A stretch of DNA of 63,874 nucleotides, the filler included, from Thelocarpon superellum (lineage: Eukaryota): the NCBI GenBank assembly GCA_026025795.1. It is 3 parts of 3 records of this genome, joined end to end, with 100 filler letters (N's around TTAATTAATTAA, not from the genome) between each part and the next. Parts side by side here need not be neighbours in the genome. Positions count along the whole stretch, not along the records: positions 1 to 22,492 come from JAPEUG010000295.1; 2 more parts are not named here. One strand, given 5' to 3'. The position numbers and the translations under genes are program-made. Positions 1-63,874 of the stretch are shown here, in pieces (the stretch's first letter is position 1; each line of letters starts with the position of its first letter). The notes under the pieces are model-generated. The model had not been told where the DNA came from. It worked only from the letters and a program-made list of their open reading frames with translations, and did not search any database.

Positions 1-1885
1 TTGTACATCGAGGCAGGCAACGCCCGATTAGGAGGAGGCGGTCCAGTCGCGGTCTAGCCGGGACCGTTACGATCGGTCGTGGAACAATGGCAGCCACGCC
101 GAGAGGTCATCGGCAGCGGACGGGCGAATGAGGGTGCCGATGATTCCAGACGTCGGGCCGCAAGCTCACGAGCCGAGCGACGAAATGAAGTCTGACGCCG
201 GCCCCATGTTCTACCCGGGGGGCGGACGGCCGTAGTCGCCGACGGCCATCCGGTCGCCTTTTGGCGGGCGAGGGAGAGAGACCGACGCGCGGAGGATACG
301 ATTAGCCTTTCCCCTCCCACCAACGTCTTAATCACCCAACATGGAATTGGACAGGAGGTCGCAGCGTTGATTGGCTTGCCGGCGTGCATCTTCTCATGTA
401 GTGCATCATGTCGTGCACAGTCAGGGCTTTTGCACGCAAACCTTACGTGCTCGCGCGGTCTGGATGGGGCCGGGCATGGCGGCGCGCTCACCAAGAGATG
501 GACCGCCATGAAGCCTGCAACGGATCACATCCCCCGTCTCTCGTCCTCGTCCGTCGTATCCGGGCTTAGAGGACGGGTACAGGGTGACGGGCGGCCTAAA
601 TTTGGTCTCTCTGTCTCATCACAGACTTGGCCGTCCTGGATCATTTTAATCCCGAGCCATTAAGATGTTCCGCCGCTGGTAGCTATGAGCACGCAGCGAA
701 CTCAGCCACGGGCCAAGTCCCGTCCGGACGATCCCCCACCGAGCCGCTGCGCTACCTGCGCTTGCGGTAGCTAGTCCTTGCGTAGGCCCCGCTCCTTGCC
801 GGGCTCACCACCGTCCGCCGGGTGTGAGGGATCCCGGAACGAGAAGGACTCAGAAGGCGCCAAGACGGACGAAGCCACGGGGCCCAACACCGAAGAAGAG
901 AAGCACACCCTGAGCACGGGCACCCGTCCCGCCGTGAATGGCCATGATCTGCGCGGGCCCTCCGATGGAGTCGCTGAACAATGCGGCCGCGCCGCGCCGC
1001 GCCGGGCCACGCCACACTGCACTATCTGCGTCCATGATAGTCTACGGCCCGTCAGATCCTCGCCAGATCACGGTGATTGCCGCCATGCACGGAAGCTTGA
1101 TGGTGCAGTCCCGTCGAGGCCGACGCCGAAGGCCGCAGCGTTCCCTCAGTCTTACTTGCATCTGTCCGACGTCAAAATACGTCAAACCTTCCATTCGCGT
1201 TGCAGACGCCATCGCTGCCCTTCCCAGCACCAGGTCGGGTCCGCATTGGCCTGTCACGGTACGTCCGAGGCCCAAGCTCCCGCGCAAGAACGAACCGGGA
1301 GATGCCCATGAGACCGGCCCCAGCATGATGTGACTTACGATGGCCATCTGCTCGGCAAAGTCCGCCCTCGTCCCAGATATTCTCATGAAGAGATGAAGAT
1401 CGACATCTTTTCCTGATCCAAGTTGCCCCCCAACCCCCCAACCCCCCGCCCCAGGCCAGGAAGCTGGGGCCCTATCCCGCTGGTCTATAAGCGCTTGCGC
1501 GACTTTGTTGGGTCCATGCGTTGGCACCTGGCCGCCAACCTGGGTTTCCGCGTGGATGTGAACGCCTGCCGATTGTGTTGAGACGGACATCGCTTTCCTA
1601 CCGTGTGCCATCCCCACGCACAGTGGACGTACGCATTCGGCCGCGTGAATCAGCGATCCTGACCGCCATCCGAAGCAAGCCCCGAACGGAGCCTTGGTGG
1701 TCTCCCGCGCGCCAGCATCTCAGGCGGCGGGATCTCCGCTTGATGCGAAGTGCCGGTATCAGCTTCCATCCCCACGAAGCTCAACGCGTGGGTGGCGCCA
1801 CCCTGATCTGGACTCGAGCTCCGGCTTGGAAGTTTCGCTTCTCTCTCCGCGGCGGAAGGTCGTCGCCGAGATTCGACCAGCATAT

Positions 1886-4186
1886 ATGGGTGATGCGAAG
1901 CCGCCTCGAGTCCGGCGAAGACCTGCTGCCGGTGAACAGGCCAAGCATCGCCGGACACGATCCGGTTGTCTGACCTGTCGTACTCGGCGAGTCAAGGTAA
2001 GAGCGGTCATCCGGCCAACGGGGAGGCGCGTGGCCTGGCTGATGGTAGTTAGTGCGATGAGACGCATCCCACCTGCGATCGTATGTGGCCTATTCCTCGC
2101 TGCCGTCATGCGTCAGTTGACCAGTCCTCGTGTGGTAGGATGTCGAAAGGGAGGCCGGGATTGCGTTTACCCAGCAGCCTCGCCGACCAAGTCGTCTCGA
2201 AGCCGAAAGGCTCCAAGTCCGCTGTCGGATCACTCCTCTCCCGAGAGCAGCTCGGTGGAGTCAGATGCGGAGGACGAGGACGCGGACGAGGCCGACGGAC
2301 AATTCGATCCCATCCCCGAGTCAGCGACGAGCGCCGACAGTCTGAATAACGCGAGCGTCTCAAGCAATGGCAATCTGTCTCCGAGCCGGACACGGTCGTC
2401 GACGCGTAAAAGCTCCGAGACACCGTCCCTCACCCACGATAAGAGCCCGTCGCCATCGACGGAAGGGTCTGGAACGCTGCCCATCTTGCAGAGAACCACC
2501 CCCGCTCTCAACAACACACCTAAATCTCATCCAGCCGACTACTCATCGACCGCAGGCTCGAACGGTAGCAAATTGGACTGGTCTCATCTGCCGGCAGATC
2601 TGCAATTCTACCTCGACTACCATCAGAAACACCTGACGGCCTACACCTACTCTTTTCGTTGTGAGGGCGGGCCTTTCTTGGAAAACACCCTGTTGAGATT
2701 GGCCCTTCACCACACCCCGCTCCTCTACGGCGTCGTGGGCTTTGCCGCGTTTCAGTACGCCCTGACGAAGCCTGATAGCAAGCTCCAAGACTTTCTGGGA
2801 TACTATACAACAGCAGTGTCGCATCTGCGGAACTTGCTTCGGCGGACTCAAAAACACAGCGTGGCTACGCTGGTGACAATTCTCCAGCTAGCCACGATTG
2901 AGGTAAGGTGGTCATCGGTATCCATCGACTTTGGCTCATGGTCCATAGGAGTACCTCGGAGACTGGGTCAACCTGCAAAGTCATCAGAAAGCAGCGTACG
3001 AGATCCTGACGGAGCTATACACGCCGGCGACAATCATGCAATCAGACACGCAACGGGTCCTCTTCGACTGGTACTCGCGATTTGATCTTTTCGCTGGCCT
3101 GATGGCAGGCAGCGAGATGGTGCTGAGCCGCGATTGGTTCGTGGCATACAACGAGCATTATCAGCGGCACAGTCAGCAACTTCCGGACGACATCGTCGGA
3201 AAGATGGATCTGGCCATCTCCGAATATCGGCTGCTGGCGATGGACATGGCAACGCTATTTGCGCGAGCGAAAGGCGGTGGAGCGCCGGAGCATTTCATGG
3301 CGGAAGTGTCGAGGCTGGTCCGAGATTTACAAGCCTGGCGAGCGGACATGGACCCGAACCTCGCGGCGCCGGCAAACTTCGTCACGTTTCACGGATCACA
3401 AGCCTTGGACATTGGGATCATCGACCCTTACGAACCCGGACTGATCTTCGAGCGGCGACTTTGGCGACTGAATTTCGCCATGCTGGGATGGTACGCGACA
3501 GAGATGATGATGATGCAACAAGCTGCGTTGATGACGGGCCAACCACCGCCGGCGAGGCTGGAGGGGCTGGCGCGAAGGGTGTGCCAGACGATTGAGGCCG
3601 TTCAGATCTGGCCTGGCTCGCCGCCGGGCAGTATCTTCTCCGCGCAAGCCACGCTAGCCATTGCGGCGTTGTTCCTCCCCAAGGACGAGCGACACACGCG
3701 ATGGCTCCGACTGAAATTTGCATCGATCGAAAGCGTGGGGTAAGCAGAAAGCTACACGAGCGGCCATCCTACCGCGTGCTGACTTTGCCCAACAGATACA
3801 TCTACCCGCCTCCTTTCCGCAGTAAGATGGCCAAGCTGTGGAACCTGCCCGAGGTCGAAAAGTGGTGGCTCCCTAGCGACGAGGGCTATCCGCGCATCGT
3901 ACGAAGCATCCGCTCCTTTGTGGAAGAACGCGCGACGCAGACCCAGCCGGGCGACTCGCCCACCTCGGACCTCAAGAACATGAAGGGGATCTTCAAGGCC
4001 ATGAAGCTGAATGACGATACTACCTCTTCTTCTTCCAAGCCGGACTCATCTTCCTCGGCTCGACTTGCTGCGAGGGCGACTGGTGTTGGCGCTAGTATTG
4101 GCAGTGGCGCGGCACAAAATATTCCTACTGCGAGAGTTGGCGCTGGTGCTGGTCCTAACGCGGGCACGGGGGCTACGGGGCAATGA
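1886..4186 (+). CDS. Zn(II)2Cys6 transcription factor with C-terminal fungal-specific TF domain; 5 exons (introns 1997-2052, 2081-2138, 2903-2948, 3740-3795)
   Basis: Spliced translation gives HRRTRSGCLTCRTRRVK|CDETHPTCD|RCRKGGRDCVYP, a complete C6 cluster. It is followed by a Ser-rich linker and a helical domain (LQLATIE|EYLGDWVNL). All four introns are GT-AG and restore the frame. Confidence 0.9.
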
Positions 4187-4423
4187 ACTCCCATGCGATA
4201 GGGATCGTTTAGTGATGGGAATTCTAAAATAAAATGATAACCACGATGTCTAGACGGGCAGTAACCAGCCAAGCGTTTACTATTGGGGGTCCCATTCTCT
4301 GACAAAGTCGTGTACTGTTGCCTAGAGAGGAGGTTAATCTTCTGACCAGACGACGGTGCCGAGCCCAGCCAAGCCAAGCTGAGAGACTCAAAGAGCAGAT
4401 TCGCACTGAAGCACGGGCATGTT

Positions 4424-5209
4424 CTAGTAAGAAAAGGCATCGGCGCTGGACGCATCGATGGGCTCCGCGACCATATCGAAGCCGATGCAGTTGTCAGGCG
4501 GGTGAATAGAGGAGGTGAGGTTGGCGTAGACCTGGTAGTTGTCGCCGCTGGGGCAGGCGAGCCAGCTACCAGCGTCTTCCGAGCTGAAGATGACACGGGC
4601 ATTGTCCGTGCTGCCACTGTTCGGGCTGCCGAGCGCCTCGAGCGAGAATTGGTTCGTGTATGGTGCCTGGCTTCCGTCCCCGCCGAGACCCGGCACGACG
4701 TCCGAGTGCGCGGCGACGTACCGTAGTATCCCTTGCGAGGTGACGTATACTTGTTGGGGAACGGGCTCGTGGCTGGACTGGACATTGTAGAGAGGTGAGT
4801 GTCAGTCGTGGCTTGCTTGCTCTGCCGCTTGGGTGGTGCAAGTCATGGGGAACGAAGGTGAGGAGGGGATGGGTGGGGAAGACGGGAGACGGGAGACGGG
4901 AGACGAGAGACGGTGCTAGGGCAGGCGTACCAGGTAGGCAGAGCCATCAGTCCGAAAGTCAATGGCCGTCGCGCTGTTCTTCGAGCAGCTCGCGACCTTG
5001 TCGTTGTCGGGTCCGCAGTCGACGGTGACACTGACGCTGTCGCCGAGCATCAGATAGGTACTCGCGGCTACGATGGGCTTTTGGTGAACGCGCTGGTCTC
5101 CCGAATGGATTGCGATTAGGCTGTAGATCTGATTGGTAGCAGGAGCCGGAGCGGCTGTGATAAAGGGAATGAGCGTGGCGAGCGCCGAGAGAGCAATGGT
5201 GGACTTCAT
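4424..5209 (-). CDS. Secreted cell-wall protein, PhiA/IgE-binding-protein-like; intron 4778-4930
   Basis: Signal peptide MKSTIALSALATLIPFITA. Motifs YSLIAIHSG, VPQQVYVTSQGILRYVAAHS, WLACP..YQVYA and C.GF resemble this fungal family. Confidence 0.72.
4880..4913 (+). repeat. Short degenerate (GACGGGA)n repeat in an intron
   Basis: gacgggagacgggagacgggagacgagagacgg read directly. Confidence 0.7.
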
Positions 5210-6789
5210 GGTGGAGAAATGGAGGATGAGGAAGGCTTCTGGTTCAGATTATATGTCGGGTATAGAGATGAGAAGCGTTGATGGAGACTGTTGGGTGATG
5301 GTATGAACGAGTGTAACTGTGGACATCGATCGAGTTCTTAACTCCATCGCGGTCAATCATCTCAGTCGTCGGCCGGAAAACGGGTACAGGGGATCTCTTC
5401 ATGGCTTTGCGTTGCAACCCCCCTTCCAACTACCCTCGGAGTGAGCAAGGTTGGATCATATGTTCGCCAAAGGCGCTCATTGCAGCAGGTCTATTATCCC
5501 TGACGTCAGGCCGGCAGTGCTCCGGTTCGGTGAACGGACGTTAAATGTTAATAACGCAGAATCTGCTGATATCGAGGCTGGATTAGGAGGTCCCAGTAGT
5601 CAGCCAGCAGGATCTCAGGACGTGGGCGAGCGCTTAATCGGGCCCGTGCTCGGCTGAGGATTGAGGCGCAAGTCGCGGGGTGTTCACGGTCGAGTCGAGT
5701 CGAGGGCGACTGACGGTGCGGGCCCCACGGCATTCCAAACACGATGGGGAAGTTTCACCAAAGTGCCATACAGCAATAGCATAACAGCAGGACATGCCAT
5801 GTCTCTGTACTAGGTAGGACGGGTATTAAAGTGCCAACACGCTGTAAGCAAGCGCCAGAAGAAATTATGCCACAACAGTAGACAGGTGGCAGGTGCCAGA
5901 GGCGAGGATGGTCGCAATAACTAACATCTGTACATTGACATTTCCCTGTACGGCGCTGGATGACAAACGTGTCGATTGATACGATATGGCCATCGTCACG
6001 TGACTGCTTTGTACACGCTGGAGGACTCGGCATTAAAGTGCACATTCCTTGTGTGGTCAGGCCGCTTTGAGCATGAAGAGCTGGCGCTCAGACTCCATTA
6101 TTGCAGAATTTCATGCCTGCCTATATGCGTAGGCAGGGATAGCATAGATACTCGAACACGTCCCCGTATTAGCCCGCCCAGAACTTATACGGCGTTATGA
6201 AAGCTTCACGGTGGACCAAAATAGACACATCCGTTGCGCATAACGCACGATAAGATCTCTGTCCTCGTACTGGTCAGCAATCACAGACCAGGCGCCTAGA
6301 TATTACGTAGGACCTAGTCTCGAGCTACGCTCCCTGTGCGATCCTATGTCTTTGGGTGACGGGCAACAGTTGCGACGTGAAGACGCTCTCCCGCGTCTCG
6401 GGATTTTGAACGTTGAAGAGTGGGGGAAACTTACTAAGGGGGGTGTCGGAGCTAATCTTGGCTCATTGAGTAGGGGCCGACGTGATAGATAGACTTGAAC
6501 GATTTCCTAAGGTTACTCAAAAGCTTCACTACCTACGATGGAAAAAGAGACTGGTGGATAGGCCGGCCAACGGACAGGCATGTAGGAGAGAGGTGGGGTA
6601 GGATGTAGGAGAGACTTGAAGGAGCGGGACTTGACTGATGAGAAGAACAGTGAAGGGAAGCGGGATTCTGGGAGGAGGAATACGGCTAGGGTGAACATGA
6701 GATAGGGAATGCCACGTCTCAATTAATTTTTCTCTCCCCTCCAAGATCTTGTTTGGCGATCCGTGGCCCTGGAGCGAGTCTGATCTCGT

Positions 6790-8113
6790 CTAAGCTCCGT
6801 CGCGGTTCTTGCGGTAGCCGGCCTGGACGCATTTCCCTCGTTAGCCCGCCATCTCCTCGTCTGGTCTCAATACGTATAACGCACGCACACATAAATCCAA
6901 ACGAAGAGCCTCAATCAAGGAGCCATGGATTCATGACGACGCACCTCCTGCTCAACCTGCAGTCCATCCACCACGGGCGCCAGCTCGCTGAGAATCTCGT
7001 ACGCCTTTTTGTGGTACTCCACTTGCGCAGCGATGAGTTCCGCGAGGTTACGGAGAGGCTCTGGCGTATCCAGGACCTAGATGCGTCTGAGTCAGTCGAT
7101 CGTGACAGCGGTGAAAGGTTCCGTACGTTCTGCATCACGCCCACGGCTTCTTCCGTCTGGCCGACAAACTCATCCTCGGCTTGCTCGATCTCGACGCGCG
7201 CCTCCTCGCTGACCGTCCCATCCTCGTGTCCGTCTTTGCGAGCCCCAGCTTGGCCCGGCAGATTCCATCCAGCACCGCCGTTTTTAGCCTTGGCCTTGGC
7301 CGCGTCCAGGAGGAGGCGAGCATTTTCAACGCTCTTTCGCGCCCGCGTGGCAAACATGAGGTTGGTGTTGAGCGTCGTGCTCCAGCCCGCCAGGAAACGG
7401 CTCTGGATCTGCGCGTCCTGAGCGAGACGTGCCTGGCCGACCTGCTCTTGGGCAATCGCATACTTCTCCAGCGCGGTCGCCAAAGGATCGTCGCTGGCGC
7501 CGGGCCGATGTTGCTGCAAGAGCGAGCTCCCGGCCAGAGAAGCCCGGGCGATGGCATGGTTGAAGGTTTTGGGCTGTGGCTTGGCCGTCGGCGGAGCTGT
7601 CAGGGCCGCCTGAGCCTCGGCAGGCGACGTGGCTTGACCCAGCAGCTGCGCCTTCTCCGTAATCGTACGTCCCAGGTCGCCAAAGGACTCGCGGATGTTG
7701 GGGGGGTAGTCGTACGCCTCGTTGGAGTATTGCGATCTGGGACGCGTCAGCGCCTGTCCTCCTCCCTCGTTTCGCGCCGACGTACGTTACTTGCAGCATC
7801 TTCTGATGAACCTGCTTCAACGCATCGACCCGCTTCTCCAATTCGATGTAGTCCGGCGGAAGTTGTGTCTGGTTCGCATCGTTAGCCACGTGGAACGAGG
7901 GGGTCGTCAAGACTCTCACGCACCTTCTCCTCAGCCTGACCCAGCTGTTCCTTGACATATTGCTGAGTCCGCGTAGCAAAGGGACTGATCGAAGCGCTAC
8001 GAGTATGGATGAGAATGCGTCTTTCAGGCTATTGATCGCCCGCAGGCGCCGGTCCGGCGGTGGTGGGATGGAGCTTACGTGAAGTTCTTGCCGAAAGCCT
8101 GGACCCGATCCAT
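6790..8113 (-). CDS. GVP36: BAR-domain protein, Gvp36-like; multi-exon
   Basis: Spliced: MDRVQAFGKNF|TASISPFATRTQQYVKEQLGQAEEK|TQLPPDYIELEKRVDALKQVH...YDYPPNIRESF...EIEQAEDEFVGQTEEAVGVMQN|VLDTPEPLRNLAELIAAQ...|AGYRKNRDGA*. Confidence 0.88.
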
Positions 8114-8687
8114 GATGGGAGGAAGTGGGAAGTTGACACACGAGACGGTCGGGTTCGGGTTAATCACGTAGGTCGGGCACCAAAATGCAGATTTGGTCTG
8201 CAGCAACGACTGTGGATCGTAGGGATGAACGTGGTGATGGTTACGAGTCGCTTCTCACGTTGCGTTTCCGGCTGGCACCCAAGGTTCATGCTCAGAGATA
8301 CGCCACCGGACTGTTACGCGGGAGTCGCTCGTATCGCGCGTGCAGGCCGGGGCGCTCGCACGCTCCATTCTCGGTAGAGATACGCATCCCGTCGCCCGCC
8401 AAGCACTGGGTCGGAGGTAACTTGTACGAGTCCTCCTCCCACCGCAGGGCTCGAGCCTGTCAACAATCGATCAAAACAGGCTGATATAATGTGACTGGTC
8501 GAGGTGAACAAACTCTAGCTGCTTCGAGATTGTATAGAACTTGTGCCAACCATCTCCTCTCGCGCTTCATCTTTCTTGCCAGCCGTGAGATCATCGCTCC
8601 TGGTCAGCGTTGAGCCCTATGAGCGCCGACTCGACCTCGAAAGGAACATTCCCTAGTGAACGAATCCATTTTGCGAACGAGGGAACC

Positions 8688-9385
8688 ATGGTGGTCCCCA
8701 TCACCTCCCGGAAGCACGATCTGGCATACGTCATTTTCTTCGTGTTGCATCTCGTCACCATGCTATGTAGGCACTCCCACTCCCAGGTCGGCTGAAGCCA
8801 CGAAGGCGCGGGCAATAACCAGACGCTACGGCGACAGTGGTGGATCTAGGAGCTCTCTACCCGCTTTCGATGACCCCAAGTGTGGTGACCAATATCCGAA
8901 CCTTCTATATCAGCACGTACAAAGACCGATTCTTTTATGATCCACCGGCGTGGTTCGTAGGATACGTGTGGATGGAAGCGTTACTTCACCTGCCATTTTC
9001 TCTCTACGCCATTCCGGCGTTGATCCGAGGTAGGAGTCTATTGGCATTCCTCGCTATGTCTTGCCCAGCGCTGACTATAGATGCGCCCAAGATGACCCAT
9101 ACATCCCCATTTATCTGCTGATCTGGGCCGTGCAGACAGCGGTGACAACCTTGACATGCATCATGGAGTTCACGACCTGGGGCCTGACAGCCGATGAAAC
9201 GATTTCCTTGTCCCAGCTTTACGTGCCATATCTCCTTCTGGGTTGGTCTTCCTCTGACGAAGGGTTTTGTCGTAGTGAGCTGACAGGATCCTCGGGCAGC
9301 CATCTACGTGACTGGAGACATGGTCATGAGAGTGGTGGTAAAGCTTCGGCCGTCGACCGTGGACGAGGTGAAGAAGGTGAACTAG
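8688..9385 (+). CDS. EXPERA/TMEM97-family ER membrane protein; 4 exons
   Basis: Spliced: MVVPITSRKHDLAYVIFFVLHL...VDLGALYP...YISTYKDRFFYDPPAWF...EALLHLP...QTAVTTLTC...LYVPYLLL...KKVN*. About four TM segments and a C-terminal KKxx ER-retrieval motif. Confidence 0.82.
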
Positions 9386-10127
9386 ACCTGCAGTCACAAC
9401 AGGCTGTCATTTTCGTTGATCGTGACAATACTACTGCGGTGATCGAGACGAAAGTACTCTCTCACTGTACGGCAGTGTACTGTAGGTGTGTTTCGCAGAG
9501 TGGAATAATGTTAAATGATGAGAATCGGTGCTCGATCCCAGTAGTAGATAAGAACCATCGAACATATCGTCGCCAAGGTTCTGCCTGTCGTGAAACGCCA
9601 TCCCTACGACTCTAACAAGCGGCCAGTAACAATAGAGGACGGACCCCCTACGTAGGTCGGCTCCTCACGCTCGCACAGGCCAACCCCCCACCCCCCGGCT
9701 TCGCCGACCGCCCGCTTCGCTGCCCATAGCGCACCGGTCCCATTAGGCTAAGTGCGCGGACAGATGACGCTGCGGGTGGTGAGGTGGCTGGGATGCAAGT
9801 CTTCCGACTTACCTCTTGCCAAGCGGGATGACATAGGACATGCCCACTTGCTTCATCGTCGTCATCCCTCGTCGCACAAGATCTTCTAGCACCCCACGTT
9901 ATTCCTCTCACCATGGTCTGCACCTTTTGAACGTGATAATATCCAGCCCATCGTCATCGCAAATTGCTTCGACTTTGACCGGGCGCTTCCGTGGCCCAGC
10001 ATCCATAGGCAGCAGGCGGGGCTGGTGCGCGACTTAGCACGTGCGAAGTGACTTGATCGGCCTGGACATCTCGCCGCTGATAAGGCCAACCACTGCGCAG
10101 TTTACCGCAAATTGAAGCCCGACAGCC

Positions 10128-11948
10128 ATGTCCTACGGTCGACCGGATCCGCGCGGCGGCGGGAGTGGCCGGTGGGATGCCGACCGCTTCCAGCGAGAAC
10201 GAGGCGGCCGCGTTGTGGAAGAGCGTGACCGTTTCGAGCGCGATCGCATTGAGCGCGGCGGCGGTCGATACTACGAGGACCGCGAATATGAAGAAGACGA
10301 TTTCAGCAGCCGACGAGGCGGTCGGGGTGCCGATGTCATCACTCCGCCACGGCGCCGCGAACGATCCGCGGAGGGTCATTTTGGCCCCCGGACCCGCTAC
10401 GAGCGAGACGAGGTTATTTTCACCGGCGGGAGAGAGCGTGGTGGGCGAGGGGGAGCGGCATACTATGAGGACGACTACGAAAGCTATGACGGGCCCCCGG
10501 GTAGGGGCGCTCTGGTTCCCTTGCGGTCGCCCATCTCACGGGGCCGTCATCAATCCATCGTCGACCGAGACTATGGGCCCACCTCACCCATCATCGGTCG
10601 CGGCCCGCCCGATCGTCCCGGCATCATCCGCCGGCAGTCGTCGCTTGACACCCATGACCGGAGACCCTTACCACGCTATGTCGAACGTGACGAGTATCGC
10701 GAGATTGACCTGCCCCTCAGACCTGTGCGCTCCCGCCGATCCGAAGATCGGTGGGAAGCGCCGCGACGCTACGAGCGAGACTATGAGGAGATTCGCGTGG
10801 CCGAGCCTGACTATTACGGCGACGAAGACTTCCACGAGTTCCGCGATCGCGACTTTGCTCGCCGCCGCGATAGCCGTGTGTCGATCCGCCGATCGGAAGA
10901 GATTGAAGAGCGCGTCGTGGAAGAGCCATTTCCACGCCGAGGCAAGACCAAGATGCCGGCGCGGCTGGTAGAGCGAAGTGCCATTTCCTCCTTGGGTTAT
11001 CCCTACGTGGAAGAGGTACGTGCCCTTTGTCTGCGTCCACGGCGACTCATGCCCCCGTCCTGTCACTGATGCGAGGACAGCTCGATACCATCATCATCTT
11101 GAGGGCGTTGAGTGGCGAGCAGATCGACGAGGTCGTCCGAGTGAGCGATGAAATTCGAAGGAGTAAGAGCCAACGTATCGAACATGTGGTTCCGGACTAA
11201 ACCCGATCTAGGCCAGACCACGTTCCGCTTCGAGGAATCCAAATTGATCGAGGCGCCCCCGTCCCCGCCGGCCGAGGTGATCGAGCGCAAGACCGAGGTG
11301 TTGACGTCGCCCGGCCCCGTACCCTTGGAGGTCATTGAGCGAGTGACGGAATCGCGATCGGTGGTGCCTTCTCATCACGGTCATCGCTCGCACCGATCTT
11401 CGCGACGGGGCACACACACGCGACATCGATCCAAGAGCCGACATCGGAGCAAGAGCCGGCGTCGATCCAAGAGCCGGGTCCGATCTCGAAGTGTGTCTGG
11501 CACCCGGCGCTCGTCCGTCCACATCACTCGCAGCAAGTCACACCGCGGGTCCGGCTCGAGCTCGAGCTCGAGCACGGATTCCAAGGTTGAGATCACGAAG
11601 GTGGAGGAGCGAGAGAAGAGTGAGCCGGTGCGGGTCTTCCCGTTGGCCTTGGCCGTTCCCGATCACCGCCGAGACGACCGAAGTATCAAACACGAGATTC
11701 GCGCGCTCGAACGCGAAGAACGGGGGCTGAAGCTGGAGCGGAGGGAGGGCCACCGATCACGCCATCGCCGCAACAGCAGCGATGGCGTTGAGATCATCGA
11801 GATCGCGCGAAAGCCCGAGCGCGAGAGCCATCGATCGCGCCGTCGTCGTGACAGCAGCGGTAGCCCCGAGGCCATCATCGAGATCGAGCGAAATGACGGG
11901 GTGCGCGTCGAAAAGAGCAAAACGGGTAAGCTGTCGTTGGTTCGATAG
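10128..11948 (+). CDS. Conserved fungal Arg/Glu/Asp/Ser-rich low-complexity protein; 3 exons
   Basis: Long codon-biased ORFs are joined by GT-AG introns around a folded-looking segment, FPRRGKTKMPARLV...LGYPYVEE|LDTIIILRALSGEQIDEVVRVS. The protein ends VRVEKSKTGKLSLVR*. Confidence 0.8.
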
Positions 11949-12474
11949 AGGGTGTGGCGGGCCTGATGACCTTTTCCCGCGTAGAAACCGACTCGAGACT
12001 GGTCAAGGCCATGCTGGCGACCCTGACGTAGCGGCACGATTGAGCTGGACAGCGCTGGGGCAATGCCTCGTCCCGTCTCGCGTGCCTCGCTAAGGCATGA
12101 TTTGGAAGATCTGCTGGCGCGAGGCTTTCATGTCTTTACGGCCCTCGCGCAAGATCGCAACATTCAGGCGGCTCATTATCTGCGATGTTATGCGTCATAG
12201 TAGATGAGAGTCATGTCGTACGCGAAGTGCGACGTGTGAATTTCCACCAAAGATGTGCTGGGTCAGTAGAATCGTGATCACGCGTGCTACAGACATCAAG
12301 TCCCAAAGGAAGACGTGAGGCGATTGCGAGAATGGTCCACCGAGTCGACGCATTAGGCCCTCCTACCGTAGAACTAAAGACGTCGAACCTTGATCGCACA
12401 CGACGGTTGTTGCTTTCACCTCTCAGCCTCTCACGCTCTGAGCGACAGAATGCGCGTCCATCACAGCGTCACCA

Positions 12475-13491
12475 ATGCCGATCTGCATCGAATGCAGATA
12501 TCCTGTGCACCAGCTGTACACAACCTACTCCAAAGCCGACGACCATTCCTCGGGGAAGGGTGTCCGGCTCACACAATGCCCACGCTGCAAGCGCTTCGCC
12601 GACAAATACGTCGAGCATGACTTTGTCGTACTCTTCATCGATCTGGTCCTGATCAAGCCACAGGTGAGCTCGAGCTCCTTTCAGCGGTTCACCGCCGTGG
12701 CTGACGCAGCGGCCGTCGACAGGTATATCGGCACCTTCTCTTCAACAAACTCGGTCGAGAAGATGATCAGTTCGATGTATGGAGCCTGTCCGCAGCATAT
12801 GTAGCTGCCCTGCACTGCCCTGCCCTGCACCGCATGGCGTCTGCTTGCTCACTTTCTCCAGCCCGCCATCGTCCGCCTCGGAGTCTTGCTCCTCCTCTTT
12901 GACGTCTATCTCACGTGGGCGCGCATCGAGAAGCAACTCCCACTCCCGTCATCCGCCACGTCGCCGAATCCCGCGTTCGGCTACCTCGCCGCGCAGCCTA
13001 TCGTCCTACAATATCTCTTCTTCCGTATGTTTCGCCGCCCCTGTCCAGAGAAGCGGTGCTAATGAAAGCCTTGCACACCAGTCTGCCTCTGCCTGACGGA
13101 GTCGTTGGTGTTCCACCTCACCATCCGGCTCTTGACCCAGTTCATGCTGGGATACCCACGACCCAACAGCGTTTCGACAGCGCTGCTCGTGTCGTCGTGC
13201 ACCAAGCTGTTTCCGATCCTGATGGTCATTTGGGACTACGATGTGCCGGCGGCAGCGAAGAGCGTGGGATGGGCTGTCGTCGTCAACAACATCGAGGCCC
13301 TCAAGATCTTGCTCGATTGCGGTTACGGTATGGCGGGCTTCTTGGCTGGTACGGGTGCGTTGGTACGGGTCCTGACCGCCTGGGAGATCCTCAAGGTCGT
13401 AGGGTTGCAGGAAGGTGGCAGTGCCGCTGGAGGGATATGGACGGGGGCGTGGTACTTTTTCCAGTGGGTGAGCGGTAGATGGGCCGGTTGA
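12475..13491 (+). CDS. ARV1: Arv1 sterol homeostasis protein; 4 exons
   Basis: MPICIEC...LTQCPRCKRFADKYVEHDFVVLFIDLVLIKPQ|VYRHLLFN is the Arv1 homology domain. Confidence 0.95.
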
Positions 13492-13667
13492 AGCACTTCG
13501 ATCACGTATACACTCATACCAAGATACAGTACAGTGGTGATTTTCTCCATACATGGACCCAGAACGCCTCAAGGCCCCGACACCGGGCTCGAGCCATGCA
13601 GATTGAAATAGCCTCTTCCACACTCGTAGTCCTGCTCACCCACCCTCACGCTCCATCGAGCTCCTCT

Positions 13668-14121
13668 TCACGGCTCGTATCCAGGGCGAATGTCGTTTCG
13701 TTTCGGCGCAATGAGCGGATGCCACTGGGCGAGAAAGGTGATGGCTATCGAGGGAAGAATGGCATCAGTCATCTGTGCGTGAATCTGTCAGGCCGTTGAA
13801 CAGATACTCACCCCACATGATGTAGCAGCTGGCGAACGAGAGGATCAGAGAAGAGCGCCAGATCCTGTCGACCGTTAGTGTCAGCGGAACCATCTCCGAT
13901 ACATGGGGGTTGGCGAAGCATGGCTGGAGGAGAGGAGACAGGAGAAAGGAGAGAGGGGATGTTTACGTCTGATTCTCGCCCTTGGGCGAGAAGAACCAGG
14001 CCAATGCCGAGGCGAGGACCACGAAGATCAGGCCAATGATGACACTCCACCTGATACACGGGAGGTCAGCATGGTGGGCTGGGAGGATTTTGGAGTTAGT
14101 CGGAACGCACCCGTTTGCCAT
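13668..14121 (-). CDS. VMA9: V-type ATPase V0 subunit e, 74 aa; exons 14121-14111, 14050-13967, 13864-13812, 13744-13668
   Basis: Manual splicing gives MANGWSVIIGLIFVVLASALAWFFSPKGENQTIWRSSLILSFASCYIMWAITFLAQWHPLIAPKRNDIRPGYEP*, with the hallmark PKGENQ and CYxMWAITFLAQxHPL motifs. Confidence 0.93.
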
Positions 14122-14356
14122 CTTGGAGGACAGGCTGCGCGAGCGTAGGCTGATCGGCGTGGTCGACGCTTCACCTACGACTACGAGGTCGATTTGTGGT
14201 CCGCACTTACTCCTCGCCTGACTTACCCGGCGATGGTGGAGCTTGGACTTGGACCATTCACGAGTGGCTCCTACAGAACTGTCTTCCCAGGGCTACAACG
14301 ACGCGTAAGAGCAATTTTCACAACGCAACTATGTTACTACTTTAGCATTGCCCGGC

Positions 14357-15481
14357 TCAGTTCTCATAATTCAAGCCACTCTCCTTTCGAACGGCGCCAT
14401 ATATCCCCGCGATATCGCCTTTTTCACCCGCGTGTTCTTTGACCTGGGCGAGGTGCGCATCTGCCACTTCTACCGCCTTCATCTGCGCTCCGGCATCTCG
14501 AGCGATTTTCAACGCGTGTCCGGCATCTTTTCGGGCCAGGTCGACCGCGAATAATGGCTGTCAGGAGCTCGGTCAGCCAAACCTCGCCATCCATCGGCGA
14601 TGGCGTATCACCTCTTCACGCTTATAATAGTCGCCGCTACTCAGGCGTTTGGAGTACGCTGAGTAAGGTCCACCGAAGAGGGCATCGACAAACTTTTGGA
14701 GATTCTCCACCCCAAGGCCGCTCTTTTCTGCCACAACGTGCCCCTCTGATAAGGCCTCAACCATGGACAGGATAAGTGTGTTGCCTATGACCTTCAGAAG
14801 CGTCGCCTGACTTGGCGCTTGATTGCTGAAGTCAATCGTGGCTCGCCCGATCCTGGGGACATTAGCAGACGCAGTTAGGGAACCTCACTTGGGCCAGGCA
14901 TACACTCCTGTCAGGTAAGGCTTTACTCGCTCGGCCTGTTCTGCAGGTCCGGCGAGCACACAGATGAGCTACCCAGCATCTGCCATAGCCGGAGCCCCAA
15001 AGACTGCCGAGATCAGACGGCGTCGTGGGACTAGAGAAAAGGCTTACCTGGGCACGCCACAAAGGCCGCCCCATGGCCGTCAATGATCTTGGCCACTTTT
15101 GTTGTCGTGTCCGGGTGTACGGTCGAGCAGTCGACAAACAGCTTTTTGACCATGCTGCAGCCGCGGCTTATAATGTCCAGCACCTCGAGGATATCTTGAT
15201 CGGCGCCGACGCAGGTAAAGATTATGTCCGACTCAGTGACAGCCTTGACCATGTCCGTGCTGATCCTGGACGTGCCGGACGGAAGCTTTGCGCTTAAATC
15301 TTGAGCCCGCTTCGCTGTCCGATTGAAGATGATCAGGGGCTTTGAGAGATCTCCTTTTTCCACAAGATTCTTACACATGCCCTGGGAAAGGTCAACGATA
15401 TTCGTAGGACGTACCTGACGGACAGTGAATGCCTACCCGTCCCATATTCCCCAACCCTATCCAAACCAGTTGAGGAGACAT
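14357..15481 (-). pseudogene. NAD-dependent beta-hydroxyacid dehydrogenase (6PGD/3-hydroxyisobutyrate dehydrogenase family) with one in-frame TAG at 14969-14971; may be recoded or a sequencing error rather than a true pseudogene
   Basis: Motifs WIGLGNMGR|GM, FNRT, FVDCSTVHP, ACP|VFGAPAMADAG*LICVLAGP, LLKVIGN and FAVDLARKD are present. All introns are canonical, and the TAG is the only lesion found. Confidence 0.75.
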
Positions 15482-16087
15482 GGTCAAGAGAGCCTCTTGT
15501 TGGTCTCTACCGCGAGAGATCGGTTCGGAAAGTGGATTCTGTGAGAGAAAGATGTCTCTGATGCCGGGTAGGTTGGCATACACATCCGTTGTGCGCTATG
15601 TCATCAATTGTTCCTCCAACTTGGGTCAATTACGTCAACCCCCTTCTGCCGCCCATATCAACCAAGGCTTCAAGACCCCAGTTATTATATTCAATTAATG
15701 ACCAAAACTGGAGCAAAGTCAGAAAATGTCCAGCTGTACTCACCCAGCACTCCGTAATGCTATTTCTCTGTCCTTGCTCCCCAGGGCTTCGACGGTTGTT
15801 GTGCTCCAAAGGCAATGCTCCACAGTCCAATAGTGGGGCAACCCAAGTGCCGGGCCAAAGTGCGCTTCCGGCTCATCTCGATTGCCGTCGATTGTGATTC
15901 ACCGCCCTCACTTCGTTCACGCCGCCGCGACGGCTCCACGAGATAAAATCAGAGGTGATCAGGCTCTACCGTCATCCCAGATGCATCCCTAGGCTGGGTG
16001 TCTTGATGAGATGTGGGCCTGAAATCCCATACGAAAATTAGCGGCTAAATATGGCCGCCACATGCTCCCTCTCGTGTGGAAGTGAGA

Positions 16088-18265
16088 ATGTATTGGAATG
16101 TCTCAGCGAAGGCGTCGAGGGGCGCCTCGCCCAAGGTCAGTGCCTTCGACCCGCAGATCTGATTGTCCTCCGGAGAATAGGCCGTGTTGACCCTTCCGCA
16201 GGCATGCGTGTCGTTGCACTCGGCGGGTACTCAGCGGCGCTGCCCTACCGGAAGAAGCTTCGGCTGCTCCTCCCACGAAGAAGCTCGAGTTCGAGCTCGC
16301 TCCGAGGGTAATTCAAAGAGTGTTCAGCTTCCAAAACGAAGCAAACTGCCGGCTCGAGAAGATCTCAAGAAGGTACAACGGTTTCCAAGACCGGTGACTA
16401 TTCATACCATCCGCTGATCTTTCATGAAGGATCTACTCTGGTCTGTCCTCAATGCAACATCCACCAGGCGGGAGGCGAAATCATACATTTCGAGATTCAG
16501 CCCTTCCCCCCCGCCGGTCAAGATAGGCCAGAAGGTGGGCATTCAAGGGGGACTCGACCTGGACCTACGAGAATTAAACGAAGTTCGTCATTCCGGAGTC
16601 AATCTTGGTTGCCTCTACGCCCTGGATGAGCCGGGACCACAGCCGTCGCCATTCTTGCACGGGCACGCCTCGAGAGCCCACCAAAAGGAGTCCACGGAGC
16701 CAGTGCACGTTGCCCTAATCAAAATCAGGAATCCACAACTTCTTGAAGAGGAGACCTTGAAGGGCATTGGAGGAACCCTTTCACAGCTTCGCCTCCTAGG
16801 GCTCAGCAGCGTCGTGGTGGTCGACAACGCCGGCTACGGCCCCTTTCAGGAAGAGCCACCGCTCATCCTTGAAAGACGTCGTTCAACCATTACGCAGGCT
16901 GACCGGATCGTTGCGGCCATCGCATCCATCGAAGGTACGGCGGCGCGGAAGCTCGACACGGCCATTACTATCTCACCCAAGCTTTCGAGTGGTTCGGCCG
17001 GCAGCCCTCTGGATGGACTCTACGTAGCGTCGCGTGACCAGGTTCTCGCTCCGCTCCGGCGAGGGATCATACCTGTGATCGCCCCCATCGCATACGATTC
17101 GAGCACGCATTCAGCTGTCTCGGTGGATGCCAATGACGTGGTCCTAGCGCTAGCTAAAGAGTTGGCCGGCATCTCCGCCTTGCCCGCCGATAAGGATCCG
17201 GTGGACTTGGCCGCTTATGCCCGATCGCTCCAAGCGGAAGCATCGCTAGATAAGATCATTGTTCTTGACCCGCTTGGGGGGATTCCATCTACCTCGCGAA
17301 GGGATGGGTCTCATGTCTTCATCAACATGGAGCAGGAATACGAGGACATCAAAGATGAATTGAGCGACGCACCGAACAAGCTGACCCACTTGCGGAACCT
17401 TGATCTGGTGCGGCAAACATTGGCGCTATTGCCTCCATCCTCTTCGGCCTTGTTAATGTCTCCCAGCGAAGCAACAGACACGGAGCGCTCGTCAGGAACT
17501 GCATCGACTACGTCGGGTGTTGGCTCACGTCGACGGCGAAATCCATTGGTTCACAACCTACTGACTGACAAACCTTCGTTCTCATCATCCCTGCCCGAAG
17601 GACGGGCAGGCTTTCCGCCCACTTTGGAGGAGAGGCAGGCATTGCCAAGAGCGTCGCCGACGACGTTCGTGAAGCGCGGGATGCCGCTAACCATCCTGCC
17701 CGCGCCGCTCTCCGACGGGTGGCACTCGATTGGTCTCGAAAGGAAGCTGTTGCTCAGTGATGCACGCATCGACCTCCCGCGTCTTATCCACTTAATTGAG
17801 GACTCGTTCAGTCGGAAGCTTGATGTCGAACACTATCTCTCTCGAGTCAATGATCGACTTGCAGGGCTCATCATTGCTGGCGAGTACGAAGGCTGTGCGC
17901 TGTTCACTTGGGAGGAGCCGATCGTGGCTTCTGGCGACTGTGGCGAGCGTCTTGTCCCCTACCTCGACAAGTTTGCGGTGCTCCAGCGGAGTCAGGGCGC
18001 GGGAGGGGTGGCCGATATCCTCTTCACCGCCATGGTACGCACATGTCTTCCCTCGGGCGTCTGCTGGCGCAGTCGGCGGGACAATCCCGTGAACAAATGG
18101 TATTTTGAACGGGCACGGGGCGCGTGGAAGATGGCCGACTCGAATTGGACCATGTTTTGGACGACGCCTGATGTCGAGACGGACGGACAGCTCTTCAGTG
18201 ATTATGAAGATGTCTGTCGGAGAGTCGAGCCCAGTTGGGCACACGCAGGAGCAGTCACAGAGTAG
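16088..18265 (+). CDS. ARG2: Mitochondrial amino-acid N-acetyltransferase (N-acetylglutamate synthase); two short 5' exons, start approximate
   Basis: SVLNATSTRREAKSYISRF, IIVLDPLGGIP, HVFINMEQEY, LVHNLLTDKP and the C-terminal NAT motifs YLDKFAV...WRSRRDNPVNKWYFERA. Confidence 0.93.
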
Positions 18266-18794
18266 CGCGGGACGCAATTAGAAGCAGGTGATGGGAGAAG
18301 AGATCCTAGATAGGGCATTTGAACTGATGTTGTCGATGCGGTCAGTGGAATCAGCAGCACTGTTGTAGGAAGTACCAAGTGGTCGCGTGCTCGAAAATGC
18401 GCAGTCGAGGTCGGAGGTGGTGGGGTGCTCCAGCAATGCCGATTGGACTGATTGGCTGCATTGACGGGGTGCTGAGGCCACCCTCGCCCCTTCGTCGCGT
18501 CTCCCAACAGCTCAGCTCAGCTCAGCTCAGGTAAGAAGGCTGGCAGCCATGTTACCTGTCCATCCACACCTGCATCCACTCCCACATCCACATCCCGCAA
18601 CACCAGCATTGCACCTCTCAAGCTCCACCAAAGGTACCAGTGGCGCCACCAGTTCGCTTCTCAACTTCGATTGCCTGAAGATTCCCCACTACACCTGACT
18701 CCATGGCACGGGTATCGTGACGGGCGCACGCACGCCCTCGGCCGTCGCGCCTACCTCCTCCCACCCCCGGGCGAATGAATGACTGCTGGCTACC

Positions 18795-20051
18795 ATGCTA
18801 CGCCGCATCTTCAGCAGTGTGTTATGTGCGGCGCATCTTCTTCGCCCCGTGACGGTGACGGCCGTCAGCGGTGAACAGCCTCTGGTGGCCTTCCGGCAGG
18901 CGTCGTATTCGCTGGGTCAGGCTATTCCCGTCAGCTGCTTGAATCGCACCATGTGAGTTTGTGTGCGCTGGACGTAGGACATGATGGGGCAACTAACGCT
19001 GACGCCTGCTTGCTCGCTTGCTGTCTTTAGTGAGACAGGCGAACATGTACGTTGACTCATTGATGCTGCGCGCATGCGTCTCTCCCGTGGGGATAATCTC
19101 CTGATATGATCCCATCAACGTCATAGGTCTCAGACGAGCAAGGCCAGCTGCAATATATTCCCTTTCCGACGTGCAACGAGACCGGTCGTCCCTTTGAGCT
19201 CCAATTTGGGATAGAGAAAGGTTGGACTGTCCCCTACCTTGGCGACATGCCATTCGACCAATTGCACCTTGACTGACTGACCGACTGACGAACCCGGGGT
19301 AGATACCAACTGTACCATCCCTTTCATCACGGACGAGTTCTTCCACCTGCTGGAATTCTACATCCACAATGACGCACCCCTCACATGCCGCGTGCCGGCG
19401 AGACCACTGTACGGATCTGTCCGGAAGATCACGCCGGCGTCCAGCGGCGGCGTCGGCGAAGAGTACATCCCTATGAGTACGAATCCAGTAGCACCACTGT
19501 CCCCTGGACCGCCCCTACCGCCCCTGCTAACCAAAGCTTCAACACCGGCAGTCTTCGCCTTGACCGGCACATTGCAAGTGTCGCACCTGCACGTGTCCAA
19601 CAACCTGAACCTCCTCCTGCACGCGGCACCACGCGCCACGGAACCGGGCGTCATCGACTCAGCAACGGCGTACTCGGTCTCACACAACACGCGCAACACA
19701 CGCATCATCATCGGCGACGCGCTCGCCCTGCGCATGAGCGTGCGCTGGTACCCGACCGCCAACCTCCCCAGCGGCTGGACCGGCGTCGGCGGTCACCTGT
19801 ACATGAGCACGCTAGTCTACTGTGCCCTATGCATCGGCGGCACCTTTGCGGCGTGTCTGGCCTATTTCCGCGCCGTCGAACTGCCGAGGAAGTTGCGCCG
19901 CTATGGCGCTGAGCGTCTCAATGGTGACGGCGGCAGCGGCGGTGGCGGCGGCGGCGGCGGCGGAAAAGGGGGCCTCGGTGGTAGTTATGGATATGGCGTC
20001 GGCAACGGGTACGGCTATGCCAGTGGACGAGGCCCGGGGAAGGTGGATTAA
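18795..20051 (+). CDS. Uncharacterised conserved fungal type I membrane protein (signal peptide, Cys-containing lumenal domain, 1 TM, Gly/Tyr-rich tail); includes 16-nt micro-exon 19031-19046
   Basis: Spliced: MLRRIFSSVLCAA...IPVSCLNRTI|ETGEH|VSDEQGQLQYIPFPTCNETG...|DTNCTIP...LEFYIHNDAPLTCRVP...TM...GYGYGVGNGYGY...GKVD*. Confidence 0.8.
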
Positions 20052-20238
20052 TCGATCGATTGGGAGATGTCTTTCTCTCTCTGTTTCGTCTTTCTTTTCC
20101 TTTTTCTGTTATACCTCTTTCGGTATCATTTGAGCGACGCCCCGTAACTTGGTCCTGTATGCTTGGATACCAGGAAATGAGAGGAAAGAAATCAAATGCC
20201 CGCCCGGACCCACCGCGGCGTGCCGTGGAATGCATGGG

Positions 20239-22492
20239 CTACTCCACGGGTTCATCCTTGATGCAAATCACCTCGGCGGCTGTATCTGGCTGCCCGTTGA
20301 CTTCGTCCACGACCAGAACGGTCTGGCGACCTCCCTGCTCGCGTTTCACCTCCACCACCTCGACGTGCCGGCCGCTGCGGGGTCGGATTTCCTCCGCGAG
20401 CACGACCGTCTCAATGCCCGCCGGCGTCGTCTCCTCATCGCCCCACGGCAAAGCGTCCACGTCCACGTGCCAGGCGAGGAGACAACGCAGGATCACGCTG
20501 GCCCCGGCCTTGCTCATCACCGCGTTCTGCTCCTTGCACCGCTCGCTGCACACGCACTCCACGCAGCCCTCGGTGCAGTGGCAGGCCTCCACCCGCTCGC
20601 ACGCTTGTCGGAGCAGCAGGTCCACAAACTCAAACGCTTTGGTCGAGATGCCCGATCCGCTGGCTCCCCCCTTCGCGTCGTAGAAGGTTAGTCGGGCCGG
20701 TCGCTTGCGACTCGTTTCTTTCTTCGAAAGCTCCTTCAGCGCGTTCTTGCACTCGGTGCGTACGTCGCCCGGCATGCTGATGACAAAGTTGGGCATCAAG
20801 CTCAGCATCGCGTGTTCCGCGGCGTGGATCGCCCCCGCCACGTTCAGCCGGCGGCCGTTCAGGATGTCGAGCGCGTGCTTGGGCACGTCAAGCCACATGC
20901 CCTTGGAGAAGAGCACGATGGGCGGGTTGTCCACCTCGACGGCGTCGAGGATGCGTCGGCGTCGGTCGAGCTTGAAATACCCAAACACTACGCCCCGGAT
21001 GCGGATGGGTCCGTAAAAGGCCCGCGAGCGAGAGCCCGGAATGCGCCGGATCGCCTCCGTCTCGATCGGGTCAATGTCCGTGTAGTCCCGCTGCTGCGTG
21101 ATCCAGTCCACCCGCACCCGCTCGACCATGGCCATCTGCCGCTCGGGCGAGAACTCCTTGACCAGGTAGGTCTGGCCTTGGTGTAAGAAGATGGCGCCCT
21201 CGTAGATGGTAAAGTTGGCCCGTGACGGCTCGAGCTCTTCTAGCACCACGTTCTGCTGATTCGTCGTGTCGATGATGGCAAAGTGGCCGTCTTCCGTGTC
21301 GCGAATCGCCACGAATTTGGAGGGATAGGGCCGGAAGCGCTCGGCGCAGTGATAGAACCCCAGCGCGTCCACCACCAGCCGCTCCTCGGCCACCTCGCGC
21401 AAGCCCTTGCCAAAGTAGAGCGCATCCTCATCGGGCCGGATGGGCATCTCGTAGGCCGCGCATTGAATGTGCCCCTCCATGACGAGCATGTTCTGCAGGT
21501 CCACCTGCAGCTCGCAGTTGGGCTTGGTGAAAATCTCATCGGGGTTCTCCATGTAATACTGATCCGTCGGGAAGCAATCTCCAATCAGCACCGATAACGA
21601 ATCTTTGTTCCGTCGACCCGCTCGCCCACTTTGCTGCCGCAGGTTGGAGATGGTATACGGGAAGCCGACCGTGATGACCGCGTCGAGCGAGCCAATGTCG
21701 ACGCCCAGCTCGAGTGCATTCGTCGCGATGATGCCCATCAGTTTCCCTTCAAACATCTCCTTTTCGATCTTGCGCCGGTCTTGTGGGGTGTATCCACCAC
21801 GATAACCCATCACCCTGGCCATCACCTCGGGCCGCTCCAGCGCGCCAAGCTCGGTTTTGACCGCGCCCACCAGTACTTCGCATTGCCGCCGAATCCTGCA
21901 AAAGGCGATCACTCGGACGCCCCGGAGGATCAACTGACAGAACACTTTGGCCGACTCTGCCATCGCGTCACCTCGTCCCGACGTTGGATCCCCAGGATCT
22001 TTGAAAGGGGTGTTCCAACACAGAAACTCTTTGCGGCCCGATGGTGAGCCATCTAAGTCGGTCAACTTGAGCTTTTCGATCCCAAAGATCGTTTTCATAT
22101 GCTGTGCGGGACCCGAATCAGTCACGGCAGTGGGATGGCGCAGCCAGACTGACCTCTTCCGGGTTAGCCACCGTGGCGGAGCAAGAGATGAATTTGACGT
22201 GCCGGTTCCCCAGCGCGGCACAGATGCGACGAAGACGTCGCATGATAAAGGCAATATGAGAGCCAAAGAGCCCGTTGTACACGTGCAATTCTGGGAATGT
22301 CAGCTCTGGATTTCGTTTCCATGTGGCATCGACCTACCATCGACCACGACAAATCTCAAATTTTGCAGAAAGGATCGCCACGACTCTTCTTGGGGAAGAA
22401 TGGTGATGTGCAGCATGTCAGGATTGGTAAAGATGATGCGTGCCTCATCGCGGATCAAGGTCCGATCGGCCATGGGCGTGTCGCCATCAAAG
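20239..22492 (-). CDS. HRQ1: RecQ4-family DNA helicase Hrq1; 5' part lost at the assembly gap
   Basis: [36 protein letters not shown] and QQSGRAGRR motifs, plus the C-terminal Cys cluster (FYDAKGG..G...[10 protein letters not shown]). Confidence 0.94.
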
Positions 22493-22592
22493 NNNNNNNN
22501 NNNNNNNNNNNNNNNNNNNNNNNNNNNNNNNNNNNNTTAATTAATTAANNNNNNNNNNNNNNNNNNNNNNNNNNNNNNNNNNNNNNNNNNNN
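22493..22592. other. Artificial contig linker (44 N + TTAATTAATTAA + 44 N)
   Basis: Exactly 100 bp; the central 12-mer places stop codons in all six frames. An identical structure occurs at 45076-45175. Confidence 0.97.
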
Positions 22593-22735
22593 TGCAGAAT
22601 GTGCTCAGATCTTCGTGCGGGCCGCACGAGGTTTCGTATTTGTATAGAGGCTCGTCCACTCCAGCTCGAACACCTCGTCCCATTCAGGGTTGCTGAAATG
22701 CGTTGTCCTCTGTTTCGAGGACCCTTTTCACCGTG

Positions 22736-24712
22736 ATGCGTTCCGAGCTTCTGTTGTGTTCGGCGTGGGTGTGTGCCGCGTGGGCAGGTGTGTGGCACAC
22801 CGCAGGCCTAACGAAGGGTGCCCTTGCTAACCCTGCACAGGTTACTCCTTGGGAAAGCCGGGAGCGGACGCGCAGTTCGACTATGTCATCGTCGGCGGTG
22901 GCACGGCCGGCCTGGTCCTGGCAAATCGACTGGCCAGCGATCCTAATAATACCGTCGCCGTGATCGAGGCCGGTGGCTTCTATGAGGCGGATGACGGCAA
23001 TCTCAGCACGACCCCGGCGTACGATGTCTTCTTTGCCGGGACCGACCCCAACGACACCAATCCATTGGTGGACTGGGGGTTCGATACCACCCCCCAGGCG
23101 GTACGTGTCTGACTGAGATGCAGCATCCGTGCCGGAGGTTGACAAGCCGATAGGGCGCCAACGGCCGAATCTTACACTATGCACGGGGCAAAACGTTAGG
23201 CGGCTCCTCGGCGCGCAACTTCATGCTCTACCACAGGCAAGCGGGCCATCCCTCCGGACGCGGTGCTCGACTAACCAACACAGGCCGACGACAGGATCGC
23301 TGCAGATGTGGGCCGATCAAGTTGAGGACTCGAGCTACACCTTCGACAATCTCCTCCCTTTTTACGAGAAGAGCGTGCAATACACCGCACCGAGCATCAC
23401 GTATGTGAACAGCTCGAACGTGCAAGCAACAGGCGGCTTCTCGTCCTCGGGAGGCCCGCTACAGGTCTCCTTTGGCAAATACGAAGACCCATTCGGCACC
23501 TGGGCGCAGCTGGCATTTCAGGCCGTGGGCCAGGCGGCCATCAAGGGCTTCCAGATCGGCAAGCTGATCGGATCAGCCTACATGGCCTTCACCGAAAACC
23601 CCGTCAACGGACAGCGGTCGTCGTCCGAGTCAAGCTTCCTGCAGTCGTACAGCGGCAAGACCTTGACCGTCTACAACAACACCCTGGCCGAGAAGATCAA
23701 CTTTAGCGGCAAGGACAATACCGCCACCGGCGTCGTGGTGTCGTCCTCCAGCACGTCTGGGCCGACGGGGCACACCTATACCCTCAGCGCGAAGAAAGAA
23801 GTCATCTTGTCCGCGGGGGCATTCCAGTCTCCGCAGCTCCTCATGGTGTCGGGCATCGGCCCGGCGGACACCCTCAAGGAATATCATATCCCGGTCCTTC
23901 AGGACCTCCCGGGTGTCGGCCAAAACATGTGGGACCAGCCCTTCTTCGGCATCACGTACCGGGTCGACGTGTCGACGGCCTCGGCAGGCCTGAACAACGC
24001 CACGCTCAACGCCGAGGCCATTGCGGCCTTTGTCAACGACGCCGCCGGCCCTCTCACCAACCCCGCCACACCCGTCATCGGCTGGGAGCGACTGCCCAAG
24101 GACGTTCGCCAAAACCTGACCAAAGCCAGCCGACAAGCCCTCAAGACCTTCCCCCCGGACTGGCCCGAACTCGAGTACCTGCCCATCGACGACATTCTCG
24201 GCTACGCCAGCAACTTCGCGACGGGCGACCCGGTGGACGGCTTCAACTACGCCACCATCGCCACAGCTCTCATCGCGCCGTTGAGCCGGGGCAACTTGTC
24301 CATCTCCAGCGCGCAGATGTCGACGCCGCCGCTGATCAACCCGAACTGGCTCGACAGCCCCGTCGACGCCGAAGTGGCCGTGGCGGCCTTCAAGCGGCAG
24401 CGCGAGGTCTGGTCGCACCTCAGCAACATCACCATCGGCGAGGAAATCTTCCCGGGCCCTGCGGTCCAGTCCGACGCCGACATCCTGCACGTCATCCGCC
24501 AGGCCCTGGCGCCCATTTGGCACGCGGCGGCGACGTGCAAAATGGGCCCCAAGAAAGACCCGCTCGCCGTCGTCGACACCAAGCTCCGCGTCTACGGCAC
24601 CAACAACCTGCGCGTCGTCGATGCCAGCGCTTTCCCCTTCCTCCCGCCCGGCCATCCCCAGTCTACCGTATACGCTCTGGCGGAGAAGGTGGCCGCAGAC
24701 ATTCTGTCATGA
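22736..24712 (+). CDS. Secreted GMC oxidoreductase (CAZy AA3-like); 4 exons, third intron GC-AG (23237-23283)
   Basis: Signal peptide, FAD motif DYVIVGGGTAG, HYARGKTLGGSSARN, EVILSAGAFQSPQLLMVSGIG, catalytic WHAAATCKMG and PPGHPQS, and LRVVDAS. Confidence 0.93.
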
Positions 24713-24808
24713 CGCGCCACGGCCAGGTGATGGTCCCTTTTCTCCGTAACAATCTATGATTCTCGGAACGGTCCTGTCCTGTCCGCACCGGTCAGGCCCA
24801 GTTGAATT

Positions 24809-24860
24809 AGCCCTAGCCCTAGCCCAAGCCCAAGCCCAAGCCCAAGCCCAAGCCCATCCC
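24809..24860 (+). repeat. Hexamer microsatellite (AGCCCT)2(AGCCCA)n
   Basis: agccctagccctagcccaagcccaagcccaagcccaagcccaagccca read directly in the region 3' of the GMC gene. Confidence 0.85.
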
Positions 24861-25112
24861 CGCTTCCCATCCTTCTGCCAATCCCGCTGCAAGTATTGCC
24901 TTTGCGCCTAGGCGCGCACACCCCACACCTATACATACCTTTGTTGATCCGCACTGGTACACCCGGCAAAGAAGGGATGATACCGTAGTCATGAGATCCC
25001 ATCTGACCCGGTCCCGTACCGATCCATAGGCAAAAACAGGAGATCAGACAATACACGAAGAAAGGAAGATGGTGAAGTTAGGCACCAGAAAGCAACCCGC
25101 AGACCTCGGACC

Positions 25113-26424
25113 TCAGACGTCGAAATGTTGCTCCACGGTCTGATCTCTGCGGATCTCACCCGGCTCTCCGTCGGTCCCGGGTTTTCCGCTCGTGACGTCG
25201 GTCGTCACGACGTGCCCTGCGTCCTGGAGCTTCACGAAAGCCGTCGTGCTGGCGTCCACGCTGTCAGCGTCCAGCGTGTCCGGGTCCCGTCTCGGCTTGT
25301 CGCTGCCCTGGCCGAAGGTACGGATGGTCCGCGACCGGTCGGAGCCCGACGGTCGGTAAGACGCATCGGCGCTGGAAGTATAGGATTTGCCGGTCCGCCA
25401 CGAATTGGTGGCGCCCACCACGCGGTGGAAGAGCGGGGGCAGCACCGGCAGGCAGGCGCAGATGATGCCGACCGACTGCTCCACCGTGCTCCACGTCGAG
25501 GAAACCACCAGCGTGTACGTGATGTCGGCTGCGACGACGTCGTTGAACGTCGTCACGCGGATGATGCTGGCGATGACCACGCTGCGGAGAAGGATCGGCG
25601 CTGTCAGCGAGGGGGGAGCCTCACGTAAGACGGATTCTGGGGATGGCTCGACTCACAAGGTTCCCAGGAGGAAGAGCGCCGTCACGGAGATCTTCTGCTT
25701 CAAGGCGAAGTTCAGGCGCCAGATCATCGGGATGGTGAGGGTCAAGATGATGAAATCGATCAAGAGATTCGCCACCCCGTTCCATCGGTAGAAGGCCGTC
25801 GAATCCACACAGGTGCCCCCCGAGATGGTCTTGTCCCAGTAGAAAGACACCGGCTTGCACTCGAAGATGGCCGCCAGGAGGTTGGCGATGAAGTAGAACA
25901 GCACGATGATCCATGCGGCCGTCAGTGCCTTGCGGAAGGTCCGGGAGACGCCGAAGATCCGGTAGTAGAGCAGGATAATGGACGTCTTGAAGAAGAAGGA
26001 CGAGAAGAAGTAGAAGATCTGGAGCGCCATGAGCAGCTTCAAGAAGAGCTCAATCTGCGCATCTGTCACGGGCCCGCCGAACGCTTCCGTATGTCGGCCG
26101 AAGCCACTATATTGCACCTGGTACCATGAGGCGGCGCTGATGCCCCAATCGCATAGCTGGAACGACGGCGTCGGTCAGCGTCGGTCTTCTCCTATCCCAC
26201 CCGCGGGCCCCAGGGAGGGAGAATAGACTCACCAGCGCTGGTAGGATCAACCAGTCATCCCACCAGAAGTGCGTGCCTGAGATCCGTCGGGAGAGGAAGC
26301 GGAGGCCGACGACGATCGTGGAAAGTATCTGCAGCGAGATGGTGCCGCCATAGAGCGCCGCCGTCCGGGACTCCCAATACACCGGGCTGGACATGTCAGG
26401 CGGCGGAGGTGGAGGGGACGCCAT
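25113..26424 (-). CDS. PTH11-like (rhodopsin-domain) integral membrane protein / putative GPCR, no CFEM domain; 3 exons
   Basis: VGLRFLSRR...WWDDWLI, GFGRH, KTSIILLYYRIF, IFECKPVSFYWD, DFIILTLTIPMIWRL and WSTVEQSVGIICACLP are family hallmarks. Confidence 0.92.
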
Positions 26425-28055
26425 CGTGGGCGGTGGCATCCGGCGGTGATGTTCTCGAGCGCAGGCGTGAGCGGCAGCAGGAGTGGTAACTTGGATGTTA
26501 AGACATTATATCCAGCATTCATCTGATGCGGAGTCGCCCCTGCGTCGACCGCCCTTTGACCATGGGCCAGCAATCCGGGAGATGAAGCTTCGCCACCACG
26601 ACACCAAAGCACGCCGCCCAGGCCATCTCGGCGGCGTGCACGCATATTTGCTCTTGCTCGATGGCTTGTGCGTTGCCCTAGCCAAAGGTGGCGAGGCGTG
26701 GGACACCTGGGCTCAGATCGACGAAGCCCTTCATGCTATATTACATGCGTGGCTCGGCGGGGAGTGAGGTAGCGTGGTCGAGTCGAAAGCTTGGCCTGGA
26801 GGAACCGTGGCAGCCCAGAGCGACCACCCACGTTTCTCCCCCAAGCCGCCCGCCCGTTCCCCACGGGTAGGTGTTCGGTTCGAATGAACCGAGGCATGGA
26901 ACTCTCTTCCACGCCACCGCCTTTGCCGTCTATCCGTAGGCCAACTGCCCATCCGTACTAACGGATGGGGATAAGACAGCCCAATTGCTGCAACGGGGAC
27001 CAAGCCGCCCCAGAGGTCTCTTTTCGCGACGGTGCCGGTCCGTCCAACCGGCTAACATGGACGACCCACGCTTTCGCGCAACGTTATGTCCCGAACATGG
27101 TATAACAGTGCACATATGCATAACTGCGTTCATGGATCCTGCTCGGTGATTAAGACGCGATAGGAATACCCTGCACTCCATACCGTGTCTCGTCTCATCC
27201 GCGTCCACACAGCACCGCTCGCTCATTCCTTGACAAGCTGTTGCGCTGGTCGAGACGATCCGATTGAACTCTGGGTGGCCGGGGCCAACCTATGACTACA
27301 AGTACTAACCTACTACTGATGATGCGGGTAGGTTGTCCCGAGTAGCTGCCGTCCTCCATGAACGTGGCCCCACAAGAATGACGAGGCAGCTTTAGACGAA
27401 GGATGCGCTGGGAAGTTGACGTGCGGAAGCTTGGTCCATAGCAGCGACATTGCAGGATGCTGGAAAGGTAAGGGGCGGACGGATGGCTGAGGAAACAGTG
27501 TTCGATGAGTGCCGGACTGGAGGCGCATCTGGTGTGATTAGGTCCTACTGCTCGTAGTAGAGGGGCCTCCAAGGAACCGGCGATTCGAGGAGCACTGGCC
27601 GGATCGAGACGCGAGGGGAGAGGCGGAAGGTCTAAACTATGTTAGCGGCAAGCGCACAAGGACAAAGAACAAGGGCATTGGTATCGATAGGACGAGAGTT
27701 CTCAGGTCACGTGAGTTCGCGACTCTCACGTGATTGATCGACGAAGATTCCTGGCGGTCTGGGATGGAAGAAGGTGAACCTCTAGCACCTTGCATTGGGA
27801 AATGCCATGTCAAGCTGCACATCGACAGGAGTGTATGCTATGTTTCAAATGGCTAGAACCCAAAAGCAGTCGCTCATGGTTCGGATGCGGCGTTGGCCAT
27901 AGACCAAGCATTTCTGATGTCGCCGGCTTAACCACGTCGCGTCGCGTCGCGTGTAGCTGCACAACTCAAACCCGCATCGGGTGAGAGGCGAGGCTTGAGC
28001 ATCATCATCATCGTCATCCGGAAGTTGGTAGATTGGCATCTATTCATCGTCCATC

Positions 28056-30984
28056 ATGTACCGAAAGCCATTTCGCCCACCGCTACTGAAGCGTGCGTCG
28101 TCATTCACCATCGAGGAAGTTCCTCTGACCCCGCCCTCAAAGAAGCCCCGCCTGAGCTCCGACAGAGGTGAAGGAGCCGAAAGGCGTGAGATCCAGGACG
28201 TGCGGCAACCCTTCTCCGACTTGGAAGAGAATACTACTGGCCCGGTTGCCGTGAAACCTCGTGCGAGCGACCCAGGGAGATATTTTGCCGTCCTTTGGTC
28301 TGACAGTCCACGTATGCTTCCGCTGACCATCACTGACGGCGATGCTCGGCAGGCGAAAATGTACGGCCAAGAAACACAAGACCTGGGACGGTGATGGTAT
28401 GCTGTCCTTGGTGGGAGGATATGCACATCTGCGCGACGTCTCCGGGAAAGACCTGGGCCGGGCAAAGTTTGAGGCGCCATTGCTTCCGGGATCCGCTCTT
28501 GTCGTGGCGGGCAAGGATGTGGAGGTGGACGCGCTGCTATCTAAGGAGGAAGCCCGCGCACAGATGCAGCCCGCAAGAACGGCGATCCCCCGACCAAGTC
28601 CAAAGGAAGTCAAGCCCGCCGCGAAACCCCTGGTCCGAGAGATCAAGCCCAGCGCCTTCTATCGTCCCATCCAACGCACCGGATCCGGGAGAACGGCCGG
28701 CAATGGGCATTTCAAGACTCCCTTGCGTTCCACGACCGTCCTGCCGAAGCCAGACGTCGACGCCGTTGTACCTCGCCACGACCCGACGGAAGCGGGGGCC
28801 CTCGTCATGAAGCGTCCGGGGAGTGCCCCGTCTGGCAAACGTCTCGTCGATGTCGTGGTCGACCCCTTGCTCACCCGACGCCTACGCGAGCACCAACGGG
28901 AAGGGATCAAATTCTTGTACGAGTGCGTGATGGGCATGCGGCCGTATGATGGACAAGGCGCCATTCTCGCCGACGAGATGGGCCTAGGGAAGACCTTGCA
29001 GACCATCGCCCTCATCTGGACGCTGTTGAAGCAGAACCCCATCTACGAGGACGCACCCGTCATCAAGAAGGCGCTGATCGTGTGTCCGGTCACGCTGATC
29101 AGCAATTGGCGCAAGGAGTTTCGGAAGTGGCTGGGCAGCGAGCGACTGGGCGTCTTCGTGGCCGACGGGGCCAATATGCGGCTGCGAGACTTCACCGTCG
29201 GTCGAAGCTACAGTGTGATGATCATCGGATACGAAAAGCTTCGAACAGTGCAGGAAGAGCTGAAGAGGGGCAGCGGCATCGACCTCGTGGTTGCCGACGA
29301 GGGGCACCGGCTCAAGACCGCGCAGAACAAGTCGGCCAAGGCGATCCGGGGGCTCAACGCGTCGCGGCGGATCATCCTGTCGGGCACGCCCATCCAGAAC
29401 GATCTGTCGGAATTCTTCGAGATGGTCGATTTCGTCAATCCCGGGCTCCTCAACACCTACGCCTCCTTCCGAAAAGACGTCGAGGGTCCGATCGTCCGGA
29501 GCCGCCAGCCGGGGGCGCTGAAGAAGGAGGTGGCGGACGGCGAAGCGCAGAGTCGCGAGCTCGCCGCGTGCACGCAGCCCTTTATCCTGCGACGAACGGC
29601 CGAGGTGCTAGCCAAGTACCTCCAGCCCAAGACAGAATACGTGCTCTTTTGCCGACCCACGACGACTCAAGCCGACGTCTACCGTGCCGTTCTATCGTCG
29701 CCACTCTTCAGCACTGTGCTGGGTAGCCCGGAGGCCTCCCTTCAGCTGATCACGTTGCTGAAGAAAGTCTGCAACTCGCCCACGCTCCTGGCACCGCGCG
29801 CTGGGGTAGAAGGGCCGGCGAACGCCAGCGTCGCGACACTGCTGTCCAGCATCGCGCCGACGGTGCACCGAGCCAGTCCGTCCTCATCCAGTGCCAAGCT
29901 CAAGGTGCTAGACCGTCTGCTCCATCATCTCCGGAAGACGACGTCGGAAAAGGTGGTGCTGGTGTCCAACTACACGTCGACGCTCGATCTGCTACAGATG
30001 CATCTCACCGCACGGGGATACCACTACCTCCGCCTCGATGGATCCACTCCGACGTCCAAGCGACAGGATCTCGTTGACACCTTCAACCGCACGACGGCGA
30101 GCATGTGTTTCGTCTTCCTGCTCTCGGCCAAGGCAGGCGGGGCGGGGATCAACTTGATCGGGGCGTCACGCCTCGTGCTCTTCGACGTGGACTGGAATCC
30201 GTCCACAGACCTGCAAGCCATGGCGCGCATCCACCGCGATGGCCAGAAACGCCCCGTGCACATCTACCGCCTGCTGGTGGCGGGCGCGCTGGACGAGAAG
30301 GTGTGGCAGCGCCAGATCACCAAGATCGGCCTCGCGGACAGCGTCATGGATCAGAAGACAACGGCCAGTAGTTTCTCGACAGAGGAACTGCGTGATCTGT
30401 TCACGCTCGATGAGACGGCGTCCTGCCAGACGCATGATCTGTTGGGGTGCTCATGTGGTGGCGATGGGGGACACCCTGCAGCACGCGCCGCGGAACTACT
30501 GCCTACGAAGGCCAGCGACGTTAGAGAGGACGAAGACGAGGAGGATGACGACGATGTCGACCTCCTACCGATGCCGACGCTCGTGAAAGCATCGGATCTG
30601 CATCGATCCAACCAAGCGAACGAAGCCTCGACCAAGACGGAGACCAAGTCAAGGAAGAAGAAGAGGATGGCGTCATTGATGCAGTACACGCACATCGACA
30701 CGTCCCGATTCGGCTGCCTTGCTTCTCCCCACGACGGCAAGAAGGGCCTTTCTGCCGATGATCATGCGGATGATGATGCCGGAGAAGGAGGAGAGGGAGA
30801 GGAAGAGGGAGAAGAGACGACGCAACAGCGACGCATCAAGGCCCTCCGTCGCTTCGACGACGAAGACGAAGTGTTGTCGAACGTGCTGAAGGAGGAGGGG
30901 AACCGCGTCGCGTTTGTGTTTGTCAAATCTACCAAGAAGGAGGTGGAGGAGAGAGAGGCCGTCGATGCCGTCGATAGTGTCTAG
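28056..30984 (+). CDS. RDH54: SNF2-family DNA translocase Rdh54/Rad54B; one intron near 28298-28352
   Basis: YFAVLW|RKCTAKKHKTWDGDG N-terminal motif, LREHQREG, GAILADEMGLGKT, DEGHRLK, LSGTPIQNDL and WNPSTDLQAMARIHRDGQ. Confidence 0.92.
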
Positions 30985-31026
30985 TATGACGATTGCAGAG
31001 TCACGACCTAAGCCTCTCTTCCATCC

Positions 31027-34000
31027 TCATCTTGTCGCGTCGGGTAGTTCTACATGCAGCCGCAATTCCTTGGCGCTCAAGACGGCATACATCTCCCTCA
31101 GCGCCGCATCATCCATGACGTAACGCAGGTGGCGGAAGGCGAAGAGATACAGCTCCTTTGCCCACGGACAGGCGCGAATGGCGCGCCAGACGAGCGTGCG
31201 TGGATGTGATGATGAAGAGGGCGCGAGGGAAGTGCGGTGCATGGTGCTGTAGTGCAGGTAGAGTCGCCATATCGTGGGTGAAGAAGCGGCGCTGAGAAGA
31301 CACGCGGCGTTAGCGACGTCTTCTCCGTAGATAAGTCCCGCAAAGATGAAAAGGTAACTCGGTGTATGGAGAATAGGAACTCGCCTTGGGCTTGCTACCG
31401 CGCGCTCAAATAACGCGAGGACCGAAAAGAGATTCCTCCCCGAGCCGGGAGCGGCATGGGCCTCGTTCACGATGGAAAAGAGCCAGCCGAGCACCGACGA
31501 GTCCTGCTCTCGACGCAACACAGCCTCCGCCACGAGATCACGCACGCGATTGTCGATACGGAAGCGGGCTTCGTTGAAGGCATAGAGCGCGAGAAAGAGC
31601 GTGTTGGTTGGGAAGAGACGGATGGAGGCCGCGAGCTGGTCGCGCATCAGGGCCGGTCGGAAGGCGCGCGAGGTCGTGCTGTGTTGGTAGAGGAGGCGAG
31701 CGCGCGCTTGGTGGAGGAGTTCAATGGTGGTGAGACGGGATGAGGACTGGGTTTCGAGGTCGTGCAGGCTTGATTCGTAGCTGGAGAGAGCCGAGGACAG
31801 GGCGTTGGAGGACGAGGGCTGGCCGAGGTAATGGAGGAGCGCGAGGCAGTCTGTGTGATGCACGACGGATTGTGTGTGCGCGCTGGAGAGGCCGTGGTGG
31901 ATGCCTGCTTCGAAGGCCTTGGGGAGTCAGTCACGTCGAGACTAGGTGAGGCCTCACTTACCCGTCTGGCTTTGAGCAGGACACTCGGATGGGCTTTGGC
32001 AAATGCGGCGATATTGGCGTCCTCCGAGATGAGAGCTCCTCCCGATTTCCCCTCTGCGAATCCCAGCAGTCGCTGCCATGCCGCTTGCGGACGTCCATCT
32101 TCGAGGAGTGCCCAGGCCCAAGTCCGACACAAGAGGATGCGATCGAGCTGATCCGTCTCGTCAAAGGTATTGCTCAAGCTCAACGCCGTCGAGAGAATGC
32201 TTTCCGCTTTGTCCATTTCCCCTGCTCGCCACTCGACCAAAGCATACGCGTTGTAGAGACGCAGGCTTGTTGGCTGTTGTTTCAAGAGCGCCTTGGCCGT
32301 TTTGCGGAGACTGGAGACGTCAGGAGGGGATCTTTATCAAGAGATGGACTGCCAGTACAAACCTATCAAGTCCGTTGATGCGATCAAAGGCCAGACACAA
32401 CTCCGCCATATCCGAACCGCCGGCATCGATTGAGACCAGGCGTTTCAGCGCCCGCCCCATCCACGGTGCTCGGACTCGATTCATCTCCACTCGGTACGTT
32501 GCATCCATCTCATCCAGGGCAGATGACCAGCGGTGCTTGGAGAAGAGAGTGTCCACGGAGGGTGGCCAGCGATGATAGTGGCAATCAAGTGGCTGCTCCT
32601 TGGTCCGGTTGTATGCCTCAACTTTCAGAGGTTCAGGTTGCACAGATGTTGATCCGCCCAGGACAGACGTAAGATGCGCGTCACTCTGATCCAAGGCCTC
32701 ACTTCTGACGAACGAGTCCGTCCACCAGGACAAGGATGTACTTTCCCTAGCCCGGGGTAGGAGGGGCGGAAGGCGACAGAAGGCGAGGAATCCGTTCAAC
32801 AAGCTGAAACGCGCGTCATCCGTCGACACCCTAACTAGGAAATCTTTGATGTCCGAAAACAGAATGACACGATACGGGTCATCCTCGGCGACGTCGTCGA
32901 TAGTTCGAGCCGGCAGGGCCGCGAACACTGCGCAACTGCTTTCGCGTGTAAGCCAGTCCTGTATTGCATCATCTAGTACTCCCTTCCGCTGAACCGGATC
33001 AGCACTGGATGGTGGAATCCGATCTTGCCCCTCCGCAGTATAGCTTTTCCAACCCGTCGCGCCCTCTTCACCCAGACGGGGGGCTTCGCTGTCCCAGAAT
33101 GTCTCGAAGGCCGTCAGGAAGTCCTCGTCATCTGCCTTGCCGGGTGCTGTTGGCTGCTCTGGGGCAAAGAAGTTCATCTCCAAGCACGCCTGCCAAGTGG
33201 CGGTGGCGGCCTCCTGAAAGCCTGTTTCTCTCAGTCGAGGTCTACCCGAGCAAGTAGGGACGATCCGTACCGGCCTCACGCAGGAACAGGGTGCATCGGA
33301 GTAGGACATAGACGAGGCGGTCTTCAAGCTCGGCCAAGGTCCCTGGCCCGTTAGCCATATCGAGCGAGTGAGCACACCTCGACTCACCGGAAGACGCCCG
33401 GGCGGACTGACACGCGCCTGTCAGCATGGCCATGCATTCTTGGAACGTCGATCGCACATCGTCGTAGAGGAAGCTGGTGAAGTGGGTTTGGCGGAAATCC
33501 AGATATCGCATCCACAATCGGATCTGGCCTGAATTGCTTCGAAGTGTCTTTTGCCATTCAGAAGCATATTGTTTTGAACTTGGCCCATGTAAGTACGGGG
33601 AGACAGACACGGAGAAATGACCTACTCCCAGACCCGCGATCCTTCGTCCATTCTTTGCAGCAGCAGCCGTACACGGCCATCTCCGTCTGGACGCACCTTC
33701 TCCAGCGCCTTGGCGTACAGGGAAAGCTTCAGGGACGACGTGCTCTCTTTTTCAGCCAAGGTCATGGGCCTTCCGGCCACGTCCTGGCCTCCGTAGACCA
33801 GCGCGTCATGGCTGTCGATGAAGTCGATCCACGCCTGTGCATCACTGGGATCCGCGTCGGTCCTTCGCTTGAGCTCTAGATGGCGCTGCCGGCTGGCGTG
33901 ACTGGGCTCGTAGGCGTTCTCATAGTCGGCTTCGGAAGATTCGGACGCGTACTGCAGGTCCCTGTCTGCGGGTTGATCGGATGCTTTCGCTTTACCTTCG

Positions 34001-34680
34001 ATCGAACGATAATGATGGTCCTCTTCCGACGAGCCCATGCTGCCTTCGCGTCGTCGCCGCTTCCTGGACGGTCCACTCAAGGAGATGAAATCCTCGCGGC
34101 CATCTGAGACCGCATCTTCCCCGTCAGCCGGCTTCAGTCGAAGTTGCCTCGGGCGTTTCCGCTCGGTCCGAGCAAAGGCATATTTCTCGCGCCGGCTGAA
34201 GTGCGATTGGGACCGGTGGAGGATCAGCAGACCCTTCTCCTGCCCCGTATCTCGGTCGATTCTGTACTCGGGGGAAAGTCCCAAGAGCGAGCCAGCTCCA
34301 GCCCGATAGTAGCTGGGGACGTGGTATCGGTGGATGCTTCCGTAGACCACATTCTGCAGATCCCCGGCCGTGTCGATCTTGAACAGCTCCGTTGGCCCAA
34401 GCTCCACCTTGGAGAGGATTGTCTTGGGTTCTTCTTTGGATCGATGCGGCACTTTGGATAAACGACTGGGCGAATGACGCCTTCGATGCCCGCTGGAGGA
34501 CTGCGAATGGCGATGGCGCTTGACGTCAGACGAAGGCTTCCGGGGCTCACGCGCTTGATGCGGCCCATCATGATCCGCCGTCAGGCTTTCTTCTTCCCTC
34601 TTTGCATCAACACGCCCACGAGATGATAGGGCGACCTTGGGACGGAAGCTGCCAAACTTGGGCACCGCCTTGCTCGCCAT
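31027..34680 (-). CDS. NRDE2: NRDE-2/Nrl1 nuclear exosome and spliceosome-associated TPR/HAT protein; about 6 exons
   Basis: VPKFGSF, GDLQNVVYGSIHRYHVPSY, FETFWDSEAPRLGEEGA.GW, PARTIDD..EDDPYRVILFSDI and RAIRACPWAKELY...KELRL. Confidence 0.9.
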
Positions 34681-35243
34681 TGCTTGCTGCCAGAGCCATC
34701 AACATGGAGCAGGATGAAGTTTGGACCTGATTTGACATACGTCTGACTCATTCTCAGTCATCGTGGATATCACTCGCGAGCGGCTTGATCAGAGGAGGAT
34801 GAGGTGAAGAGTAGAAGACGAATGCCAGGAGGGATTGATGTGGGGAGACGGCCTCTATCTTGAGCCGGGTGGGCACTTCAGAGGTCCCATCACGACACCG
34901 GCAGAATTCCATTGGAGCTCGCCCCACGCCGTCTCTTTCTCAATACGACGTTTCTCTAGGGTTTGATGGGATAGTTGGAGATCATGAGCCATCTGCCAAA
35001 GTGGGCGATGAGCTTGGATGAGCTTCGGGATGAAGTCTATCCGCGGTAAGCGGTAGCGAGGAGAAGCCGCGAAAAATTGCCCCGCGAGCCCCGGCAGATC
35101 TCGTCCGCCGATAAGTTCCTTTGGAAAAGATCCGCCCACCAAGCAGGTCCAGCTCTTGACCGGGACAGCAATGCTGTCAAGCATCATTGGGCTTTCAAGA
35201 TTTCCCGAGCCTGCCCCTCGTCTCGGACCAGACGGTCGGTCAG

Positions 35244-38200
35244 ATGGCGTCGTCCTTGGCCCAGCAGCTCTCGCAAATCGCTGCCAAATCCACCAATTCT
35301 CTCGATCTGCGGGCACAGAAGGCGGCACATGCCCGCTCGTTGCTGTTCGATCCCAAGGTCGCCGCGACCCAGGATTTTGATACCATCTACACGATATGTG
35401 CCGAGGCGTTCCACGAGCTGGCCCGGCTCGACCCACGCTTCCTCCCCTTCGCCCGCACCATCTTCAGCGAGCAGAGCAAGCAGGAGGACCGGACTCAATT
35501 GACGGAGAGCGAGAATCACGACCTGGACAAGGTCCTTGAGGACTTCTTGAGTCTGGTGGGGGCACGATTACTGCTCAAGCCGGCCGTGAAGGCGGTGGAA
35601 TGGCTAGTCCGCCGATTCAGGTTCGTCGTAGCCTCTCACCGCCCCCTGGTCCGCCGAGCGAGTCGGGTATGGCTAACAAGCGGACCATCATCAGGGTACA
35701 CGAATACAATACCATCTTTCTCGTCCTCACCTTTCTTCCCTATCATACCACGCCCATCTTCACCACCCTCCTATCAATCCTACCCGCCACCATCCCCCCG
35801 GCTTTCCATGCGCTCAATCCGTCCATCCGATCCTTGACTAACCCAACCCGACATGTCCTTGTGTCCGCCGCCACCCGGACGGAGGCCCTATCCGCGGCCA
35901 TCAATGCTTATGTCCTGAGGATCTGCAAGGCTCGCCATCACTATCCGGCTCTCCTCACCTTCTGGTCAGGGCTGATGACCGAGGTCGTCGCGGCCACCTT
36001 GGATCGCGCACGGTCCGGCAGGGCAACCGTCCGAAAACAGCAGGAAGAAGATGTTCTTGTGAGATGGCTTCCCATATTGAGCGAGGCGTTGGCCATGAAG
36101 AAGGTGCCGCACCTGCGCATCGGATCCTACATGATCGTGACCATCATGGCGAGCAAAGCCCAGCTCGACGATCAGGTCCTGTCCCGGCTTATGGAAGCCG
36201 TGCTATCGGGCTGGACGACCGACACGCTGATCCCGGGCCTGATGTGTCTAGCGGTGCTGGCGCAAAAGAGAGACGTGGTTGTCTTGCCAAAGGCGGTGGT
36301 GAACGGCGCTCTGAAGGTCGACAATTTGCTGGGGCTTCTCACATCGCTCAAGCCCCGGTGCCGAGTAGATCGATTGGCAGCTGGGCTGGTCGTGGGAGGC
36401 GTGGAAAAGCTGGGCCACTCTATCGAGCCCGGTACGATCGCTTTCATCGAGGGCGCCCTCACCGCATCCTTCATGAGCGAGCCACAGGCCGAGCTGGCCC
36501 TGAGGTCCTTGTTTGCCGTTGCCCAGCGTCTGAATCCTACCGCTGAGGATGGCCCTGCCACACGCCAAATGATCGCTGAACTGGTCATCCGGTTGGTTGC
36601 CGCAGATCCACTCAAACCGGTCATGGCCACGATCATGAACGATGATCACGTCGACATGGATGCGATCGAGATGCGGTTGGAGGCGGTCCTCCGACCTGCC
36701 CCAGATCTGACCAAAGACGGCGAGGGCGACATCATCATGGACAGGGACATTCCGAGCCCAGAAGCACGGGATCCTTTCAGGAAAGCCATCACCTCCCTGC
36801 CCTCGCCCGCTGCGCATGAGGTGTCGCTTCTATCGAGCCAGCCCTCATCGCTCTTCTCTCAACTCGCTCACGCCTTCACACTTGCAGTCCGGTCTCCGAC
36901 ACATGTGGCGGAATTTACGAATCTTCCGATGCTTCGCAGAGATCAGGCGTTGCAACAGCCATGGTTCTTCTCTTTCTTCATACGTGTCTGGAGCGGACCG
37001 ATGTCCACCATCACCCGTTCCGCAGCGCTCACTATCGTTGCCAAGCAGCTGCCCGTCGTGGCGGATTCATCGCTCGATCTGCAAGCTTTGCTGGCATACG
37101 TCTTAACAGCGCTAGCCGACCCCGCCGAACGAGTCCGACGATCCGCTGTTGAGCTCCTCGTGACGATGCGAGAAATTCTGCACGGAGGTGAGAAAAGCAG
37201 GAAGAGGTCGAGCCCCCAACATCCGTGGGGGGTGGACGGCCTCTACGCCGAAGGATTGGCCGCCGGCATCGAGTGGCTCTCACCCAAGGAGCTGTTAGAC
37301 TGTATGGATCAAATGCTGCTCCCAGACGCAGAAGAATGCATTCTCGACGCCCACCGTCTGGGACTTCTCTTCGAGAAGACGTTCACCAAGTCGCGGCAGA
37401 CGGACACCAAAGAGAAGACGGGCACCCCGTCTCTGTCTTCGTCTACAAAAGTCGCTCTCTTCTCCTCATTGAGCAGCCAGATCGTGGCAACGCCACTGCT
37501 CACCGTCAAACTCCGGCTACTGACGGTGCTGAACCGGGCGCGCAAAGTGGGTGGGTCAAGCCGTACGAAGCTCCTTCTTCCCGTGCTCCAACAATGGACC
37601 AACACCGATCGGGCTTCCCTGCTTGAGCGATGTAAATCAGAGCAAATCCGACCTGAGCACTTTGACCTTGAATCTATTGGCATCATCACCGCGGGAAATG
37701 AGGACGGACTCGTCATTTTGACCGAGTTGATGATGCGAGAGGATGGCTCCGACGGGGCGACCGTGCGACAAGCCGCCGGGGAACGACTTCGCGAACTGTG
37801 GCCGGGCCTGAAGCCCAAGGCCCAGGCCGCAATGGCCACCAGCCTCTTGGATGTTACATGTCCGCCGGCCGTTCCGTCCACGGAACATCGTACCATGATC
37901 CGCGAGACGACGGAGGCCCTGCGTTCCATTCGACTCCCTCCGACGATCCTCGCGGACTTCCTTGACCGTCTACAGCTGCCCGAAGGACCCACTCAGCGAG
38001 AGGGGCCGAAGCGGCGACGTACGGATGTTATCGGCCCATCGCTTCCGGATCAGAGCGACCTCTCATGGGTGATTCGCCGCATGACCTTTGTGCTCGAGCT
38101 GGTCGACTCATCCGAAGATCGTCAGGATGAAGCGCTGCTGCGACCGCTCTTCCGCGTGCTCGGAGACTTGCAGCAGCTGACGCTACAGCTGGACTCGGAG

Positions 38201-41102
38201 CTGGCATATCTCCATGAGCTGGTCCTGGGGAATGTGCAGGCCATCTTGGACGGCGTGCGAGAATCGTCGTCCACGCGGCTGCTCGATCCGGCCGCCATCC
38301 GAGCGGATCTAGTGATCGACTGTTTGCGATCAACCAGCAATGCGCAGGTACAACAAGCCGGCCTGCTCGTGTTAGCCCGCCTGGCCTCCCTGGCCCCGGA
38401 GTTGGTCCTGCACAGCGTGATGCCCGTGTTCACATTCATGGGAACGGCGCTTCTACGACAGGACGACGAATATTCGGTGCATGTCATCAATCAGGTCAGT
38501 TCGCAAGTCTCCCGCCAGCATGAGAGCAGATGATTGACCTGCGGGACCGGGTAGACGATCGAGCACGTGGTACCGCCCTTGGTGGCCTCCCTCCGACAAC
38601 AGGACCAAAACCTCATCCTGGGCACGGCCGAGCTGCTCTTGAGCTTCGTCGCCGCCTTTGATCACATTCCTGCCCATCGCCGGTTGAAGCTGTACACCTC
38701 GCTGGTGCAGACGCTTGGCGAGGAGGAATTTCTATCGGCGCTCTTGGCCATGCTCGCGAATAAGTTCCCAGGGGTAGGCGTGGTGGAGAGCTTCACCCAA
38801 GATCTCGCCATGCAGTTTCCGGTCCCAACACAGCTAAAGGTGAGTTCTTCTCCCTGCCTGTCGATGGCAGGCCCAGCTGACGATAGGCGCAGGCCACATT
38901 CAAATGTATGGAGCTCGCCATGCACGTGCTCCAACCCGAGGATAGCCCGGCCAAGGCCCTTCTCTGCCCAAGCGATGCCGGACCTGCGGCATCTGTCGTG
39001 GCCTTGCGGTTGCTCCGTCTCATCATCCGCCTCCTTAGCGCGGAGCGGATGGTGGCACGGGTTGGTCAGGCCTTTGCCCAACCGGATACAACCGGCGCCC
39101 CACCGAGCGCAATCTTTTCCGCCTTTCTACAGCAGCTGCTTGGGTTCGCTAGCCGCGTGCGAGGCTACGAGGATCGTAGGTCATCACACGCCCCTTCGAC
39201 CCAAACCCTGAGGCTGATGAAATGGCAGTGCACGATGCTTGTGGCACGCTCTTGAAGGCACTGCTCCATCTCCTATCCACGCCCGAGCTCATCACAGTGG
39301 TTGGAACACTCCTCGATGGAACCGACGATGAGGTTGGCCCACCACACGAGCCACTAGTCGACGCAGCTGACGAGTCGCAGCTTCGTCGTCGATCGTTGAA
39401 AGCCTTCGAGGTTCGGGTCGAGGGTGAGAAGCCTCACGATGCGGCGGCAAGAACGGCCATCGTGTCGTTTGTGCCGCGCATCCTCCGCCTCGTCCAGAGC
39501 TCGGATGATGCGCTGGTCATTCATGCCGCCATCGCATGCATCGATCGCATCCTGGAAAAGTATGGCAAGAAAGACATCCCGGTCGCGACGGCCGCGGCGG
39601 AGATGATTGTGGGAGGGAAGGGGCTCGGCCATGCAGACGCTCGTCTGCGAGTCTTGTCCCTGCTCTCTCTCGCATCTTGCGTCGAAATCCTTGGCGCAGG
39701 CATCATCCCCATCCTTCCGCACGCCCTCCCGCAGACGTTCGACTATCTGCAAACGAGCGTGGCGGACGACGGGCCGAACGGACGCCTCCATGATGCCTGT
39801 TGCACCTTCGTGGAAGCGCTTTTGACGCACGTGCCGTGGATGATGACGAGCGCACACGTGGATCGTCTGATCCACTTGAGCCATCGGTCAGCTGCGGCTA
39901 GCTTGGGCGGGGCCAGTGACGAGAGCCGGCGCCAGCTACTCCAGCTCCTGCCACGACAGGTCGAGGTCAAGGAGTGTCTTGCCGCCGTTGATCGAGGCTG
40001 GTCCGATGCCGTGGATGCGGGGCCGACGGCGCTCGAAGAACACGTCCAAATGCTCGGCATCTGCGTCGAGCGGCAGACGAAGTCAGTCATCGTGAAGCAT
40101 GCGTCCGCTCTCGACGACATCATCCTCAAGGCCCTGGACGTGCGTCGCGCGGCCGTGGTGGACCACCCTGACACCTTCAGTCCCGAAGACGTCACAAGCA
40201 TCGAACAGCAAATCAATAAGGTCCTGATCAATGTGATCATGAAGATGAACGACACCACTTTCCGACCCATCTTCACCGCCATGGTGCAACGCCTCGGCAG
40301 TGTAGGGAAGAAGCGGCCGCAACGAGCGCGCACGTTGCGGCTGATCAGCTTCTACGGATTTCTCCACGTCTTCTTTGACCAATTCCGGGTTCGTCTCCCC
40401 CTCCTTTGATCATCAAGCCTCATGGGGTCGCTGATCTACGTCCAGGCCATCGTCACGGGTTACGCGAGCTATGTACTGGCGTCCGCTGTGGATGCCCTGC
40501 AACACGTGTCGCCAGACGATCAGGAGTCCCTTCGGCTCTGGGCGCTGGTCCACCACACCCTTGCCAAGGCTTTGGAGCACGATCAAGATGGTGAGTGAAA
40601 TGTGGGGGAGTGCGGTGCGGTGGGGACATGACTGCTGAGATGAGATGATAGACTTCTGGCAGTCGCCGGACCACTTCGATGTGATCGCGCCCGTGCTCTT
40701 GTCCCAGCTGGCGCGGGCGGCGACGCTCCCCATCGTCGAGATGGCGGTGCCGACCATCACGGCACTGGCGGGTGCCGTAGACTCGGGGGATCACCACAAG
40801 CGGATGAACGCGGCCATCTTGAAACACATGCGATCGGAGGAGGACTCGGTGCGCCTGGCCGCGATTCAGTGCGAGGAGGCGCTCACGGACCGGCTCGGTG
40901 AAGAATGGCTGGCTCTCCTGCCGGAGATGCTTCCGTTCATCAGCGAGCTACAAGAAGATGATGTACGTGGCGTGTGTGCTCCCAACCGCAGGGGACTTTG
41001 GCTAATCAGCCGCAGGATGAGGACGTGGAACGGGAGACGCATCGGTGGATCGTGCAGATGGAAGGCGTGTTGGGCGAGAGTCTGGAGCCCATGTTGCAGT
41101 AA
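35244..41102 (+). CDS. UTP10: U3 snoRNP t-UTP HEAT-repeat protein Utp10; about 9 exons
   Basis: MASSLAQQL...SLLFDPK, EWLVRRF|RVHEYN...FLPYH, LVLHSVMPVFTFMG, KMNDTTFRPIF and LGEEWLALLPEMLPFISELQEDD. Confidence 0.95.
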
Positions 41103-41478
41103 CTGGTCTCGGCGTAGAGAGAGCATCGCGAAGGCGTGTCGCTCCGCCATGAGCAGTCTCGTCCTAGATCTCATCCTTTCATCAAGTGGCCCTCCCACCG
41201 AGGTGGGGCGTCAAGTGGAGCGAGCGCAGCAAGTGGAGGCGGGTGAGGGATGAGGCGAGTCGGCTAATCCTTCTTCCAAGGGGAAAGAGGGAGACACCGC
41301 CCTCGTGATGCTCCAAGGCGACTATCGCCGGATCCAAGTACTCAATGCAACGGATGCTGGTCGTCGTTGGGGGTGCGGTGGCCTGATCGCACCAGTTCCT
41401 TGGCTCGATTGTCTCGGACCCTCGTTGTCGGTGGAGTGTCGTCGCTCATCCTTTCTGCGGCGCGTTGAGGGCGACACC

Positions 41479-43469
41479 ATGACTACGCTGGTACCTCGAC
41501 CGCCATACACGCCTGAAGAGCTGAGGGCCTTGTATCCCAGCGGGCTGCGGCTGGAATTGGTTCAGGTCGTACGTGCACCGCCATGGATCATTCTCCCCCC
41601 CATGCGCCCGCAGTTGACCGGCACTGATGTTGCTCCCATTGACAGCTCCTTCGACATGGTACGCTGTGGAGCCCCCCCGCACCTTGACGAGGACTTCTTG
41701 ACCTGCGGGGCCGCCCCCTCCACCACCGGCAGCTGACTCATATTCTCCTCTAGGAGAGAGAAGTCCAGTGTCGACGCGATTTCGCAATGTAGGCGTGGTC
41801 CCGATCGCATGATGATTCGATCCACTGACGTGTCGTCAGGCAGGTCTCCCGGCATGTAAGTCGACCACCCGCCCTTCATCCCGTCCCACGACTGATGGAC
41901 GCCGGCAGATTGGCCCTACTGCGCGGCGGCGCGGCACCTCTCGAACGCCATCATGACGGAGAAGGATGCATCGAGATGGGACAAGGTCGAGTGGCGCCGG
42001 CGACTGGAGACATTTGGCCGGGATGATGGGCCCGTCATCGCCACGGGACCCAGGGCCGAAGTGGATTCCATCTGGTACCCTCCCGATCGTTTCGCCCGAC
42101 GACGACGACGTGGCACTGAGGGGACTTGTCTAGTAATCTGGGCGAGTTGACGGACAAAGGCCGCCAGACGACGCTCGCCCTTGGCCAGCGACTGCGCCAT
42201 CTCTACGTGGACCAGCTGGGGTACATGCCCAAGCTGATTGCCGATGCGGACATGATCTACCTCCGGGCGACGCCGATTCCCCGCGCGCTGGAGTCGGTGC
42301 AGCAGAGCTTCTGGGGCATGTACCCGCCCTCGGCTCGGACCATGGACTTTCCCACGCCAACCATCGTCACCCGCACGCCGGCCGAGGAGACGCTCTATCC
42401 AAACGATGGCAATTGCCGGCGCTTGAGCCAACTGAGCAGCGCCTTCGCCCAGCGCACGGCCGATCGGTGGAACCAGTCGAGCGAGATGGACTACCTCCAC
42501 CACCTGATGGGCAAGTGGATGGCGTCGGGGCAGCGCGTGGCCATCGACGCGCATCCCCGTCTGTCGGGCGTGATGGATACGGTCAACTCGACTCTGGCCC
42601 ATGGGCCGGAGACGCGGCTGCCCCGCGAATTCTACGACGCCAAAGGCCGCGATACGATGGAGCGCATCGAGATGGAGGAGTGGTTCTCGGGGTATCGCGA
42701 GAGCGTTGAGTACCGCAAGCTGGGCATTGGATCGCTGATGGGCGATGTGGTGTCACGTATGGTCGGCAGCGTCGAGGGGAACGGCAGCGACGGACTGGAG
42801 GAGATTGGCGGCGACGATCAGCATCCCGGCCTCGGCCGCGGCGGCGAGCAGCGGATCAAGTTCGCCATGGCGGGCTGTCACGACACCACGCTGGCCGCGG
42901 TCCTAGGCAGCCTCGGGGCCTTGGACGCAGAGAAGGCCCGCTGGCCGCCTTACACCAGTCACATCGCCGTCGAGCTCTTCCGCGCGCACGACGCCACCCT
43001 CCCGACGCCCCAACCGGCGCGCGCCGAAGCCATGATCTCGGATGGAGGGGCTGGTGACGTCACGGGGCGTGAGCGGAGTCTCTGGCAAAGCTTGGTGGAC
43101 CGCGTCGTCGGTCGTTCTGCCCTTCAGCCGGGCGCGGTGGGAATCGGTCGACAGCCTTTGTCCGGCTTGCCCCCGGCCGAGCAGGCTGTACTCGATGGCT
43201 ACTTTGTCCGATTACGATATAACGATGCGCCGATTGTGGTGCCCGGCTGCCAGACCCGTGGCAAGCATCTCGAGGGAGACGAGAGCTTCTGCACCTTGGT
43301 TAGTCTGCCTCTCACGTACCCGCCAATGAACTCATCTGATCTGTCGTCCTCTTAGGCTGCGTTCAAGAACATTGTAGACAAGTACACCCCTCGCAACTGG
43401 AAACAAGAATGTGGCTCCAACCTGGACCAGCCTCCCTTCCCGCCCGCCGTGGAGCCGGCAGGCATTTGA
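41479..43469 (+). CDS. Histidine acid phosphatase (clade 2); 7 exons including micro-exons
   Basis: Spliced catalytic motif LLRH|GERSP, YWPYC, C|NLGELTDKGR, R..RALES and CHDTT (HD motif). Confidence 0.9.
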
Positions 43470-43945
43470 GGAGGATGAGCTGCAGGGATCAGTGAGCACC
43501 ACACGCGTCGTATCTGCACGTAGATCATGGAGTATATTGATTGCATAGAATGACGCATCCACATCGGCGGCGGTGCACTTCATCCGGCACCAGGCTTCCG
43601 ATGACAGCATCATGGATAGACGGTGAAGAGCTGGACCTGACCCTGCATCCTGGGACCCGTCAATCAGGTCGGTTAGCTAGCGAGCGTGGCAGATGATGTC
43701 GGGACGAGGACGAGTGCGGGCAATTGCAGGCGGGTGCTCGGGTGTAACTTGGTGTGGAGCTGCAGCTCATGGATGAGACGAGCCTCGTCAGCATGAACAT
43801 TGCCCACATTCACGCACGCGAGCCGAGAGCTCCCCGGCCATAACGTCGATCGCCGCCGGTTCTTGGTGGATGTACGAAGTCCAGCTCTCCATCGCCTGCT
43901 GAGGCTGCCCCGTACTCTTCGAGCTGCGCGCTGCTTCAACACTCT

Positions 43946-43977
43946 ACTCTGTGCTCTGTGCTCTGTGCTCTGTGCTC
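43946..43977 (+). repeat. (CTCTGTG)4 microsatellite
   Basis: ctctgtgctctgtgctctgtgctctgtgct read directly upstream of GTR2. Confidence 0.8.
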
Positions 43978-44020
43978 CGAGCTCCGAGCTCAGTGAGCCG
44001 TTCTTCGATGCGCGCACCGC

Positions 44021-45075
44021 ATGGACCCCAACCACACCGCCGTGGCCGCTCCCGGGAGACTGGCCACCAGTAAGCTGAGAGATGGGAAACCACGATTGCT
44101 GCTGATGGGTCAGCGACGGTGCGCACCCGTCCACATGCCGCCCCCGACCGTCTGCCGCTGCTAATGGCGTCACGCGGGGAGGATAGGAGCGGCAAGACCT
44201 CCATCTCCAGCGTCGTCTTTCACAAGATGCCTCCGCCCGAGACCTTGTTCCTCGAATCGACGTCGCGCATCCAGAAAGACTCTATGCAGTAAGTGCGGGC
44301 TGGGCCGCACCCCGCCGTACCCGAGGCTCACGCACGACAGCTCCTTCATGGACTTTCAAGTCTGGGACTTTCCCGGCCAGCTCGACTTTCTCGACCCGCA
44401 ATTCGACGTGGACAATATCTTTGGGGAGATTGGGGCGTTGATCTGGGTCATCGACGCGCAGGACGAGTACCTCGACGCCATCAACCGGCTCAACACGACG
44501 ATCCTCAACCTGCAGCAGACGTACCCGCTCATCAACATCGAGGTCTTCATCCACAAGGTGGACGGTTTGTCGGAGGACTACAAGTTCGACATCCAGCGTG
44601 ACATCATCCAACGCATCCAAGACGAGCTGTCGGACGCCGGCTACGACAATGCGCCGGTCAACTTCCACCTGACGAGCATCTACGACCACTCCATCTTCGA
44701 GGCCTTTAGCAAGGTGATTCAGAAGCTGATTCCCCAGCTGCCGACGCTCGAGAACCTGCTCAACCTCCTCTGCTCCAACTGCCACATGGACAAGACCTTT
44801 CTCTTCGACGTGCTCAGCAAGATCTACATCGCTACGGATACGAGTCCGGTGGACATGCCGAGCTACGAGGTCTGCTCGGACTACATCGACGTCATTGTCG
44901 ACGTCAGCGAGATCTACGGCTGGGACCGACCGCAGGAGGTGTTGGATGATCCATGGCGAGAAAAGGCTTTGCCGGATGCCGAGAGCACCATCTTGCTGTA
45001 CAGCAACCGCTATCTCTATTTGCGAGAGATCAACAAGTATGTCGTCGCCGTGGCTGGACGTTCGTGTGCGCTGCT
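44021..45075 (+). CDS. GTR2: Rag GTPase Gtr2 (RagC/D); 3' end lost at the gap, start approximate
   Basis: [65 protein letters not shown] and SKIYIATD. Confidence 0.95.
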
Positions 45076-45175
45076 NNNNNNNNNNNNNNNNNNNNNNNNN
45101 NNNNNNNNNNNNNNNNNNNTTAATTAATTAANNNNNNNNNNNNNNNNNNNNNNNNNNNNNNNNNNNNNNNNNNNN
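45076..45175. other. Artificial contig linker (44 N + TTAATTAATTAA + 44 N)
   Basis: Same 100-bp structure as 22493-22592. Confidence 0.97.
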
Positions 45176-45468
45176 AGAAGGGGCAGACACAGAGGCAGCA
45201 GATGTGGCCAGCTGGGAAGCAGTGAAAACGCCGGCTTGGTCGTCAGATGTGCGTGAGGGAGGAGCGGGCGCAGGAGCAGACCCTCGGTCAGCCAACGTCC
45301 TGGGGGACCATTTGGTGGATAGCCATCGAGCATCGGGATGAAGTCGGGGTGGGTTTTTGGGAAGCAAGGCAATACTAATGGCAGAGTCCATCATCGTCGT
45401 TAGCAAAGTGCTCCGCCGTCTCTATTGATGAACATTGGTCCTTTCCGAAGCTTGGGAGCAGTCCCGAG

Positions 45469-45770
45469 GTACAAGCACGGGTAAGTACAAGCACGGGTAA
45501 GTACAAGCACGGGTAAGTACAAGCACGGGTAAGTACAAGCACGGGTAAGTACAAGCACGGGTAAGTACAAGCACGGGTAAGTACAAGCACGGGTAAGTAC
45601 AAGCATGGGAAAGTCCGAGCACGGGAAAGTACAAGCACGGAAAAGTACAAGCACGGGTAAGTACAAGCACGGGTAAGTACAAGCACGGGTAAGTACAAGC
45701 ATGGGAAAGTCCGAGCACGGGAAAGTACAAGCACGGAAAAGTACGAGCATGGGAAAGTCCGAGCACGGGA
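45469..45770 (+). repeat. 16-bp minisatellite, about 19 copies, consensus GTACAAGCACGGGTAA
   Basis: Eight perfect units, then variants GTACAAGCATGGGAAA, GTCCGAGCACGGGAAA and GTACAAGCACGGAAAA. There are no spacers. Confidence 0.97.
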
Positions 45771-46384
45771 GTGGTCATTGCTGACCGGTCAGACAGACCA
45801 GCCGTAGCGGATCAGCACTTTCGACAGAGAGTTAGCTGAAGGTCACTTGTGAAGTAGCTGGCTTCTAGAATCAACCTGGCTTGAGAAGTGCACGGTGGGG
45901 CGACCTGCTGGAGCCGCTGTCTTTCGCGTGAGTGGAGAGGGGACAAGCACTGGTCGACAGCAACCACAAAGAATCATCTTGACTCCCTCTGACCTTCTTT
46001 GTGCACGGCAGACGGACGAGTGCTACTCGTGGGGGAATGTGACGGTGAGCGAGAGCATGATGACCGTCGACGTTAGTAGCACAGTCAGTGGCACGGCCGT
46101 TAGGATGTTCATGTCATCCGTGGGCGTGTAAGCGAGCTCGACCGGCTTCAGACACTACCCGTGCAATGAGCCACCGCCGCTCCTGATTGATCGAGAGGAC
46201 GGAGGGATCTTCACATCCGGCATGAGGTCCTCTTCAAAGACATGCTCATGGTCGAGAAGGCAACACCCACGCGGTCAGCGTAAGAGTACGGCGTGCTTAC
46301 TAAGGACCAGCTGGCTTCCTAAGAGATTCGTGTTTCCTACATCCGCAGTGTTTCGCACTTCACAAGTCCTCACGGTGGCTAAGG

Positions 46385-47701
46385 ATGGGGAAATCGTCCA
46401 AGGACAAGCGGGACGCATATTACCGATTGGCCAAGGAGCAAGGATGGCGCGCCCGGAGTGCCTTCAAGCTGCTCCAGCTGGACGAAGAGTTCCAGCTGTT
46501 GCACGGCGTGACCCGCGTCGTCGACCTCTGCGCCGCCCCCGGCAGCTGGAGCCAAGTGCTGTCACGCGTCCTCATCCAAGGCGACCGCCCGGGCGGCCGC
46601 GCCGGGTGGGATCGGCAGCAGGCCTTGGCGCGCGCCAGGATTTTTGGCCATGAGGCGCCTGGCTCACAGGGGCTGGGCCCGGAATCCCATCCGGCGCCCG
46701 TGGGGTTGGCACGGCCGGAGCTACCGCCCAGCGACGGCCGAGGGGGACCGGGCGGAGCAGAGGAAGCGGTCAAGATCGTCGCCATCGATCTCCAGCCCAT
46801 GACGCCGCTGCCGGGCATCATCACGCTCCAGGCCGACATCACCCATGCCTCCACCATCCCGCGGCTCCTCCAGGCCCTGGACCCGGACCTTGACCCCGTC
46901 ACCGGCGCGATCCCTGCGTCTGCTCCCGCGGCCCATCCCGTTGACCTGGTGCTCTCCGACGGCGCCCCGGATGTGACGGGCTTGCATGATCTCGACATCT
47001 ACGTGCAGAGCCAGCTGCTCTCGGCCGCCTTGAACCTGGCCGTGTGCGTGCTCAAGCCCGGCGGCAAGTTCGTGGCCAAGATCTTCCGCGGCAAGGATGT
47101 AGACCTGCTCTACGCCCAGCTCCGCCTGCTCTTTGGCCGCGTCACCATCGCCAAACCCCGCAGCTCGCGCGCCAGCAGCATCGAGGCCTTTGTCGTATGC
47201 GAGCACTTTGACCCGCCCGCGGGCGTCCGGCCGGCCAGCTTGAATGGTCCGTCGCTGGGCCATGTGGGAGGGGCGTGGCATGCACGGTCCCTGCCTGAAA
47301 CGGACCGGCCGCCCACGTCCCGCCGGGGCCCAGGTCATGGCCCAGACTCAGCCAGCCGCCGGGTGCGCGACGACGGGATCGTCGAGCTTCACCTAGGCTC
47401 CGATCATGAAGAGGTCGAGGAAGCAGGTGGGGATGACGACGGTGAGCACGAGAAAGAAGAGTCGTCGCCGGAGGAGGCATCAAAGAACGCCAGCCGCTGG
47501 ATCGCCCCCTTCCTAGCGTGCGGCGACCTCTCCGCCTTTGACGCCGACGCCTCCTATCATCTACCCAAAGATCGCGCCTCTCTTGATCCGGTCCAGCCGC
47601 CCACGGCGCCGCCGTACAAGCAGGCGCTGGAGATGAGGAAGCGGGCGGGCGGGGCGTACGGGAAGACAAAGGGTGCGGATGAGCCGTTTCGCGGTACATA
47701 G
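46385..47701 (+). CDS. TRM7: tRNA (Cm32/Nm34) 2'-O-methyltransferase, FtsJ family; apparently intronless
   Basis: [71 protein letters not shown] and [12 protein letters not shown]. Confidence 0.96.
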
Positions 47702-47754
47702 CATACACCGACCCCTCGCTCAAGCGGGACCGGAGCCCAACGCCCGTCCGTCCT

Positions 47755-49376
47755 TCATAGCCCATCCTTTCCGCCCTCAAACTCCTCGACGTCATACTCC
47801 TGCGGGTACTTGTGCAAGATTTCCCTCAACTCCTGGATCTGGGCCTCGCTCTCCTCCGACAGCTCCTCGTAGACGTCGGTGAACATGGCGCGCAGCGGCG
47901 GGCGCTTCTCTTTCTCGGCCGCGGCAAAGGCGTGCAGGACCTGGCGACGGATGGTGGTGCGCGCGTCCTTCTCCCGCTCCTCGTCCCAGATGCCACGCCG
48001 CTCCAGCCACTTGCGGAGGCGGGTGATGGGGTTATCGCGCCGCTTCCAATCTTCGACTTCGACGCGGGCGCGGTAGGCGAAGCTGTCGTCGCTGGTGCTG
48101 TGATGGCTGACGCGGTAACTCATGGCCTCGATCAAGACGGGCCGGCCGCCCTCCTCCAAGGCCATCTTGCGCGCCTCGCGCGTGACCTCGCGCACGGCCC
48201 ACACGTCGTTGCCGTCGACGCGGATGGTGTCGATGCCGTAGCCAACGCCGCGGCTGGCGATGCCGTCGCCGCGGTATTGTTCCAGCGTGGGCGTCGAGAT
48301 GGCGTAGCCGTTGTTGCGGCAGATGAAGATGATGGGACAGGAGCGCGTGGCGGCGATGTTCAGGGCGGCGTGGAAGTCACCCTCGCTCGCCGCGCCCTCG
48401 CCGAAATAACAGGCCACGACGCGCGCGGGAAGATCGGGGCTCGATAGCGCCTGCAGCTTCAGTGCATATGCCGCCCCGGACGCTTGGGGGATCTGCGTGG
48501 CGAGCGGCGACGAGATGGTGTGCTGCACAGGTCCGCATCAGTCACGTTCACCCCCACGCCTCTTCTCTCCAGCGGGAAAAAGGGGTCCACGGACGATGTT
48601 GAGTTCCTTGCTCCCGTAATGCACCGGCATATTCCGACCTTTCCCATGGTCGTTGCGGTTGGCAAAGAGCTGGCTCATGAAGTTCTCCAACGTAAATCCC
48701 CGTTGCTGATAGACCCCGGTTTCCCGATACTGCGCAAAGATGACATCTTCCGGCTGTAGGGTCGAGGCGGACCCCACCGCGATGCCCTCTTCGCCCGCCG
48801 AGACCTGTTTCCGCGTCAGGATCTTTGTAGCAATCTCCGGGTGGGGAGGACGAACCATGTAGAAGCTCAAACGGCCCTGTCGCTGGGCATCGAACATGAT
48901 CAAATCCATGATGCTGACTGGTGAGGCGGTCAGATCCACCCGTACCTCTCTCTCCCCCAGCACGCCCTCGATCGTCCCACTCACCGGTGAGCATGTCCTT
49001 GTAGAGCTCGATGGCCTCCTCGTCGCTGACATCATTGGGAGCTCTGGCCTCGTCGACAATGACCCCGTCCGAGTCCATGATGCGATACGTCGGAATGGCG
49101 GGGAAGGTCGAAGGTTTCTGAAAGGCCAGGTCGGTCGTGAATTTGCTGTTGATTGCGCCGGGGAAATGCACACTGGAACCCCCTTAGCACCTCTGAATGT
49201 GGTTTCGATCGATTCCACGCATGGACGTACCTGTCCGCCCCCGGTCTCTGGGACATGGAGTTCCATCTCCGGGCACCGGGACTCCGACGCCATCGTGTGA
49301 GGGTGCGTCCCGAACGGGAGGCCCGCTCCAATTGGCACAGGCGGAGATGTTTCGGCACTATGGACATTGTGCTCAT
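47755..49376 (-). CDS. Branched-chain 2-oxoacid dehydrogenase E1 alpha subunit, mitochondrial; 5 exons
   Basis: Arg-rich presequence, AQRQGRLSFYM|VSAGEE, GRNMPVHYG, ISSPLATQIPQA, ThDP motif GEGAASEGDFH...NNGYAIST and HHSTSDDSFAYR. Confidence 0.94.
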
Positions 49377-49684
49377 TCTTCTTCTTCTTCTTCTTCCCTC
49401 CTCGCCACCATCGTCCAGGTCTTAAGGATACACGGGGCGAATGGCGGTCGACGAGTACTTCATGAGACCAGGACATTAATGATCAAGACGGGCGGCGGTT
49501 AGCGTCGGCTCGCTCGCCTGCTGCCTCTTGGACGCTGAAGATGGAAAGGCGGCGGTGAAGCATAACTATGTAAATTTGTGGTACGACCAGGTCGAAAGTC
49601 AATGTGCAGCCGACGTCGATACTCGCATCAAACGTCACTTCGTTCTTTGACCACGAGCTCCCGGAGCTCCCAGGTGCAACGAAG

Positions 49685-50739
49685 ATGACCACGGGAAGCA
49701 TACCACGAGCACTAGCTCGCTCTCCCAGCACCATCTGGAGGGGGTCTATCAAGCAAGCACATCGGTGCTTTTCATGCTCGAGATACCGCCATCAACAGCA
49801 CCCGCGTAGCCATGTATCGCCCGAGGAGCCCACCACGCATTTCGGCTTCGAGACCGTGGCGGAATCAGCCAAGGAATCCAAAGGTGCGCCCCTCCTTCAC
49901 CACAAGCCCCAACAGCACTCCCTCTGCTAACCACCACCACCCGCCTCGCAGTCGGCGCCGTCTTCTCCTCCGTCGCGGCCTCCTACGACACGATGAACGA
50001 CCTAATGTCCGGCGGGATCCACCGGCTCTGGAAGGACCACTTCGTACGGTCGCTCAACCCCGGAAACGACGCCTCGCTCTCCCCCAGTGGAGGCAAGGCC
50101 GGAGGCCTGGCCCATGGCGGATGGAAGATCCTCGACATCGCAGGCGGGACGGGGGACGTGGCGTTTCGGCTGCTGGACCACGCGACGCACGTCAACGGGG
50201 ACGACGGGACGCAAGTCACGGTGGCGGACATCAACGCGGCCATGCTGTCCGAGGGGCGCAAGCGCAGCCTGCAGACGGCCTACGCGCCGCCGTCGGCCCG
50301 GCTGCGCTTCCTCGAAGCCAACGCGGAAAACCTGGGGGCCGTCATCCCGGACAATAGCATCGACCTGTACACGGTGGCGTTTGGCATCCGCAATTTCACG
50401 AACAAGCGCGCGGCGCTGCGCGAGGCCCTGCGCGTGCTCAAGCCCGGCGGCGTGTTTGCGTGTCTGGAGTTCAGCAAGGTGACCAACCCGCTCCTCGACG
50501 CGCTGTACAAGCGCTGGAGCTTCGGCGCCATCCCCCTCATCGGGCAGCTCGTCGCGGGTGATCGCGACAGCTACCAGTATCTCGTCGAGAGCATCGAGCG
50601 CTTTCCGTCGCAGGAGGAGTTTCGGGATCTGATTCGCGACGTCGGCTTCGTCGTGCCTGGCCAAGGCTGGGAGGATCTTACGGCCGGAGTGGCGGCCATT
50701 CACAAGGGCGTCAAGCCGTTAGAGGGCCAGGCTCGCTGA
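49685..50739 (+). CDS. COQ5: 2-methoxy-6-polyprenyl-1,4-benzoquinol methyltransferase; 1 intron
   Basis: THFGFETV, VFSSVAASYDTMNDLMSGGIHRLWKD, LDIAGGTGD, AFGIRNFT and SYQYLVESIERFPSQEEF. Confidence 0.96.
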
Positions 50740-50809
50740 TGATGATGATGATCATCTTTTGCTGCGTATGCATATCTCGGCGTTGGCCATAATCTTCGTC
50801 ATTCATGGT

Positions 50810-52610
50810 CTATATAGATCTCTCACCGCCATCGCTCTCCTCTTCTCGTCGTCTGGACAGGTTACGATGCAGCGTATGTTCACGCATGAACAAACTAGCC
50901 ACGAGGCCGAGAGCGGCAAAACCGAAACAGGTGAGGAAGACCCCCCGCAAGGCATCCACATAGCTCTGCAAGACCCCGGGCCGCCAGTCCGGAGGAAGAT
51001 GACGGATCTCGTCAAAGCTCTCGCGGAGCTTGGCGATGACGTGCGCCGCGTCGCTGCGCCCGCCGAAGCGCGCCCACAGCTGCATCTTCAGCAGGTTCTG
51101 GAACACGGCCGAGCAGACCGTGATGCCGATCGTCGAGCCGGTCGAGCGGAAGGCGTAGGATGCGCTGGTGATGACGGCCTGGTCTGCATGCTCCACCGCG
51201 CTGATCAGCGCCAGGAGCGTGATGGTCAACATGCCCCCGTAGCCGACGCCAGCGAGGAAGAGATAGAGAAAGGGTGGCCAGGTGGGCGTGTCAAGGTCCA
51301 GTGAGCAGATCAGTGCCGTCGCCGTGAGGTAGGTGAGTTGCACGCCGACGTTCAGGTGCCAGTATCGTCCGGTCTTGTTCATGATGAGTCCCGTCCCGAG
51401 CGACCCAATGGCGGCACCGATGCTTTGCGGGATCAGCCGAACCCCGGCTTGCGTCGTGGACAGGCCCTGGATCTGGAAGAAGATGGGCAAGTAGAATATC
51501 AGCGCGAACACGCCCAGGGTGAGAAACCAGTTGGTGAGGCACGCCGAGGCCACGGTCCGGTTGAGCAGGAGCCGCACGGGGATGATGGGCTCGCTGGCCA
51601 CCTTTTCTTCCACGTAGATGAAGCCAGCGAAGATGACGGCCGCCAGGGGGATGCTGACGATCACGAGTGGGTGCGTCCAGGGTACGAAGTTACCGCCGGC
51701 GTTGAGACCGAGTAGAAAGACCACCAGGCTGGCCACCAGAAGGGCTGCACCGAGGAAATCCACCCGCCTGAGTCGCGACTTGTTGCTCGCTTTCACCGGG
51801 ATGCTGATCAGGCTGTACACTAGGATGGTGGAGAGAAGCACCAGCGGCACCTGAATCAAGAAGGCCAGACGCCAGCCCCACACGTCATTAACCCAGCCGC
51901 CAAAGACCCCGCCGAGGCCGGCCCCGGCGCCGTAGCAGATGTTGCCGATGCCTTGGATCACCCCCCGTCGCCGCAGGGGCACTAGGTCGGAGAAGACAAA
52001 GGTCGAGATGGACAGCATACCGCCACCGCCAATCCCCGCCACCACCCGGCCCAAGATGATGACCCACGGGGACTTTGCCAGGCCGCACAGCAGATTGCCC
52101 AGCGCGAAGAAGAGGTTGCAAAACACGAGACCGGCCCGGCGAGAGAAGATGTCGGTCAGCCGGCCGCTGAGAGGCTGCGACGCGGCATTGGAGATCAGAT
52201 ACGACGAGGCCAGCCATGACAGGAGGGACAGTGATCGAAACGACGTCGAGATTGGCGCCGTCAAGGTTGCGAAGATGGTGGAGTCTTCCGTTGATCAGCC
52301 CTGGCTCATCTCGGACGTCCTCCGTCGGATCGACTCTCAACGCACCTAATGCAGCAAGAAAGACCCCAAAGTAGACGCTGGCACAGATGACGATGAATTT
52401 CTGAGGACTCGGCTCATTAGGGATGGGTACGTCCGTCTCCGGCTCGTCATCGTCATCGCGGTGCGGGGTATCTTCGGCGGCGTCGACGTTCTCTTGGTCC
52501 GCAGGTTTTGCAAGCCCATCTCCGAGCAACGGACTTTCCTCTGTCGCTGTGCCGTCGTTCGCCGGCCCGGGGTCCCCTTCGTCCAGCATCTGATCTGTTC
52601 TATCAAGCAT
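50810..52610 (-). CDS. MFS transporter, 14-TM DHA2/Vba-like; 1 intron
   Basis: GVFLAAL|DSTIFAT, QPLSGRLTDIFSRR, GRVVAGIGGGG, DLVPLRRRG, RVDFLG and EPIIP. Confidence 0.92.
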
Positions 52611-52912
52611 TCTGATTCCAGGTCTCCTGCATCATGTCGTGATCACATCCACTTCCCTCCCACAAGGCTGACAGCAGGTGGGGCAGATGAGCGGCGAGGT
52701 TCCCAAAAGTTTTAGCGAAGATCCCGATGAATTTCGTCCCCGGTCGCGCCATACGCTACAGTATTGCGAAACTAATGTATAGTATCTGCTGGGTCAGTGT
52801 TCAGACCAGACCTCCTCTTGCGTCAACGACAGGTACCGATCCGATCTTTCTATCCAATGTTGAGCTATGTTACAGATTCCCCTAGATTCGACAATGCATG
52901 ACCAGACTCAGA

Positions 52913-54290
52913 TCACCCATGACCTCGTTCCAAATCGCGATCCGTGTCGATGGACACCTCTCTCAGCGGGAGGGATTCCTCGATTCGACCACCTCCATCG
53001 CCGCTCAGAGAACGCGTTGGGATCGTCCCATAATCGTCACTGCTGTCACGGAGGTCCTTGATCATGGCGAGCTCGGCCGGACTGGGATACGGCGTGTGGC
53101 AGTGCGGGGACCGAAGGGCAGGATAGTATCGGCGATAGGAGAGATGGGCCACGACAAGCCCCAGAAGCGACCCGACCGTAACGTCGTACACGTCATGCCG
53201 GTAATCCTCACATCGCGAAATGGCAATCATCGAAGCGCCCACGAGCGGAACAAGGACAAGCAGAATGCTTGTCAGCTGCGCCCCGGATCGTAACACATGC
53301 ATTTGGCCGCTAAGGAAGCTGTCATAGGCCTTGTCAGTGACGTCTTCACACGAGAGGATGCTGCAGACACACATGGCGAGAAATCCAAGGCCACTAAAAG
53401 CCGAGCTACTGTGGCCGCTGGGAAAGCTCCTCCATCCATCGTGGAGGATATGATGATTCGTCTCGGTGCAAACTTGATATGTCATCAAGCCATGTGCCGG
53501 CGTTCCGTCTCGCTGAAACTCCCCACCTTCGTCAGCGGATCCTCGGTAGATCCTCAGGAGCACAGATGGTATAGACCGTACCGGTTTGCATCGGTCCAAG
53601 AGGTCCGGCCTTGGTCGTCCGACGGCATTCTTGAAGATCTACGTCATAGGGTTCAGTGATATTCGGGCATTGAGGAGAGACCGCTGACATCGGTGAGGAA
53701 CGATGTGAGTATCAGACTAAGCAGTGTGTCAGTTTGAGCCATGTCGATGGCGCAAGGCTTACCTGATGGTGAGAGCAAGAAGAGTGACGTGAATATGATG
53801 TCCGGTGGGCCGGAAGATAGCTGCCCACAGTCCGATGACGACGAGCGGAACACCGGCTGCAAAGCCAAAGAGCCAGCCTGGGAGGTGCCGCTCGTTAGTA
53901 TGAGCCTGACGTCTGTTCCATGATGGACGATCGCCCTACCCAAAGGTACTCGCTCGACGATGGCGTGAGGAAATTGGATGGTCGGATCGTCCAAAGTGAA
54001 CATCCGATGAAATGGCTCGGCAAAGAATTGAAGCTGCACGGCTCGCTCTTCAGTTTTGGCTACGTGCGCGATACGTCGAGGGTAGCATACCACGAGATAC
54101 CCTGCCAGGATCAAGAGCAGCCCGATGTAATCCGGACCATAAGATTTCTAGCACGCGGTGAGATTGGGTTCCCGCAATCATGGCTTGGACGGACCTGCCA
54201 GAAGCGGGCAAGGGACCCCAAAACACCGTGTTGGTGGACGAGGTCGCGGGATCCCCATCGCTTTGATGACGCCTGGTGTTCCGGCATCAT
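52913..54290 (-). CDS. DPP1: PAP2-family diacylglycerol pyrophosphate / lipid phosphate phosphatase; about 8 exons
   Basis: All three PAP2 motifs appear after splicing: KNAVGRPRP, SFPSGHSS and SRCEDYRHDVYD. Confidence 0.88.
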
Positions 54291-54610
54291 CGATGATCGT
54301 GAGGCAACTCAACGACGCCCGCAATCATTATGACTTCCAGACGGGTCTAGAAGTTCACATGGTACGAGCAATGGCAGAGGTAGAGACGGAAGGATCGTAT
54401 GTAGAGCCGTGACGCAGCGTTCCCATCCACGTTCGAGAGGCGTTCGCCGGACCGGTCGATGAGGCTAGCAGGGATGTAGCGCACCAAGCCTTCCCTTGTC
54501 TCTCGGCACGTTCTCCGCAAAGGTCAACTTCAGATCACCCATCCTTGGCCTCGCCCTTGCAGACTTCTCGGGCCACGAGGAGGGGTTGGAGTGTCCCCGC
54601 GGTCAAGGCC

Positions 54611-55412
54611 ATGAACATGGAGCAGCGAGATCAACCTGGCAACCTGGCCGCCTTCCCGGCCCCGCCACCCTTCTACAAGAACTTCACTCGCGCCAATCGT
54701 GCACAAGCCACGGCGCTCCAGGCGAAAGATGGCGCAAGCATCCCACCAGAGCTCCGCACGCTACTCCCCCCGGCACCCCCAGAAACGGGCACCTATCGCT
54801 GCTTTGGCGACCCCTACCACGTACGTGCTCCGTCATCATCTCTCATTGTGCTCACCGCGACCAAGGCTGACCACAATCGACGGGTAGATCGACGATGTGC
54901 TCCCCTCCCTCAGCGATTCCAACATCGAGCAGCTCTACCCGGCTACGCCCGCGCCCGACCAACCCGATAGCTCGTCGCAGGCAGCCACGCCGGCGAGGAA
55001 CAAGGACCGAGCCTTCTATCTGCAGAAGATCACGCAGAGCTTGCTGTTGAATTTCATGGAGCTCGTCGGCATTCTGAGCACCAACCCGGCGCAGTACGAA
55101 GAGAAGATCCACGACCTGCGCACGCTCTTCGTCAACGCCCACCACCTGCTCAATGAGTATCGTCCGCACCAGGCGCGCGAGAGCCTGGCGTTGTTGATGG
55201 AAGAGCAACTTGATCGGTGTCGGGCCGAGACGGAGACGATCCGTCAGATGAAGGCCAAGGTGGAGCGCGTGCTCGAGGGCGTGAGTGACGAGATGGAGAA
55301 GATGGAGACGACTTCGACCGCCGCGCTTGCGGATGTGACCAAGGCTGAGGCGACGGCGAGGCTTGGTGTGGAGAGACGCGTGTGGGCGCTCCTCGACCAG
55401 GAGCTGGGGTGA
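54611..55412 (+). CDS. MED7: Mediator subunit 7; 1 intron
   Basis: AFPAPPPFYK, LLPP.PP..GTYRCFG, SLLLNFMELVGIL and NAHHLLNEYRPHQARESL. Confidence 0.95.
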
Positions 55413-55964
55413 AGCGTCATCGCTCACCCACCCACCTTCTCGATCGTCGACGCCACTCAGCGTCTCCCCCCTCCACCGGAGAATGAGCACGACGGACGCT
55501 TCTTCGTCCCTCTCGCCGGCTGTAATAGCTCGCACGTCCCAGCAAAGGCGGGGTGAGATGCGGTGGCCCCTTCTAGGGATAGGTGCGATCGATGCATGCG
55601 TTACGGCTACGAGGGCGATCATCCTGCTGCTCGTGGGAAGAGGCGTCACGGCGCACTGGCGAAATGTCAGATGAATTCTCGAGCTTGAACCTTTGGAGCG
55701 GCTCGCTAGAGACGGTGCCACGGTGCCAGTAGACGGGCTGGGAGCGCCAGACGCAGCGAGACCTCATTAAAGCAGAACGCTAGCTAAGCCAAGGAAGATG
55801 AGAAATGAATGAGTCAAGAAGGTGACCGGGAAGTTGGCCCTTCCGTGCGTCTGGTCCGCAATGCAAAGTCATTATCAAAGTGATCGGGGCCCCGTCTGCC
55901 GAGCACCAAAGAGAATCAATCACGCAAGTCGTCCAGGCTGTAGAGAGACGTCTGAAGAGCGCCG

Positions 55965-58216
55965 TCAAACGTCGATTTTCGCCGGTGACTCGTTCGCTAT
56001 CGCGGCACCGGTGACGCTCTTCTCGCGATCCTGCGCGTGGGCCGGCCGATCATACCCCAAATGACGAGGTCGAGTCATCAGACCCCAGAGCCAGACGGCA
56101 CACAGAACAAGGAAGATCGCACCAACGATGAGGATGGCGATCCGCAGTGGTGCCGTCGAGAACAAATCTGGCGCCACAGAAGAGTTCATGGCCAAGACGA
56201 GGGCCAACTTAGCCCGGCCAGAAAAGGTATCAGCGGCATCGGTGAGACGCGCGTGATGGAGGCCAGCTATAGCGGCGGTCAGTGGACGAGCTGGGAGAGG
56301 ACCATTTGTTGCACTCACCGGAACACGCTCCCGCCCACGAGAGGGCGACCTTTGGTTGCATCCCAGCCGCTGTGGTTAGGAAATAAAGGATGCCCCACGT
56401 CTGCACAAAGGTGATCAAGCCGGGAGATGTTCCGCCCGTCTTCTCAATCCTCGTGATCATTGCTTCGAGCGTCGTCTCGACGGTCTGCGCCAGCCGCGCA
56501 CTCGATAGCATGCTTTGGAGAATGTGATCCTGCGTTTCCTGTCCCTTCATCTTAGCCCACGATCCAAAAGGGTCGAGTAAGACCAGGATCATGATAGAAG
56601 ATGCGAGCAGACGAACCAGTTGCTTCACCTGGGTAGCGACCATCACGTCAGTGGCCTCAGTCATGTCTCGAAAGCTTGCGTTGAGGCTGTTGGCGCCCTG
56701 GATACCGCTCAGCACGCAACCATCGCCTCCCTAGCTGGAAGCCTCACCTCTTCAAGACTGTCGAAACGGCGATGGAGGTTGACCGCGGATTCATTCGACA
56801 TGTTCTGGTCACGGTAAGCGAGTATCAGCGACGTCGCCGCATCTTCACCAACCAAGAGCTTCTTGAGAAATTCCATAGCTTGAACGACGGCCGGAAACTC
56901 GTGCTCGTGAAGCAGCGAAAGGAAGTTGGAAACGCCATCGGCCATCTCGCCACTCTTCTCCAGTTGCTGGGTCTGTTGAGTGGCTAGTTCGGCCTGGTCT
57001 TGTAGTGCCTCGCGTGCTTGTATAAGGGGTGGATGGAGGGACTCGGCGGCTTGCTGGGATTCCTTCATGGACTATTGGCCCCCTTAGATGAGGACAAGCG
57101 GCAGGGTGTGCCACACTCACCTCTCGAAGTTTGGCCGCCTCGGTCGATGCCGCTCGACCAAAGATCTTCACTTCGTCCAACAAGGTACGAATGGAGTGGA
57201 CGGACTGAGAGAAGAATTCTTGAACCTCAACGGCGGTGTGGTTTAGCCCACGCATGACATCTTCATTGAAGGCCTGAATAGCTTGTCCAAATCGATGCTG
57301 GCCGGCAAAGTACGCGGCGAAAGTCTCTGTGGCATTGGCGAGGGTATCTGTCGTATTCGATGCCACCCAGGTCATGAATTCGTGCAGGTCTAGAAGCTCA
57401 TCTTCCCGTCACGGGCGTCAGCAATCAACCCAAATCGGATGTAGCCACTCGTCTGGTGCTCACCTCGATCTTGATTGATCCTCACCGCTTGACACATGAC
57501 CACCGCGCCTTGCCTCGCATTGCTGTAACTCGTCCACCACTGAGGCCTGGTCTCCAGACTCTTGAGGCAACGTCCCAACAGGGCTGTGGTAATCTCATCA
57601 TGAGTGAAAGGCGGCGATGACGCACGATGGTGCTCGTCTTGCGAGTAGAGGCGCCAGAAGCTCTTCGCTCGCCGTCCACGACCGGCCTTTGTAGACGCTT
57701 GCGGACTCAGCGGCGCACACTCTCCTGGCGGAAGAGCGCCCGCTCCCACAAGCTCGCAGATGGCGAGACGTGCCGCGTACACCGATTTGATCTCGTCCAG
57801 GACCGACTCAGATGCCTCTGAGCCGCTGGCAGATTCGGAGGATCGCTCAAGTGACCTACACGAATCCAGGAGCGATACTGTTGCCAGTCGATCGCAAGTC
57901 GGAGCCGAGCGCTGCGCCGCGATGAGATCGAATGCTTTCCAGTAGACCGAGGCGAGCTGGGCCTTAACCCGAGAGGTCAAGACCAGCGGATCGTCCTCTT
58001 CGCCACCGTCGACGGTGCTCACTGCCTGGGGCAGCGAACGACCTGTACTCGATATCAACCGGGAGCTCACTCACACCAATGGATCAGGGCATGATGCCGA
58101 CCATCGCGAGTGGCCGCAGCCACATTGGTCGGCTGAGGCAGGCTCGCCCCCGTCACCACGATCAAGCTTGCCAAGGCAAGCAGGATGAGGAGGCCAGTCC
58201 TCGTCGACAGGCCCAT
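55965..58216 (-). CDS. KAR5: Nuclear membrane fusion protein Kar5/Tht1 (GEX1/Brambleberry family); multi-exon
   Basis: Signal peptide, Cys-rich domain PTCDRLA...LLDSC...YAARLAICEL.GAG..P.EC...CLKSLETRPQWWTSYSNARQGAVVMC, coiled-coil middle and C-terminal TM segments. Confidence 0.85.
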
Positions 58217-58908
58217 GATGGGCTCTTGGAGGCTTGCAAGCGGTCAGAGTGGATGAAGAGATATGGTCAACAAATAATCATGGGAAGGTTGCGTAGATGG
58301 GTGGGAGAAAGATCGAGAAGACTTGACGGGAGTGAGGAAGGAGAAGAGGAAGAAGAAGAAATAGAAGCAGAGGCGGTCCTCGAAGAAGAGCAGAGGGATG
58401 TGTGAAGGCAAAGGGAGTGGCCTTCTTCCTCGGCTAGCGAGAGGATATAGAGCTTCACTCGGACGTACATGATTCCTCCAACTGCCGCGCAGTATATTGT
58501 CGTCGCCACGGTGCGCAGCGTCGACGGTTGTGAGCCGGTTGTCGCTATAGGGGCTAACCCCTGTGGGCGACGTTGACGCAGCCTGCTTGGTCATGCCGAA
58601 GAACTCCCGAGTTCTTCTCATGGCTACGATGGCTTCACCACCACAGATCTCAAGATATACACAGTACTCTGGCCCGGAAACGCACAATGATGCGAAAACG
58701 GAGAAGCGGTTCTGTCTGGACCTCAGGTATCTGCTGAGGTGTGCTTGAGTCCGCGCGTAGCGGCTAAGTAGCCGCTACGCGAGCTGCAACACAGCTGCAC
58801 TGCCGCCGTCAGTGGCGCTAACAGCCGATTGACTCTCCTGGACTTTTCGGGACCTGCTTGATTTCTGGCGTGACTGGAACGGCCATCTGCATCCCATCCT
58901 CTGTCACC

Positions 58909-59799
58909 ATGGCTGTGCATCCCATCGGACGTGCATGTGTCCGGATGGTGACGGAGCTCTCACCTCGGAGCAGCATTTTGCCCCTCCCTTTCCTTGTACC
59001 CGCCCTGCACGGTTTTGGAGGCAGCCGATGCTTCTCTCAGTCGCGACCCGCGGCCTCTCATTACACGCGCACGCCGCTCTCATTACCTCCGGAAGTCACC
59101 TTCCAGGTGCTGGATCCGCCCCTCGTCAAGAAGCAGCATGGAATGAAGCGTGAGGCACCACGTAAAACCGTGGAGCTCACCGGTCCGCTCGGTAGGTTAG
59201 GCTCGGATGGGGCGTGCGCTACACAAGCTCACCAGGCGGACCAGGTCAATTGAAGATGGAGTTGCCCCCCTTTGTCCAGATCGAGGAGGATATGTCGCGG
59301 AGGAAGTTGACGATCAAGGTGGAGGATGCGACGATTCGGCATCAGCGGGAGATGTGGGGTATGAGCTTGGCCCCATCCGCGCGACGTAAGGGAGGAGAAT
59401 TCATGGCGACTAACGGCGAGAACAGGCACGACGCGGGCCTATCTACAGAATCATATCCTTGGCGTATCAGAAGGGCACACGGCCATTCTCCGCCTTGTGG
59501 GGGTCGGCTACCGTGCCAGCGTGGAGCCGACTGCGACGACAGTCTCGCCGGCCTACCCGGGACAACAGTTCGTGTCGCTTCGCGTGGGCTACTCGCATCC
59601 CATCGAGCTTGGGGTGCCTCTCGGGGTCAAGGCTAGCACGCCACAGCCGACGCGGATCTTGCTGGAGGGCATGGAGAAGGTGGTGGTCAACCAGTTTGCC
59701 GCGGAGATCCGCATGTGGCGGAAGCCGGAGCCTTACAAGGGCAAAGGCATCTTTGTGAACGGCGAGACTATTACGCTAAAGGCGAAGAAGATCAAATAG
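58909..59799 (+). CDS. MRPL6: Mitochondrial ribosomal protein uL6m; 3 exons
   Basis: GPL|G, QREMWG|TTRAYLQNHILGVSEGH, GVGYRA, GYSHPIE and FAAEIRMWRKPEPYKGKGI. Confidence 0.95.
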
Positions 59800-59807
59800 A
59801 AGGCGTG

Positions 59808-60908
59808 TCATCTAGCCATATTGGGAACCACCGGCGTGCCTCCTCCTTTCTGGGCCAAGATCGCTTCGACGGCGTTCAGGACCTCGCGGTGGATGGCGTG
59901 TGGCGCTGCCACGACGCCTTGGTTGCTCGCCAAGGTACGTCCTTGGCCGAAGTCGAGTCGGTGGCCATTGGCGTCGGTCACGGATCCGCCGGCCTCACGC
60001 ACGATCAGATCGCCGGCGGCATGGTCCCAGATCTTCTCCTCGTAGTCTTTCCGTACCGGGAGGCGCAGGTAGATGTCTCCGGCCCCGCGGGCAATGGAGG
60101 CATACTTGGCCTGCGAGTCCATGCGCACGCTCGGCCGGGTGATGCCTAGGCGTTGGGCGATGGCGGATTGCTCGTCGTGCGCCGAATGGCCGGCTTCGAC
60201 GCTCTCGCACAGGGTGGCGTGCCGCAGGTCCGATACGGGCTTCATACTGATGAGTTGGCTGGGACCGAGGGCGCCGCGGCCCAGCGGACGACTCGTGGCG
60301 TTAAAGCCCTGCACGGCGGCAAATAGCACGCCGTGCCCCTCGTCCGTCTGATCGGCGCCCGCATCGGCCGACAGCGGCACGTCATTGTCGACGGGAAGGT
60401 TGGGACAGCCCAAAACACCCACCTTGACGTCGCCCTGGACGATGAGGGCCAGGCAGACTGCATACTGTCCACCGCGTAGAAAGCCCTTGGTCCCATCGAC
60501 CGGGTCCAGCGCCCAGATCCTGCCCCGCCGCCCACCCGCGCTATTGCCGGCATCAATGGCATCGAGCATCTGCATTTCATTCTGCAGGGGACCGCCTAAG
60601 ACGGCCTCAGACGGTGCGTCCTCGAGGCGGACATCTTTCAGCAACGTCCAGATACGTGCTCGCAATGCATCATTGGCCCTCAGTGCCGTCGCCTCCTCTT
60701 CCCCCACAATCTCGTCATGCGGGAAGTTCTTGCGTAAGGCTTGGATGATCAGGGCCTGGGCGCCGAAATCGGCAACGGTGACGGGCGAGTGGTCGTCTTT
60801 CGACAAGGTCCCCTTTGATTTGTCATGGAAGACGGCCTTGGTCAACAGCGTGGCACGCTGGACCGCGAGCTCGGCTACCTGCAGTTCATGGGCATACGCC
60901 TGTGACAT
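59808..60908 (-). CDS. MET22: 3'(2'),5'-bisphosphate nucleotidase
   Basis: KDDHSPVTVADFGAQA, IVGEE, WALDPVDGTKGFLRGGQYAVCLAL, DSQAKY and EKIWDHAAG. Confidence 0.96.
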   Translation of the reverse strand: MSQAYAHELQVAELAVQRATLLTKAVFHDKSKGTLSKDDHSPVTVADFGAQALIIQALRKNFPHDEIVGEEEATALRANDALRARIWTLLKDVRLEDAPSEAVLGGPLQNEMQMLDAIDAGNSAGGRRGRIWALDPVDGTKGFLRGGQYAVCLALIVQGDVKVGVLGCPNLPVDNDVPLSADAGADQTDEGHGVLFAAVQGFNATSRPLGRGALGPSQLISMKPVSDLRHATLCESVEAGHSAHDEQSAIAQRLGITRPSVRMDSQAKYASIARGAGDIYLRLPVRKDYEEKIWDHAAGDLIVREAGGSVTDANGHRLDFGQGRTLASNQGVVAAPHAIHREVLNAVEAILAQKGGGTPVVPNMAR

Positions 60909-61891
60909 GGTGGCGGATGAGGCAGATGGGACACGACAATGATACAGTAGACCAGCAATACACGCGGGGTGGCAAGAAAGACGCTGAACGCCAGGATCGC
61001 ACAAGCGGAGATGGTCCGCAGCGTGGAGCGCTTGTGCGGCCGTGAGTCGTGGTGGCGGTGGACCCGGCTTTTATAGTTCACGACAAGGGGCTTCTGCACC
61101 ATCGCGCTCCTACATCATGGGCGCTGCTTGCCGGGCAATTGGCGTCGAAGAGCAAGCCTTAGAAGCGTCATCAAACTATGCTGGGGCGCAATACGACCCG
61201 AGCGAGCGAGCACTATCCTAGTGCTCTCGTCTGTGGCGTCAATCGTGGACTTCCGTGGACAACCAATATCGGGCGTCGCGTGTGTCTTGGCGAAGAGTAG
61301 AGCGGGATGGTTGTCAGCGCTGAGGACCGAAGCTTCTACATTGCCTGGCTGCATGTCTTCTCCAAAGGGCCCAAGATCCGCTCCGCTCTCCCTCTGTCCA
61401 AGAGTTTCCTTGTCCTGTCCTGCCTGAATCGTCCTTGCGCCACAAGCGATCGATTGGATCCGAGGTCTTATGCACAGTACCCCCTGCTGGCGATCTACTA
61501 TGACCGAGTCAATCGGATCGTGCGTGTCGGTAGCGACGAACTGTTTCAATTCCGCCTGAGTCGGATCAAGGACATTTGAACTTGCTCCACTGAGCCAGCT
61601 GTCCACTCGATTGAGAGAGATGGAACTGCAATACAGAGTATTTGGACAATTGCAGGCAGTATGGTAGTAGTCCTACGGGAGATCGCCACCTCGCGGTGCA
61701 GGCTCCGGCGAAGCCGTCAAGTATGGAGCGGCCCTTTCGTATGGGCCAAGGTCAGTACAGGCACGCTAAGTGAGCACAAACAAAGAGCTCGGCCACCATG
61801 TGCCCGAAAACAACCCCACATTCCACACAAGTCCATCCTCTTAAATCCTCCACGCTCCAGAAAGTCGGTTGTGGCAGCGTGCGGCAGGCCA

Positions 61892-63376
61892 ATGTATTCC
61901 ACCAAGCGCAAGTTTCATAGTCTCCTCGACTCCCTCACGGCCCCGGACACTGCGTCCCCTTCGGTGCCCGGCGTCCGCAGACGGCCGGTCACCTCGACGG
62001 CCAGCGTCGAGTCCGATTCCAGGTCGCATGCCAAGAAGCCTCGCGTGCAGCGACCCGTCTCTTCGCTCGTGTCCGGGTCCACCAGCGAGCCCAGCGGCCA
62101 TGAGCGCCGGAGATCATCCGGCGTGCAGATGCCGAGCAGATACCCGCCGATCCACTCGCGACGTCCAACGGCTCCCAACTTTGCACCCTGGGACCGTGAT
62201 CAGTTCCTCAACCGACTGAAGACCTTTCGACACGTGGACAAGTGGAGCGCGAAGCCCACGCCGGTGACTGAGGTGCAGTGGGCCAAACGGGGGTGGACGT
62301 GCATCGGCAAGGAGCGAGTCGGATGCGTCGGTGGCTGCGGCCGACAAGTCTTTGTCAAGCTCGGTGACACCTCCGCGCGGCAGGGGTCGAACGAGGATCA
62401 TGAGGACCAGCAGGAGGAGGATGACGGTGAGAGTGAGACTTGGAAGAGAGGTGCCGGTAGGTGTGGCGGGCCAAGAGAGGTGATCTGCGCTGACGTACTA
62501 CTAGACCAAGCCCTGATCGAACGATACGCAGCCATGATTTTGACGGGACACGAGGAGGACTGCCTCTGGCGGAGGCGCGGATGTGATGATACCATCTATC
62601 ACCTCGGATTGAACAAGCCCTTCACGGCGACGGCGGGACTACGGTCACGCTACGAGTCGCTCGTCGCCATCGCGGGTGACTTGCCCGCCGTCGTTTCCAC
62701 CCCCTTGGCAATCTATTTGAGTCGTCTGATCGAGCAGTTGCCCCCGGACTTCCACCACGTCGACCCGGCCCTTCCCCCATCCGACTCGCCCGAACCAAGG
62801 TCGGCGCCTGTTAATCCTACGGCGTTCGCGCTGGCCTTGTTCGGTTGGGAGGCCGAGGAGGGGCATATTCAAGGTCTAGCGACGTGCGGTGCGTGCTTTC
62901 GACGGCTTGGGCTGTGGCTCTTTAAAGACCGAGCCACGTCGGATGAGGTGAACGGGGGGGTCGGTGAAGAGGCTGGTGCATCAATGAGCCGGCTGGACGT
63001 GGAGAGCGAGCATCGGGACTATTGTCCCTGGATCAACGCGGCGACGCAGAATGGAGGCACCCCGCGACCCAAGTCCCAGCAGGCCCAAGCGTTGTCAGGC
63101 TGGGAGGCACTGGTACGTGCCCTTGGCACGATGCATCACCCGGACGTGGCCGCGGGCCGTGATCATCTCGAGGCGGAGGCGGCGGACACAGCGGACGAAG
63201 GCGTACCAACGGAGGTGGCCAGTGCGCGAACGTCGCTGGACCAGGGCGAGGGCCGGAGCGAACGCGATGCCAAGGATAGCGAGCGATGGGCCAAGCTCAA
63301 AAAGATCCGGCAGGCCTTCAACCTCAAGGGGAAGCGGAAGAAGAGCCAGGCTAGTATACGCACGGCTGCGGGATGA
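61892..63376 (+). CDS. RSM1: zf-C3HC/Rsm1-domain protein (Rsm1/Pml39/NIPA-like mRNA export factor); probable in-frame 48-nt intron 62457-62504
   Basis: FAPWDRDQFLNRLKTF, WAKRGWTC...C.GGC...HEEDCLWR, LALFGW, CGACFRRLGLW and EHRDYCPW. Confidence 0.88.
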   Translation: MYSTKRKFHSLLDSLTAPDTASPSVPGVRRRPVTSTASVESDSRSHAKKPRVQRPVSSLVSGSTSEPSGHERRRSSGVQMPSRYPPIHSRRPTAPNFAPWDRDQFLNRLKTFRHVDKWSAKPTPVTEVQWAKRGWTCIGKERVGCVGGCGRQVFVKLGDTSARQGSNEDHEDQQEEDDGESETWKRGAGRCGGPREVICADVLLDQALIERYAAMILTGHEEDCLWRRRGCDDTIYHLGLNKPFTATAGLRSRYESLVAIAGDLPAVVSTPLAIYLSRLIEQLPPDFHHVDPALPPSDSPEPRSAPVNPTAFALALFGWEAEEGHIQGLATCGACFRRLGLWLFKDRATSDEVNGGVGEEAGASMSRLDVESEHRDYCPWINAATQNGGTPRPKSQQAQALSGWEALVRALGTMHHPDVAAGRDHLEAEAADTADEGVPTEVASARTSLDQGEGRSERDAKDSERWAKLKKIRQAFNLKGKRKKSQASIRTAAG

Positions 63377-63874
63377 CCCACGTCCCCCTCGTTGAGATTC
63401 GCACGGCCACCCGATCCGTTGTCCTTCTCAACCTCGCACGTGCTTGCCACCGCCCGGAGCTCGCGCGACTGAGCGGCGGTCGGGTGCGGTTTGATGGCCA
63501 TCCTGCTGACTGCTGCTTGTTCCATTCGCATCACAAGAGATGGTGAAGGAGATCGATTTAGTAGCAATCAAATCTCCACATCGGTCGCATCCCCTTGTAA
63601 CAAATTTCCGGTCTCCGTCGTAGGATCGATACCTTTCATCAAAGGGAATTCTGCAGTAAAACTCGTCGGCCGAGTCTGAACGCACCAATGCGCATAGAAC
63701 CCTTTCTCTAGCTGAGGAAGGAGACCCTAACAATGGACAGGTGCGAATGAGTCCGATTCCTAGGATTCCTTCTGCTGAGAGATTGATGACTGGATTGTAA
63801 GGCGGTTGCATGTCACGTATGCCCCAAATGTTCTATCGTCAACCACGAATGTCCTTTTGTCTTGACGAGCTGGA

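Follow-up and report, generated by a model that had tools for sequence, protein, structure and literature searches.

The gene for a beta-hydroxyacid dehydrogenase on the minus strand of the window (the whole 63,874-nucleotide stretch of Thelocarpon superellum DNA that was analysed) is interrupted by a single in-frame TAG, and we consider it very likely that this codon is a recent C-to-T nonsense allele, in other words that the gene is an ordinary one that has recently been broken. The window is made of separate contigs joined at N runs (22493-22592 and 45076-45175), so that gene order across them is without meaning; the gene lies in positions 1-22492, which are contig C218. It extends from 15481 to 14357 in five exons, with a coding sequence of 921 nt (306 codons plus a TGA) and four introns of 44-55 nt, all GT..AG. 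Once these are removed, codon 138 is the sole internal stop. The single amber codon, the intron at 15004-15047, the sound downstream splice sites and the normal end had all been described in the earlier note, and these descriptions hold. The features are as follows.

15437..15481, minus strand: exon 1, with the ATG and the GxGxxG nucleotide-binding motif, aligned with homologues
15382..15436, minus strand: intron 1, 55 nt
15048..15381, minus strand: exon 2, NAD_binding_2 (PF03446), Pfam E 1.1e-11
15004..15047, minus strand: intron 2, 44 nt
14904..15003, minus strand: exon 3, which bears the TAG
14969..14971, minus strand: the premature TAG at codon 138 (of 306), where a close relative has CAG (Gln)
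14853..14903, minus strand: intron 3, 51 nt
14612..14852, minus strand: exon 4, including Lys180 at 14794-14792
14558..14611, minus strand: intron 4, 54 nt
14357..14557, minus strand: exon 5, with the normal TGA
16418-18265, plus strand: N-acetylglutamate synthase gene (PF04768), divergent from the dehydrogenase gene

On the other side of the dehydrogenase gene, about 14070-13690 on the minus strand and 12442-13491 on the plus strand hold what we take, from their translations, to be a V-ATPase subunit e-like gene and an ARV1-like gene. No functional link between these three neighbours and the dehydrogenase was seen.

The assignment to the beta-hydroxyacid dehydrogenase family rests on the pairing of PF03446 with NAD_binding_11 (PF14833), which is encoded by exons 4-5 (Pfam E 3.5e-10). 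By way of a homologue, P0017, the nearest solved chains are 4gbj, 5je8 and 3pef, all beta-hydroxyacid dehydrogenases, and Lys180 aligns with a Lys of 4gbj and 5je8; it is presumably the catalytic Lys. The protein thus shares both domains, the glycine-rich motif and the conserved Lys with other fungal members and is of similar length (homologues are mostly 289-312 aa), but, unlike them, the Thelocarpon allele is truncated. Searches of the genome with DNA and protein found the gene in single copy with no close paralogue, and a PF03446 search returned just two other genes, both distant, which from reading their sequences we take to be 6-phosphogluconate dehydrogenase-like and 3-hydroxyisobutyrate dehydrogenase-like. 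The gene had been called pristine, which needs a slight correction: of 139 columns conserved at 90% or more, 7 have a non-consensus residue in this protein (median of homologues 3, maximum 18), and codon bias is low.

Splicing around the stop, worked through by hand, was rejected, as an acceptor at the TAG breaks the frame and the in-frame options remove 21 or 23 conserved codons. A public gene model labelled Thelocarpon, P0031, consists of the window's exons but starts at the second Met and omits codons 127-182, Lys180 among them. This skip around the TAG is an annotation artefact, and it is a practical warning to annotators, for the model dodges the stop and so conceals the lesion.

A stop of this kind could be an artefact of sequencing or assembly. 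The evidence on this point comes from contigs assembled from three of five listed runs (X1, X2 and X3) rather than from raw reads, and the X1 sample is a mixture of two haplotypes, both of which leave some room for error; yet an 884-nt contig from X1 crosses the site (14141-15024) at a mean depth of 135 and is identical to the window throughout, TAG included. X1 may be the very sample from which the assembly was made, in which case the contig is not independent support, but its depth rules out the base-calling slip that had been listed among the possible causes, and we regard an artefact of any sort as highly improbable. The TAG belongs to the dominant haplotype of the X1 sample. The sample is not clonal, for a second haplotype is seen over 14995-15109 (depth 50, versus 119 for the first). 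It differs at five positions between 15025 and 15079, and two of these changes are missense; this stretch excludes 14971, and if the minor haplotype bears the TAG too, the stop is older than we suppose. Two short partial X1 contigs with CAG continue into unlike sequence and probably derive from other organisms.

The runs X2 and X3, two samples from one other study, each yield a 278-nt contig over 14848-15125 that differs from the window at 8 positions (about 97% identity) and has CAG at codon 138. The depth of this allele is only 2.9 and it comes from a single study, but it agrees with the consensus of the family. Of the 15 substitution rows for X2 and X3, 13 were scored (two upstream rows were left out), giving 4 non-coding, 5 synonymous and 3 missense changes and the stop. 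Among 120 close homologues the codon-138 column contains Gln in 108, Asn in 5, Ser in 4, Tyr and Glu in one each, and one gap, which is P0031; in a wider set (150 representatives, 80 aligned rows with a residue) it contains Gln in 42, Lys in 10 and ten other residues. Judged by the relative's allele and these alignments, the codon before the mutation was CAG (Gln), as the earlier note had surmised. TAG itself is no likelier than chance among the stops, because single transitions lead to TAG by 6 routes in this coding sequence, to TAA by 5 and to TGA by 6.

Protein sets are unable to show stops, and DNA was therefore scanned beside them. In metagenome_contigs, a DNA pattern that recovers the window's own site and fits 104 of the 120 homologue proteins found no TAG, TAA, TGA or TGG at the codon-138 site; an any-codon version matched at least 117 stretches, and all 80 matches listed have a sense codon there, Gln in 71. 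The stop is thus absent from the relative at about 97% identity and from every other fungus scanned; a private TAG is what the earlier note had expected, on the side of the DNA, of a simple recent pseudogene. Because that near-identical allele keeps CAG, the stop is young. When the window protein is placed in a tree with 24 named homologues, its end branch is 0.29, resembling the 0.22 and 0.26 of the nearest rows, which argues against long decay. Over 105 homologues, identity averages 61% upstream of the stop and 70% downstream. Together with the X2/X3 differences, these values indicate that the gene was conserved until recently and that the stop arose after the split from the near-identical relative. 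Conservation of the remaining gene fits a young stop, but it also fits continued use of the gene.

Under the nonsense-allele explanation, a C-to-T transition would have converted the CAG of Gln138 to TAG in the dominant haplotype. Translation would stop after 137 residues. The product would lack Lys180, the last part of the NAD-binding domain and all of the helical domain, and mRNA from the TAG allele would probably be a target of nonsense-mediated decay. The enzyme, encoded by a single gene copy, is probably dispensable, and the allele would be a null, tolerated either through that dispensability or through its youth. The allele would seem pristine because there has been little time for other lesions to accumulate, and it would be either a newborn unitary pseudogene or a polymorphism with loss of function. 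The derived stop, the open allele and orthologues in relatives and the absence of an intact paralogue are what a unitary pseudogene should display. As far as the accessible part of PMC12311193 describes fungal nonsense alleles and unitary pseudogenes, the likeness lies in a single-copy gene with one premature stop and functional orthologues in relatives; the present gene differs in its one lesion and its open allele in a relative at about 97% identity, which point to the stage of polymorphism and not to a decayed relic. Against the null-allele reading, the want of a close paralogue means that no duplicate would buffer the loss, and dispensability is something that we infer.

Ordinary stop-bearing decay occurs elsewhere in this genome. 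An RCC1-like duplicate (L129:5283-6870; contig C46 at about 65.3-66.9 kb, plus strand) has decayed through frameshifts, two TAGs and a TAA; its counterpart on contig C139 is apparently intact. An ab initio screen for premature stops covered 844 kb of the 19.15-Mb genome; 68 candidates were taken to Pfam, and a domain extended across the stop in 3, of which two proved to be introns and one the decayed RCC1 copy. No second lone in-exon stop was found in those 844 kb, and as the screen misses the dehydrogenase stop itself, no rate can be derived from it.

The cause of the transition could have been RIP, acting by C-to-T change at CpA. The change does turn CpA into TpA, and an orthologue of RID is intact in this genome. 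However, the gene is present in one copy, its RIP indices (0.63 and 1.29) lie within the 5-95% range of 624 sample windows, and only one of five transitions with T on the window side is at CpA, namely the stop itself. A RIP origin is thus largely refuted, and we give it a very slight probability; of the earlier proposal of a very recent inactivation in a RIP context, the recency stands, supported by the CAG of the close relative, and the cause is not supported. The genome contains three cytosine methyltransferase genes, L003 (contig C514, 1246 aa), L004 (C99, about 800 aa) and L005 (C97, 2071 aa), which we take to be probably DIM-2, RID and DNMT5.

A different possibility is that the stop is not effective, because enough Gln is inserted at it, through leaky termination or by a suppressor tRNA, to give useful enzyme, making the gene a pseudo-pseudogene. 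Insertion of Gln at UAG is possible in yeast according to the available portion of PMC4615788, and it would restore the ancestral residue. The base at +4 is a C, on which the proposal of UAG-C read-through had relied, but this C is the first base of a conserved Leu codon and is equally present in 52 of 64 sense orthologues, so that it offers little support. In the same portion of that source, G ranks above C after UAG in yeast, UAG read-through is put at 1-2% in mammalian cells, and the motif UAG-CAAUYA is matched by the hexamer CUCAUC 3' of our stop at 2 of 6 positions. The tRNA evidence points in the same direction: no CUA (amber-suppressor) tRNA is present among 30 tRNA loci, from 63 of 253 candidates scored, and the anticodons of the two Gln tRNA genes, which pattern searches located, are the normal TTG and CTG (the CTG read by eye), although this inventory is incomplete and some interrupted tRNA genes evade the standard tools. 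Moreover, TAG is a working stop in this genome; 96 long ORFs contain 3090 Gln codons and no internal TAG, 28 of the 96 terminate at TAG, and the RID gene also ends in one. The same data led us to reject a variant code with TAG as Gln. In the accessible text of PMC7244557, Ir75a of Drosophila sechellia is likewise a gene with a premature stop that otherwise seems functional, but read-through of Ir75a was shown experimentally and is tissue-specific, whereas the context of the Thelocarpon stop contains no pointer to read-through. On balance, we think useful read-through very unlikely.

Several apparent suppressors were set aside. Two CTA-bearing pattern matches form no tRNA cloverleaf; the ARAGORN calls of tRNA-Pyl(cta) on contigs C124 and C109 appear at lowered thresholds only, one of them from 1 of 95 trial deletions; and the ARAGORN tRNA-Stop(tta) at L041 reads instead as an interrupted Leu(CAA) gene. 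That gene is one of five outside the window with inserts of 50-53 nt in the D or T arm:

L037, contig C290: Ser(GCT) tRNA gene with insert
L039, contig C612: Gly(TCC) tRNA gene with insert
L040, contig C538: Lys(CTT) tRNA gene with insert
L041, contig C304: Leu(CAA) tRNA gene with insert
L262, contig C587: Gln(CTG) tRNA gene with insert

In sequence, the inserts resemble the mRNA introns of this genome, starting with GTAAG or GTACG and ending in YAG, with a branch-like YTRAY 9-11 nt before the end. Once they are removed, ARAGORN calls the Ser, Gly and Lys genes cleanly; the Leu and Gln genes were read by eye. No further gene for these five anticodons was seen among the tRNA loci. Our literature search found no description of mRNA-like introns in tRNA genes; the accessible part of PMC5855946 lists mRNA-type introns for snRNA and rRNA genes. 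These tRNA genes are more unusual than the dehydrogenase stop. A further non-coding element (L263:500-605; contig C109 at about 6250-6355, plus strand) combines a T arm and B box like those of a tRNA with a stem around CT-CTA-A and a T run. It lacks a matching acceptor strand, and at gathering level it matches nothing in Rfam; between 50 and 90 nt upstream of it is a hairpin of 39 nt.

The stop could also be removed from the message. In Fusarium graminearum, premature-stop-correction (PSC) genes are restored in sexual stages by A-to-I editing, and here UAG to UIG would insert Trp and restore the enzyme in fruiting bodies. The likeness to the PSC pseudogenes, so far as the accessible parts of PMC10776026 and PMC11087585 describe them, is a single in-frame TAG in an otherwise intact ORF; PSC stops often descend from codons other than TGG, and a Gln-derived TAG is among the routes listed in PMC10776026. 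According to the same paper, individual species from other classes, as yet untested for editing, also have stops at PSC sites. One PSC gene (PSC61) is an oxidoreductase and the list includes an aldo-keto reductase, but among the 71 genes in the available text, many of them called hypothetical, none is named for the dehydrogenase family. Position 138 tolerates 13 different residues, including Tyr once, and Trp might work there; yet Trp occurs in none of the 200 aligned rows (0 of 120 and 0 of 80), and the stop, unlike those of Fusarium, is not common to relatives. The low codon bias is like that of RID and AMA1 in the same genome.

The context of the edited base gives mixed evidence. With the fold of 30 nt on either side that the accessible part of PMC9600606 uses, the A is predicted to sit in a hairpin loop of 4 nt, but 81 of the 212 A's of the coding sequence are likewise in hairpin loops, and pairing varies with the size of the fold, the unpaired probability ranging from 0.19 to 0.80. 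The U at -1 and G at +1 that had been taken as favourable are brought by any UAG; of the four free positions, each has a base depleted relative to the motif in that source (-2 G, +2 C, +3 U, +4 C).

The lineage and the machinery also argue against editing. The dehydrogenase protein groups (99/97) with those of Sclerophora, Chaenotheca, Caeruleum and Thelocarpon, and the available text of PMC12238968 assigns the latter two to Lichinomycetes. This class is not among the lineages for which A-to-I mRNA editing is described: the accessible part of PMC11156358 reports it from Sordariomycetes and Pyronema, but no editing from Aspergillus or Botrytis. Our literature search found no report of RNA editing in Lichinomycetes. 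Editing is tied to residues MV500-501 of Ame1, in a Tad2-Tad3-Ame1 machinery, in the available text of PMC11087585. The genome has two DUF726 genes, and where Fusarium Ame1 has MV they have AK and SL, as mapped by offset from the catalytic Ser rather than by alignment with a Fusarium sequence; the Ser-Asp-His spacing of the gene at L010 equals that of Ame1 by hand count. Editing that had arisen separately might do without MV.

Two known PSC genes are free of premature stops here. We take the genes in question to be the orthologues of RID and AMA1 from reading their sequences; the RID frame is open, as the TAG within the RID match falls in a 47-nt intron, and the AMA1-like frame is open over 812 aa. 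That TAG and two more in a CDH1-like match were rejected as PSC sites, all being in introns. SPO22 was matched as two fragments, each on its own contig and free of stops, which says little. Taken together, these points make editing of the dehydrogenase stop unlikely, and the Fusarium-type restoration on which the earlier note had laid weight has a correspondingly small probability. We consider it very unlikely that A-to-I mRNA editing arose a third time, after its origins in Sordariomycetes and Pezizomycetes, in the sexual stage of this lichen-type fungus, with the Gln138 amber as a restorative site at birth, segregating against the ancestral CAG. If editing were true, fungal A-to-I mRNA editing would reach a new class, and the segregating CAG/TAG pair could be used to test the origin of edited stops. 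As most likely read, the stop has little significance, being one recent null allele of a single-copy enzyme.
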